Source: Octopus sinensis
Taxonomy: Eukaryota
Length of the DNA: 64,000 nucleotides
Assembly: GCF_006345805.1 (NCBI RefSeq)
Contig: NC_042997.1
Location: 32,116,001 to 32,180,000 of the forward strand
Direction of reading: 5' to 3'
Shown: piece by piece, positions 1-64,000 of the stretch
How the letters are laid out: each line of letters begins with the position of its first letter
How positions within the stretch are numbered: position 1 is the stretch's first letter
Translations under genes and position numbers: made by a program
Notes under the pieces: model-generated
What the model was told of the DNA's origin: nothing
The model's input: the letters and a program-made list of their open reading frames with translations, nothing else
The model's database searches: none

Positions 1-888
1 GACCAGAGACCGAGACCTTTGGAAATATTCTGTACGTGAGAAGACCAGGCAGGACAAGTGAGCCCAGCCCACTTATGAATGCCTTTCCTCCCTTGGACAC
101 AAAGACCGGTTGAGGCAAGCGAAGTCGATATAGAACCTCATCCGACGACAGACACCCATCCCAACCCCCCATGCTTGCGAAGACATGTTGGGGCAAGCGA
201 AATCGAAATCGAAATCGAAACCGAATTGAACCAGCCAGGATCCCTGCCTGGTGGTACGTAAAAAGCACTATCCGACTCGGGGCCGTGGCACGTAAAATAC
301 TCCAATGCGACCGTACGACAGGCACCCATGCCAACCCCCTTTGCTGTGAAGACATGTTGGGGCAAGCGAAATCGAAATTGAATTGAACCAGCCAGGATCC
401 CTGGTCTGGTGGTACGTAAAAAGCACTATCCGACTCGTGGCCGTGGCACGTAAAATACTCCAATGCGACCGTACGACAGGCACCCTTGCCAACCCCCTTT
501 GCTTGTGAAGACATGTTGGGGCAAGCGAAATCGAAATCGAATTGAACCAGCCAGGATCCCTGGTCTGGTGGTACGTAAAAAGCACTATCCGACTCGTGGC
601 CGATGCCAGCACCGCCTCGACTGGCTTCCGTGCCGGTGGCACATAAAATACACCAATCTGACCGTGGCCGTTGCCAGCCCCGCCTGGCACCTGTGCAGGT
701 GGCACGTAAAAAGCACCCACTACACTCACGGAGTGGTTGGCGTTAGGAAGGGCATCCAGCTGTAGAAACATTGCCAAATTAGACTGGAGCCTGGTGCAGC
801 CTTCTGGCTTCCCAGAACCCCGGTCGAACCGTCCAACCCATGCTAGCATGGAGAACGGACGTTAAACGACGATGATGATGATGATGAT
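1..888 (+). mobile_element. RTE-clade LINE 3' end (ORF2 C-terminus, tandem-repeat 3'UTR, (GAT)n tail); 5' part lies outside the window
   Basis: 2-61 translates TRDRDLWKYSVREKTRQDK*, matching the end of the RTE ORF at ~18930-18990. Then repeated modules (AATCGAATTGAACCAGCCAGG...GGTACGTAAAAAGCAC), the conserved GGTTGGCGTTAGGAAGGGCATCCAGCTGTAGAAAC block and (GAT)n to 888. Confidence 0.85.
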
Positions 889-1050
889 ATATATGCTGAA
901 TAAGTGCTATAGACAGACCATAGTTAACTTCCAGATTCGGTAATATTGTGAAACGTTGGTTCTATATCAGCGTGTGTATAAATGAATTTTTTGCGTAATG
1001 AGATAAAAAAACCAAGGCTGTATAGATATTAGAGCATTTATAGATAGAAG

Positions 1051-1102
1051 GTCTTACAGCTGTTTCTAGGATATCAATTAATAATATCCCTTCATCGGAG
1101 AC
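1051..1102 (-). ncRNA. Minimal type-I hammerhead ribozyme-like motif (Penelope-type), core variant CCGAUGA
   Basis: Reverse complement reads GTCT-CCGATGA-A-GGGATAT(loop)ATATCCT-A-GAA-ACAGCTGT-A-AGAC: stem I GTCT/AGAC, stem II, palindromic stem III, GUA cleavage triplet. Confidence 0.7.
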
Positions 1103-1371
1103 TGTGTGAGAGGAAAAATTAAGTCATAGTTAGTTTCGATGTGATACAAATAGAGAGTAAGGTGGAGGAAAAAAATAGATGTAAGATATGTATGGGTATT
1201 GAATTCGTAAATCAGTTTTATAGGCATAATGGTATATATGCAATATTCCAATATCCTATGAGTAAAGTCCAGCAGAGTTTAAAATGAGTCCATCCAGATA
1301 TAGAGTTTATAAGCAATGTAAGATTCTCTTAAAGTTGGTCATTCCCAATAGGGAATTTATATAGTGTAGCC

Positions 1372-1563
1372 TGCACAGAAAAGGTACCCACTACATTCTT
1401 GGAGTGGTTGACATTAGGAATGGCATTTAGCCATAGAAACCAAGCCAAAATCACACTGGAACCTGATACAGCTCTTTGGCTTACCAGTTCCAGTCAAGCT
1501 GTCTAACCCATGCCAGTATGGAAAATAGATGCTAAATGATGATGATGATGATGATGATGATGA
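1372..1563 (+). mobile_element. 5'-truncated, diverged RTE 3' tail copy
   Basis: Diverged GGTTGACATTAGGAATGGCATTTAGCC block and (GAT)n tail. Confidence 0.75.
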
Positions 1564-3789
1564 GCTTGTGAATAGTTGAGCATTGTATTTGACAGAGTAA
1601 CCTAAATGCTAAAGGTTAAAACGGTCTGATATCAAATAAATTAGCATTGAATCGGTGACACCAAGTATGCAGGTAGAATATTGTTATTTCACTTCTAAGT
1701 GAGCACTACTTCATGAGCTCGAGAAGGCCAAGTCAACAACCGTGTTGAATCACTATACAAACTGTTGATGGACTTTGCACTCAACCTATCTGTATGTAAA
1801 TATTATTGAGTACAGTAAGCATAATTTACAGCTGCTGTTTAAATGCTGTAGGAAAAATGTATAACTGATGTTTTGGTACTTTGCAGTATGGAGTCCAGTT
1901 ATTCGTATATGAAACTGGAAAATGTAACTGAAGCTTCACAGAATACTGGAAATCGATGACACTGCTTGATAATGGTGACTCTTGTTTTATTACCATCATG
2001 TGATGTCAAAACAAGGAGACACAAACACATGCACACATATCATAAATACATACACACAAACATACATGCATACATATATACATATATTTACACACTCACA
2101 CATACAGTGGTCTTCTTTGTTGTCTATCAAATCCATTCACAGGACTTTAATTGGCTTTGGTTGCTGAAGGTGCTGCACAGTAGGATTGAACTTGAAACCA
2201 TGCAATTGAGAAGCCAACTTCTTAACAACACACCCAGTGTGTTAGAAAAATGTGTGCATGTCTGAGTGAAAAATAAAGGAAATATTGATAGGTAACACTT
2301 TCTGAGTTAGATTAAAATAGACAAAATTTCACTTTTCCAAAAGATTTATATATAGTAGAAATTTCGGTTTTTTTAAAAAGTTTTTTAAGAAGCTGAAATA
2401 GTTTTGGTGTAATTGAATATCTACCTCAGAATATTACTCCCAACTCAATGTTAGTGAAGGAAGTGGGCATAAACTTGGATGGAATGATGCAAAATTTTAA
2501 ATGTCTAACAAGTTTAACATCTGTAAAAATGTTGACTTTTCACAGTAGAAACCTTGAAATTTATCTAACAAATATAGAATCTAGGAAAATATCTGATCAT
2601 GTATAGATATAAGACTATGAATAAATCTCAAAATATTTTATACTTTCTGTGGTAGATGTAAGTGGCCAAAATTCAACATTTCTGACAAGTCTGCATATAA
2701 CAAAAATTATGGAATTTTGAATATTCAAGAAGTTGAATTTTTTTCTTATTGAATGGAAACACATTATCTTTCTGAAAACTACTGCTGTTACATTTGGCAT
2801 AGCCATGTCAGTAATTCTGAAGCAATTTGACATTAAGCTATCCAGCTTAATGTCCAAGTTTTGATATTTTTAACAGGTAGGGTATTAATGAAAATGTTGA
2901 TTTCCACATGAAAGAAGTCGAAAATTATCTATTGTAGCAAATATAGAATCCATTAGAAAAATATCTAAACATGTTTGGATGCAAAACAATGTATAATTCT
3001 AAAGATATTTGACACTGAAAACAAAATAACAAAATACTGCTTCTGTAAATCCTCTAATCCTAATCAATTTTTGACAAAAAAAATTTAATCAAGAAAATAA
3101 TTTTTAATAAAAAAAAAGTCTTTATTTTTTTAGTTTTTAGTTTTTGTAGCATATTCTTAATCTTTGAAATTCAAATCATTGAAATGTAAAGATTGCCATT
3201 TGCTTAGTTTTTTTTTTTTTAAATGACATGAAAAAAATATAGCATTGTGTTTAAACATGCACACAGTTTTAATATGATCTGTTGAAGAATACAATCGTTA
3301 TTTTAGGCCATATGTGTTTTATATGAGTGTTTGTAACTTTTTTAGGCTTCCCAGATTTTTTATTTTCCTATTGTTTTTCTGGTGTCAAACAGAGGAAGTA
3401 AACTGCTTCTTATTCATTAAAGATATACCAATAACTTAAGAATGTGTTATTACACAGAAATTTATAAGAACAACTGTCATAGAGTAACCATTTTTAAAGC
3501 CAACTGATTGCATTTCTGTCTTTAACAACAAATGTATATAACAAGAGACTTATCAATTTGTTACTGTGTACACTAAATGGCAATTCTACTGCTTATTGCA
3601 CTATTGTTTTTCTTTTTAATGACTAGATTCACTTCAATTTCCATACGTTTTGATTATCTGATTTTATTGGTGTTATCTTTTGTTCCTTTTATATTTTGAT
3701 TTTATACACCCCAAGTAGAACTTTTGCTTACTAATTGCATGGATAAGCTCAATTAATTGAAGTTGTTATAGAACATGCAATTTCCTGGC

Positions 3790-4190
3790 ACATAGCTTGG
3801 TGGTTAGAGGTATTCACCTCATGATCATAAGTTTATGAGTTCAATACCTGCTTAGATGGCAAAAATGAGTTGTACCTGTATTTCAAAGGGCCAGCCTTGT
3901 CACATCCTGTGTTATGCTGAATCTCCTTAAGAACTTTGGTAAGGGTGTGCATAGCGGTTCGGCAAATGAGTACTGGGTTTACTAAAGAATAAGTCCCGGG
4001 GTCGAGTTGCTCGATTAAAGATGGTGCTCCAGCATGGCCGCAGTCAAATGACTGAAACAAGTAAAAGAATAAAAGAATAAAAGAATATCTGCAGAGTACT
4101 CAGCCACTTGTGTGCTAATTTCATGAGCAGGCTGTTCCATTGATCAGATCGACTGGAACCGTTATTCATCATAACCAATGTAGTGCCAGG
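3790..4190 (+). mobile_element. Decayed tRNA-derived SINE with a 3' fragment of a second SINE family nested in it
   Basis: Head GGCACATAGCTTGGTGGTTAGAG...GAGTTCAATACC. Body matches the reverse complement of the 20321-20706 family. Insert at ~3952-4086 ends in GAAACAAGTAAAAGAATAAAAGAAT, like the 61580 family. Confidence 0.6.
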
Positions 4191-4838
4191 TTTGTGGAAC
4201 ATTCTCCAAAGTGTACTTCACTTCAATCATACTGTTATTTGTTTTAGTTGTTGTTTTGTTTGTTTGCTTGTTTGTTTGTTTTTTGGGGTGTGAGTTTGGA
4301 AGATGCTGTGTCCAGAGCATTTGCAGGTCACCCTTCAAGACTGGTTAGATTGATGATGTTGAAAAAGTGAAAGTCAATTATGTAGAATGGAGAGAATTTC
4401 AAAGGGATGGCATTTGGAGGATTAAGGATTGGATTTTGTGTAGTAATTATGATGTAACCTGGCGAGGACGGACAGAATATGGATGAGGAGAAGAGAGATG
4501 GGTGTATTGGAGTGTGCAGCTCCATGCCAACCAGTCTGATGGACGTTTTGGGGTGTAGTCTAAGATGTCTATCTAAACAGTAGCACCATCCCAGATGTGA
4601 CAGCAGTTTTTCAATGTGATTTTCACTTGAGTTTTACATATTGTACACAACTGCTAGGAGCTGAGGTATATGGTGGTCTTAAAAATGTAGGCTAGTCTTC
4701 AGGATGCAGGTTTTTGCTATGCTATAGATGTAAGGTCACCAGGACATATCAGTACCTGGGAAGTCTAACATTTGTATTTTGTTTTGGGATTTGGTTTGCA
4801 AGATTCTTTATATGAGTTCGTGTGTTGAAGCATTTTCT

Positions 4839-5114
4839 GTTGTGTCTGGGGAGAGTCATTTTCTTTTTGTGCCTTATAATGTAACACACTCACCGGTAAA
4901 ATTTCCACTTATTTCTTATTTTTTTATTTTCCTAAAATTTTCATTGTGTCTTGCAACCTTTTCAATAGCCTTGACTCTCAAAACTATTGAAAAGGTTGCA
5001 AGATGCAACGAAAATTTTAGGAAAATAAAAAAAATAAGAAATAAGTGGAAATTTTACCGGTGAGCATGTTACATTATAAGGCACAAAAAGAAAATGACTC
5101 TCCCCAGACACAAC
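4839..5114. repeat. Near-perfect fold-back inverted repeat (~130-bp arms, 15-nt loop), probably a Penelope-like inverted pseudo-LTR insertion
   Basis: 4839-4968 is the reverse complement of 4984-5114 with few mismatches; loop CCTTGACTCTCAAAA. Confidence 0.9.
4984..5020 (+). ncRNA. Minimal hammerhead-like motif with U3-A8 core covariation
   Basis: CTA-TTGAAAA-G-GTTGCA-aga-TGCAAC-GAA-AATT-T-TAG: stem I CTA/TAG, core UUGAAAA in place of CUGANGA, 6-bp stem II, palindromic AAUU stem III, UUU triplet. Confidence 0.55.
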
Positions 5115-5315
5115 TAACATTTGCAGCTATTTAAAAAGTTTTGGGAGCATGTTGCTCATGACTGGTGGAAAGGTCCAACAGGGTTACTTGTTGTTTTCAT
5201 GCATGTAGTGATTGTGTCTTTGTGTTGTTTGAAGGAGATTAGATTCATAAGACATCATAAGAGGATGTATTCAAGCTTTCTGTTCATGAAGGCAGTGCAA
5301 GTCTGTCGTGAGGTA

Positions 5316-6573
5316 CGAGGGGCGTTCAATAAGTAATGCCTCTGACCCACTTGCAGTTATTTGATCTCTATAGAGTAAGTGGCAAATTACAGCACTGAAT
5401 GAATTGTGGTTTCTGATTTACAGGTGTTTGAACTGAGTCAAGTGTGAAATGGAGCCTGTTGAGTGTCGAGCAGTGATCCGGTTTTTGTATTTAAAAGGAC
5501 GCACACCACGGGAGACTTTTGATGAAATGAAAGTAACTTAGTGTGATGATGCCCCATCATATGACCTTGTAAAACGCTGGCATCGTGAATTCAAACATGG
5601 TCGGAACTCTGTGGAAACAGCTCCCAGATCTGGTCGCCCCCTTCTGCCATTGATGAGGCATCTGTCCGTCAAGTTGAGGCTGCCATTTCGGAAGATCGAC
5701 GCATAACTATTTGCCAAATAGCCCATGAGGTCAAGATTAGTACCGGGTCTGTGGAAACTATCATTCATGACCATTTGCATATGCAAAAGGTATCTGCCAG
5801 ATGGATTCCCAGGTTGCTCACGCCTTTCCAGAAGCAAGAACGCATCGAGTGCTCGAGGGTGAATTTGGAGATGTGCCAAGAAGATGAGTCAAAATTTTTC
5901 AAAAGACTGATTACACAGGATGAAACCTGGATCCATCACGATGATCCAGAGACCAAAACCCAGTCAATGCAGTGGAAGCACCGTGACTCACCCCCTCCAA
6001 AGAAGGCAAGGGTGCAGCCCTCCGCTGGCAAGGTCATGCTCACAGTCTTCTGGGACCAGGACAGAGTAGTGATGACAGATTTCCTGGCAAAGGGTACCAC
6101 AATTGCAGGAGCCTATTATGCTTCACTTTTGAGGAAATTAAGAGAAGTTATCAAAATCAAGAGGCGGGGCAAGATCAGCAAAGGCATCCTCCTCCTGCAG
6201 GACAACGCTCCAGTCCACAACTCGCTTGTCGCCAGATCAGAAGCACAGGTGTATGGCTATGAACTCCTCCCCCATCCTCCTACTTTCCTGACCTCGCACC
6301 CTCTGATTTTCACCTCTTCCCAATCATGAAGTTGTTTTTGAAAGGAAAGCGTTTCCCAGATGATGCAGCCTTGATTTCTGAAGTCGCGTTCAGGTTGGAG
6401 GACCAAGCTGGGGTCTTCTATAAAAACGGTCTCCAGAGCTGCATCAAACAATGGGAGAAATGCGTAACTCTGGGTGGTTCCTATGTAGAAAAAGACTAAT
6501 AACTGTGAACAAGTTTCGTTGCTCTACTGCTATGGGAAGTGGGTCAGGGGCATTACTTATTGAACGCCCCTCG
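5316..6573 (+). mobile_element. Full-length mariner (DD34D-type) DNA transposon, inactivated
   Basis: TIRs CGAGGGGCGTTCAATAAGTAATGCC... / ...GGCATTACTTATTGAACGCCCCTCG, TA duplications at 5314-5315 and 6574-6575, length 1258 bp. Confidence 0.95.
5449..6499 (+). pseudogene. Mariner transposase pseudogene
   Basis: MEPVECRAVIRFLYLKG start, in-frame TAG near 5538, frameshifts. Motifs SARWIPR, TQDETW, LLQDNA and a frameshifted YFPDLAPSDFHLF; ends ...WEKCVTLGGSYVEKD*. Confidence 0.9.
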
Positions 6574-6954
6574 TATTTAGATAGCATGTGGCTGGCATTA
6601 GAAAGTGGAAGTTTTGGGAGGAATGAAGAATGATGTCATCTGTATAAAAGTATGTTAGCAGAGGTGAGAGCAAGTTGGGAGTTGATATACAATAGGGAAA
6701 GTGTGGGGGATACAAAGCCAAACCTAAGGATAAATCAGAAATGACAGAATTTCAGAGATGGCTTCATACTTAAAAATTGTTATTATCAACATACAAAAGA
6801 AAATTGATTGGTAGGGACAGATTATAGATTTCTGATATATTGAGGATGTTAGTGATCAATAGTTTTTGTTGATACAGGTCATTCCAGCACAGATGGTCTG
6901 TTCAAACTTGTCCTATATTTCCAAAGGGAGCTTTACCATTTTTTTTTTTTTTAA

Positions 6955-7718
6955 CCCCTTACCCGGCAGAAACGAATATATGCGTTTTGACCGAAATCAT
7001 TTTTTTCTATCTCTGGCGAGTTAACTCGTCAAAAGATAGACTCGCCAAAATCGACAGCAAATGAGTTCCTTCGTCTATTATAAACTCTTTTTTGACATAT
7101 ACGAGTATATTCGTTCACTTTATACGTCTGGCAGTGACGATTTCTGCCACCTTTCGCTTGAGTAAGGCATTGAAGACCGAGTATGATTTAGTCACTTGGA
7201 GACAGTCGAAGGGTTGGAAGGCACATTTTATGAATAGAAGTATTCACTTTGTTTTTACGTTGTTTTTTTTTATACCTTTATATTATAACCCCATTTTTTT
7301 TGAGAATATTATAACCCCTTATTTTTGAGAATGAAAAAAATGAGCATACATGGATTGCCATGGAAAAAAAAATTCATTATTTTGTCTCTCTTTTTTGTCA
7401 TTACTAACAGTTTTGAAGTAATAAAATCAACAGAAGTAAACAATCATGTTTTGATCATTCATTCTAAATTTGGAAAATAAGATAACCAAATAAAATAACA
7501 TGATTTTTTGTAAAAGTAATATGATTTATGAAAAAAACGGGTTAACTCGTTTCTGCCCAAAGCGGTAATTTAAAATCAATATTATTGAATTAAAATTCAT
7601 AATAAATAAGGTTTGAAATATACCTCGAAATCACCATTCAAAACATAGTAAAATAAAACAATTAAAAAATATGTCTGAAAAAATACATTTATTTTCAAAA
7701 TAATTGTTGGGTAAGGGG
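6955..7718. mobile_element. Non-autonomous piggyBac-like element
   Basis: TTAA at 6951-6954 and 7719-7722, TIR CCCCTTACCC/GGGTAAGGGG, subterminal inverted GGCAGAAACGA (~6965) / TCGTTTCTGCC (~7547). Confidence 0.8.
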
Positions 7719-8296
7719 TTAAGTAAAATTCATGGTGAAGGAAGAATATGTACTGGCCCTTCCAGTATTCAGTTGAATCTATAGAATAATAATGGTTTGG
7801 GTAAAGACTAAGTGTAACTTCTTTACTTTTAATAATACATCACCCCCAAAACTGATGCAAATCTGGTACACTTGCAACATTTCTTAGCATAGAAAGTTAC
7901 CAAAAATAATACTTGAATGTAGTCTGCTAATCAAATAACTTCTTTAATTCAAAATCTTTTAAAGTTTTGTTCATGAACTAATATAAATACATAAAATAAG
8001 TACAGTTGTTGCGAATCACTTTTGGTCTATTTTTGCATGAGTTTAATGTATTCAAATATTCTCTTTCTCCTCTAGGTATTACAATGTTAAAATCTATTCT
8101 ATTTACAAGTGAGATAGGGTAGTAGACCAGCTGTGCAATTAAATAACTTGACATAACGTTTTTATTCAATGTGCACTGAAGATTTTTGCAGCCACTTTCG
8201 CTTATTGATTTTTGTTCCAAAATCTGGCCTGATGTTTTTTTTTTTTCCCAATCCTTATGATAACACTAAGTCCTCCTTCTGTCTGTCTGTCTGTGT

Positions 8297-8336
8297 GTAT
8301 GTATGTATATAAAAACATCTATAAATACATATGTAC

Positions 8337-8388
<52 letters not shown>

Positions 8389-8615
8389 ACATACACCACA
8401 CACACACACATATATATATATATATGTATATATGTATATATATATATCTATTTATGTATATATATATATATGTATGTATGTATATATATATATATGTATA
8501 TATATATATCTATATATGTGTATATATATATATGTATATATGTAATATATATGTATATATGTGTATAAATATATGTATATATGTATATATACATATATAT
8601 ATATAAATATATGTA

Positions 8616-8675
<60 letters not shown>

Positions 8676-8810
8676 CATATATACACACACACACACATAT
8701 ATATGCATATATATATACACACACACACATACATACATATATATATACATATACATATATACATACATGCATACATATATATATATATATATATGTGTGT
8801 GTATATACAC
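8297..8810. repeat. Complex (TA)/(CA)/(TG) microsatellite tract
   Basis: Visible directly; explains the YI/HI-rich ORFs in the track. Confidence 0.95.
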
Positions 8811-9477
8811 CTACTTCTCTTACCCCCTTTTCATTTTTCTGAGAACCCACTTCGACACCTTTTCTTATCCAATCTTTTATTACTTTCTTCAGACATTCTG
8901 ACTGTTACATAACCACCAGATTTTTTTTACTAGTCTTATCATTTTACACTTTTTCTACTATTTTATTTCTGTTTTCATTTTTTTTATGCCAGCTTGGGAA
9001 ATGGATGCTAAATGATGATGATAATATTTTTGCAGTTTATTTTCCATCAGTGTTTTTTTCTTTTCTTAAACACTACATTCCTCTTACTTTCTTATTCTTT
9101 TCCTCTTCATATCTGCCACATACTTTCCCCCATGCCTTCCTCTTACATACAATACAATTGCACCCACACACCATCTTCCAACAGCCCAACTCTCCTATAA
9201 CACTAGTCTTCCACACTTGAACTCCTCCACACACCAGCATGTACCACAAGAAACCACATGCACCCCATACCACAACATGCACACACACTCCACCCCTATG
9301 GTTATCTCTTTACAAGGACCTCTTCCTATATGTGCATACATCACTACATCTCTTCCTCTCTTCGTCTCTCCCTTCCATAAAACTACATTCCCATCTGGCC
9401 CCAACCTTTTTTCTTATCTATTTCAAACAACCTTTTCTTCTTTATATTTTTCCACCACCTTTAATCCTTCTTTCATT

Positions 9478-9513
9478 TTTTCTGATGAAGAACCAGCATC
9501 TGAAGCGTCAAAA
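9478..9513 (+). ncRNA. Degenerate minimal hammerhead motif at the end of a pyrimidine-rich PLE-like remnant (~8810-9560)
   Basis: TTTT-CTGATGA-AGA(accagca)TCT-GAAG-CGTC-AAAA, one substitution away from canonical GAAACGUC. Confidence 0.5.
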
Positions 9514-9574
9514 TTCTTTCTCTTCATTTTAAGCATTAAATTACTACATTTGTTAAAACTTATCACAAAGGGTT

Positions 9575-10023
9575 TTTAATCAAATATCCTGAACGCCTTA
9601 CTTCCCTGGGCATGGACACATTGAAACTCGACGTCTGGCAGCTGACTTGGCAGACACCCATAAAATTATCAACCATCGTACAAACAATAACTCTGAGCAC
9701 CTTTTCAAACTCCATCCATCTAACACCCGTGGACATATTTACAAAGTCAGAAAACAGCACAGCTCCCATGACTTCAGGAAACATTTTTTCATGCTGAGAG
9801 TTGCTGGTCGGAGCACTGCATCCTTCAAAACTTCCATGCTTTCTGAGATTCGCCAACACTACACCTGATTTTCTCCCCTCCATACACACACAAGCATGTA
9901 TCTGACTCATGCATTGTTCACTTTCCAGACATTTTTACATTACTGCATATACTCTATATGCACTTTCTGACAAGTTGTGGTGCACCTGAGCACTGTATAC
10001 AATCATTTCATTATTATTATTAT
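9575..10023 (+). mobile_element. CR1-like LINE 3' fragment with (ATT)n tail
   Basis: Translates ERLTSLGMDTLKL / LADTHKIINH...SNTRGHIYKVRKQHSSHDFRKHFFMLRVA, the typical CR1 ORF2 C-terminus (TRGH...K...RxxFF.RV). Ends TTATTATTATTAT. Confidence 0.8.
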
Positions 10024-10474
10024 ATTTACTCACTATTATTTATAGCTTTATTTTGCTTTGAGATCTGCTGTTTCAAAAACGAATTACTTCATGTTCTTTT
10101 GAAGTTTATAGTTTCTTATGATGTCAACAATGAGCAGATTGTCACACAGCTCCCCAACTCTAGTTGCTTGTTCATGTTATTTGACCTAATCTTTACAGCT
10201 GGATGCCCTTCTTAACATCAACGACTTTACAGAATGTACTGGCTGATTTCCTCATGGAACCAGCACTTAAAAAGTCGAATAGCTCTTGGTGAGACAGAAG
10301 TATAAGGACCTCATTAACCTACACTTTGCTTATTTAGCCTATCACTTTATAGTGCGCACAGTAGGTGGTAATTGCATTTTCCACAGCAAATGTAAATTTG
10401 GAGAGGCACCAATGAAGATAGGAATGTTAGAAATAGTTAATGAAGGTGGAAGCTGAAGACTTACCCTCATATTT

Positions 10475-10518
<44 letters not shown>

Positions 10519-10938
10519 CATCATCATCATCATTTAACATCTGCTTTCCATGCTAGCATGGGTTGAACGATTTGACTGAGGGCTGGTGAACCAGATGGCT
10601 GCACCAGGGTCCATTCTTGATCTGACAGAGTTTCTACAGCTGGATGCCCTTCCTAACGCCAACCACTCTGAGAGTGTAGTGGGTGCTTTTACGTGCCACC
10701 AGCATGGGGGCCAGTCAGGCGGTATTGGCAACGACCTTGCTTGAATCTTTTTACACATGCCACCGGCACAGGTGCCATTAAGGCGACGCTGGTAATGATC
10801 AGGCTCAAATGGTGCCTTTTACATGCCACCAGCACAGAAGCCAGTAAGCTGCTCTGGCAAGGATCACGCTTGGATGGTGCTCTCAGCACCCTACTAGCGC
10901 ATGGCACAAGTGCCAGTAAGGTGACGCTGGTAACGATC
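10475..10938 (-). mobile_element. RTE 3' tail copy with long (CAT)n
   Basis: Reverse complement of the conserved tail (CAGCTGGATGCCCTTCCTAACGCCAACC) plus repeat modules. Confidence 0.85.
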
Positions 10939-11000
10939 AAATATATATATATATATATATATACACATACATATATATATCGATACATACATACATATAT

Positions 11001-12508
11001 GTGAGGGTAAGTCAAAATTTATGTGCACATTTATTTCTGTAATTTATTAAAACAAAAGCAAGAGTTGAACAATTACATCACTTTACATTATAGTCTCCTT
11101 GTCTTTTGATGCACTTCTTCCAACAGTCCACAAGCTTGCTTATTCCATCAGAGAAGAAAGCTTTTGGCTGGTCGCACAGCCATTTATGCATTGCTTCCTG
11201 TGCTTCACCATTGATAGCAATCGACGACTTTGTAAAGGATGTTCAAGCTGTCTAAAGAGGTGATAGTCAGAAGAGGTGAGACCTGGTCTGTATACAGGGT
11301 GTTCAAGCAACTGGAACACCAATGTTTCAATGGTTTCAATAGTGTTTATGGTCGTTGCCATGCAACAATATCACTTGCTTTGACAATAGACTCCCAACAT
11401 TTGGTAGGAATTGCTTGTTTCAGTTTGTTGGTCAGCATTTCACTATAGCTTACACTGGTGACTGTAGACCCTTTTCCAGGTAATGTTCAGCATTGCCTTA
11501 CTGGCACCTGTGCCAGTGGCATGTGTAAAAGGATTCGAGCGAAGTCGTTGCCAGTGCCACCTGACTGGCCCTCGTGCCGGTGGTATATAAAAGCATCCAC
11601 TACACTCTCGGAGTGGTTAGCGTTAGGAAGGGCATCCAGCTGTAGAAACTCTGCCAGATCAAGACTGGAGCCTGGTGCAGCCATCTGGTTCGCCAGCCCT
11701 CAGTCAAACCGTCCAACCCATGCTAGCATGGAAAGCAGACGTTAAACGATGATGATGATGATGTTCCAGTATTGGACCCTTATATCCCAAAAAACTGTTA
11801 GCATCACATTTTTGCAAAAGGTCGAGTCTTGAATTTCTGTTTCGCAGGTGAGTCTAGGTGTTTCCACTCCATACTCAACCTCTTGGACTCTGGCTCAAAG
11901 TGATGGACCCAGGTCTTATCTCCTATGACTATTCTTCCTAAAAAAAAGCCTCACCTTCATCATTATAGTGGTTGAGTAAGCATTGACAGATCTCCACAAG
12001 ATTGTGCTTATGCACTTTGGTAAGCTCTTTTGGCACCCATCTTGCACAGACTTTACTGAACTGAAGCTTGTTGTGAATGATTTCATATGCAGGACCATGA
12101 CTAATTGTCAGAGCACATGCCACCTCATCAATGATCATTTGCTGGTTTACTAGAACTATCTCTCAAGCTAGTTGAATTTTCACATCAGTGGTGATTCAGT
12201 CATACATTCTTCTACTTAGAAGAATTCTGTCCCCGTATTGTACTAAAAGCCTGCAATGAATTTCAGTCCCTGGCACACTTTCAGACAAGAGAAATTGGAT
12301 GAGTGATCTTTGTTCTTCCTTTGTGTACATTGCCAGCTGAGTGACCATGTTTACTCTGTAACACAAAAAAGAAAAATGGAGAGATCAAGGTCAAACCTTG
12401 GTTATGCAACCTCAAGAGTATCGCTTTTTAGCACATGAGCGCTGAAGGCTGTGCAGCCACCCTAAGTAAAGTTCTGGTGGAAGGGCAGATAATTTTTGAT
12501 TTCTTATA
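11001..12508 (-). mobile_element. Old mariner transposon, with an RTE tail inserted at ~11490-11763
   Basis: ORF fragments FSKVCARWVPKELT and LEHPVYRPGLTSSDYHLF (WVPHEL and YSPDLAPSDY motifs). Degenerate TIRs GAGGGTAAGTCAAAATTTAT / ATAATTTTTGATTTCTT. Confidence 0.8.
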
Positions 12509-12554
12509 TATATTTGTATGTATGTATATATATATATATAATATATATTATATA

Positions 12555-12590
<36 letters not shown>

Positions 12591-12611
12591 TGTATTATGT
12601 ATGTATGTATG

Positions 12612-12642
<31 letters not shown>

Positions 12643-12976
12643 CGTCCAACCCATGGTAGCATGGAAAACGGACCTTAAACAATGATGATGATGATATATA
12701 TATATGCATGCATAGATATATATGAATATATACGCTGTGTTGTGTCCTTGAGCAAGGCACTTTATTTCACATTGTTCCAGTTCATTTAGCAGGTAAAAAT
12801 GAGCAGTACTAGAATTTCAAAGGCCAGCTTTGTCACACTGAATCTCCCTGAGAACTATGTTAAGGGTACACATGTCTATGGAGTTTTCAGCTGCTTGCAC
12901 GTTAATTTTACAAGCAGTTTGTTCTGTTGATCAGACCAACTGAAACCCTCATCATCATAACCAACGGCGTGCCAGA

Positions 12977-13009
<33 letters not shown>

Positions 13010-13106
13010 TATATATATATATACACATATGTATATATATATGTACATAAACATATATATATATATACACATACACATGTATATATATATATATACACAC
13101 ATACAT

Positions 13107-13141
<35 letters not shown>

Positions 13142-15154
13142 CACACAAACATACACACCCAAATATGTGTACATCCTCATGATTGCTATAACATTTACTT
13201 TTCCATGCTTGCATAGATGAAACAAATCTTTGTTGAAGAAGAATTTTTATACACCTGGATGCTTTTCCTGTCACCAATCTTCACCTGCTTCCAAGCAAGG
13301 TAATACTTCCCCTTGTCTATCAAGCAACAAACAGTCCAGGTATGCTTTTGCCGAGGATTGTGAGCAAATGACACCATATATACGAACAGTGGTTCTTTTT
13401 TTACAATCAGTATGCATGTCAAGGGAATGCGTACTTTCTTGCACGCACGCGCACACACCACACACACATATACACACACACACACTCACAACAAGCTTCT
13501 TCCATTCTCCATCTACCAAAGTTTACTCACAAGATACAGTAGATGACTCTAGCAGCAGTGTCTATGTTGTGCAGAGCAAACTCCAAACCACATGGTTCCA
13601 AAGTAGAATTGTTAGCCTCACAGCCAGTCTCTGTTGGCTAATTCCACTCATATGGAATTTGTCAGCTCAGAGTTATAGAGGAAGTTACCTGCCAACAGTA
13701 CCACACAGCAAGAATTAATGCAAAACCACCTGGTTACAAAACTAACTTCTAAAGCACATGGCCTATTTCTATGCTTAAATGTATTTACATATTTAGTGGT
13801 TTGTCTGTGAGTAATATGCAGAGTTACCTTAAGTGTATACAACAAAATGTCCATTTAACATAATAGAGATTTGCTATCATTGTTGAGAGAAATTAGTTTT
13901 ACAGCAATATCACAGCATTCATTCTAAAAAACATAATAGAATTTCAGATGGAATGCTAATTGTTGAAATAGTGATATAACTTTGTATTTGTCACCACACA
14001 GGAAATTAAAGTTTAACCTGAAGTGGATTTAATTCAAATGATGATAATTCTGAGAGAAATCAATATACCTTTATCAAAAATATTGACTTTGTTATTAAAA
14101 GTTTTTATATCTAAACCAAAGAGTTGTGGGCTTAGATCTCAGGATTTTGGACTTCGTGATTGAGATGACAATCTATCATGACAAATTGAAGATATTCTAT
14201 CCCACTGACCTTTTCATCTTATACAAACAAATATGAAGTTTATATTGATACATGTAAATTAGTATTTAGCTTAAGTATCAAAATGTGATGTTTTCATCCT
14301 ATGAGTGAAATAAATGAATTGCATCTATCTTCCAAATGGCAAAATCTTTCTTAAGAGAGGATATTCTCCTCCTCATCAGCATTATCATTTTAATGTCTGT
14401 TTTTTCATGTTTGCATTAGTCAGACAAAACCTGTTGAGACATATTTTCTATGACCTGATACTCTGACTATTGCCAATTTTCAAGTTTTTACCCGATTTTG
14501 TTTTCATTCAGAGTGCAAATTTCAAGACAAGGGAAGACATACATATCATATGTGTGTGTATGTGTGTGTATGCATGCGTATGTTTATGTGCATGTGTGTG
14601 TAAACTCACAAAAGGCTTCTTACAGATTTTTGTCAACAAATTTCATTAACGAAGCATTGATCAAACCATGGCTATAGTAGAAAACACCAGCTAACAGTAC
14701 CCCACATAGTGAGAACAAACCCCAAACCTTGTGATTCTCAAACGAGCTTCTTAACCATGTTAAAACTTCTGCACCAAAATGTGCATAAAATGCATGAAGG
14801 AATATACTTACATCTAGTATCTGATTTACAACTACATTTCTCAGTTATCAGTCCACAATATCAAATAAATCAATATCTTTTCTCTTCTCAAGAATTCTTT
14901 GTAGTGGAATATGTGTTTATTCATTCATTAAATGTCCATTTTTTTCATGTTACCATGAGTTGGAAAGGAACTTACTTCAGGCAGGTTTTTACTACTGAAT
15001 GCTTTTTGTGTCATCTACATGTACCTGCTTTTCAAATAAGAGATCCTCACAAGCTCAGACCAACTGGACATAATGTCAACAAGGACTATAAACATGATAT
15101 CACCATTTCACTGTAACAAGTAAAGCAGTGGAATGTCAATATTCATGCACCTAC

Positions 15155-15344
15155 CCATACACACACACACTGCATACATACATATATACATACATACATA
15201 CAACATACATACATACATACACACACACATACATACATACATACATATATACATCATACATATATACATACATACATACATACATTAATACATACATACA
15301 TACATACATACATACATACATACATACATACATACATACATACA

Positions 15345-15390
<46 letters not shown>

Positions 15391-15391
15391 A
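15155..15391. repeat. (CATA)n/(TA)n microsatellite
   Basis: Visible directly. Confidence 0.95.
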
Positions 15392-15741
15392 TTATGATAA
15401 GTGCTTAGAAAGAAATTTTCTAGCCTATATGCTGAGAAATAGATGCTAAATGATCTCACCAGTCAAAGAAGTCACAAACACGATTGATGAAGGGTTTTAC
15501 TTTTACTTTTTTCCTTATTAAGAAGCAGAGTTTTGTCATTGTAAACTAGCTTGAAATAATCATTCACCAAAAATTGTAATACCCTAATAATTTATTTTAT
15601 GTGTAACTGGAATCATGTTTGGAATTATGTTTGCTGGAATCAAGGTTTATGGGAAGAAAGGTAATGAAATGTTTGTTAGGAATTAAATATAAAACCTAGT
15701 GTAAGAAAAATATTCACATAATGTGTTGACAGAAGAAGATT

Positions 15742-16860
15742 ATGGAAAATGAATTGAGAACCAGATTATTAAAACAGCAGAGAAAACCATATTACTGTGA
15801 TATATTTTCTAAACCATTCTCTGAAAGTGGTAACTGGACTATTTACAAGCATAGTCATATAGGAGAGATATTATATCACTGTGATGTCTTTGGTAAATTA
15901 TTTCCAATTGATATTTATTTAACTCTTCCCAAAAGTAAAGCAGTTGGTGTTAGAAATAGAATCCTAGCCAAAACAGACAATTGGATCCTGGTACAGCTCT
16001 CTGGCTTGCCAGCTCCTATTGACCAACCTATCCCAGCATGAAAAATGGATATTAAATGATGACGACGATGATCTTTAGTAAATAATTCTCTGGAAGTGGT
16101 GAAATAACCACTCACAAACTTATTTATTGGAGAAAGATACTATACCACTGTGTTATCAGTGGTAAATCATTCTTTTCAACTGCTTTCCCATCTTCTCACA
16201 AGCATATTCATACAGATGAAAAGCCATATCACTGATATCTTTGGTAAATTTTTCTCTCAAAGTAGTATCTTAACTATACACATGTATATATTACATGGTA
16301 AATGTAGGTTCTCTGGAATATGCAGTTTGTCTAAACAAATATGCATTTGTACAGGAGAGAGACTATCACTGTGATAAGTGTAGTAAATCAATCTCTATGG
16401 ATAGTCACTTAACAACTACTAAACATATTCATATAGGAAAGAAGCTATATCTCTGAGATAACATTCTCAGTCGACTTTTTACAAATGCATTCATGCAGGA
16501 GATAAACTATATCATTAAGATATCCATGGTAATTCCTTCTCTTGAAGGTATAAGTTAGCTACTAACAAAAGTGTTCATCCAGGAGATAAGCTTTATTCCT
16601 ATGATTTAGTAAATCAATTTTTCAAAAAAGCAGCTTAACTTGACACAATCTAATTTATATAGGTGAGAAGCTGTTCAAAATCATTCTCCCAAAATACAAG
16701 TAGACTTTTATTCAGAAGAGTAAGCATGTTACTTTCTTTAACAACAGATGTTGTTTAGAAAAGAGAGAAAGTATAACAGTGGTATCAATCGCCTGACATT
16801 ATTCTACACAATTGGAGATGAATTTTCATTGGTGAGATTAACTTACAAGTGTAATGTTTT
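15742..16860 (+). pseudogene. Decayed tandem C2H2 zinc-finger gene, interrupted by an RTE tail fragment at ~15930-16072
   Basis: KPYYCDIFSKPFSESGNWTIYKHSHIGEILYHCDVFGKLF. Recurrent eroded HTGEKPYHCDICGKSFS-type DNA (GGAGAGAGACTATCACTGTGAT, GGTAAATCATTCT) with stops and frameshifts. End approximate. Confidence 0.8.
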
Positions 16861-17153
16861 AATAAAAACATTTGTTTAGAATACTAGCACAGACATGCCT
16901 GTTTGACTACGAAGTTCACTTTGCAACTATATGGACTTGGGTTCAATCCCAATATGCAGTACTGGAAGCAAATGTCTTTTACTACAGCCCTGAGCAAACC
17001 AATGCCTTGTGAATGAATTTAGTAGGTGGAAACTGTGCAGAAGCCTATTGCATATGTATGTATACATACACACTTACACATGTACACTCACACAAACACT
17101 TCTCCACTTTTAAATAGGGATAAATATTAATTTTTGGTATTAATGCTGTTTCT

Positions 17154-17743
17154 CATCATCATCATTGTTTAACGTCCGCTTTCCATGCTAGCATGGGTTG
17201 GATGGTTCAACCGGGGTCTGGGAAGTCAGGAGGCTGCACCAGGCTCCAGGCTGATCTGGCAGTGTTTCTACAGCTGGATGCCCTTCCTAACGCCAACCAC
17301 TCCGTGAGTGTAGTGGGTGCTTTTTACATGCCACCCGCACAGGTGCCAGACAGAGCTGGCAAACAGCCACGAATGGATGGTGCTTTTACGTGTCACCGGC
17401 ACGGGGGCCAGGCGAGGCTGGCAACGGACACAAACGGATGGTGCTTTTACGTGCCACCAACACGGGGGCCAGACAGAGCTGGCAAACGGCCACGAACGGA
17501 TGGTGCTTTTACGTGTCATCGGCATGGGGACCAGGCGAGGCTGGCAATGGACACGAACGGATGGTGCTTTTACGTGCCACGACACATGGGGCCAGACAGA
17601 GCTGGCAAACGGACACGAACGGGTGGTGCTTTTACGTGCCACCGACACGGGGGCCAGACAGAGCTGGCAAACAGCCATGAACGGATGGTGCTTTTACGTG
17701 TCACCTGCACGGGGGCCAGGTGAGGCTGGCAACGGACATGAAC
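17154..17743 (-). mobile_element. RTE 3' tail with an array of six to seven 61/62-bp units
   Basis: (CAT)n at 17154, conserved tail, then ATGGTGCTTTTACGTG (one copy GTGG) recurring at 17377, 17438, 17500, 17561, 17623 and 17685. Confidence 0.85.
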
Positions 17744-17801
17744 AGAAATATATATATACATACACACACACACATATATACAAATGTATATTAAGATATG
17801 A

Positions 17802-17838
<37 letters not shown>

Positions 17839-17935
17839 AATCCAAACATGAACAAGCAAAAAAAAACAACAAAACAAGGATGTGGAATAAGTGCCGTGTT
17901 ATTGGATGCTCAGGAAAGGAAAGAAAAGAAAGAGG

Positions 17936-17970
17936 ATTTCACATTTCAAGCGGAGCTCTTCATCAGAAAT
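17936..17970 (-). ncRNA. Degenerate minimal hammerhead motif in a PLE-like remnant (same family as 9478)
   Basis: Reverse complement ATTT-CTGATGA-A-GAGC(tcc)GCTT-GAAA-TGTG-AAAT. The triplet is GUG, so it is probably inactive. Confidence 0.45.
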
Positions 17971-18429
17971 ATAGAAAAAGTCCAAAGAAGGGAAGGGAAT
18001 GGGTGAAGAAAAAGTTCTTTGATAGCATATGTATGTGCGTGTGTGTGTGTTTTTGTGACTGTTTATGTATGTGTGTGGTTGGACTTAGTGTCGCTTAAAG
18101 TCATAGGAAGAATTTATAGTAAGAATTTTTGTAGGAGTGGCTGTCTGTTGTGTGTCTCCCTACACAAGTGTCTAGGAGAATGGTCAGTAGAAAGGTGTTT
18201 AACTGGTAGTTTGATGTATGTGTGTGTGTGCGTGTATGTATATGTAGTGTGTGTGTGAGTGTGTATGTGTGTGTATGTGTGTGAAGTTGTGTGTGGGGTT
18301 GTGTCTGTGGAGTAAATGTACGTTACTCTGTGTGTGCATGTGTGTGTGTCCATGTATGTATGACATCCACATTAAATACTGAAGATATACAGAAACAGAT
18401 TCCATCACATGCCAGGGGAAGAAACTAGA

Positions 18430-19521
18430 AGTTAATAGCTTCCACTACCTAGACAACCAAGTCTATAGTGGGGGTGGTTGCTCTGAGAGTGTAGCTGCTA
18501 GAATAAGAATAACCTGGGCAAAGTTCAGGGAGCTCCTACCTCTGCTGGCAACTAAGGGCCTCTCCCTCAGGATGAAAGGTAGACTGTATGATGCATGTGT
18601 ATGAACTGCCATGCTACATGGCAGTGAAACATGGGCCATGACTGCTGAGGACATGCACAGGCTTGAAAGAAATGAAGCTAGTATGATCCGCTGGATGTGT
18701 AATGTCAGTGTGCATGCAAGACAGAGTGTGAGTACTCTGAGAGAAAAGTTGGGCATAAGAAGCATTAAATGTGATGTGCAAGAGAGACGACTGTGCTGGT
18801 ATGTATGGATGAGGACAGTTGTGTGAGGAAGTGCTACATTCTAACTGTGGAAGGAACCCGTGGAAGAGGTAGAGCCAGGAAGACATAGGATGTGGTGGTG
18901 AAGCATAAACTTCGAACAGAGGCAATGACAGGAGTCTGAGACCTTTGGAGATATGCTGTGATTGAGAAGACCCAGCAACTAAAGTGAGACTGCAGCCATG
19001 GCCATGCCAGTGTTTTATGTCTTACCCATTCAAGAGTACCCTTGATGCGTCAGGCAATATGATATGCTTGAGAAGATTTGTTGAGTCAAGTAAAACCAAA
19101 ATCGTAGCTGTAGCCAGTGTCTCCTGACTGGCTCCCATTCTGGTGGCATGTAAAATGCATCATCCGAATGTGGTTGATGCCAATATCCCCTGACTAGCTC
19201 CTGTGCCAGTGGCACATAAAAAGCACTATCCGAACTTGATCAATGCCAGGGCAACCTGACTGGCTCCCATGCCAGTGGCATGTAAAAAGCACCATCTGAA
19301 CGTGGCCAATGTCAGTACTCCCTGACTGGCTCCTGTGCTGGTGGCACATAAAAAGCCCCACTACACTCTCAGAATGGTTGTCGTTAGGAAGGGCATCCAG
19401 CTGTAGAAACATTGCCATATCAGATTGGAGCCTAGTGTAGCCACTGGCTCTCCAGACCTCAGTCAAATTGTCCAACCCATGCCAGCATGGAAAACGGACG
19501 TTAAACGATGATGATGATGAT
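18430..19521 (+). mobile_element. 5'-truncated RTE LINE (ORF2 C-terminal part, repeat 3'UTR, (GAT)n)
   Basis: ARIRITWAKFRELLPLL...KGRLYDACV*TAMLHGSETWAMTAEDMHRLERNEASMIRWMCNVS...RRLCWY is the classic RTE/BovB-type C-terminus. Tail (GAT)n at ~19507-19521. Confidence 0.9.
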
Positions 19522-20320
19522 AAGGACAGCTATTGTCTGCTTACTATTTGTGAAATAATACTTCGGTTATTTCCAGTTAATCTCACACAGTTACATGGAG
19601 ACACACAAATACACAGTCTCATACAGTTACGTACACATACAAACACTTACACATAGTCTCATACAGTTACACGTATGCATGTATGCACACACACACACAC
19701 AGATATCATCAGACAATCTGTGTCATATTTTTCATTTACTTATTTTTATTGGAACGCTAATGCTGAGGGAAGAAGTGGGTGTGACAAGTGGGTAAAGTGG
19801 ACTGACATCATTGAGAGAAGGGGAGGGTATACCGAGTGAGGAAAACGGATTATATTTATATAGAACACAATACAAACACTTTGTAATTTAATAGCTTTTA
19901 ATGTGATAACTGTTAAACAGAAATTATTTTTATCTAATGAAAATTTAATAAAATCTAATCATAAGTAAGTAACATTATACTAAACACAACTAAATTGCAA
20001 ACCTTTTTCCCCTGGCCATATCAGCAACTTTGAAAACTTTTGGGTGTGAATTTTATTAGTATAAGTTTTTTTTTAACAATTTTTATCAAGAAAATTACCT
20101 GCGTAAATTACACCAGTGACAAATTACATGGGATTTTTTATGGTAAGTTTTTTTATATCTCATGTCACTTAATGCATGTGCATAAATGCAATTCTGTGAA
20201 ATATTCATGCTTATTGATGTGGCATATATATGCAATTTAACTAAAGGTTGTATCATACGTATGGGATATTTTTTCTTTGTTTATGGGAAAAATAGAAAAA
20301 TATGAGTGAATATGTATTTT

Positions 20321-20706
20321 GGATGGAAGCACTCCGTCGGTTACGATGACGAGGGTTCCGGTTGATCCGATCAACGGAACAGCCTGCTCGTGAAATTAAC
20401 GTGTAAGTGGCTGAGCACTCCACAGACACGTGCACCCTTAACGTAGTTCTCGGGGATATTCAGCGTGACACAGAGAGTGACAAGGCCGGCCCTTTGAAAT
20501 ACAGGTACAACAGAAACAGGAAGTAAGAGTGAGAGAAAGTTGTGGTGAAAGAGTACAGCAGGGATCACCACCATCCCTGCCGGAGCCTCGTGGAGCTTTA
20601 GGTGTTTTCGCTCAATAAACACTCACAACACCCGGTCTGGGAATCGAAACCGCGATCCTACGACCGCGAGTCCGCTGCCCTAACCACTGGGCCATTGTGC
20701 CTCCAC
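20321..20706 (-). mobile_element. tRNA-derived SINE (family B), young copy with TSD
   Basis: Head (reverse complement) TGGCCCAGTGGTTAG...GGTTTCGATTCCC carries A and B boxes. 11-bp TSD ATATGTATTTT at 20310-20320 and 20707-20717. Near-identical copy at 36460-36830. Confidence 0.85.
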
Positions 20707-21084
20707 ATATGTATTTTATGAATGCTATATATTAAGTCTATAAAATTGTGCATAAAGTGTATAAAGTGTATATACAAAGTGCATTAAGTAATCATCGTAT
20801 TCCAATTTCTTTCACTTTTCAATGAGTAACAGATGAGCGACTGTCTTTCCATACAGACACAACACAGGCTATACTTTCAGGTTTTTTGGATAAAGTTTTC
20901 AGAAATAACCCAATAGGTTTGCCATTAATTTCATGAAGTATTCATGGGTCCCACTAGTAAGAATAAATAAGCATTACTTTTGATAGAATAATATGAATGT
21001 TAAAGGGTTAAAAGATTATACTGTTAATGCATTATTTAAAAGCTAATGTCATCTGATTATACTGGTCAACAAAATTAAATGTAT

Positions 21085-21497
21085 AGGCGTAGGAGTGGCT
21101 GTGTGGTAAGTAGCTTGCTTGCCAACCACATGGTTCCGGGTTCAGTCCCACTGCGTAACACCTTGGGCAAGTGTCTTCTACTATAGCCTTGAGCCAACCA
21201 AAGCTTTGTGAGTGGATTTGGTAGACAGAAACTGAAAGAAGCCTGTCGTATATATGTATATATATGTATGTGTGTGTATATGTTTGTGTGTCTGTGTTTG
21301 TCCTCCCAATATCACTTGACAACCAATGCTAGTGTGTTTACGTCCCCGTAACTTAGTGGCTTGGCAAAAGAGACCGATAGAATAAGTACTAGGCTTACAA
21401 AGAATAAGTCCTGGGGTCAATTTGCTCGACTAAAGGCGGTGCTCCAGCATGACCGCAGTCAAATGACTGAAACAAGTAAAAGAGTAAAGAAAGAGTA
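21085..21497 (+). mobile_element. tRNA-derived SINE (family A)
   Basis: GGCGTAGGAGTGGCTGTGTGGTAAG (A box)...GGGTTCAGTCCC (B box), internal TA/TG microsatellite, tail GAAACAAGTAAAAGAGTAAAGA. Confidence 0.85.
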
Positions 21498-21628
21498 TAC
21501 TCATTATGAATGCAAACCAACTTTTTTAGACTAATTTTTCCTGCTGATTTCAAAATTTCACTCTATTTGTATGCAGCACATATCAATTTTTCAGTAGATA
21601 CATGCAAAAATTTACATATTTGTGTATA

Positions 21629-21963
21629 AAGACCCCCTTCGGTCATGAATGACCATGGGATTGCACCTAGAAAGTTACCCTCCTAGACACAAGTCCGGGC
21701 AAGGTTGTTTATGGAAGGCTAGCAGTCGCCCATGCATACCAGCCTCCCCTCTCCACGCCACCAGTTTTTATCCAAGGGAAAGGCAAGGGCCGATACAGCT
21801 TGGAACCTGTGACGTCGCAACTCATTTCTACAGCTGAGTGAACTGGAGCAACGTGAAATAAAGTGCCTTGCTCGAGAACACAACACGCAGCCTGGTCCGG
21901 GATTCGAGCTCACAACCTCACGATCGTAAGCTCGACGATCTAACCACTGAGCCATGCGCCTTC
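21629..21963 (-). mobile_element. tRNA-derived SINE (family C, CORE-like central region) with TSD
   Basis: Head (reverse complement) GGCGCATGGCTCAGTGGTTAGATCG...GAGCTCGAATCCC. TSD ATATTTGTGTATA on both sides. Diverged copy at 62633-62945. Confidence 0.85.
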
Positions 21964-22111
21964 ATATTTGTGTATATGAAATCATTAATGTAATAAATAA
22001 GGACATATTATTTTTAGAAAGTAAATGAGCTTACTGAGTTAAAAATCATGACTATCATTGTACAAAGAGTGAATACACAAAAAATGGGCCAGACAAAGTT
22101 AGAACAACAGA

Positions 22112-23775
22112 GTTAGAAACATTGTGATTTTGGATTTCCTGTGGTGCTCCTGATCTGGTTGATCACAGTAAAGTGTCCAGCAGTAGCCAGACAGCATACT
22201 GTCATTCTAGAAGCCTTGGTACCGTTTCTCGATAGCACTAATAATGTCCTGGTGAAATCTTTCACCATGTTCATCAGACACTGCTACAATGTTATCTGCA
22301 AAGAAATCCAGATGGGAGTCCAAGGAGTGAACTTTCAGTGACATGCGACAACCCATTGCTGAGTAACATTTTAGAAGATTCTTGATGCCATCTTTGTAGT
22401 CGATTGCCTTCTTGTTGCCCAAGAAATTCTCACAGATCCAATTGAAAGCATTCCAGCAGGCAGTTTCAGTTTATCCAGTGTTGTCTTAAAGGTGACATCT
22501 TTGAGTACATCTCTAATTTGGGGTTCAGCAGAGATACCCTCTTTCAACTTCACCTGTGTGATTTTGGGCAACTTTTTTACAATATACTCAAACCCTCTGG
22601 TACTTTTCTTCTCTAGTATCTTTACAAACTGTTTCGTCAGTCCAAGTTTTATGAGCAATGGAGGTAATAGGACATTACATGGATGTACAAGAGGTTTATT
22701 CTTGATGCTAGACAGTCCTGGCTGGTATGATGTTCTTGTCTGCCAGTTTGATTCCGAATAATGTCTGTCAGTTGCCCAACTGTCCCATAGACACAAGAAA
22801 CAACTGTATTTTGTGAAACCTGATTGCATTCCCATTAACAGTCCAATGACTTTTAAATCTCTGCAAATTTTCCATTAGTATTTTTCATTGGCAAAGGCAT
22901 GAAGTAAAAGTTTCATACTCTCATATGATTCATGAAGATGAAAGGAGAGTGCAATAGGAATGGAAGGCTTCATATTACCATTATGGAGAAGTACAGCTTT
23001 TAAACTTCGTTTTGTAGAGTCAATAAACAAATGCCACGCTGTAGGATCATGATTTTGTGATAAACATTCAAAGTCCATCATTGTTACTGCAAAAGTAAAG
23101 CACACATTCAACAGAAAAATACATTTTTAGCACCACATTTCTCTGCCAAAAATAAGTTATACGAACACCGTGCTCTAGCTGATACTTCTCCTTAAGTCTT
23201 GATGCCAACAGTTCTGCTTTATCTTTTGAGAAGGATAGTTCTCTGACTAGGTCATTCAGTTCAGCTTGGAAAAATTTCTGAGGCTCAAAGCTATTGTCAT
23301 CAGCCATATAATCTTCCTCAGTAGCACTATCGTGATAATCAGCATCATCATCTGATGTTTCAATACCATCATCTGGTGGAACTGGAATTGGGAAACTTCC
23401 ATTGTGAGGTACAGGCCTCATTGCAGAATCCAAATTGGGATACACAATTGTGTGTTTATTCTTTATAGAAAATCTTGTGACATTTACTTTGCAAAAATAA
23501 CAGTCATTAAAATGGTCTTTCAGCTCCCTCTATATCATTGGAATGGCAAAAGGCACGGACTTCTTATTATTGAACCAGTTACATAAGCCATTTGTGCAAG
23601 CTGAGCAGATAAAATGTGGTGCCCATAACTTGTCCTGATCTCCAAGAGGACAGTCAAAGTATAGCTTTTAAATCTTCTTGATCTCTGGTGTTACTGTACG
23701 TTTTTGAGCTTTCACAATAAATTGTCCACTGACATAACAAAACACATCAATATTATTTCTACACTGTCTTGACAT
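22112..23775 (-). pseudogene. Chapaev3-like transposase pseudogene
   Basis: Frameshifted fragments MSRQCRNNIDVFCYVSG, YPNLDSAMRPVPH, ELSFSKDKAELLASRLKEK, WHLFIDSTKRSLKAVLLHNGN, SGFTKYSCFLCLWDS, LLPPLLIKLGLTKQFVK, SDEHGERFHQDI. Confidence 0.85.
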
Positions 23776-25399
23776 TGTTAACACAGTAAAACAATTAAGG
23801 AAATAGATACAAACGGTTATACTTATACTGAATTTGAGATGATAAAATATTTCATCAGACCAATTATGACTGGACAATTTGAGATGTTGAAATACCTATT
23901 TTCATCAGACAAAATTTGATTGGTTAATTTAAGATGATGAAATATTACATCTGAAATATGCAGCAACGAATAATTTAGTTTATTTTAAAATGCATGTTTC
24001 CATGATGTAAATGAAATACATGCATACATGTCATTAATTGGAATTTCTATATAATGTATAAGCTAAAACCAAAAACCTTTCTCATCTTGAAAACTGTATG
24101 TGATGTCAAAAAAATAATTGTATATTTGAAGTCAGCATTAAAAACTACACCAAGTACACCTTGACATATGCTTGATGAAAAATACTTGTTGATCATTGTT
24201 ATCTGAAAAATAAGTATTCTAAGATAAAGATTCTTAAAAGGTGAAACTTCAACTGTGGGAGTTTTCAGCATTTCTATACTGATAAACTGTAGATATAAAA
24301 AACTGAACTTTACTGATTAATTTTTTGTTAAAACTACTTGATACAACCTTTTGAGAAGTTTCAGGTTCGTAAACTCAAGATATATCTTCAGATTATGTAC
24401 CTAGTATATAGACTAAACAAAGTGAGCACAAAATTCTTTTTCCTGTGACATTCATCCTTGCTTAGTTGTAAATTGCAGCAAACCTATAATCAATAATATT
24501 CCAACTATGACCATCCCATTTTTTTGTATAAACAGGGCATTTAGAATTACATCATTAGCCAACATGCTCTTCCTTAATAAGACAGTAAGTAGGGTATGAT
24601 TTGAAGGAGATTTTGCTGCTATTTCTAACAGACTGAGCAATCACACAGAGCAGGAGTTGGCAACATTTCTTGTGAAATGGACCACATGAAATATGGCTAC
24701 CACAGGTAGTCCATAACCGATGCGGAGGTTCCTTCATTAGTTTGGTTGCTTTCAGGAGTGCACAAAATTTTATGTCTGATCAATCATACATAAACATTAA
24801 TCAATCAATGAAGAAAAGATGACTGAAAAAGAGAGAGAAAAGTAAAAACTATCTCACATGAAACCCTTTCAATCAGTAATGATTGAATAGATGTAAAAGG
24901 TTTGACTGAACATTAGTATTACTTGTTATGAGCTTGAGTTAAATTATTTGAAGCGTTCTTCAGACTTTACTTTTACACTCCTGCCTCAACTTTTCCTGCT
25001 TTCATTCAATTCACTCTAAAACTGCTATCTTAAAAAGTAAAGATTCAGATTTTCTTTCCTATTCTGATAGAATAAACCATATCTTTTGATTTCCATTGAC
25101 CACATCTATTCACATGGTTTTAGTTGATCCAGGGCTATAATAGAAGACACTTGACCAAAGTGCCATGCAATGGGACTGAACCCAGGACCATGTCGTTGGG
25201 AAGTAAACACAGCCTTACCTGTACCTACCCATTCATGAAATTATCACATTATGGTTCTACTTCACCTGTGGACAAAAATACTTTGAGCTTACTACCCAAG
25301 ATGCTTTTTTTGTCCACAGATACTAGGAAACATTTTACATCTTTTTCATCCACCCTAACCTTCTTTTTCTATTTTCATCTATATAATTCTTTCTTATTT

Positions 25400-26045
25400 A
25401 CTGCCCACAAGGGGCTACACACAGAGGGGACAAACAAGGACAGACAAATGGATTAAGTCGATTATATTGACCCCAGTGCGTAACTGGTACTTATTTAATC
25501 GACCCCGAAAGGATGAAAGGCAAAGTCGACCATGGCGGAATTTGAACTCAAAACGTAAAGACAGAAGAAATACCTATTTCTTTACTACCCACAAGGGGCT
25601 AAACACAGAGAGGACAAACAAGAACAGACAAATGGATTAAGTCGATTATATCGACCCCAGTGCGTAACTGGTACTTATTTAATCGACCCCGAAAGGATGA
25701 AAGGCAAAGTCGACCTCGGCGGAATTTGAACTCAGAACGTAACGGCAGATGAAATACTGCAAAGCATTTCGCCCGGCGTGCTAATGATTCTGCCAGCTCA
25801 CCGCCTTATTTTCATCTGTATAATTCTTTCTACAATACACACAAGGCCTGAAACTGTTTTAGTTTTGAGTCAGGGAGGGGTCTAGTCAATGACAATGACC
25901 TCAGTGCTCAACTGGTACTTATTTTATTGACCCTGAAAGAAGGACAGCGAAGTTGACTTCAGAAGAATTTGAACTCAGATCAATAAGCTAGAGGAAATTA
26001 CTCTAAGCATTTTGTCTGATGTACTAAGAATTCAGCCAGCTCACT
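25400..26045 (-). mobile_element. Cluster of family-D SINE copies (core GTCGACTTTGCCTTTCATCCTTTCGGGGTCGAT)
   Basis: Three reverse-complement core copies (~25500, ~25685, ~25930); head (reverse complement) GGCGGTGAGCTGGCAGAATC at ~25790-25807. Confidence 0.8.
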
Positions 26046-27049
26046 CAATCTCTATAGTAGTGGCTAGTAATATAGTAATACCCCCCGCTTTTCTTCAGAA
26101 TTAATTACACATATATACTTATTTCTGTTGTTGTTGTTGTTTTAGACTCTGAAGAGCAATCTAGCCATTTTGCATATTAGAGATATTGTCCTATATGTCC
26201 TTCCATTTTTAAGATGTTATGGTATGATTTCAGGGACATTTGGTTACTTTTCATAGTATTTTAAGAGACTTTATGTAGGCTTGCTCTTTTGTATGTATGC
26301 AGGTATATGTGTCTCTGCATATTATGAATTAAAATGACAGAGCACTCATTGTTGAATGCTTGTGTATCATCCTGTAGCTTCAAGCATGAAGTGCAATTTT
26401 ATTTTGGAAAATGTTTACCTTTGTGCATGTATACACACACACACACACACACACATGCATGCACACAAACGTATTTAGGAAATGAATTCAGGAGTTTGAG
26501 GTAGAGAAGCTCTTCCAGAAGTAAAATAGGATAAAATTTGATTTTTATGACTATATCATCTTTATTTTTATGACTATGCCAACTATGATGTCTCTCTGCT
26601 CCCTCAGCCCTACCCCTAACAGATATTGCTCTCTGTTCTCTCAGCTTTAGATATACAAGGATTTGATAAACTAGTCTATAAATTAAAACTGATCCATAAA
26701 AACAAAAAACTCAGTGACAGGCAGAGTCTGTAACAATGTATATCTTCTTGATAACTTAGTAACTTCTATGTTGGAGTGGAGACAGCATGTTCTTTGTCTA
26801 TCTCCTTAACCTCTTGGAGATTTTAGGCATAATTATACTAATCTGTTCTAATTTAATTAAATTCTATATCTTTGTGCAGCTGAGGATTGCTCATTGTTCA
26901 ATTAAATGGAGTTGCATGAAACGATCGTACTGCATTACCTCTGGACCCCCTTGTTGCTTATTTTGATTTTAATCACCTTATTTTGAAATTGTATGGATAA
27001 TACCATACTAAATTCTGGTGCCTCAAGTTAAGTACCATATTCATCTGAA

Positions 27050-27050
<1 letters not shown>

Positions 27051-27082
<32 letters not shown>

Positions 27083-27088
27083 GTGTGC

Positions 27089-27156
<68 letters not shown>
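27051..27156. repeat. Compound (CT)n-(TA)n-(TG)n-(AG)n microsatellite
   Basis: Visible directly. Confidence 0.95.
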
Positions 27157-27159
<3 letters not shown>

Positions 27160-27207
27160 GACTCGAAACCTTCAAAGGAAACGCCTAATTTGTGATTTCA
27201 AAAGGAT

Positions 27208-27599
27208 CATATTTTCCTCAAAGTTATGAGGGAAAAACTCGGATCATATGAATCTTGTGAATTTTTCCGAAGTCCTCTCCCACCCCCGTTGCTTTCCGCA
27301 CATTTTTGTTTTCAGATTCGTTTCCTACGTGAGTGCGAAGTAGAAAGATATCCATATTCCTCAAAGTTACGAGAGAAAAACATCGAAGATTTTTCCCCAC
27401 AAATTTCTTTATAATCGTAATCTATACCGTTTTGAAAGGTATTCATATAAAATTTCATTAAAAAAAAACAAAACAAAAAAAACACACATTTTCCTAAAAG
27501 TTATGAGGGAGAAACATCAGATCTTGTGAATTTTCCGAAGGCCTCTCCTCACCCTTCCTTTGCTTTCCCGGAATTTTTGTTTTCATATTCGTTTCCTAC
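27208..27599. repeat. Degenerate direct repeat (~120 bp, offset ~277 bp) plus a partial third copy
   Basis: ATTTTCCT.AAAGTTATGAGGGA.AAAC...ATCTTGTGAATTTT...CCGAAG.CCTCTCC...TTTTTGTTTTCA.ATTCGTTTCCTAC at ~27208 and ~27485; partial at ~27353. Confidence 0.75.
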
Positions 27600-27734
27600 A
27601 ACTCTTTTTTTTTTTACACTCGTTGCACTATTGTTTTTTGTTTTGCGCTTCCGGGTAATAATGTCAACATTAAACAAAGATTTTTTTTATTAAAGCGGCG
27701 AGGCCTTGTGCCTATAGTTGAAAGGATCATTAAG

Positions 27735-29270
27735 TTGGCGAGCTGGCAGAAACGTTAGCACGCCAGACGAAATGCTTAGCAGTATTTCGTCTGCCGCTAC
27801 GTTCTGAGTTCAAATTCCACCGAGGTCGACTTTGCTTTTTATCCTTTCGGGGTCCATTAAATAAGTACCACATACGCACTGAGGTCAATATAATCGACTT
27901 AATCTGTTTGTCCGTCCTTGTTTGTCCTCTCTGTGTTTAGCCCCTTGTGGGTTGTAAAGAAATAGGTATTTCATCTGCCGCTACATTCTGAGTTCAAATT
28001 CCGCGGAGGTCGACTTTACCTTTCATCCTTTCGGGGGCGATAAATTAAGTACCAGTGAAACATTGAGGTTGATGAAATCAAAGTCCTCTCCCCCAAAATA
28101 TCAGACTTTGTGCCTGTAATAGAAAAGATCATTATTAATAAGGTGTCAAGCTGGCAGAATCGTTAGCACGCTGGGTGAAATGCTTAGCGGTATTTCGTCT
28201 GCCGTTACGTTGTGAGTTCAAATTCCGCCGAGGTCGACTTTGCCTTTCATCCTTTTGGGGTCAATAAATTAAGTACCAGTTACGCACTGGGGTCAATGTA
28301 ATCGACTTAATCCGTGTGTCTGTCCTTGTTTGTCCCCTCTCTGTTTAGCCCCTTGTGGATAGTAAAGAAATAGGTATCTCGTCTGCTGCTACGTTCTGAG
28401 TTCAAATTCCGCCGCAGTCGCCTTCGCCTTTTATCCTTTCGGGTTCGATTAAATAGGTATCAGTTACGCACTGGGATCGATGTAATCGACTTAACCCCTT
28501 CCCCCCAATTTAGGGCTTTGTGCTTCCAGTAGAAAGGGTTGTTATTATTATTATTATTACTATTAATGCGGTGAGCTGGCATAATCGTTAATATTTCCTC
28601 TGTCTCTACGTTTTGCGTTCAAATGCCGCCGAGGTCGACTTCGCCTTTCATTTTTACGGAGTCAATAAAATAAGTACCAACTGAGCACCGCGGTCGATGT
28701 TATCGAAAAGCTCCCTCCTTCCCCACCTCCCTCAAAATTTCAAGCCTTGTGCCTATGTAAGCTGAAAGAATTAGGATTATAAGTAAAATGCAGTGAGCTG
28801 GCAGAGTTGTAAATTCGTTGGAAAAAAAAAAAACTACTTGATGATTTTTGTTTAAACGCGTTTACATTATGAGTTCAGACCCCACGGTAGTCGACTTTAC
28901 CTTTTAATCCTTTCGGAATCGATCAAATGAAGTACTAGTTAAGTCCTTGGTAGATGTAATCGACTAATCCCTCCCACCAAAACTTTAGATCTTGAAATTA
29001 TAAATGAAATTGTTTATTGACGAATTCCCTATAGTATAATTTAGAACATATTTTCTGAGTAAATCAGAAGAATCCACACTCTCTGTTGGAGCTTATACCG
29101 TGTTTTCGATGTTAAATATTTCAATATGCTCATGGTTCAATTATCTGCCTCTGTTGATACTGTAGGCGATGGGTGGTAGAATCAGATGAATGTCAGTTGC
29201 GCTTTACGCTTCGAGTTCATTTCACGCCAGGGCCGACATCGCGTTTTATTCTTCCGGGGCTCGATATGAT
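27735..29270 (+). mobile_element. Head-to-tail multimer of family-D SINEs
   Basis: Heads (G/A)AGCTGGCA(G/T)A at ~27737, 28145, 28568 and 28790. About seven core copies (GTCGAC..GCCTTTCATCCTTTCGG), separated by ATT-rich tails. Confidence 0.8.
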
Positions 29271-30208
29271 CTGCTATATTTCTCTCCAAGATGTGTGGGA
29301 TTGTATTAATATTTAATTCTTGTTATTTAGTCGGAAGAATCGGAGCAGTGGTTATGACCTATGCAAACAGTCCTTAACATGAGACTGACCCAGGTGATAT
29401 TCAGCTTCAACTTCGCATGGGGGTGTCTTTAGCTAGGTGACTAAAGAGGGTTTTCCAAGGGGTTACAATGCAGGGAAAGAAATAATCAGAGCCTGAGAAG
29501 TGAAACACCATGAAGATAAAGTTAATCGGAGAAATGGGTTCACTCAGAGGGCTGGATGAGAGGTAATCTAGCTTGGTACTTCAAAGAATTAAAGGACGTT
29601 ATAGTAGTGCTAGAGTAAGTCGAGAGGAGACAGTCTCCATGTGCCAATTGTATCATATTGGTAAATATATATTTGCTGAGTTAGTACATCACTATCACAC
29701 GAGCACAGCTCATATCCAGATACTGACACATGCGCCACACAGAAATAGTAGATAAATCTCCCTCATATTACACGAGCTTAAAAACTATAATTATAATTTT
29801 TGGTGGGGGATATTCCCAATACAACGAAAAACAGATGGTCACAGATAAAAAGCTTTTCTTCATTTTAGTTTTTCCAGTCATTATTTCCATCTACAGGTTT
29901 TAATCTGTCTTCCTCAGTTCGACTTATTCCTGTTATTGATAATATAATATAATAATGATCCAGGAAACAAAACCTCGGAAAAAAGTACTCGAAAACTCAA
30001 GTGTCAAAAGTTGAAATCGGTCATTCAGAGTGCGAAAGCTTGACGTTTAAGCTAACATATGTAAATGTGGACTATAAATGGTGTCACTTCCATGTGTGTG
30101 TGGGTGGAGAGAAGGTCAGAGATGACTGTCAAATATTGAAATATTTAACATCGGAAACACGGAAGAAGCGCCAACAGAGAGTGTTGGAGTCTTGGAGGTG
30201 AATAAACT

Positions 30209-30247
<39 letters not shown>

Positions 30248-31340
30248 AGGAAGGAAAGAAAAAAAAAATAAACAAACTGAGTTACCGCCCTTGATTAGTT
30301 TTAGCCAACGTTTAGATTATGAGAGGGCGCTGTTTGTATTGTGATGATGCTACAGTAGTTTCTGCTAAGAGATTCCACGGTGTTATTTCCTACTCCCACC
30401 ACTGCTATTGCTACATCTTGCTTGTCACTCCCATCATCTGAGTCTCTCTCAGATAAATATTCTGTTACCAGTGTTGCCTACCATCATTGCAGCCTCAGCA
30501 ACGCATATATGCATATGTAGCATAGGAGAGAGCGTGCGTGAGCGCTGGCGCGTCACTGATGGACAACTCTACCTGACTTTGGCTTTATTATACAAGAGAA
30601 AACGGAAAGGAAGCACCGAGTATATATCTATCTATCGACCTATCGATATATATATATCTAAGGAAAAGGAATTACACGCAAAAAGGTGGGGGAAGAAGAA
30701 AAAAAAACAAGCAACAACTTAAAAAAAAAAACGAAGAATAAAAATCTACTCTACTCACATGTGGATATGTATCTATATAATACGGATCAACCCTGTTTCA
30801 AATCTACGTATGTATACATAATTATAAAGCTATAAATGTGCGTATATTGACATATATATATACTATAATCATCATACATTATATTTCTGTTATAAACTAA
30901 AGGCTGTCTGCCCTAACTGACAAGCTTGTTGAAGAGTTGTAATTAGTCTCTCTGGGAAACTTCATTCAACGAGCAATATAAGACCGGTGGATATTACACT
31001 TGGAAACGTCATAGATACTGGTAAACCAAATTCCATTTACCCACTTACTTGGTTTTTTTCACGATACGGGTGAATACATTTATTGTTTTATTAATCAAAT
31101 ATCACCATTATTCGAATTCTTACAGCCCTCAGCATTCTTCCCCTATCTCTCTATCTCTCTATCTCTCTCATTCACTCTCAACTATTTCCTTAATTCTATT
31201 TGAATAACCCTTCCAGCTAATTTGGATGTCAATGCGTTGTCAAGAGTGAAATTATAGTAAAAGAAATTAGTTGTTTAGGCTAAGTAAGACTTTTTAATTT
31301 TTTTTTTCTTCTTCTTCCAAACACATCTCGTCTAATCGAA

Positions 31341-31411
31341 ATGCGGTGTGTTCACATTGAACCCTCACACTTTCTATTCTTGTTACCAGCAGCACTGTAC
31401 CCCCAGCACGA
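31341..31411 (+). CDS. Candidate short first coding exon (MRCVHIEPSHFLFLLPAALYPQH-E), in frame with the large exon
   Basis: ATG at 31341; consensus donor GA|GTGAGT after 31411 (phase 2). Joining to acceptor CAG|G at 32761 gives E-F-W-M in frame with ATG 32768. Could be chance (1 in 3). Confidence 0.3.
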
Positions 31412-31418
31412 GTGAGTG

Positions 31419-31853
31419 ATGTTTGGTGTGACACAGGGCCAAGGGATGGCACCAACAGCACAACCACTGCCGCTACTGCTGCTACACCATATACGACAAT
31501 TCCGACAGCGACCTCTTATCTTTCGCTACAATCGTTATCACCAACCGTATATTCGAGTAATTCACAATAATAAGAATAAAAAATACACCACTAACATCGC
31601 TTCTACAAAGAGCAACAACACTAATAACACTGCCAATTGTGTAACTACTACTAAAGTCTTAGCATCTACAGGTACCCGCTTCATATTCGATCTAACTTCA
31701 TTTGTAACTAACAACAAGAACCAGAACAACAATATTGTTGCTGACAGTTCTGACTTTGGTGCTTTATATTCAATTAGTTCGTCTAAAGCTGAAAACAGTT
31801 TATCTTCCTTATCATCATATACAGGGTGGTTACAAAATAGGGGATCATCGTGA
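31419..31853 (+). CDS. Candidate upstream ORF / small protein (136-144 aa)
   Basis: Open frame in unique sequence; second ATG at 31446 in strong context (GGGATGG); non-repetitive N-terminus MAPTAQPLPLLLLHHIRQFRQRPLIFRYNRYHQPY. No homology recognised. Confidence 0.25.
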   Translation: MFGVTQGQGMAPTAQPLPLLLLHHIRQFRQRPLIFRYNRYHQPYIRVIHNNKNKKYTTNIASTKSNNTNNTANCVTTTKVLASTGTRFIFDLTSFVTNNKNQNNNIVADSSDFGALYSISSSKAENSLSSLSSYTGWLQNRGSS

Positions 31854-32767
31854 AGCTAGGAAACACACACACAAGCACGCAGACGTATGAGACTTAACTA
31901 AATATTTGCCCAACTAGATTTCACATAATTCGAAAACATAAATCAGGTAAAAACTCCCAAGAAAACTTTAAAAATTCTCAAACAATTTCATTCATAAACT
32001 CTGAAACAAATACAATGTAGTTTTATAAAGGAAAATGAAAATTAGATTAAATTATGGATCCCTTACTTTGTGACCACCCTGATTTTTTCTTTTCGCCCTT
32101 GTTTTCTTTGTGTTTGCCCTTATCGTCAACTGCTAAACTGTAACATGTTTGCCAGTTTTATCACCCATTATCGACTACTTCTCTTTTTACTTCTGTAAAC
32201 CATGAAATATAAACATAGCTAAATCCGTGTCCGTACTATTTCCTCCTTTTGTTTCAATTTTTCGCACCTTAACTGCAAATCATCGGCTCCCCACAATCAA
32301 CATGGTCAGTGCTTTGCTAATTGTTAATACGTGATAGTTGTTATATATTATTACAATACTTCTTGCTTGTTAACTTTTTTCATATGTTACTGATAAACAC
32401 TACAAATATTTCGGTTTAAACTGACAAAAGAAGCTCCCACTTTTTTCTTATATATTTTTTATTTTGTTTATTACAATTAAACAAATACTTTAAAGAAAAT
32501 CTGTTAAGAATTTCTCTTCCGTTGAGAAGATTCAGAGTGCGCAAAAAAATCAATAAATTTAGTAAACATACGATTCCGATGAAGATATGTAAATAAACAT
32601 TTCAGCATTGTACTAGGTCACATTCAAATAGCTTGTACCTGGCTAAAAAATACCCGGTTCGGGGGAGATATTTTTTTACACTTGATCATTCATACGCGTA
32701 CGTATATAGACATACATAACGTACTATCATTTTTTTAATAATATAAATTATCTACCACAGGTTTTGG

Positions 32768-35081
32768 ATGTTTGCTCTAACTAGATCGAAATCAATGTCG
32801 AAGAAAACTTCTAAAACGTCGCCTTCTTCATCACCGCTGTCCTCCGCGGCTGTGGTGAAGGAGGCAACTGACAGTTGGAAAAGCCGTAGTAATCGTAACA
32901 ATAACAATCGACACCATCAGTTACAATATTCAGCCAGTCACTTGGGCTGTAGTACAAGTATAAGCAGTGGTGCTAGTGGTCCCAAGGTAACTAAGAAATC
33001 GGCTCACTCAACTATTGGTGGCAATCCTACATCTATGACGTCCTCAAAGACTATGATTGATGGCAGCGGTGTGGCAGTTAATGAAGCTAATCTTGGTTTT
33101 CTTGGACGGCTGAAGAGAAAGTTTAGGATCCATACCAACAAAGGTAGTTACAGTCTTTGCCAGGAAAATTTGTCAAACAATAGCCATTATATGGCACGTA
33201 GTGAGAGCGAAATATATGACAATAATCATCACGCAGGACTTACTTGGAAAGAAACTAAATTACGTTCAGAAAGCTTACCCCGCACACGACAAAACCCGTT
33301 TTCGACTGTGAAAAAGACACCGCATCGGCAGAATTCTTCTTTCTGGGGAAGACATTTCCCAGATAACCAAAATATTGTAGACCCATCATGGCTCACTGAA
33401 GAATCCGACGAGGGGCAGTGTCGCCCATTGTTGAATGAATCAGGTGAAGTAAGGAATGATTTTTTGAGCTTGGATGAGTCTGCAATTGACTTGGATAATG
33501 AACCTGCAACTAACGATGTCTTGAATGATGAACCAGGTTATGAAAGCTTGGAAGAAATCAAATTAAAAATGCAGTTAAATCAATTAAAACATTCTTCTGT
33601 TTCTACTGTTCTTGAATGCCCTGAAACCCCTGATACAAATGACTTATGCTGCAATGGGGTTTCATTACAAGTTAAGTCCTCCTTGTTATCTTCAGCATTA
33701 CCAAAGAATGGCCAGCTCAAAAATGCAGACCATATTAATAAAAACTGTCAGAATGGAACAGATAACATGTGTGAATGTACCAAAAATTTGGAGCTACATC
33801 CTGCGGAATGTAATAATGATAACAAACTTGTGTACTACTGTGATGAAAGGATGTCACCTCCTCCTGCCTCGTTAGCAGCAACGACACTACAGTCTTTAAA
33901 TTGTTGCCGTGGTAGGCAGACAGCAGAGAGTGGTGCATCAAAAATATGTCTGAATTTACCAACTTTGCAATTCTCGTGCCCTTCAAGAAATCCTTCAGTT
34001 GATGATACAAGTCCGGATTCATCTGATCTGTTTTCTGATGAACTCTATGCAAATCCCCAAATCCTTATCCGCAAAAAGTCCCGATCAAAACAATCATTTC
34101 AAGAATCTGATCGAACAAGTAAAGGTTCTACATATGAAGGAATTGCAACAGGTGCAAGTGATTCAAATGGCAATTCAAAAGAGAACAACGAACAAGACAT
34201 GTCTCCAAAAGAAACACAAACTGACTTGGCACCACCATTGCCTGCTCGAAACTATCGCCCTGATGAGAAAGGAGACCCCGAGAAATGTGAATCCTTTAGC
34301 ACTTGGTGTAATGACTATGCTAAAGGAACCTCAATGGTGGAAAATACATCATCCGGGACACCTTTCTTCAACAACCTGTGTTTACCTGAAACTTCTCTCC
34401 CACTGCCTCCCTCAGATGTTCCTCCCCCACTCCCACCAGATAACCGAAAGTCAGTGTTTGCTGGTAGTAGTAGTTCAAGTGATAAAGTGAGTGCTAATGT
34501 GATAAATCCAATGACTAAACTTCGGCTGAATGAACAGCCTTCACTGGCAGCATCTTCTTTAGAGCAGTTGTTGCAAGAATCTTCAGTTGCTCCATCTTTT
34601 AAACGACGAGTTCTTGATGAACCAATTCATGCTTCCTTAGAGGAGGTTTTCCCCAGAATGCGGACACAACATAATCCTTGTCGATCAAAATTAACTGCTT
34701 CCTGGAATGGGGAGCGTTTAAATGCCAACACCAGTAATCATTGGGATTTTTTCATGAAGGACAGTCTCCCTAAGTCTTTGTCTTCATCAAAAGTGTTAGA
34801 TGAACCTATCCATGCATCATTAGATGAAGTATTTCCTCAAAGAAGGCAGAGGCAAAATACTAAATGGAATAGAAATAGTCTTTCATCATTGAACTGCAAT
34901 GGCAGACGTTTCCCTAGTGCTGAGAATAACTGGGAGGTTGTCGTTCAAGAAGGCAGCCCTAATTTATTTGGATGTACCCAGATGTTTCCTAGTGTTAATG
35001 GCCTGATCAATCCGGAGATACCACCACCATTGCCTGCTAAACGGAAAACTAACCAAAGTTGTTTAGGATCCTGCAAATCTG
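32768..35081 (+). CDS. Large coding exon of a host gene: ~771-aa disordered, Ser/Asn/Pro-rich N-terminal region of a probable signalling adaptor; continues in downstream exons
   Basis: 781-codon ORF in AT-rich DNA; acceptor ...TCTACCACAG| at 32760; donor TCTG|GTGAGT after 35081 (phase 1). Motifs PPLPAR, PPPLPP, PPPLPAKR; Tyr motifs YESL, LYANP, TYEG. Internal duplicated motif with synonymous divergence. Confidence 0.85.
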
Positions 35082-36459
35082 GTGAGTTTACTTTTGACTA
35101 TATTCTACACTAATGTGTTTTTGTATGTTTTGGAAATGTAAAATATATATTTGAGTGTATATATATAAACAAAAACAGTTTGTGTGACCGACTGAAGTGA
35201 TTATGATATGAATTCAAATTTAGCAACAGGTGTTGGAAAAGATACATGAAAACCTTGGAAAAGATACATGATGTCAACTGCTTTTGTGTTCACTTTGATG
35301 GAAAAACTTTACACTTGGTTGTTATTCCTGTAACCCACTGATGTTTATTTAGGTCTCAAGTCAGCCTCTTTGATCCCATTCATTTTCCATGCTTTACCCT
35401 GAATTGAAGCTAAATCAAGCAGTTGTTAATTACTTTGCATTATTTTTTATTAATAGCATTGATTTATTCCAGCTCTGCAGTATCTATTTACAGCCTTTGA
35501 GATCTGAACTGTTGGATGTTGAGTGTCTTGGTCATGGATACAAACCATTGTCAGTGGTTGGATTAGAACTTCTGTGATTTTATTTAACACTACATCAACT
35601 TAAACTACATCGCCAAATCAGAGCCAGCCCTGGAACTTTTACATGGTTACTTAGCCTACTGGAAATAAGATACTTCTCCCACAAATCACATTTCACTCTC
35701 TTAAGGTAAAAAAGGGATACATAAGATAATGTAGTTCTAGATACACTATATCTGAAAGAAAAAGAAAATGGACAGGTCATAGATCTGCTTGGTCAGCATT
35801 GACTTCTGGCTAAACAGTAGTTTAAACCTATCAGGTAAACAATAGATCTAGTTGATCTGGGGGCTCAACAACATTTCATTTATTTTGCTGTAGATTTTCA
35901 TTTTAATGTTATCAGGTAAATTTCTTCCATGCTGGTTAAGAGAGATTTAGAATTTATAAAAGTTACACTATTCGAGCATTAATAGTTGCAACATAATTTT
36001 GTACATGTCGATAATCTAATGTATCAGTGCTTCAAGGGTTGTAGTTGAGCTTGCAACCTAGTTTTTAGTCATGATTAGCATCATTGCACATCATTTTAAT
36101 TCATATTAGTCTCTGCAAATTCCAGCTGTTTCTTCAAGCTTTGGAGAGGGATTGGGACTTCTAGGCTAGTATAGCCATGGCATCTTTTATTCCTTTGCTT
36201 GTTTCAGTCATTGAAGTGCAGCCATGCTGGGGCACTCTCTGGAAGGATTTATCTGAATAAATCAACCTCAGCACTTTATTTAAAATCTGGTACTTATTCC
36301 ATTGGTCATTTTTGCTTAATTGCTAGGTTATTGGAAGGTAAACAAACCAACATCTCTTTTCTAGCAGTGTCTGTATGTAGGGAAACACAGAAACACATAC
36401 ATATATTCATCATCATTAAACATCCATTTTCCATGCTAGCATGGGTTGAATTGATATAT

Positions 36460-36830
36460 TTGGATTGGAAGCACTCCGTCGGTTACGACGACGAGGGCTC
36501 CGGTTGATCTGAATCAACGGTACAGCCTGCTCATGAAATTAACGTGTAAGTGGCTGAGCACTCCACAGACATGTGTACCCTTAACGTAGTTCTCGGGGAT
36601 ATTCAGCGTGACACAGAGAGTGACAAGGCCGGCCCTTTGAAATACAGGTACAACAGAAACAGGAAGTAAGAGTGAGAGAAAGTTGTGGTGAAAGAGTACA
36701 GCAGGGATCACCACCTGCCGGAGCCTAATGGAGCTTTAGGTGTTTTCGCTCAATAAACACTCATAACGCCTGGTCTGGGAATCGAAACCGCGAGTCCGCT
36801 GCCCTAACCACTGGGCCATTGCGCCTCCAC
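36460..36830 (-). mobile_element. tRNA-derived SINE (family B) with TSD
   Basis: Near-identical to 20321-20706; TSD TTGAATT(G/A)ATATAT at 36446-36459 and 36831-36844. Confidence 0.85.
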
Positions 36831-37302
36831 TTGAATTAATATATGTGTGTGTGAAGGGCTTCCATGCAGTTTCTGTCTACCAGATCCATTCAAAAGGCAT
36901 TAGTCAGCCCAAGTCTTTAGCAGAAGACTCTCACCCGAGGTGCAGTGCAGTAGGACTGAACCTGAAACCACACAGTTGCAAAGTGAGCTTGTTAAACTCA
37001 CAGCCATGCCTGCACTGGGAAAAAAAAAAAGATTATTTCTACATGGCCCCCTTAAAAAACATAATCCTACCATGACGCACAACTGCCAGTTATGTATGTA
37101 TATAAGAAAATTGAGGATTCATACTGGTGGGATTTGCAATTAAGCAGAAAATGTATTCGAAATTGTTGGAGAAAGTGCAATAATGTTTATTCAAAGCTGA
37201 GTCTACATGAATTGTTAGTACAAGTTTCTTCTTTCCATTCTTCAGACAACTGAAAATCTCTGTATCTGTTTGGATAGACTCAACATTGAATAGATATATA
37301 TT

Positions 37303-37342
<40 letters not shown>

Positions 37343-37345
<3 letters not shown>

Positions 37346-37729
37346 TAGTGAATTGAAGAAATGGAGTTGAACGAAGATTGAACAGAAATCGTTTTATTGC
37401 ATTCTACACGTGTTTCGAAAGCCACAATTTACCAAATTCCGATTGAATAAGGAGACCATATTGTGTCTTTCTCTTCAATCGGAATTTGGTAAATTGTGGC
37501 TTTCGAAACACGTGTAGAATGCAATAAAACGATTTCTGTTCAATCTTCGTTCAACTCCATTTCTTCAATTTACTAATAATATTAAAATTCAATTATCCGC
37601 ACCAACGCATGGTTGCAACACCATATGGTTGTACCTCCAACCGTGCTGTCTTCTGCTGTGATTTTTGCTACCAAGGTATCGGTTAAACTTTTGATTAATC
37701 TGCAATAAGATTATTCATCTTTCTATTTC

Positions 37730-37735
<6 letters not shown>
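37343..37735. mobile_element. Penelope-like fragment with 105-bp inverted arms, inserted in (TA)n
   Basis: 37343-37447 is the reverse complement of 37474-37578. The right arm carries the hammerhead 3' half GAA-ACACGTGT-A-GAAT and shares ATCTTCGTTCAACTCCATTT with the 44991 element. Confidence 0.75.
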
Positions 37736-37772
<37 letters not shown>

Positions 37773-37877
37773 TAAAAGGATTTATTCAAATCATTCTTGC
37801 ACGTGTTACAATAAAAGTACTGCGGTATATATGTGTGTGTGTATATATGTATGCGTATATATATATATATATATATA

Positions 37878-38058
37878 TCATCATCATCGTTTAACGTCCG
37901 TTTTCCGCGCTAGCACGGGTTGGACGGTTCGACCGGGGTCTGGGAAGCCAGGGGCTGCTCCAGGCTCCAGTCTGATCTGGCAGAGTTTCTACGGCTGGAT
38001 GCCCTTCCTAACGCCAACCACTCCGTGAGTGTAGTGGGTGCTTTTTACGTGCCACCTG
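37878..38058 (-). mobile_element. RTE 3' tail copy
   Basis: (CAT)n plus conserved tail. Confidence 0.85.
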
Positions 38059-38147
38059 ATATATATATATATATATATATGTATATGCTTCTTATTTAAC
38101 TTTTAATGACAGTTTATCTATGATAAACTATAATTATTTACAGACTG

Positions 38148-39341
38148 AATAAAGCTATATCTAGCTCTATACTTAGTCCACCTGTAATGCATACCTAAAC
38201 GAAACAAATATCATGTAAGTTAACTACTTGGATATCAAGTAGATCCATAAGTACAGAGGGAAATCCAATTTAAGACAATCAGGAAATTACCTTCATCAGC
38301 TGCCTAACAAATGTCATTGTGATTTTGACACACTAAGCAAGAACATTTCTTATATTTCATCAATATATATATGACACAGTTAAAACGTGTAAATAATCAT
38401 AATTCAACTTAGATATGTTATATAACTAAGTAATAACAAAATATAAGAAACAAAGATTAACTCACAAATTGTATATGCCAATCTTGACATATATGAAAAT
38501 TGATAATTATCTAATAAAGGTAATTTTAGAAATAAACTATTTATTAATAAATATAACAATAAAAACAAACCTTGGTTTGAAGAATGACATGCAGCTTACA
38601 TGACTGCTAGCTTACAATCATAGCCAATACTATCAGAGAGTTAGTTTCCATGTTCTACTTGTAAAGGCTCCTATGCTCAAAAGAAAGAGTTCTACCACTG
38701 ACTAGAATTTGCAGAGGTAAATTAATACACAAACCTAAAGTGACAGATATCCAGTGAGAAAAAGGGCAAATCTACTATGTGGTAACATCATCTAAACAAC
38801 CCAAGCAAACATTCTAATCAGTAAATTAGAAACAATATCACTCTGCAAGCTTGATGTTGCCCTGAATGCCCTTACAATACCTTTGTGTAAATTGAAATTA
38901 CAATTAAATTGACTAATTTAATTGACTTTTTAGCATAAAAATGAACCCCCAAGAAGATTATTAGTAACCTCAAGCAGTAATTTTCCCCTCTTAGTTGTTT
39001 TTTCAAATCTTATTATTTGTGCTGCAAACACATGATATTATAGTCTGCTAGCCAAGCAACTATCAGCATAAGGCATCATTGCTACTTGAAAATTAAACTC
39101 GCTTGTCTTATTGTACACAGTAACTTTAGATGCATTACAGATGTGTTCTTGCTTTGTGTGTCAAAATCACAATGACATTTGTTAGGCAGCTGATGAAGGT
39201 AATTTCCTGATTGTCTTAAATTGGATTTTCATCTGTACTTATGGATCTACTTGATATCCAGTAGTTAACTTACATGATATTTGTTTCGTTTAGGTATGCA
39301 TTACAGGTGGACTAAGTATAGATCTAGGTATAGCTTTATTT
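38148..39341 (+). mobile_element. Penelope-like element remnant: inverted pseudo-LTRs (~200 bp) flanking a decayed GIY-YIG-like endonuclease segment
   Basis: 38148-38350 is the reverse complement of ~39140-39340. The interior (~38690-38820) translates LPLTRICRGKLIHKPKVTDIQ*EKGQIYYVVTSSKQPKQTF, resembling PLE GIY-YIG (CPL..C...VIYKA.V...YYIG.T...KQRF). The right arm has a CTGATGA core at 39190. Confidence 0.6.
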
Positions 39342-40542
39342 ACCTAAAACATCTGAATAATTAAGTTTATTAACATCCCTACCATTCCTGCTAACCTCCA
39401 AATCTCTTGGGTAAATTTTAAATAATAAACTTTCAAAGAAACTACAATTGAATGGAATTATAGTGGTAAATGGAGGTGGAGTCACAAGGGGCTTCAAGTC
39501 TGCTTGTGACTACATAGACCCCTAAAACAATTAGCAAAAATAAGGCACATGGTATCCAGTCGTACTTACCTGTAGGTGATGGCTGACTCTTAATCTGTAT
39601 GCTTGTATTTATGTATATGTATCTATGTATGTATTGCCACCCTCTTACTTTTATCTCACCTCTTACCCTTATATCTCTAGGAACCCTCTACCTTCTTTTT
39701 CCCTCACTGCACCCTTTGTTTTCTTCTTGCCCAATCCCTCTTTCCATCCTCTCCATTGCTTCCCCATTTAGCATGCTTTCACAGCATTCACTCTCTGCTC
39801 TTCCTATCCTTATTTTACCCTCCAACATCTCTTTCACTCACTGCTCCAAACTACTTCACCTCAATGGCTGCCTCTTTTTCTCTCCCCCGCTGTCCTCTCC
39901 CCACAACTTCTCTGCCTTCTCAACACCAATTTGCATCTTTCTCACTCAGACTTACCACCATGGTACTACCCTGCCCTTATTCACCTACCTTTCTTTCAAT
40001 GACCCTCTTAGGATTCTTCTCCACCCTTGTCTATTTCTCTCCTGCCTCTGTCCCCTCATACTGGTTATGTATACTTACCTCTTATAATGTTGGGTTGCCC
40101 TAACCCCCACCTTAGACAATAATCCCTCTCTACTTTCAAGGCCACCCCTGCTTTTTTCTTCACTGGCCCCTCAGTAATCCTTTCCCTCTCCCTTGTTCCC
40201 TGCCCACCTACAAATCCTCTCTTCTTACCATCCTCCATTTTGCTCCCTAGAGTTATTGCTCACACTCTCTTCTATTCCCCTTCAGTTACAGGGGCCATAT
40301 TCGGCCCTCAGCCTTTAAAGTTATGAAGTGATCTTTACTAGTGCTTGTGCCATGAAAAGAAAAAAATCATTTATTACAGTCTGAAAAGTGGTTGGCATTA
40401 GGAAGAGCATCCAGCCATAGAAACCATGACAAACAAACAAGACACCGGCATATGATTCAGTCCTTGGACTTATCAAGATCCTGTTGGAACAAGATATATA
40501 TATGTATATGCATGCACACATACACACACAGAGTATTCCTGT

Positions 40543-41041
40543 CCTTAATGGCATGTCATCTTTGAAGAATTCTTGACTCTTGAGAATTCCTTTCCCTCTT
40601 ATATGGAGCTGGTTCCAATTGCCATTTGGTAACTGCAACATATTCTCTAGAAGCAAAGCTAATTTGAATAACTTAAGATTTATGTTGTATGGTATTTGGT
40701 ATATCTGCATTTGTCTGTGTTGTTCAAATGCATGCCACTTGTTACTCTGAGTTATTTCTCATAGCTCATTTTTATTCAAATTATGCAAATTACCTAAGTA
40801 AGAAATGTTTATTCATTTTTTTTCTCCTTATGTCTAAGTCCCTTGACTACTGGAAATAAGGGATGACAATTGTCTTTTTCCTCAATGGCATGTTGATTTC
40901 AGATAATTCTTGGTTCTGGGAATTCTTATAAGGAGCTGGTTCTAAATGCCATTTGGCGATTGTAACACAGCTTCTAGAAGTGGAGCTAATTTTAATAAAC
41001 CCAAAACTTTTGTATGATATTTGATATACTTATATTTGTCT
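40543..41041. repeat. Degenerate direct repeat (~170 bp, offset ~335 bp)
   Basis: TCCT.AATGGCATGT...AATTCTTG...GGAGCTGGTTC...TGCCATTTGG...TCTAGAAG...GCTAATTT...TTGTATG.TATTTG.TATA...ATTTGTCT occurs twice. Confidence 0.7.
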
Positions 41042-42129
41042 AAATATGTATATAATGCATGCATGTGTGTGTGTATGTATATATATATAGGTTATACCAA
41101 TTTATGCAGATATGTTTACTTATATGTACACACACACATATAATGCATTAGTGTTATATTCCTTCTGAATGCACAGTACTTTTAGTACATCTTAAGTTTT
41201 GTTAACTAATTTGTCATCAAATTTTTAGCGCCCTACTGTGACCTTTTGAATAATTTAAATTCTTCCACTGAGTTGCATTGTACGAATATTATGTTGTAAG
41301 CGATATCTCTATGTTGTCAAGTATGTGTTTCTGTTTGTTTTGTTACTGTTTGTTTGCTTCTGTGCCGAGTTTTTATTCTTTATCTTCATCTGCATAATAA
41401 CGTTGGTTTTTTTTTGGGTTTTTTTTGAGAAAAGAACATGTTTTGGCTTAGAACATAATGCAGTATCTATTGCAGGATTAAAGCCTATCTAGATCCATAT
41501 AGCTACGTGCCATATGATCCCTTTTATCATCTCACTTAATGCCTTTTTTTTTTTTTGGTTTTTTTTTTTTTACCTATGTAAATATATTTTCCTAATTTTT
41601 CTCTTGCAGTTCTTTTTAAGTATATATGGTTTTTAACACTATTATTTATTTATTCATTCATGTGCCCAGCCTCCTTTCTCGAAAAATCTGTTCATAATTA
41701 TACTTAAGAAAATATTTTGGATATTCTCATATATATATATAAAGTGTGTATAAAGAGCAAAATTTGGTCTGTTGCCAATCTTTTTATTGAACAAACAATT
41801 TCTCATTGATGCCTTACTGTCACACTGTTTTGCTATGTATCTCACTCACTAAAAAATTGGCACCTTACTTAGGTATGATATCAAAGAAACTGATATATCT
41901 TGTTTCTCATAGCACTTCTATAGTAATGTTTTATTATTTACTATTATAAAGTAATGTATAGAGCAGTGAAGTGAAATGGAATAGCAGAGATACTTTCAGT
42001 ATATTTACCCTCTATATTCTGTGTTCAAATCCTACTAGGCTCAACTTTGCTTTAAACTTCTCTGTGGAAATGGAGATAGGGTGGGGCAGCAAATTGCACT
42101 GGAGTTTCATTCAGCTTTGGGTTGTTCTT

Positions 42130-42515
42130 ATTCTTTTACTTGTTTCAGTCATTTGACTGTGGCCATGCTGGAGCATTACCTTTAGTTGAGCAAATCAACC
42201 CTTATTTTTTTGTAAGCCTAGTACTTATTCTATCAGACTTTTTTGTCAAACCACTAAGTTACAGGAACGTAAACATACCACCATCGGTTGCCAAGCGATG
42301 CCGGTGGGGACAAACACAGACATACAAACACACACACGCACACACACACACACGACGGGCTTCTTTCAGTTTCTGTCTACCAAATCCACTCACAAGGCTT
42401 TGGTCAGCCCGAGGCTATAGTAGAAGACAATTGCCCAAGGTGCCATGCAGTGTGACTTAACCTGAAACCATGTGGTCGGTAAACAAGCTACTTACCACAC
42501 AGCCACTCCTGCACC
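42130..42515 (-). mobile_element. tRNA-derived SINE (family A)
   Basis: Reverse complement of the 21085/61580 element. Confidence 0.85.
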
Positions 42516-44647
42516 TAAAAAAATTAGGGACACATAAATTGGGTGAAACTTTTTTATTCTTTGCTTGCTTCTGTCATTCAACTGCAGCCATGCTTGAAGG
42601 GATTTTTATTTTAGTCAAATAAATTGATTCCAGGAATTTCTTTTTATAAGTTTGATACTTATTCTATTGGTTTCTTTGTTAAACTGCTAAGTTATGGGGA
42701 TGCTATTTGTCAAGCATTTAACATCTGCCTTCCATGCCGGCATGGGTTAGACAGTTTGACAGGAGCTGGCCAAGCAAAAGACTGCACCAGACCTCTGTGT
42801 CTCTTTTGGCATGGTTTTTATGGCTGGATGCCCTTCTTAACTCCAACCACCCAGCTGAGTGGACCACATAGATATATAAATATATACAACAGGTTTCCAC
42901 ACAGTTTCCTGACTAAGTGTTGGTTGACCTGAGGCTAATGTAGAAGACACTTGCCCAAGGTGCTGTACAGTGTAACTGAACCCAAAACCACAAGGTTACA
43001 AACTGAACTTCTTAACCACTCAGCCAGAAATTGTGCACACCCCCCTCCAAAAAAAACATAGCCATCTTCTGCTAGTGAGTATAGCTTGATAGTAAGTACC
43101 ATACTTCTGTTAATTCTTTTAAGTGAGCACATAGTCATGAACAAACACTCTTTGGCCTTCTGCCCTTTGATCTAGTAGAGCATCAAAGATGTGACAACTG
43201 GAGGGTGAGATGAGTGCACCATCACTTGACTTGTAGAAATGAAGTGCCTTGTTCAAGGACTTAATGCATTGCTTGATACAGTAATCAAACCCACACTCTT
43301 ATGATAATGAACCCAACACCCTAACCACTTGGCCACATTCCCTCACAGAAATAGTGGATTGTTGAATTGGCTGTGCAGTTAAGAAGCTTGTATTGCAATC
43401 ACCTGGTTTCAGGTTCAGTCCCACTGCATGGCACCTTATTATTCAAGTTAAATTCTTTATGCAGTCAGCTTTACTTTATAAATAATATTCTGAAGTTGAT
43501 TCAATCTGCTGTTGTTTCACACCTAATAAAAAAAAATATGGTCATTATCTGCATCATCATTATTGACTTTTTCTAAATCAATCTCAGGCCTAGTAAATTG
43601 TTTTTGTTTTGATATTTGTAGACATTTGCACATGAAGGTGTGCGATACATATTTTAATTGCTTCTCTGCTTTGTTACCATAAGCTTGTATTAAATTCTCT
43701 AAATGTTTTTGTGCTAAGATTTCACACATGCATATCATCATCATTATCATCACACATGCACAAAACGTAGCTTCTGAATGGGCACTCAATCTGCAAGAAA
43801 TAACAACCAAATCTTCGTCAAACCACACCCTGTCATTTATGAATGAAAAAGAACCCATTGGTTAATGCAGTCCTCAGTAAAAGACAGGATGGTCATGGAG
43901 GGAGTACCCTTTGATTATAGGTTTGTTTGATTAATACTAACTTGGACTTAAACAGTAATAACACAGTGTCCCTTAGGCTAGGAAAGCAAAAATGGAAATT
44001 TTTGTTTTGTTCATTATATAATACTTTTTGAAAGTCCTCATTTTGAGCTCTTTGGGTGAAGCATATAACTTTCCTTGCCTTGTTTTGCCTGGCTGTCAAT
44101 TTTCCTTCCTGCTTTACAGTTGAATCATTAGCAAAAGATTTACTGCAATTAAAAGCAAAAATTAACCAATATCAAGTTGCAGATGTGAATGTAAAGCAGT
44201 AATGTATCTGTTTGTTTCTGTGTGTACATGTGTTTATATGGTTGTGTGGTTAAGAAGCTCACAATGTATCCACAGTTTTGGGTCCAGTTCCACTGTGTGG
44301 CACTCTCAGCAAGTTTCTTGACTATTGCCCCAGTTCAACCAATTCCTAGTGAGTGAATTTGGTAAATATTGAAACTGTGTGGAAGCCCTTCATCTGTACA
44401 TGTGTGTGTGTGTGTGTCTTTTTGCTTGTGAACATCTCCCCCCCCCCACCACGACTGCTTGGCAACAGATCTTGGTTTGCTTACAGTCTTGTAACTTAGT
44501 GGTTTTGGCAAAAGAGAGCTACAGCATAAATACTACACTTAAAAAAATATAAGTACTGGGGACAATTTGTTTGACTAAACCCTTGAAGGTGGTGTCCCAG
44601 CATGGCTGCAGTCCAATGATTGAAACAAGTGAAAGACAGGATATATA

Positions 44648-44808
44648 CACTAGCGTAGCTGGCGGGATTGGAGCAGTCTGCCCTGCACAGCACTTTTAAA
44701 GGGGCACCACTTTCAGGTCTGCTGTAGGCAAAATGTGTTTTTTGTGGGGTCCGGGGATAGCAAACGGAAGGGCCACTCCAGGCAGCACACACTCTAGCTA
44801 CACTAGTG
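44648..44808. mobile_element. hAT-like MITE (161 bp)
   Basis: TIR CACTAGCGTAGCT / AGCTACACTAGTG; 8-bp TSD GATATATA at 44640-44647 and 44809-44816. Confidence 0.8.
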
Positions 44809-44990
44809 GATATATATATCCCTCTCTATTTGTTCTCTACTTATTATTCCTTTAACCCTTCTCTTCCTAGTATCTGCCTTTGTCGTCAAATCTACTAACG
44901 GTTTTTTTAAATACTTAATAACGTTCTGTTTATCATGTAGGCAGTCATCGTAATTGTTATAATGTCTTGTTGTTGAGAGAGGCTCTCTTT

Positions 44991-45072
44991 CTTTCCTGAT
45001 GAGAAGATTGCATTTTACACCGTTTATTGCTTTGGAATAAAACCATGTTGTCTTCGAAACATATGTTGAAAG
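44991..45072 (+). ncRNA. Intact minimal type-I hammerhead ribozyme (Penelope pseudo-LTR type), in a fragment of ~44820-45125 flanked by (TA)n
   Basis: CTTTC-CTGATGA-GAAGAT(41-nt loop)GTCTTC-GAA-ACATATGT-T-GAAAG: all core residues canonical, stem I 5 bp, stem II 6 bp, palindromic stem III. Predicted cleavage after GUU at 45067. Confidence 0.8.
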
Positions 45073-45122
45073 TAAATGAATTTTATTAACATCTTCGTTC
45101 AACTCCATTTATTTATTTATTC

Positions 45123-45160
<38 letters not shown>

Positions 45161-45543
45161 TGGATTCTCATACTGCTTTCAACATATGAGGGCCCAATTC
45201 CCAGGTATTTGACTACCCACACAGATGATTCATTTCCATTTGTGAAGGCTTTTGTAGGAGCAGCCACACATTTTGGAAGTGTTGATAGTAGAAAGTTGGT
45301 GCAACTGTTTGCCACAAACTCTGTTAGTTCCTCATCCCCTGGGTTTTTACATTCACCGTAGCTTAGAGTCCAACATGCCCTGATAGACTAAATATGCACC
45401 CAGGTATCAAACAAGAAATTTCTAAGTCTCATGTATACATACATGTGTGTGTGTGTGTGTGTGTGTAACCTATGCTGTAGATATATAGATAGGGCAAATT
45501 TAGCTATTTCTCCATAAATTGAGAAAATGATGAACAGCTTTAA

Positions 45544-45764
45544 CCCTTTCGTTATCATATTTATTTTGAGATGCTCTGTGTTTCTTTCAATTATTTTAAA
45601 TATAACAAAGAATTTAGTAAAATAACATAGCTATCATTAAGCTAGTGTTAGGAATATAAATTGCAACTAATGTTTGGTGGTATATTTTGATGCAAAACTT
45701 AGGAAAACTAGACATTTGTACTACAGAGTCAGAGCTGGTTTTGGCCGGGTTAGTAACGAAAGGG
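45544..45764. mobile_element. piggyBac-like MITE (221 bp)
   Basis: TTAA at 45540-45543 and 45765-45768; TIR CCCTTTCGTTA / TAACGAAAGGG. Confidence 0.85.
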
Positions 45765-46658
45765 TTAATCAATTTTCGAATTTTATTGACTTCTCATCAG
45801 GGGTATCTGCATTACTCTAACCAATCTCAGAGAAATTAACAGGCAGTCCATTTATATACTCCACAAATCCAGTAGCTACTGAGAACAGCAGCTACTTATT
45901 TGCCTATCATAAGTGTTTAGCATTTTATTTAATACCAGCAACCTGTCCACAGGGATCTTAATCCACACAGTATCAGGGCATTATATATGTAACCTATATA
46001 GTAGATATACAAACAAGGCAAATTTTGCTATTTCTCTGTAGATTGAAAAAAATTAGGTATAGCCGTTAATCAGTTTTTGAATTTTAGATTGAGGCAATCT
46101 GCTGTGCTAGAGAAGGCCTATCCAGCTAAATAAAATTGAAGCCATAAAGACTTGTCCATTATGTCCATGCCTCTGGACACAGTCTGTCCCTGACAAACCT
46201 GTCCCCCACATCTCTTTTTCCTAACACTTCTTCCTACCCCCACCCATATTCACCATCACTGTGTTCCCCTGCCCCCTGTCTCCTACTCTCTCTTGCTAAT
46301 CTACTTGCACACAACATGCCCCTGTTGAGTCTCTTTCCCCACAACATATCTTCCTCACATCCCCTCCCTCTACCTGTGCCCACCCGCTCTCTTACTACAG
46401 TTTCTCCTTCCCTCCATCTTCCAATCTCACCTTATCCAACCTGTTGTCCACTTCAGTATATACACCTTCCTGTAACTGGGATGTATGCACCACCACATCT
46501 TCACCATCTTATCTCTCTCTCTCTCTCTCTCCAACTTATGTAGCCTCATATCTCTTTTATTTTTATGTATTATTTACATGCACACTTAGTTTAAATACAT
46601 AAAATACTTTCTATACTATATCCCAGATTCAGTTTAAAAAGAAAAGTTTAAGTATTTC

Positions 46659-47369
46659 ATCATCATCATCATTTAACATCCGTTTTCCATGCTAGCATGG
46701 GTTGGACGGTTTGACTGGGGTCTGGGAAGCCAGGAGGCTGCATCAGGCCAGTCTGATCTGGCAGTGTTTCTACAGCTGGATGCCCTTCCTAACGCCAACC
46801 ACTCCGTGAGTGTAGTGGTTGCTTTTTACGTGCCACCGGCACTTTGCACACATTCAGTCACAAAATGCTGTTTATATGCAAGTTTAATGTACGTTGTGCA
46901 TGTGCATATACATTGTATGTGGGTATGTATATGTATGTGTGTGTTGAATTTCTTCCTTAAATTCCACTTTCAAGGCATTGGCCATTCCAAAGCTTTCAGT
47001 AGAATACACTTGCTCAAGATACCATACATTGGAGCCAAAACAGGTGATAAAGCAAGCTTCTTAAGTGCACAGATTCCCTCAGAAGTACCAATATGAAATA
47101 ATACATTCTTTTTTTTTCCCCTTTGTGTGTTAGTACTCAAAGGTGGTACCTGACCACTGTCTCTTCACATACTTGCACATACCTCCTTATATTGGTTCAT
47201 ATAAGTGTAGGCATGGCTATCATCATCATCATCGTTTAACGTCCGTTTTCCGCACTAACACGGGTTGGACGGTTCGACCGGGTTCTGAGAAGCCAGGGGC
47301 TGCACCAGGTTCCAGTCTGATCTGGCAGTGTTTCTACAGCTGGATGCCCTTCCTAACGCCAACCACTCC
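46659..47369 (-). mobile_element. Two short RTE 3' tail copies (46659-46841 and 47221-47369)
   Basis: (CAT)n followed by the reverse-complement conserved tail, in both copies. Confidence 0.8.
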
Positions 47370-48144
47370 ACTATGTGGTTATGAAATTCATTTCATGTCT
47401 GCAGCAAGTTCTGGGTTCAACCCCACTGCACGGCGCCATGAGTGAGTGTTTTCTACCATAGCCTCAGATTATCAATAACTTACGAATAGAGTATCGTAGT
47501 TGGAAAGTGTGTCAAAACCTGTTATTTGTATGTATATATCTTTTGCCAAGGAATATCAGTGAATATAGTAAACATCTGAGAAAACCTAAAAGGCGAGTGC
47601 TCTGTAAATTAAGCCCTTTGGGATATTTACTTGTACCGAGTTACAGACACTCTCTTGGCATCCCTGTATTTAATAACAAATGAAAAGATTAAGAAAATAT
47701 ACACAAAGACATATATATATATATATATATGAAGGTGAGAATATATATTTTATGTGTTTGTATTTATATATAATTTGAGTATATAATATGTATACCGATA
47801 TATGTGGTTATATGAGTGTGTGTGTATTTATATTAGACAAAGAGAGAAATATAAAAATAAGATTAATAAGTAGTTATACAAATGAAAAAAAAAATGAGAG
47901 ATAACAATATGTGTTTATATGTATTTTAAACTATTAACATATGTAAATAAACAGAAATGCGTAGAGATAATGAGAGCCAGATGGGAATAATCATTTATGT
48001 AACATATAAAAATGCAGTCATGCTTACAGGAAAAGAGAAAGAAGTTGAGAAAAGGAGAGATCTATCATTGGCTATAAGTGAATGGATGAGACTTCACAGT
48101 ATACAGTTGTAGAGTGTACATGTATATATATATATATGTATGTA

Positions 48145-48190
<46 letters not shown>

Positions 48191-49108
48191 GGAAATAGTG
48201 AATCTCTGAAAGTAAAGCAAAGCTATTTTTTTCTTCTTTATTCTGTATCAGCAATGACCTTGAACAAACCATGCAAGATTACATAAAGCCTGGCTTGAAT
48301 GAATAATACAGAACTATTTGTTGCCGGTATTAGCTATTGAGTAGAGTGATAAGCCAGCTATTGTTATGACAATCACTTGAACAATCATGACAGGAATTCT
48401 CCAGTGGAAGTGTAACAGCTGGGTGAAGGAGAATGTTGAAAGAACCTAATAGCAGCGCATTCTTTCAATCAAATATTTTAGCCTCTGGCATTTTTGTCTT
48501 ATATGTTCCTCCTTCTCATGAGGGTTGGAAAAGAGAAAGGAACAAGGGTCTCGTTCATATGAATATTTTCTTTTATGTGTTGTATCAAGAATGTGTTCAA
48601 GGGGAATTCTCTCTCTTTTTTTTATTTCCATTTTGTTAAGGTTTTGTCCTCCCCCCCCGCCCCGACTTTTTATGTGCTTAGAGTTGATGAAGAGGAAGCA
48701 GTACTCAATGTCTCTTTAAGTTTCTTCTTTGTACTGGAATTTGGATAAATAGGTATGGTTGGTGCATTTACTGTTCACATTGACTGTTGTTCAAGGTTTA
48801 ATAGAGAGAATGTGTGACTGGGAATTGTAGAAATAGGAATATTGAAATAATACAGTTTCTTACGAAGAAGAACGACCTGATTATTTAGAAAAAAATTTGA
48901 ATACTATTGCACCACTGTCACTTTTCAGTGAAGCACATTGTACTATTTGTCTCAGTCACTCTGTTTGGAAATAGGTATCACACTATTTCATACTGAGGTG
49001 GTAGTAGTTTAGCCCGAAGTCAATCTTGATCAAGCAGACTTATGATCAAAGACAATACAGCCACGACTGTGTTTTTTTTTCCAGTTTTTTTTTTTACTAC
49101 ATGTCTAA

Positions 49109-49495
49109 CTAGCAGTATCGCCCGGCGTTGCTCGGGTTTGTAAGGGAAATAACTATATAAGCATTTTTAGAGAGTTATAGCCAAAAAATAGCAAATAAAT
49201 GCATTAAAAATGGGAAAAAAATGATGGTAAATTATTTTTAAAATCGTAGACTCATTGTAGACATTTTTAGGGAGTTACTTCCCTTATATAATAGCGAAAA
49301 AATGCATTAAAATAGAAAAAATGATGGTAAATTATTTTTATAATCATAGACTCATTGTAGATGCGTGCTAATACCCATAAGATAATACGACTATAAGATA
49401 CCCGGTTTTGGTTAAACTGTACCGCAAAATGTCGGAGTTGTTAGGAATCTAAATCGAAGGAGACAGACACACAACTTCACTTTTATATATAAAGA
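49109..49495 (-). mobile_element. Non-autonomous Helitron (387 bp)
   Basis: Minus strand starts TC(TTTATATATAAAA), ends with hairpin CCCGAGCAACGCCGGG then CTAG, and sits between A and T with no TSD. Contains an internal tandem duplication. Confidence 0.8.
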
Positions 49496-50129
49496 TGTGT
49501 CCTTTACTGTTTTCTTTTTTAAGTTCGTAATTTGAGGAGTATTTTGTTATTTTCTAAATTCCTGGACCACATAGAATCTCACCCATTAGTTTAATGTTGA
49601 AATAGTAGCAGTTTTAGAAACAGCATGCAACTGGAATATACTTGCTTAACTTTCATTACAGAAAAAAAATCTTAAATTCTCAAACCAAGGCTGTGCAGTA
49701 TCTTCTTGCTTCTTCTTAATGCATATATAGCAAATTCTGCTCTTGAACTTTCTGACTACCCCAGTTTCAGTCAATCTGTTGCATTTGTTTCTCTGTTTAT
49801 TATCACTTGTACTCATATTTCTGTTTGTACTGAATTTCTTATGTCCTCTGTTCTATGAACTGCTAACTCCATGGAATTTATTTCATTGTGTTTGCATATT
49901 ACAAGAACTGTTGACATTTTAAAACATTAATCTTTCCAATCTTAGTTTCTCTTTCCTTGTCGAGCAGACAAATCTTTTGGGAATAAGCAAAGAAAGTGGA
50001 TTGCAGGTTGATTTCAACTGATGGGCTTGTAACTATAAATCCAGTTAACTAGATGTAATAAGCTTACTATATAGACTAAGAAAAGCTATATTTTGATAAC
50101 ATAGATAGTAGTTTAAGGCCTTGTCATTT

Positions 50130-50476
50130 GTGACCCATTGATAAATGGTGGGTAATTTCATGTTCATCCACTGCATGTCCATGGAATATTAATGAGAAAA
50201 TACCCGAAAGACACTTATCTATGTGCCAGTTTCTGCTATTTTACCTGTAAGTAAATAAAGATGTATATCAATTGAACTTGTGACAAGTAAGATCATTGAT
50301 GTTAGCATATATGAAAGTTAAACATCACAGGACATTGTCAATAAACCTTTGAAAATTTTGGGCAATATTTCAAACACCGAATGGCATCTGTAAAAGTTTG
50401 TAGAGTTCAAAGGGTTGTGGTGATGGCTATTTTATGAATATCTTTTGGATCTCCAGGAATCTGATTTTAAACTAAA

Positions 50477-50513
<37 letters not shown>

Positions 50514-50700
50514 CTTGTACCTTAAATAAATCTTGTAAATGTGATATTATGCATTTACCAGGAACTATGCTGATGTTATATGTCTGATAATCAGCACAAG
50601 GACGTAGTCACCTTAAGATTTTTTCTTCTTTTGTTGGAACTGCATGTGAGCTGATAACTAGTTGGAGCTGTATTGATGAGTAGTGTCAAGTTAAAATATG
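50130..50700 (-). pseudogene. Gypsy/Ty3 LTR-retrotransposon reverse transcriptase remnant
   Basis: Minus-strand fragments LRPCADYQTYN, QIPGDPKDIHKIAITT, LQMPFG, NIAQNFQRFIDNVL, YANINDL and KCLSGIFSLIFHGH match the Gypsy RT motifs in order. Confidence 0.75.
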
Positions 50701-51132
50701 TAATAGAGCTCTTACTTGAGTATATCTAAACAATCTAGAGAGCAGGGTATCAAGGTTTGATACCGAGGTCCCTTGCTTTTGATCTGGTGAGTAACACTGA
50801 CACTGTGCACTTCTCATTTCATCATATTCAATCTCAAATGTATAAATTATTAAGATTATCTTGTGTAAGCAACTAGAACCATTTTTTTTTTTCCATTTGA
50901 GAATTGCATTTTGTTTAATGAAAACTTCACTGGAGAATGTTTTGAGTATTTAATGTGTAATAAAAAGTAATTTCTTTTTAACATATAACCTAATCGCTTA
51001 TTTCTCATAAAAGTGATGTATGAGCCTTCAGATGTAAATGTAATGTAAACAGCTCGGGTGGATTGCAACTTGAACAGCTCAAACCGGTTAACACTGTGCC
51101 AGAATTCATTGATATGGATACCTATTGATATA

Positions 51133-51532
51133 CTCTCTCTCTTTTACTCTTTTACTTGTTTCAGTCATTTGACTGTGGCCATGCTGGAGCACCGCCTTTA
51201 GTCGAGCAAATCGACCCCAGGACTTATTCTTTGTAAGCCCAGCACTTATTCTATCGGTCTCTTTTGCTGAACCGCTAAGTGACGGGGACGTAAACACACC
51301 AGCATTGGTTGTCAAGCAATGCTAGGGGGACAAACACAGACACACAAACACACACACACATATATATACGACAGGCTTCTTTCAGTTTCCGTCTACCAAA
51401 TCCACTCACAAGGCATTGGTCGGCCCGGGGCTATAGCAGAAGACACTTGCCCAAGATGCCACGCAGTTGGACTGAACCCGGAACCATGTGGTTGGTAAGC
51501 AAGCTACTTACCACACAGCCACTCCTGCACCT
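51133..51532 (-). mobile_element. tRNA-derived SINE (family A), young copy
   Basis: Reverse complement nearly identical to 61580-62001. Confidence 0.85.
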
Positions 51533-52925
51533 ATGTTAATTTATCTTATCTACTATCTTTTCATGGCCCTCAATTATCTAATACGCTCATGCTTGATTTT
51601 TGTAACATCAAGCCAATAAGGTATGAACCCTATCTACTGGGATAGGAAGCTGACCATCAGCAAGTAATTTAACCTGTTGAATAGTATCTAGCATACCACT
51701 TTCAGCTTTCTAAAGTGTTACTACTGTTTACTGAGGAAAATTATATAATCTTTCAGTATCTACTCGTTGCAAGGTGGATTGACCCATTGAAAGCTAAGTA
51801 TCTTCACTTTGGCAGTATTACTTGATGATGAGAATTTGAAGTATTCCACTCTTGGTCGCCTGCTATCCTATTGGCTTTTTATTATACCCTAACATCTCTG
51901 TGTTCCACCGATTTTAGTAAGATGGATCTTTAATCTATGATGTGAATTTTAGGAACAATGATATTTTGTGGTGTGTGGTGGGCAGAACTTGTAGTTTTCA
52001 GGTCTGCTATTCTAGTCTAACAAGAAATTGAAAGTAGATTATATATTCCATTTACTAAATAGGGAGGGGAGGTGGGGAAGATTTACTTGTAAGTTTTTAC
52101 CACAAGAAATTTTAGAATTTAATATATTTAAAAGAATTTTTGAAAGTCAGTTTTCGTTTTTTTAATACATATATTTTTTTTTGGAAAAACATCTTGAAAA
52201 TTAATGTCCTCTACTTCTAAGATGTTTATTCTATGTGTTGTATCAAGGATATGTTGAAGAGATTTCATTTTCTTTATTTTCAATCATGAAAAGGAGAAAT
52301 GTTGCCTATAAGTCTTTTTCTACAATGTGTGTGTGTGTGATTTTTCTGTTGAGGTCTCAGATCCTTTCGTAATTCATTTATAAATCCTATTGTATTGCAT
52401 ATGTCACATTTTACAAATAATGTGGGGGAAAAGGTTTAGAGTAGCACTTAGGTATGGTTAAGTGATAAGCAGGGTTGTGGTGCTGGAGTTGAAGTATCAG
52501 AGTGGGGAGCCATTATTGCTTTACTGGAACCATTGTTGATAAAATTGTATTGTTTCCAACTAAATGTAGAGTGTAATATAACCTTAACCCATATATACCT
52601 TCGGTTGCATTAAACTTGCTTCTTTTTGTTTGGACATGAACTTGCCAGGAAACATCTGACTGAACATACAAAATGTTCAGAAGGTAGTCGACACCATAAC
52701 TAACAGTTGCATACTGTCCTTCTCTTCCAGATTGTGAAAGCTTACCATAATGTTTAATCTAAATACAGTGAAATTTTTATGGGCATATATGGGTTAAAAC
52801 TTTCTGTTTTACTGATAGTAGTTTGAAAATAATCATGTCAGATATAAGGGCTTCTGTGAAAAAGGTTTTGGCTGAAGCAATTCTTTTTCTAAGAACAAGT
52901 TCGTAAATTATACATTTGGAAGTCA

Positions 52926-53646
52926 AAATCGAATTGAACCAGCCAGGATCCCTGGTCTGGTGGTACGTAAAAAGCACTATCCGACTCGTGGCCGATGCCA
53001 GCGCCGCCTCCACTGGCTTCCGTGCCGGTGGCACGTAAAATACACCAATCTGACCGTACGACAGGCACCCATGCCAACCCCCTTGCTTGCGAAGACATGT
53101 TGGGGCAAGCGAAATCGAATTGAACCAGCTAGGTTCCCTGGTCTGGTGGTACGTAAAAAGCACTATCCGACTCGTGGCCGATGCCAGTGCCGCCTCCACT
53201 GGCTTCCGTGCCGGTGGCACGTAAAATACACCAATCTGGCCGTACAACAGGCACCCATGCCAACCCCCTTGCTTGCGAAGACATGTTGGGGCAAGCGAAA
53301 TCGAATTGAACCAGCCAGGTTCCCTGGTTTGGTGGTACGTAAAAAGCACCATCCGACTCGTGGCCGATGCCAGCACCGCCTCCACTGGCTTCCGTGCCGG
53401 TGGCACATAAAATACACCATTCTGGCCGTTGGCAGCCTCGCCTGGCACCTGTGCAGGTGGCACGTAAAAAGCACCCACTACACTCACGGAGTGGTTGGCA
53501 TTAGGAAGGGCATCCAGCTGTAGAAACACTGCCAGATAAGACTGGAGCCTGGTGCAGCCTTCTGGCTTCCCAGATCCCCGGTCGAACCGTCCAACCCATG
53601 CTAGCATGGAGAACGGACGTTAAACGATGATGATGATGATGATGAT
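52926..53646 (+). mobile_element. RTE 3'UTR copy with a 186-bp tandem unit repeated about three times and a (GAT)n tail
   Basis: AATCGAATTGAACC at 52927, 53113 and 53299; the tail is nearly identical to ~590-888. Confidence 0.85.
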
Positions 53647-56600
53647 GGATCTTTGGTTTAATCTCTATTCCATAGATATAACACTTCATCATCATCATAA
53701 GTGCAGACGTGACTGTGTGGGAAGAAGCTTGCTTCCTAACCATATGGCTCCAGGTTCAGTTCCACTGCCTTGAGCTGACCAAAGCCTTGTGAGTTGAGTT
53801 GGTTGACGGAAGCTGAAAGAGGCCCATTTTGTGTGCATGCATACACGTGGAAGTCTTTGTGTCTGAGTTTGTCCCCACCACTGCTTGACAACTAGCACTG
53901 GCATGCTTATGTCCCTGTAACATAGTGGTTCAACAAAAGAGATCAATAGAATAGATATCAGGCTTAAAAAGAAAAAAAGATGAGTACTGGGGTAGCTTCA
54001 TTTGACTAAAAATTCTTCTAGTCGGTGCCCCAGCATGGCCACTGTAGAAAAAGGGATGGTTCGTCATGGTCTGAATCATTTCTCAGTTTCTTTAATAAAT
54101 GTTGTAAGAATAAAGTTGTCAATATTTTACAACATAATTTAAAAAATTTTATTTAATGTTGTGTTTCGTATTACTTTCATTTCAATTTTATATTCAATGT
54201 TTCAATCTTCAAAAGGAAGGATTATAAATTGTATCGAGTTGAGTTTATTTCTTTTAAAATGTTCAATTATGTTGCTTTAAGTGTTCAGTCTTTTACTTTT
54301 AACTGTGATGTGCTTTAGATCTTTGAACTTGTAAACAATGATATTTATGATGTTCTTTTATAGTATTTTTATAGTTTATTTCTTATATGTCTTTTCACTT
54401 TTATTGCCTTTTGGTTATAAAGCTTCTTTGTTAATTTTGAAAATTAATTGTTAGTAAATTCTTAAATAAATAATATAAAAAAAAAAAACTGCAATGGCAT
54501 ATTTGTAGCTTTTAAACCCAAACTTGAACAGATTAGAGCGCTAAAATGTGGCCTGATAATTCACTTTGGTCATGTATGCTGTATAGGATTAATCTAATTA
54601 CAAATGGAGTAGCTGGGAGTGCAGTGGTACCATAAGTTGAGGAACTGGATTCAAAGATTTTGTGTTCTGATTCCACAGCCCTGTTAGCAGAAGGTTTAAA
54701 TTATCATTTTATCAAGTAATGTAGGATTAGAACTAATCATTTAACATTTTTTTTTCACCTTAACCAGGCTTGAGAGGAATAGATCTTTAGGAATAGGAAT
54801 TAAGATAGGGACAAAGCAGAAGGCGGCATGTATTGATCAACTGTTGCCAGTCAGCATAAGAAAGATATATATACATAAAAATAAAAAGTACAGGTGAAAA
54901 TGTGAATTGTGATGAGTTTAATGGCTTATTCATGCAAAAATTATTTCATGCCTCACTTGTTTACCATCCAATTTTTAAATCTCTGTTGCTATTTTATTTT
55001 TGTTTTTTCTTTTTTTGTTACTAAACCCTGCCTACCTATTCCTAAAACTAGGTCAAACCTAATTCCTGGATTTAAGTAACTGCCATCCCTCTAAAATTTC
55101 TGCAGGATCGCATGCTTCGAAATACTGATACTTCTTGCATTCAGTTACAATTTTTGGATATTTGATTATTAAAATACTTTTACTTTGTTGTTAACTCTTT
55201 GCTGAAATTGTTTTTTCTTTTTCTTTTTGTTTTCATTAAGTGTTGCAATAAAGTTGTTTTCGCTGCACCCCCCCCCCCCGCCTCTGGTTAACATTAATGA
55301 ACCCTCCTCTCTATCAACATATGTTGACTGCAGCATGTATCAGATACTCAACTTTCTCTGCAATCATTGAAGCCTACACCAAAAGGAATTGACCTAAATT
55401 TCATGGTTACTTAAAAATCTATAATTCTTAAATAGTCACCCTCACGCACCCACCCACCTACCCACTCACTCCTTTCAAAACTAACAACAACAACATCAAC
55501 AACAAATATATCTTGTTAGGCTGATCAATAAATATCTGCATGATTGGTACTTAAGATTGTCAGAAAATATGGTTTCATATATACATGTGTGTGTGTGTGT
55601 GTGTATAAGTTTGTATAATTTTTAACCGAACTGTTTTGTTCAGATTTTTTTTTCTCTTCACTCTATTCTTCTCCTCCTCCTGGTAGAATTTCTCTTGCTA
55701 CACATGCAATGGTGCATGTTAGTGAAGAAGTCTATTTTCTTGATATATATAATTTTCTAAACTGTAAAATAATTTCATATGTTGCCTGCTTAAAACAACC
55801 AACTTCCTCTATTTGTCTTGTAACTATGAGTGTGTGGAAATTCCAGAAATATTGTACAATTATTTGTGGGATGAAGGCAGAGTGGCAGAGCCAACTAATG
55901 ACTATATCGAATCTAATAATTCATTTGCACTTGCTTAAAAGTCCGTTATAAAAATCTGGAACTGCCTTCTCATTAACTGAGTAAGCAATCTTGAAAATCT
56001 TAATCCATTTAAAACAAAAAAAATTAAGAAAAATAAAGAAAAATAGCTAATCTAATTACTGGATACATGTTTAATGAACTGTTATTGACATTGATATCAA
56101 AATTAATTGCAAAGCAGTGCTTTAAATTTCTTCTGTTGGTAAGCTAGAAATCAAACATTGGACCTTAATTATACTAATAGATTAGGTTAAGTGTTTACTG
56201 TACAATATATCTGTTGGAATTCAGTCTCTGCTGTAATGACTATTGATCTAAAAATCCTATATATTACGGAACCTTCAAGTGCTTAATAACTTCCTCCATT
56301 TGCATTTTTCTCATTTTCTCTCTGTCCCATATGTACCTCTGCCACAACCAACAATACCAATTGTTTCTCTTTAAGTTCTGTATAAATGTGAGAAAGTTCT
56401 GTTGGCTCCATTTTGCAATGCCATCCAAAACGCTTTGGAGTTTTTCTTTTTCGATCATGGTATCCGTTCCGTATATAATCAATAGGTTGTTTGGCAGTTG
56501 TTTGTTTACCTAATCTTAATGTAGTTCTTATTGTTTTGGTTTTCATCCATTTCGGTTCTTCTTATTAATCACTAAAGATTGATTAGTCAAGAAAGGTGTA

Positions 56601-57584
56601 TTTTTAATGAGACCAGGTGTAGGAATGGTTGAGGTTTTAACATGATCAACATTTGAAGATTAAACAGTTTGGTGAAAATTTAATACACACACACATACAC
56701 ACTCACACATAGTTAAAAGTTCCTAATCCAGAGAAGTGAACCCAGGATATAGTCATCGGATAAAATGTATTGAAATTGCTTACTTCTAATAATTCTAGGT
56801 GCTCGTTACAATTTAATGCAGTTAGCCTTAATCTGGATTATAACTAAGCATTTGAATGATACCCACTTAGATATTATATCCCTATCTATTCACTATATAT
56901 GTGTGTTTGTGTGTGTAGATATGTGTCAGAAATCTAACAGAATGGAGGTGATTTTGGTATTGTGAACTAGATTTGTCTGCAGCGTTCTAGACTCCATGGT
57001 GTATTAACATAAAAATATTTTGAGAGAGTGGCAAGTACATATGTAGGAATAGCTGTTGAGACCCAAGTCACCCCTTTCTGAGGAGAGTTAGGATCAAATA
57101 TATTCCAACTATAACCATCTTATGTTTTGGAGCATTATGTATTTAGGACTACAATTATTCAATGTGTGGCTTCCCTTTCCAAACAGTGGGGTATAATTTG
57201 AGGAAGATTTAGTTGTTACTTTTTGCAGTTCGAGCAATCTTTTCATTGACACTCCCTCATTGTAGGGTATAGCCTTGTAACTAATAAGAGAATACTGAAC
57301 AGGTCCTTTGACTAGATTCTTAACTGGAAGAGAATGGTGTGGAATAAACCATATAGCATTTTTATAGTATTTGGTTTGACCTATTCTGAGTTTGGTGGCT
57401 AGTGGGGATGATTTACTTTTTATCTTTTAACATTCAGTAAGTAACCAACATGTACTTATGTTGATTCAGTTGACTAGATCTCTCTTCTCTACCAATTAAT
57501 GGTAATTTTGGCAATATTTTGACTTTCAAATTGAATGACAAAATGCAATAATATTGGCAATATGATAATTATAATTTCCTTTAA

Positions 57585-57619
<35 letters not shown>

Positions 57620-58679
57620 GTGAGGTGGCAAGCTGGCAGAATCATTAACTGCCAGACAAAATGCTTAACATTTCTTCTGGATTTATACTCTGAGTTCAAA
57701 TGTCACCAAGGTCAACTTTGCCTTTCATGCTTTCAAGGTCAATAAAATAAGTATCAGTTAAGTAGTGGGACTGATGTTATCAAGTAGCCCCCACCCTCAA
57801 AATTTCGGGCCTCGCACTTATAGTTGAAAGAAGTGTTAATAATAATTTGAAAAACTGATGAAGTGAGGGGTGTCTCAACAAATACTGTATGGGAGACATT
57901 TATGTTATTGACATCAAAAGGATAAAGTCAACCTAAGCAGAATTTGTACTCAGAACGTAAGCAGAAATAACTAAATACCAGATTATTTTGTCTGATATAT
58001 TTCAAATAATGATGAACTCATAGTATTTAGTACATTTTAGTAATAATGACGATCTCATAGTGTTTAGTACATTTTAGGGAGAGTATGGTTGATTAAATAA
58101 AACCTATTATTGTTGATGATGATTTTATATTGTATTTTGGCAACAAGAGCATCATTGGTTATAAGCTTCTGAAGGGCCAGTAACTGGTTCATTGCTTTTG
58201 TGATTATGTGTGTGACAAGGGCTGTTTGTGTAATTTGGATTGAATAAATGTCAAAAGGGACTTGATTTGAAATTGCCTGTTTATTCGTTTTCTTGCTGAT
58301 GTATATCACTGAAAGATATACATATATGCATTAACACACACACACACACACTTTGCGTGTGTGTTTCTGTGTATGTTTACACACTTTTATAGATATATGC
58401 CTTTTATAATAAGAGATGATGGGCTCCCACTCGTTTCTTGTCTACCAATTTCCCTTATCTGTCTGGGTATGGAAGACACTTTCTCAAGCACCATGCTGTA
58501 AGATTGAACCAAGAATCATGGTGTTGCAAAGCAAACTTCTTTACCATACAACCATGCTTATATGCCTATGTGACTTACACCCATTTATGAACCCTGGCAA
58601 GATGAAAGACAGTCAATTCCAACAGGATTCAAACTCAGAATCTAAAGGAATATCATGACTAAATACCTATTTTTTTTTT

Positions 58680-58898
58680 TTTACTACCCACAAGGGGCTA
58701 AACACAGAGAGGACAAACAAGCACAGACAAATGGATTAAGTCGATTAGATCGACCCCAGTGCGTAACTGGTACTTAATTTATCAACCCCGAAAGTATAAG
58801 TCAACCTCGGCGGAATTTGAACTCAGAACGTAATGGCAGACGAAATACGGCTGCGCATTTCGCCCGATGTGCTAACGATTCTGCCAGCTCGCCGCCTT
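58680..58898 (-). mobile_element. Family-D SINE copy
   Basis: Closely matches ~25580-25807. Confidence 0.8.
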
Positions 58899-59489
58899 CA
58901 TGACTAAATACCAACACCTTTTGTGTGGCTCTGTATCTATTCTGCTATTCACCTGCATTGATAATGTTTATAATAATGATCTCTAACCTAACATTGGTAC
59001 AAGGCTACAAATTTTGGAACTACTTCAATCTCATCATCCACGATGAATATCAACCACGTCAATCTCACAAGTTTAGTAAGAAGATCTGCAAATGTCGTAG
59101 TACTGCCTCTCCACTTCTATCTATTTCATCAATTCTCAGAAGGATGAAAGGCAAAGTTGGTTCCAGTGGGATTAATAATAACGGTGATTATTGAAATAAT
59201 AATCATAGAAAGGTGATAGAATTGCAGAATCAGTAGTGCACTGGACTAAATACTCTACTGTATTTAGTATTGTTCATTAACGTTCAAATCCTGTCTTTCA
59301 TCTCTCCCTGAGGGTCGTTAAAGTAAGCACCAGGCGTGTACTAGCGTTAATTCAAATTGACTGTTCTTCCTGCTCTCCTACTACAAATTTGTGGCCTTGT
59401 GCCAATATAAGAAATCATGATTATATATATAATGTTTGAAGTCCTAGAAATGTCTTTCACATACATATGCATGTGCACATTCATGATGA

Positions 59490-59524
<35 letters not shown>

Positions 59525-61008
59525 ACACTTAGGTTCTGAGCATATCTGTCTTTCTATATATCTCTCTCTGTATCTATTATGCATATACATATTCACATAT
59601 AGAGACAGGCATGAATTCATTGACATGAATACATATGCACCCATAAATTTATGCTCACATTTTCATGCCCAAATGCACATTTATACCAAGTTTGACCACA
59701 CACACACACTGTCTCTCTCTCGCTCTCTCCGACAAAGTTGAAATGACTAAGTGATTTTAGTTATCGGGCTACCAAGTTCATTCATCGGTCTTAAGTTCAA
59801 ATTTATTGCAAGCATTTTGTAGTGTATTTGGGCTATGGAGTGTGAAAAGGCAGTAGAGAGGAGAATCAGAGCTTAGAAGAGAGAATGGATGAATTGAAGG
59901 GAAGGAAGAAGAAAAAGAGAGAATGAGAGTGACTGATATAGAATAGAGAAAGGAGAGTTGTGTGGGGATGGTAGACAGATAGTGATGGGTTGTGAGGAAG
60001 AGAACACAGGTAAATAGAAGTGAAAAGGAGACTGAAGTAGAAAGTGAGAGAAGGAAGGGGGGGGCTGATGAAGTGGTGAAGTGGGAGAAAATGTTGTTAG
60101 CTTTCCACCTCCCCGGATAACCCCGGTTCAACAGATCTATGATCAAAGGCATTCCAGCCTACAAACATCTTGTCTTTTTTAAGGGTATCTAGGATTATAT
60201 TTTCCAATATGGCTGCCCTATTTTTTTTTTTAAGATGATAGGGTGTGATTTGAGAGAGATTTGGCTGCTATTTCTGCTGGCTGAAGGAGTGTGTTGAGAC
60301 TTCCACATTAGCTTGAGTAGGGTGGTAGCATGATTATAGCATTGAAAAAAAAAAAAAAAAAGAGACTGACGTGGAGAGTAAAAGAAGCAGAGCCTGGCTA
60401 AGAGAATGTGGTGTAAAGTGAGAGAGAAACAGGTAGTCTGATGTAGACCGTGGGAGGAGGAGGAGACACAGAATAATGTGGAGGGAGCATCTAAGAGGAG
60501 AGGGGAAAGAATGAGAGAATATGATATAAAGAAGGAATCTTGTTATATGATGTGGAATGTGAGAGAGGAGAGGCACATAGAATGATGGAGGGGAAAGTAG
60601 GAGGCAGGTAGAGAGTATGTGATGTAGAGTGAGAGAAAGGAGACAAAGTGAATTAAGAATGGGAGAGAAGAGGAAAAAATGTGAGTGTAGGCTGTGGAGG
60701 TAAGGAATGAATTATGGAACATGAAAGAGTGAATGTATGTATAAAGGGAAGAGGAAGTGAAATTTATGAGAAGGGGGTGTCAGTGGATATTTTTGTATGT
60801 CAATGTGTGTGTGTGTGTGTGTTGTGTATACAAACACTTATGGTTACATGAATATATTCATATATTCATTCGTTCATTGTAGACTTCAAACGAATAAACC
60901 CTGCTACATGTATTGAGTGCTCTTTTCCCCATTTGTATACCCAAACATCTGTGTGTATATCTATCTATCCTGCCGGCCATCAACTCACCCCTACACACAC
61001 ATATATGC

Positions 61009-61056
<48 letters not shown>

Positions 61057-61480
61057 CTCCCTCCACTCTCAGATATTTATATGCACATATAAGTGACCAA
61101 GTAGAATGTATTTTCTTTTATGATGTTTTAAAAATCCCCTTTGCCTTCCTTTTATCTTTTTCTGGTTAATTTGCCAAAATAAAGATTTATTCTGGAAGGA
61201 TCCCCATTATTCATTGATGCTAGAAATTGTTCAGAGAGAATTGGCAAAATGTCTTGTTTTTTTTTTTTTGTGTGTGTGTTACAGCTCTTTGTTTTGAGTT
61301 CAAATCCCACCTAGATTGACTTTGCCTTTTGTTCTTTCAGTGTTTATAAAATAACCCCATAGCTCTCTTCACACACACATACACACAATTTTTTTTTCAG
61401 CCATAGTCTGTTAGAAATCATTATTATTATTGCAACAGTTGTTAATTCCACCAACTCTTCTACCAAATTTATTATCTTAA

Positions 61481-62147
61481 CCCTTTTGTTGCCAAGTTTC
61501 TGTTGAAACACGCTGCCTTTGTTTCACTTAATTTTTAAAATTATGAAAAAAAATTTAGTAAAAAATTTAGAAAAAAATAGGCGCAGGAGTGGCTGTGTGG
61601 TAAGTAGCTTGCTAACCAACCACATGGTTCCGGGTTCAGTCCCACTGCGTGGCATCTTGGGCAAGTGTCTTCTGCTATAGCCCCGGGCCGACCAATGCCT
61701 TGTGAGTGGATTTGGTAGACGGAAACTGAAAGAAGCCTGTCGTATATATGTATATATATGTATGTGTGTGTGTGTGTGTGTTTGAGGGTCTGTGTTTGTC
61801 CCCCTAACATTGCTTGACAACCGATGCTGGTGTGTTTACGTCCCCGTCACTTAGCGGTTCGGCAAAAAGAGACCGATAGAATAAGTACTGGGCTTACAAA
61901 AAGAATAAGTCCCGGGGTCGAGTTGCTCGACTAAAGGCGGTGCCCCAGCATGGCCGCAGTCAAATGACTGAAACGAGTAAAAGAGTAAAAGAGTAAAGAG
62001 TAAAATAACTCTATCGTTATTAAACTCATGTTTGGAACATAAATCAACAAGAAATATTGATGGAAGGTTTCAATTTAGATCACTTTAAAACAGGAAGTCT
62101 CTATCAAAGAACCAACAGTGATCTTGTGCAAGTTGGTAATAAAAGGG
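61481..62147. mobile_element. piggyBac-like MITE related to 45544-45764, with a family-A SINE (61580-62001) nested inside
   Basis: TTAA at 61477-61480 and 62148-62151; ends CCCTTTT / AAAAGGG; internal similarity to the 45544 element (AATTTAGTAAAA, TAAAATAAC...ATTAA.CT..TGTT.GGAA.ATAAAT). Confidence 0.75.
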
Positions 62148-62632
62148 TTAAAATGTTGAAAGGAGACACATTTTTTCTCCTTTTTTTTTTTTTTTACTTT
62201 GTTTATCCTTATATAACTTGTTTTTTTTTCTTCAAATCTTATTTGACTTCATTTTTATGTCATGCTTTCATTTTTTCTTTTATGTTTTTATATTTTATTT
62301 CATTTATAAATAATTTTGTATTTTATTTATTTATGTTACTTGTTTATTTATGTTGCTTGTTCTATCTTGGGAAGTGGGTAACTGCCACTGTTATTAGTAG
62401 TAGTAATAATGCTATGTCTACTACTGGTGGTAGTGGTTGTATTAGCACAATTGTAGTTCTATTTATATTAGTAGTATTGTAGTAGTAGTTGCAATAGTGA
62501 TATTAGCAGTTTAGTAGTATTAGAGCTATTGTAGTGTCAGCGCTATTGTAGTAGTACTGATACTTTAGCATTATTGTTGTAGTGTTAGCACAAATTGTAG
62601 CAGTAATACTAGCACTTATTGGTTATCATAGT

Positions 62633-62945
62633 GAAAGCACATGGCTGAGTGGTTAGAGTGTTGGACTCACAATCATGAGGTAGTGAGTTCGATTCTTGGA
62701 CTGGGCTGTATGTATGAGAAATGCACTTTATTTCACATTGCTCCAGTTCACTCAGCTGTAGAAATGAGTTGCGATGTCACTGGTGCCAAGCTGTATCGGT
62801 CTTTGCCTTTCTCTTGAATAACATCAGTGGCATGGAGAAGAGGAGGCTGTTATGCATGGCAACTGCTGGTCTTCCATAAACAATCTTATCTGGACCTATG
62901 CCTTGGAGGGGACTTTCTAGGTGCAATCCTATGGTTATCATTTGC
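62633..62945 (+). mobile_element. tRNA-derived SINE (family C), diverged
   Basis: GCACATGGCTGAGTGGTTAGAG...GAGTTCGATTC head; CACTTTATTTCACATTGCTCCAGTTCACTCAGCTGTAGAAATGAG core shared with 21629-21963. Confidence 0.8.
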
Positions 62946-63509
62946 AATATCTTTATTACAACTTGTAGTAAGCATCTGTTGTAAAACAAAAAATACCCCA
63001 AAATGCAATAACCTAATTAGTACACTACATATAAACGAAAATAAAAGAGAATAAAATGATAGCAAAAGTAAATCTCCCAGCAACATTTTGAGATTTACAA
63101 GAATAAAGTTGGTAGAATACTTCATTTGATTAACAATTATTGTAATAAAATATATATATTTGGACTATAGACATTCCATGTGTTACTTATGTCATTTCAA
63201 TTTTGATGCATGTGTGTGTATGTAAGTGCGTGCATGTGTGTGCATGAATGTGCATGTGTGTAGGTTCTGCAGAACAAACAAGATAAATAGAAATTAGCAC
63301 ATAAGTATATATATATATATTAATTAGTAGAAGTTGCAAAGTGGCTTTAAGGGTTGTGAGTTTCTTGCCTGGCCCTTGATAAACTGCCATTTATGAAACT
63401 GTCAGCCCTTGAATCATTTTGTAACTTATGCCAATTAAAATAATAAAATATGTATGTATATATGTAAGTGTGTATATAAATCTTTCTAACAGTGTTCTAC
63501 TATGTTTAA

Positions 63510-63890
63510 CTCTTTAGCATTTAATCTAGCCATATCTGGCCCAAATATTCAACCAGTTTCATGTTCAAACAGGCCAGATCTGGACTCTTATGCTTATCCT
63601 ACAATGTCATTCTAAAAATAAACAATCACATCATCAAAATCTTGAGGCTCCATTACAATACACAATAAGGCATGTAAAAAGCACCCACTACACTCATGGA
63701 GTGGTTGGCATTAGGAAGGGCATCCAGCTGTAGAAACACTGCCAGATCAGACTGGAGCCTGGTGCAGCCTCCTGGCTTCCCAGACCCCCAGTCGAACCGT
63801 CCGACCCATGCTAGCATGGAAAACGGACGTTAAACGATGATGATGATGATGAATCATTGCATTTGACACAGTAATCAGAATGCTAAAGTG
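63510..63890. mobile_element. piggyBac-like MITE with an RTE tail (63668-63851) nested inside
   Basis: TTAA at 63506-63509 and 63891-63894; TIR CTCTTTAGCATT / AATGCTAAAGTG. A matching right end also occurs at ~1581-1619. Confidence 0.7.
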
Positions 63891-64000
63891 TTAAGATTAC
63901 AATTAGGTCTCCTTTTTATCTGATGATTAAAGTTGTTGAAAGCATAACAGTCAAACACATGACAAGCAGGACAAATTATTGTAGATAATTTCCGAAGAAA

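What the first reader, a model, noticed from the sequence alone, without database searches (positions are those of the whole stretch)
4839..5114. Fold-back hairpin carrying a non-canonical hammerhead with compensatory U3-A8 and stem-III covariation
Seen: 130-bp inverted arms. The right arm reads CTA-UUGAAAA-G-GUUGCA-aga-UGCAAC-GAA-AAUU-U-UAG. Against the minimal consensus (CUGANGA...GAAACGUH) there are two paired changes: C3->U with G8->A, and C15.2-G16.2 -> A-U, which keeps a palindromic stem III. The UUGAAAA core is in both arms, so it predates the inversion. Known: C3 and G8 form a Watson-Crick pair in the active hammerhead, and U3-A8 preserves it. Inference: a variant ribozyme family in cephalopod Penelope-like elements that CUGANGA-based searches would overlook. 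Caveat: stem I is only 3 bp here, at the truncation junction, and the left-arm stem II is decayed.
Basis: partly seen in the sequence, partly recalled or inferred. Interest (0 to 1): 0.75.

Follow-up and report, generated by a model that had tools for sequence, protein, structure and literature searches.

The report
Octopus retrotransposon hammerhead with swapped core
This hairpin is a folded-back fragment of a common octopus jumping gene, and it carries a small, likely self-cutting RNA whose swapped core base pair is already reported in other animals, so it is a new example rather than a new kind.

Summary
Window 4775-5113 is one insertion, flanked by a 10-bp target-site duplication, of an abundant Penelope-like element (RT plus C-terminal GIY-YIG): a truncated copy and its fold-back. 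The 37-nt motif at 4984-5020 belongs to the family: 1,948 exact genome copies. It lies sense-strand downstream of the endonuclease in 28 of 30 copies found by protein alone, and again 76 nt before the start codon. Related families keep the fold through seven compensatory changes, including C3-G8 versus U3-A8, so it is a true hammerhead homologue. It is not a new variant: U3-A8 (same UUGAAAA core) and A15.2-U16.2 are both in Cervera and de la Pena 2014; only the combination and host are new. Stem I is 3 bp in intact elements too. Cleavage is untested and looks dispensable: 5' ends of copies peak 13 nt upstream of the core, with an extra G (15 of 26) suggesting capped, uncut RNA, and none falls at the cut site. 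A young sister family has lost A9.

The parts
4765..4774 (+). target-site duplication, left copy (10 bp)
   Evidence: identical 10-mer at 4765 and 5114
4775..4978 (-). left arm: element leader from the inferred transcription start (4978) through hammerhead, 5' UTR and first 28 codons, including the roughly 60-nt tail
   Evidence: matches family ends
4932..4968 (-). left-arm hammerhead motif, U3-A8 core, stem II decayed at two CpG-type positions
4857..4859 (-). start codon of the element ORF in the left arm
   Evidence: frame continuous with ORF-bearing copies
4975..4979 (.). fold-back turn; C4979 likely the base added opposite the RNA cap
   Evidence: sequence; inference
4978..5113 (+). right arm: fold-back copy ending about 20 nt into the ORF (no tail)
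4984..5020 (+). minimal hammerhead motif: stem I 3 bp, U3-A8 core, bulged G, stem II, palindromic AAUU stem III, predicted cut 5017/5018
5094..5096 (+). start codon of the element ORF in the right arm
   Evidence: N-terminus aligns with sister family B
5114..5123 (+). target-site duplication, right copy

Best explanation
The hairpin is one insertion of the 5' leader of an octopus Penelope-like retrotransposon, copied twice in inverted orientation, and the motif in it is that family's minimal hammerhead with a U3-A8 core, likely a weak, dimer- or protein-assisted ribozyme that stays mostly uncut in the RNA used for insertion. Shown: element identity, position in both pseudo-LTRs, covariation across families, TSD, and the distributions of 5' and 3' ends. 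Inferred: an internal promoter starts a capped RNA 13 nt upstream of the core; the RT primes at the nicked target and starts at one of two internal sites about 25 or 85 nt into the ORF; it copies to the cap, adds a C, folds back on itself and copies the leader again. The cleavage role, probably trimming tandem read-through transcripts, is inferred and untested.
For: Element: YVDD RT motif and C-terminal GIY-YIG (Pfam E 6e-7) upstream of the motif on the same strand. Downstream homology in 28 of 30 endonuclease-anchored loci, with U3 and A8 in 27 of those 28. Whole motif in direct orientation before the ORF in at least 9 of 30 ORF-start loci. Homology: families B and C (60% and 43-47% protein identity) have C3-G8 hammerheads at the same place. 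In 10 hand-picked representatives, stem II plus the 3-8 pair are 98% paired, with 3 pairs changed on both sides; slid controls are 18-64% paired. Stem I covaries among the U3-A8 families A, D and E at positions 2, 3 and 4, and its 3' strand was not in the search patterns. Uncut template: of 99 copies anchored downstream, 27 start at -17 to -10 (mode -13), 6 at +28 to +34, none at +31. An extra G precedes 15 of 26 starts at -13, against a 17% background (p 4e-6), and 1 of 51 intact copies. 3' ends: 44 of 99 at +20 to +29 and 38 of 99 at +80 to +94 from the start codon. All this matches the Anolis element in vitro: two internal RT start sites, protein-assisted hammerhead, unprocessed RNA as main substrate (PMC11167929).
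Against: No cleavage data. Family A has the weakest fold of the series: a 3-bp stem I, an all-A-U 4-bp dimer helix (+2.2 kcal/mol predicted), and a competing hairpin that masks the core with probability 0.5-0.6 in two of three copies folded. Sister lineages amplified with cores expected to be impaired: C at position 9 in 29 of 29 parsed family B copies, C3.A8 in 7 of 21 family D copies, and U3.G8 in 16 of the first 100 listed old-A copies (counted by eye). The bulged base is G, outside the published H consensus, though one published row has G. Covariation cells share ancestry, so the shuffle control overstates significance. 5' end calls are noisy by about 3 nt, and some loci are two arms of one insertion.
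Confidence: 0.6

Rival explanations
1. The motif descends from a hammerhead but no longer cleaves; stems I and II are kept as a structural or protein-binding part of the leader, and U3-A8 is drift fixed in one ancestor.
For: Core-breaking states amplified in sister families; no genomic 5' ends at the cut site; U3-A8 needs only one origin on the tree; hammerhead mutants did not affect insertion in vitro (PMC11167929).
Against: U4, G5, A6, G12-A15.1 and U16.1 are invariant in 10 of 10 representatives. Families A, D and E keep a Watson-Crick 3-8 pair as majority state while stem I turns over, and stem III stays palindromic after shortening.
Confidence: 0.3
2. An efficient ribozyme whose cut at 5017/5018 makes the 5' end of the transposing RNA.
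For: The cut lies 76 nt before the start codon, a sensible place for a 5' end; natural U3-A8 hammerheads are reported, and such cores had been shown active in vitro (PMC3088659).
Against: No copy of 99 starts at +31 and the peak is 44 nt upstream with an extra G. The predicted fold is weak. Minimal hammerheads of these elements cleaved poorly in vitro (PMC4209133).
Confidence: 0.08
3. A chance match in A-rich DNA, or a miRNA-like hairpin gene.
For: The motif is A/U-rich; weak Rfam miRNA hits on the fold-back.
Against: Rfam hits are far below gathering scores and reflect the inverted repeat. The motif sits where canonical hammerheads sit in sister families and covaries with them.
Confidence: 0.02

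Closest known systems
Minimal hammerheads of metazoan Penelope-like elements, U3-A8 variant of Schistosoma mansoni Cercyon (Cervera and de la Pena 2014, PMC4209133)
   Same: Same UUGAAAA core as row S. mansoni(4), 3-bp stem I, bulge between 9 and 10.1, G10.1-C11.1, palindromic 15.2-16.2, present in both pseudo-LTRs.
   Different: Host is an octopus and the element is Neptune/Nematis-type. It pairs U3-A8 with A15.2-U16.2, a combination not among the Fig. S3 rows read. The bulge is G.
Crassostrea gigas PLE minimal hammerhead (same paper, Fig. S3)
   Same: A15.2-U16.2, U17, 3-bp stem I, mollusc host.
   Different: Canonical C3-G8 core.
Anolis Poseidon element PAc (Frangieh et al. 2024, PMC11167929)
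   Same: Two internal RT start sites inside the ORF giving a tail; hammerhead at the pLTR-ORF junction; unprocessed RNA as main template.
   Different: PAc has C3-G8, its cut site lies inside the ORF, and it is Poseidon clade. Here the cut site is 76 nt before the ORF and the tail is about 60 nt.
Natural U3-A8 hammerheads (Perreault et al. 2011, PMC3088659)
   Same: Same core covariation, described as a compensatory change.
   Different: That survey covers hammerheads generally; the passages read do not mention this element or host.

Membership tests
Penelope-like element (EN+) | single ORF with RT and C-terminal GIY-YIG endonuclease | tested here: met
   YVDD motif; Pfam GIY-YIG E 6e-7; RVT_1 only weak (E 0.07) on a 170-aa piece. 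Family A copies are broken; sister family B has 1,044-1,120-aa open frames.
Penelope-like element (EN+) | pseudo-LTR repeated before and after the ORF | tested here: met
   motif downstream in 28 of 30 and upstream in direct orientation in at least 9 of 30
Penelope-like element (EN+) | inverted 5'-truncated copies and an optional tail | tested here: met
   this window itself
Neptune/Nematis clades | CX2-5CxxC linker before a GIY-YIG with CCHH | tested here: met
   CX4CxxC and CCHH residues in alignment A2; definition from PMC8557442
Neptune versus Nematis | RT phylogeny against reference elements | not tested
   no named reference proteins in hand
PLE minimal hammerhead | core nucleotides with a 3-8 Watson-Crick pair | tested here: met
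   U3-A8 in 42 of 46 anchored copies that keep the core (of 100); C3-G8 in families B and C
PLE minimal hammerhead | stem II with G10.1-C11.1 and covariation | tested here: met
   100% paired, 2 of 5 pairs changed on both sides
PLE minimal hammerhead | stem I of 3 or more pairs | tested here: met
   3 bp in A, 4 bp in D and E, with compensatory changes
PLE minimal hammerhead | palindromic 15.2-16.2 for a dimeric stem III | tested here: met
   AAUU is self-complementary, but predicted unstable
PLE minimal hammerhead | bulge between 9 and 10.1 (consensus H) | tested here: inconclusive
   bulge present but G; G also occurs in the Nasonia row of Fig. S3 and in canonical-core relatives here
PLE minimal hammerhead | self-cleavage after H17 | not testable with these tools
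   only contigs were available
miRNA precursor | Rfam gathering score | tested here: not met

The most novel reading that the evidence does not exclude
These octopus elements are a natural mutant series of one hammerhead (C3-G8, U3-A8, U3.G8, C3.A8, C9), and their copies record in vivo that capped, uncut RNA is the insertion template; in family A, U3 also creates an upstream hairpin that holds the ribozyme off in transcripts from the internal promoter. This would make the open question of what PLE hammerheads are for directly testable.
Probability: 0.3. Interest if true: 0.55.

Novelty: new member of a known kind. Interest (0 to 1): 0.32.

Why it matters
The core swap is not new, so the finding as written is modest. 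It adds thousands of hammerhead copies that Rfam and default descriptors miss, in a host group for which I found no report. The useful part is the comparative series and the genomic sign that uncut, capped RNA is what gets inserted. That supports from genome evidence what had been shown in vitro for one lizard element, and bears on whether these ribozymes are needed at all.

Tried and rejected
Rfam scan: no hammerhead hit. No listed sequencing run is on record as RNA, and all runs laid were contigs, so they say nothing on RNA ends, strand or expression. A suspected intron between the motif and the ORF: the apparent acceptor is coding sequence, and the only recurrent skip, 52 nt, is not GT-AG in any register; rejected. 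Idea that family E is C3-G8 decayed at a CpG: rejected, it is U3-A8 in 12 of 17. Idea of a C3-G8 subfamily with family A stems: 4 copies are scattered in the tree, compatible with double mutation. Idea that U3.G8 is the intermediate on the way to U3-A8: not favoured, because D and E branch deeper and are mostly U3-A8. One search used a structure string off by one column; one search is the corrected count. Stem I could not be counted with that tool because stem III lengths misalign, so it was counted by script. Viral-contig scan: nothing. Earlier findings by sequence: nothing.

Full report
Observation. The arms and the motif are as described. The left arm extends to 4775, and a 10-bp duplication at 4765-4774 and 5114-5123 bounds the insertion. 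The arms differ by 7 substitutions and 1 gap in about 137 nt, so the insertion is old and has decayed. The exact 37-mer with a free 5-nt loop occurs 1,948 times in the genome, 0 in the control; a 28-mer just downstream occurs 3,325 times.

What the element is. [quoted passage not shown] That makes it Neptune/Nematis-type by the definition in PMC8557442 (passages). Of 30 loci found with the endonuclease protein alone, 28 have the motif region on the sense strand 270-843 nt downstream; 2 of the 28 carry deletions in it, and 27 read U3 and A8. Of 30 loci found with ORF-start DNA, at least 9 have the whole motif in direct orientation just before the ORF. The start codon is at 5094, 76 nt after the predicted cut. 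The host is taken to be an octopus because the best protein hit is named Octopus vulgaris and has 98%-identical copies in this genome.

Is it a hammerhead? Related families were collected by protein and by pattern. Families B and C carry C3-G8 cores at the same position (1,603 pattern hits). D and E are mostly U3-A8 (13 of 21 parsed of 23; 12 of 17). Stem I pairs from the core outward are A-U, U-A, C-G in A; A-U, C-G, C-G, U-A in E; A-U, C-G, U-A, G-C in D; and within C the first pair is A-U or G-C. Stem II changes at two pairs between A/D/E and B/C. With the 3-8 pair this gives seven changes on both sides. A tree of 83 of 99 leader sequences (16 dropped as too short; positions 3 and 8 masked) separates B+C from D, E and A with support 100, so one origin of U3-A8 suffices; it has no outside root. 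Stem III is 6 nt in B, C and D and 4 nt (AAUU) in A and E, a shortening that keeps the palindrome.

Evidence against strong activity. Family B, the youngest, with open frames over 1,000 aa, has C at position 9 in 29 of 29 parsed copies of 30. A D subfamily has C3.A8 (7 of 21), and 16 of the first 100 of 311 old-A hits have U3.G8 (counted by eye). Folding predicts that in family A RNA starting at -13 an upstream UCAA pairs with the core (probability 0.60, 0.53 and 0.18 in three copies; 0.03 in one old-A copy), and the AAUU dimer helix is unstable.

How the hairpin arose. In 99 of 100 copies anchored downstream of the motif, 5' ends were: 20 upstream of -17, 27 at -17 to -10 (12 at -13), 18 at -9 to -1, 20 at 0 to +27, 6 at +28 to +34 with none at the cut (+31), and 8 beyond (boundaries noisy, a few mis-scored, some pairs are arms of one insertion). 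Among 79 distinct contexts, 28 start at -13; of the 26 not preceded by the element's own C, 15 are preceded by G (background 17%, p 4e-6), against 1 of 51 intact copies. Reading this as reverse transcription of an mRNA cap rests on recalled knowledge of other retroelements; one paper search found no such report for these elements. An internal promoter is reported for Drosophila Penelope (PMC2377424, abstract only). 3' ends cluster at +20 to +29 (44 of 99) and +80 to +94 (38 of 99) from the start codon, like the two internal RT start sites of the Anolis element (PMC11167929, parts 1-2 of 4 read). The left arm here runs from +85 to -13 and the right arm back to +20, which fits first-strand synthesis to the cap followed by self-priming (inferred).

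Comparison with print. PMC4209133 (main text parts 1-2 of 4; supplement file 2, parts 1-2 of 3; file 1 could not be searched) reports U3-A8 in S. mansoni Cercyon elements with about 1,300 hits, lists a UUGAAAA row and a Crassostrea row with A-U at 15.2/16.2, and found low cleavage of dimers. The GAAA column was extracted separately from the PDF, so I read those rows by position. PMC3088659 (passages) reports natural U3-A8. Searches found no paper on cephalopod PLE hammerheads. An octopus repeat paper has no 'ribozyme' in its text (PMC13282606, passages), and a retrozyme preprint has no 'octopus' (passages; its supplements are closed). Lunse et al. 2017, on about 150,000 PLE hammerhead variants (recalled; not held), and Repbase or Dfam could already include this family.

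Verdict. A real hammerhead homologue in a Penelope-like element, a new member of a known kind; activity untested. Interest 0.32.

Noticed in passing
L176-L205 (family B), e.g. L178:2570-2620: Young sister family with long open frames has C at the normally invariant hammerhead position 9 in 29 of 29 parsed copies; its older relatives keep A9.
   Followed up: partly
window 4978 (minus strand); L116-L145, L355-L424: 5' ends of copies peak 13 nt upstream of the core with an extra G, likely marking a capped transcription start.
   Followed up: yes
L272-L294; L295-L324: Subfamilies with C3.A8 (family D) and U3.G8 (old family A) amplified despite a broken or wobble core pair.
   Followed up: partly
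L077:2689-2740; L151:2136-2187: A 52-nt skip appears in single contigs of three guessed-RNA runs and in none of the three other runs laid; it is not GT-AG; unexplained.
   Followed up: partly
window 5060-5070: A GTG(A/C)GTGTG motif 35-40 nt before the start codon recurs in families A to E; possibly a promoter element.
   Followed up: no
window 5430-6499 (+): Decayed mariner-type transposase (name from recalled motifs; 246-aa open stretch at 5589-6329), unrelated to the hairpin.
   Followed up: no
L096:3700-4300 region of the minus strand; L269, L270: ORFs of families A and B carry long asparagine/threonine-rich low-complexity inserts in the N-terminal part.
   Followed up: no
window 34260-34300 (+) and 45760-45800 (-): Two other CUGAUGA-type cores came up in a loose scan; probably other element families.
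   Followed up: no
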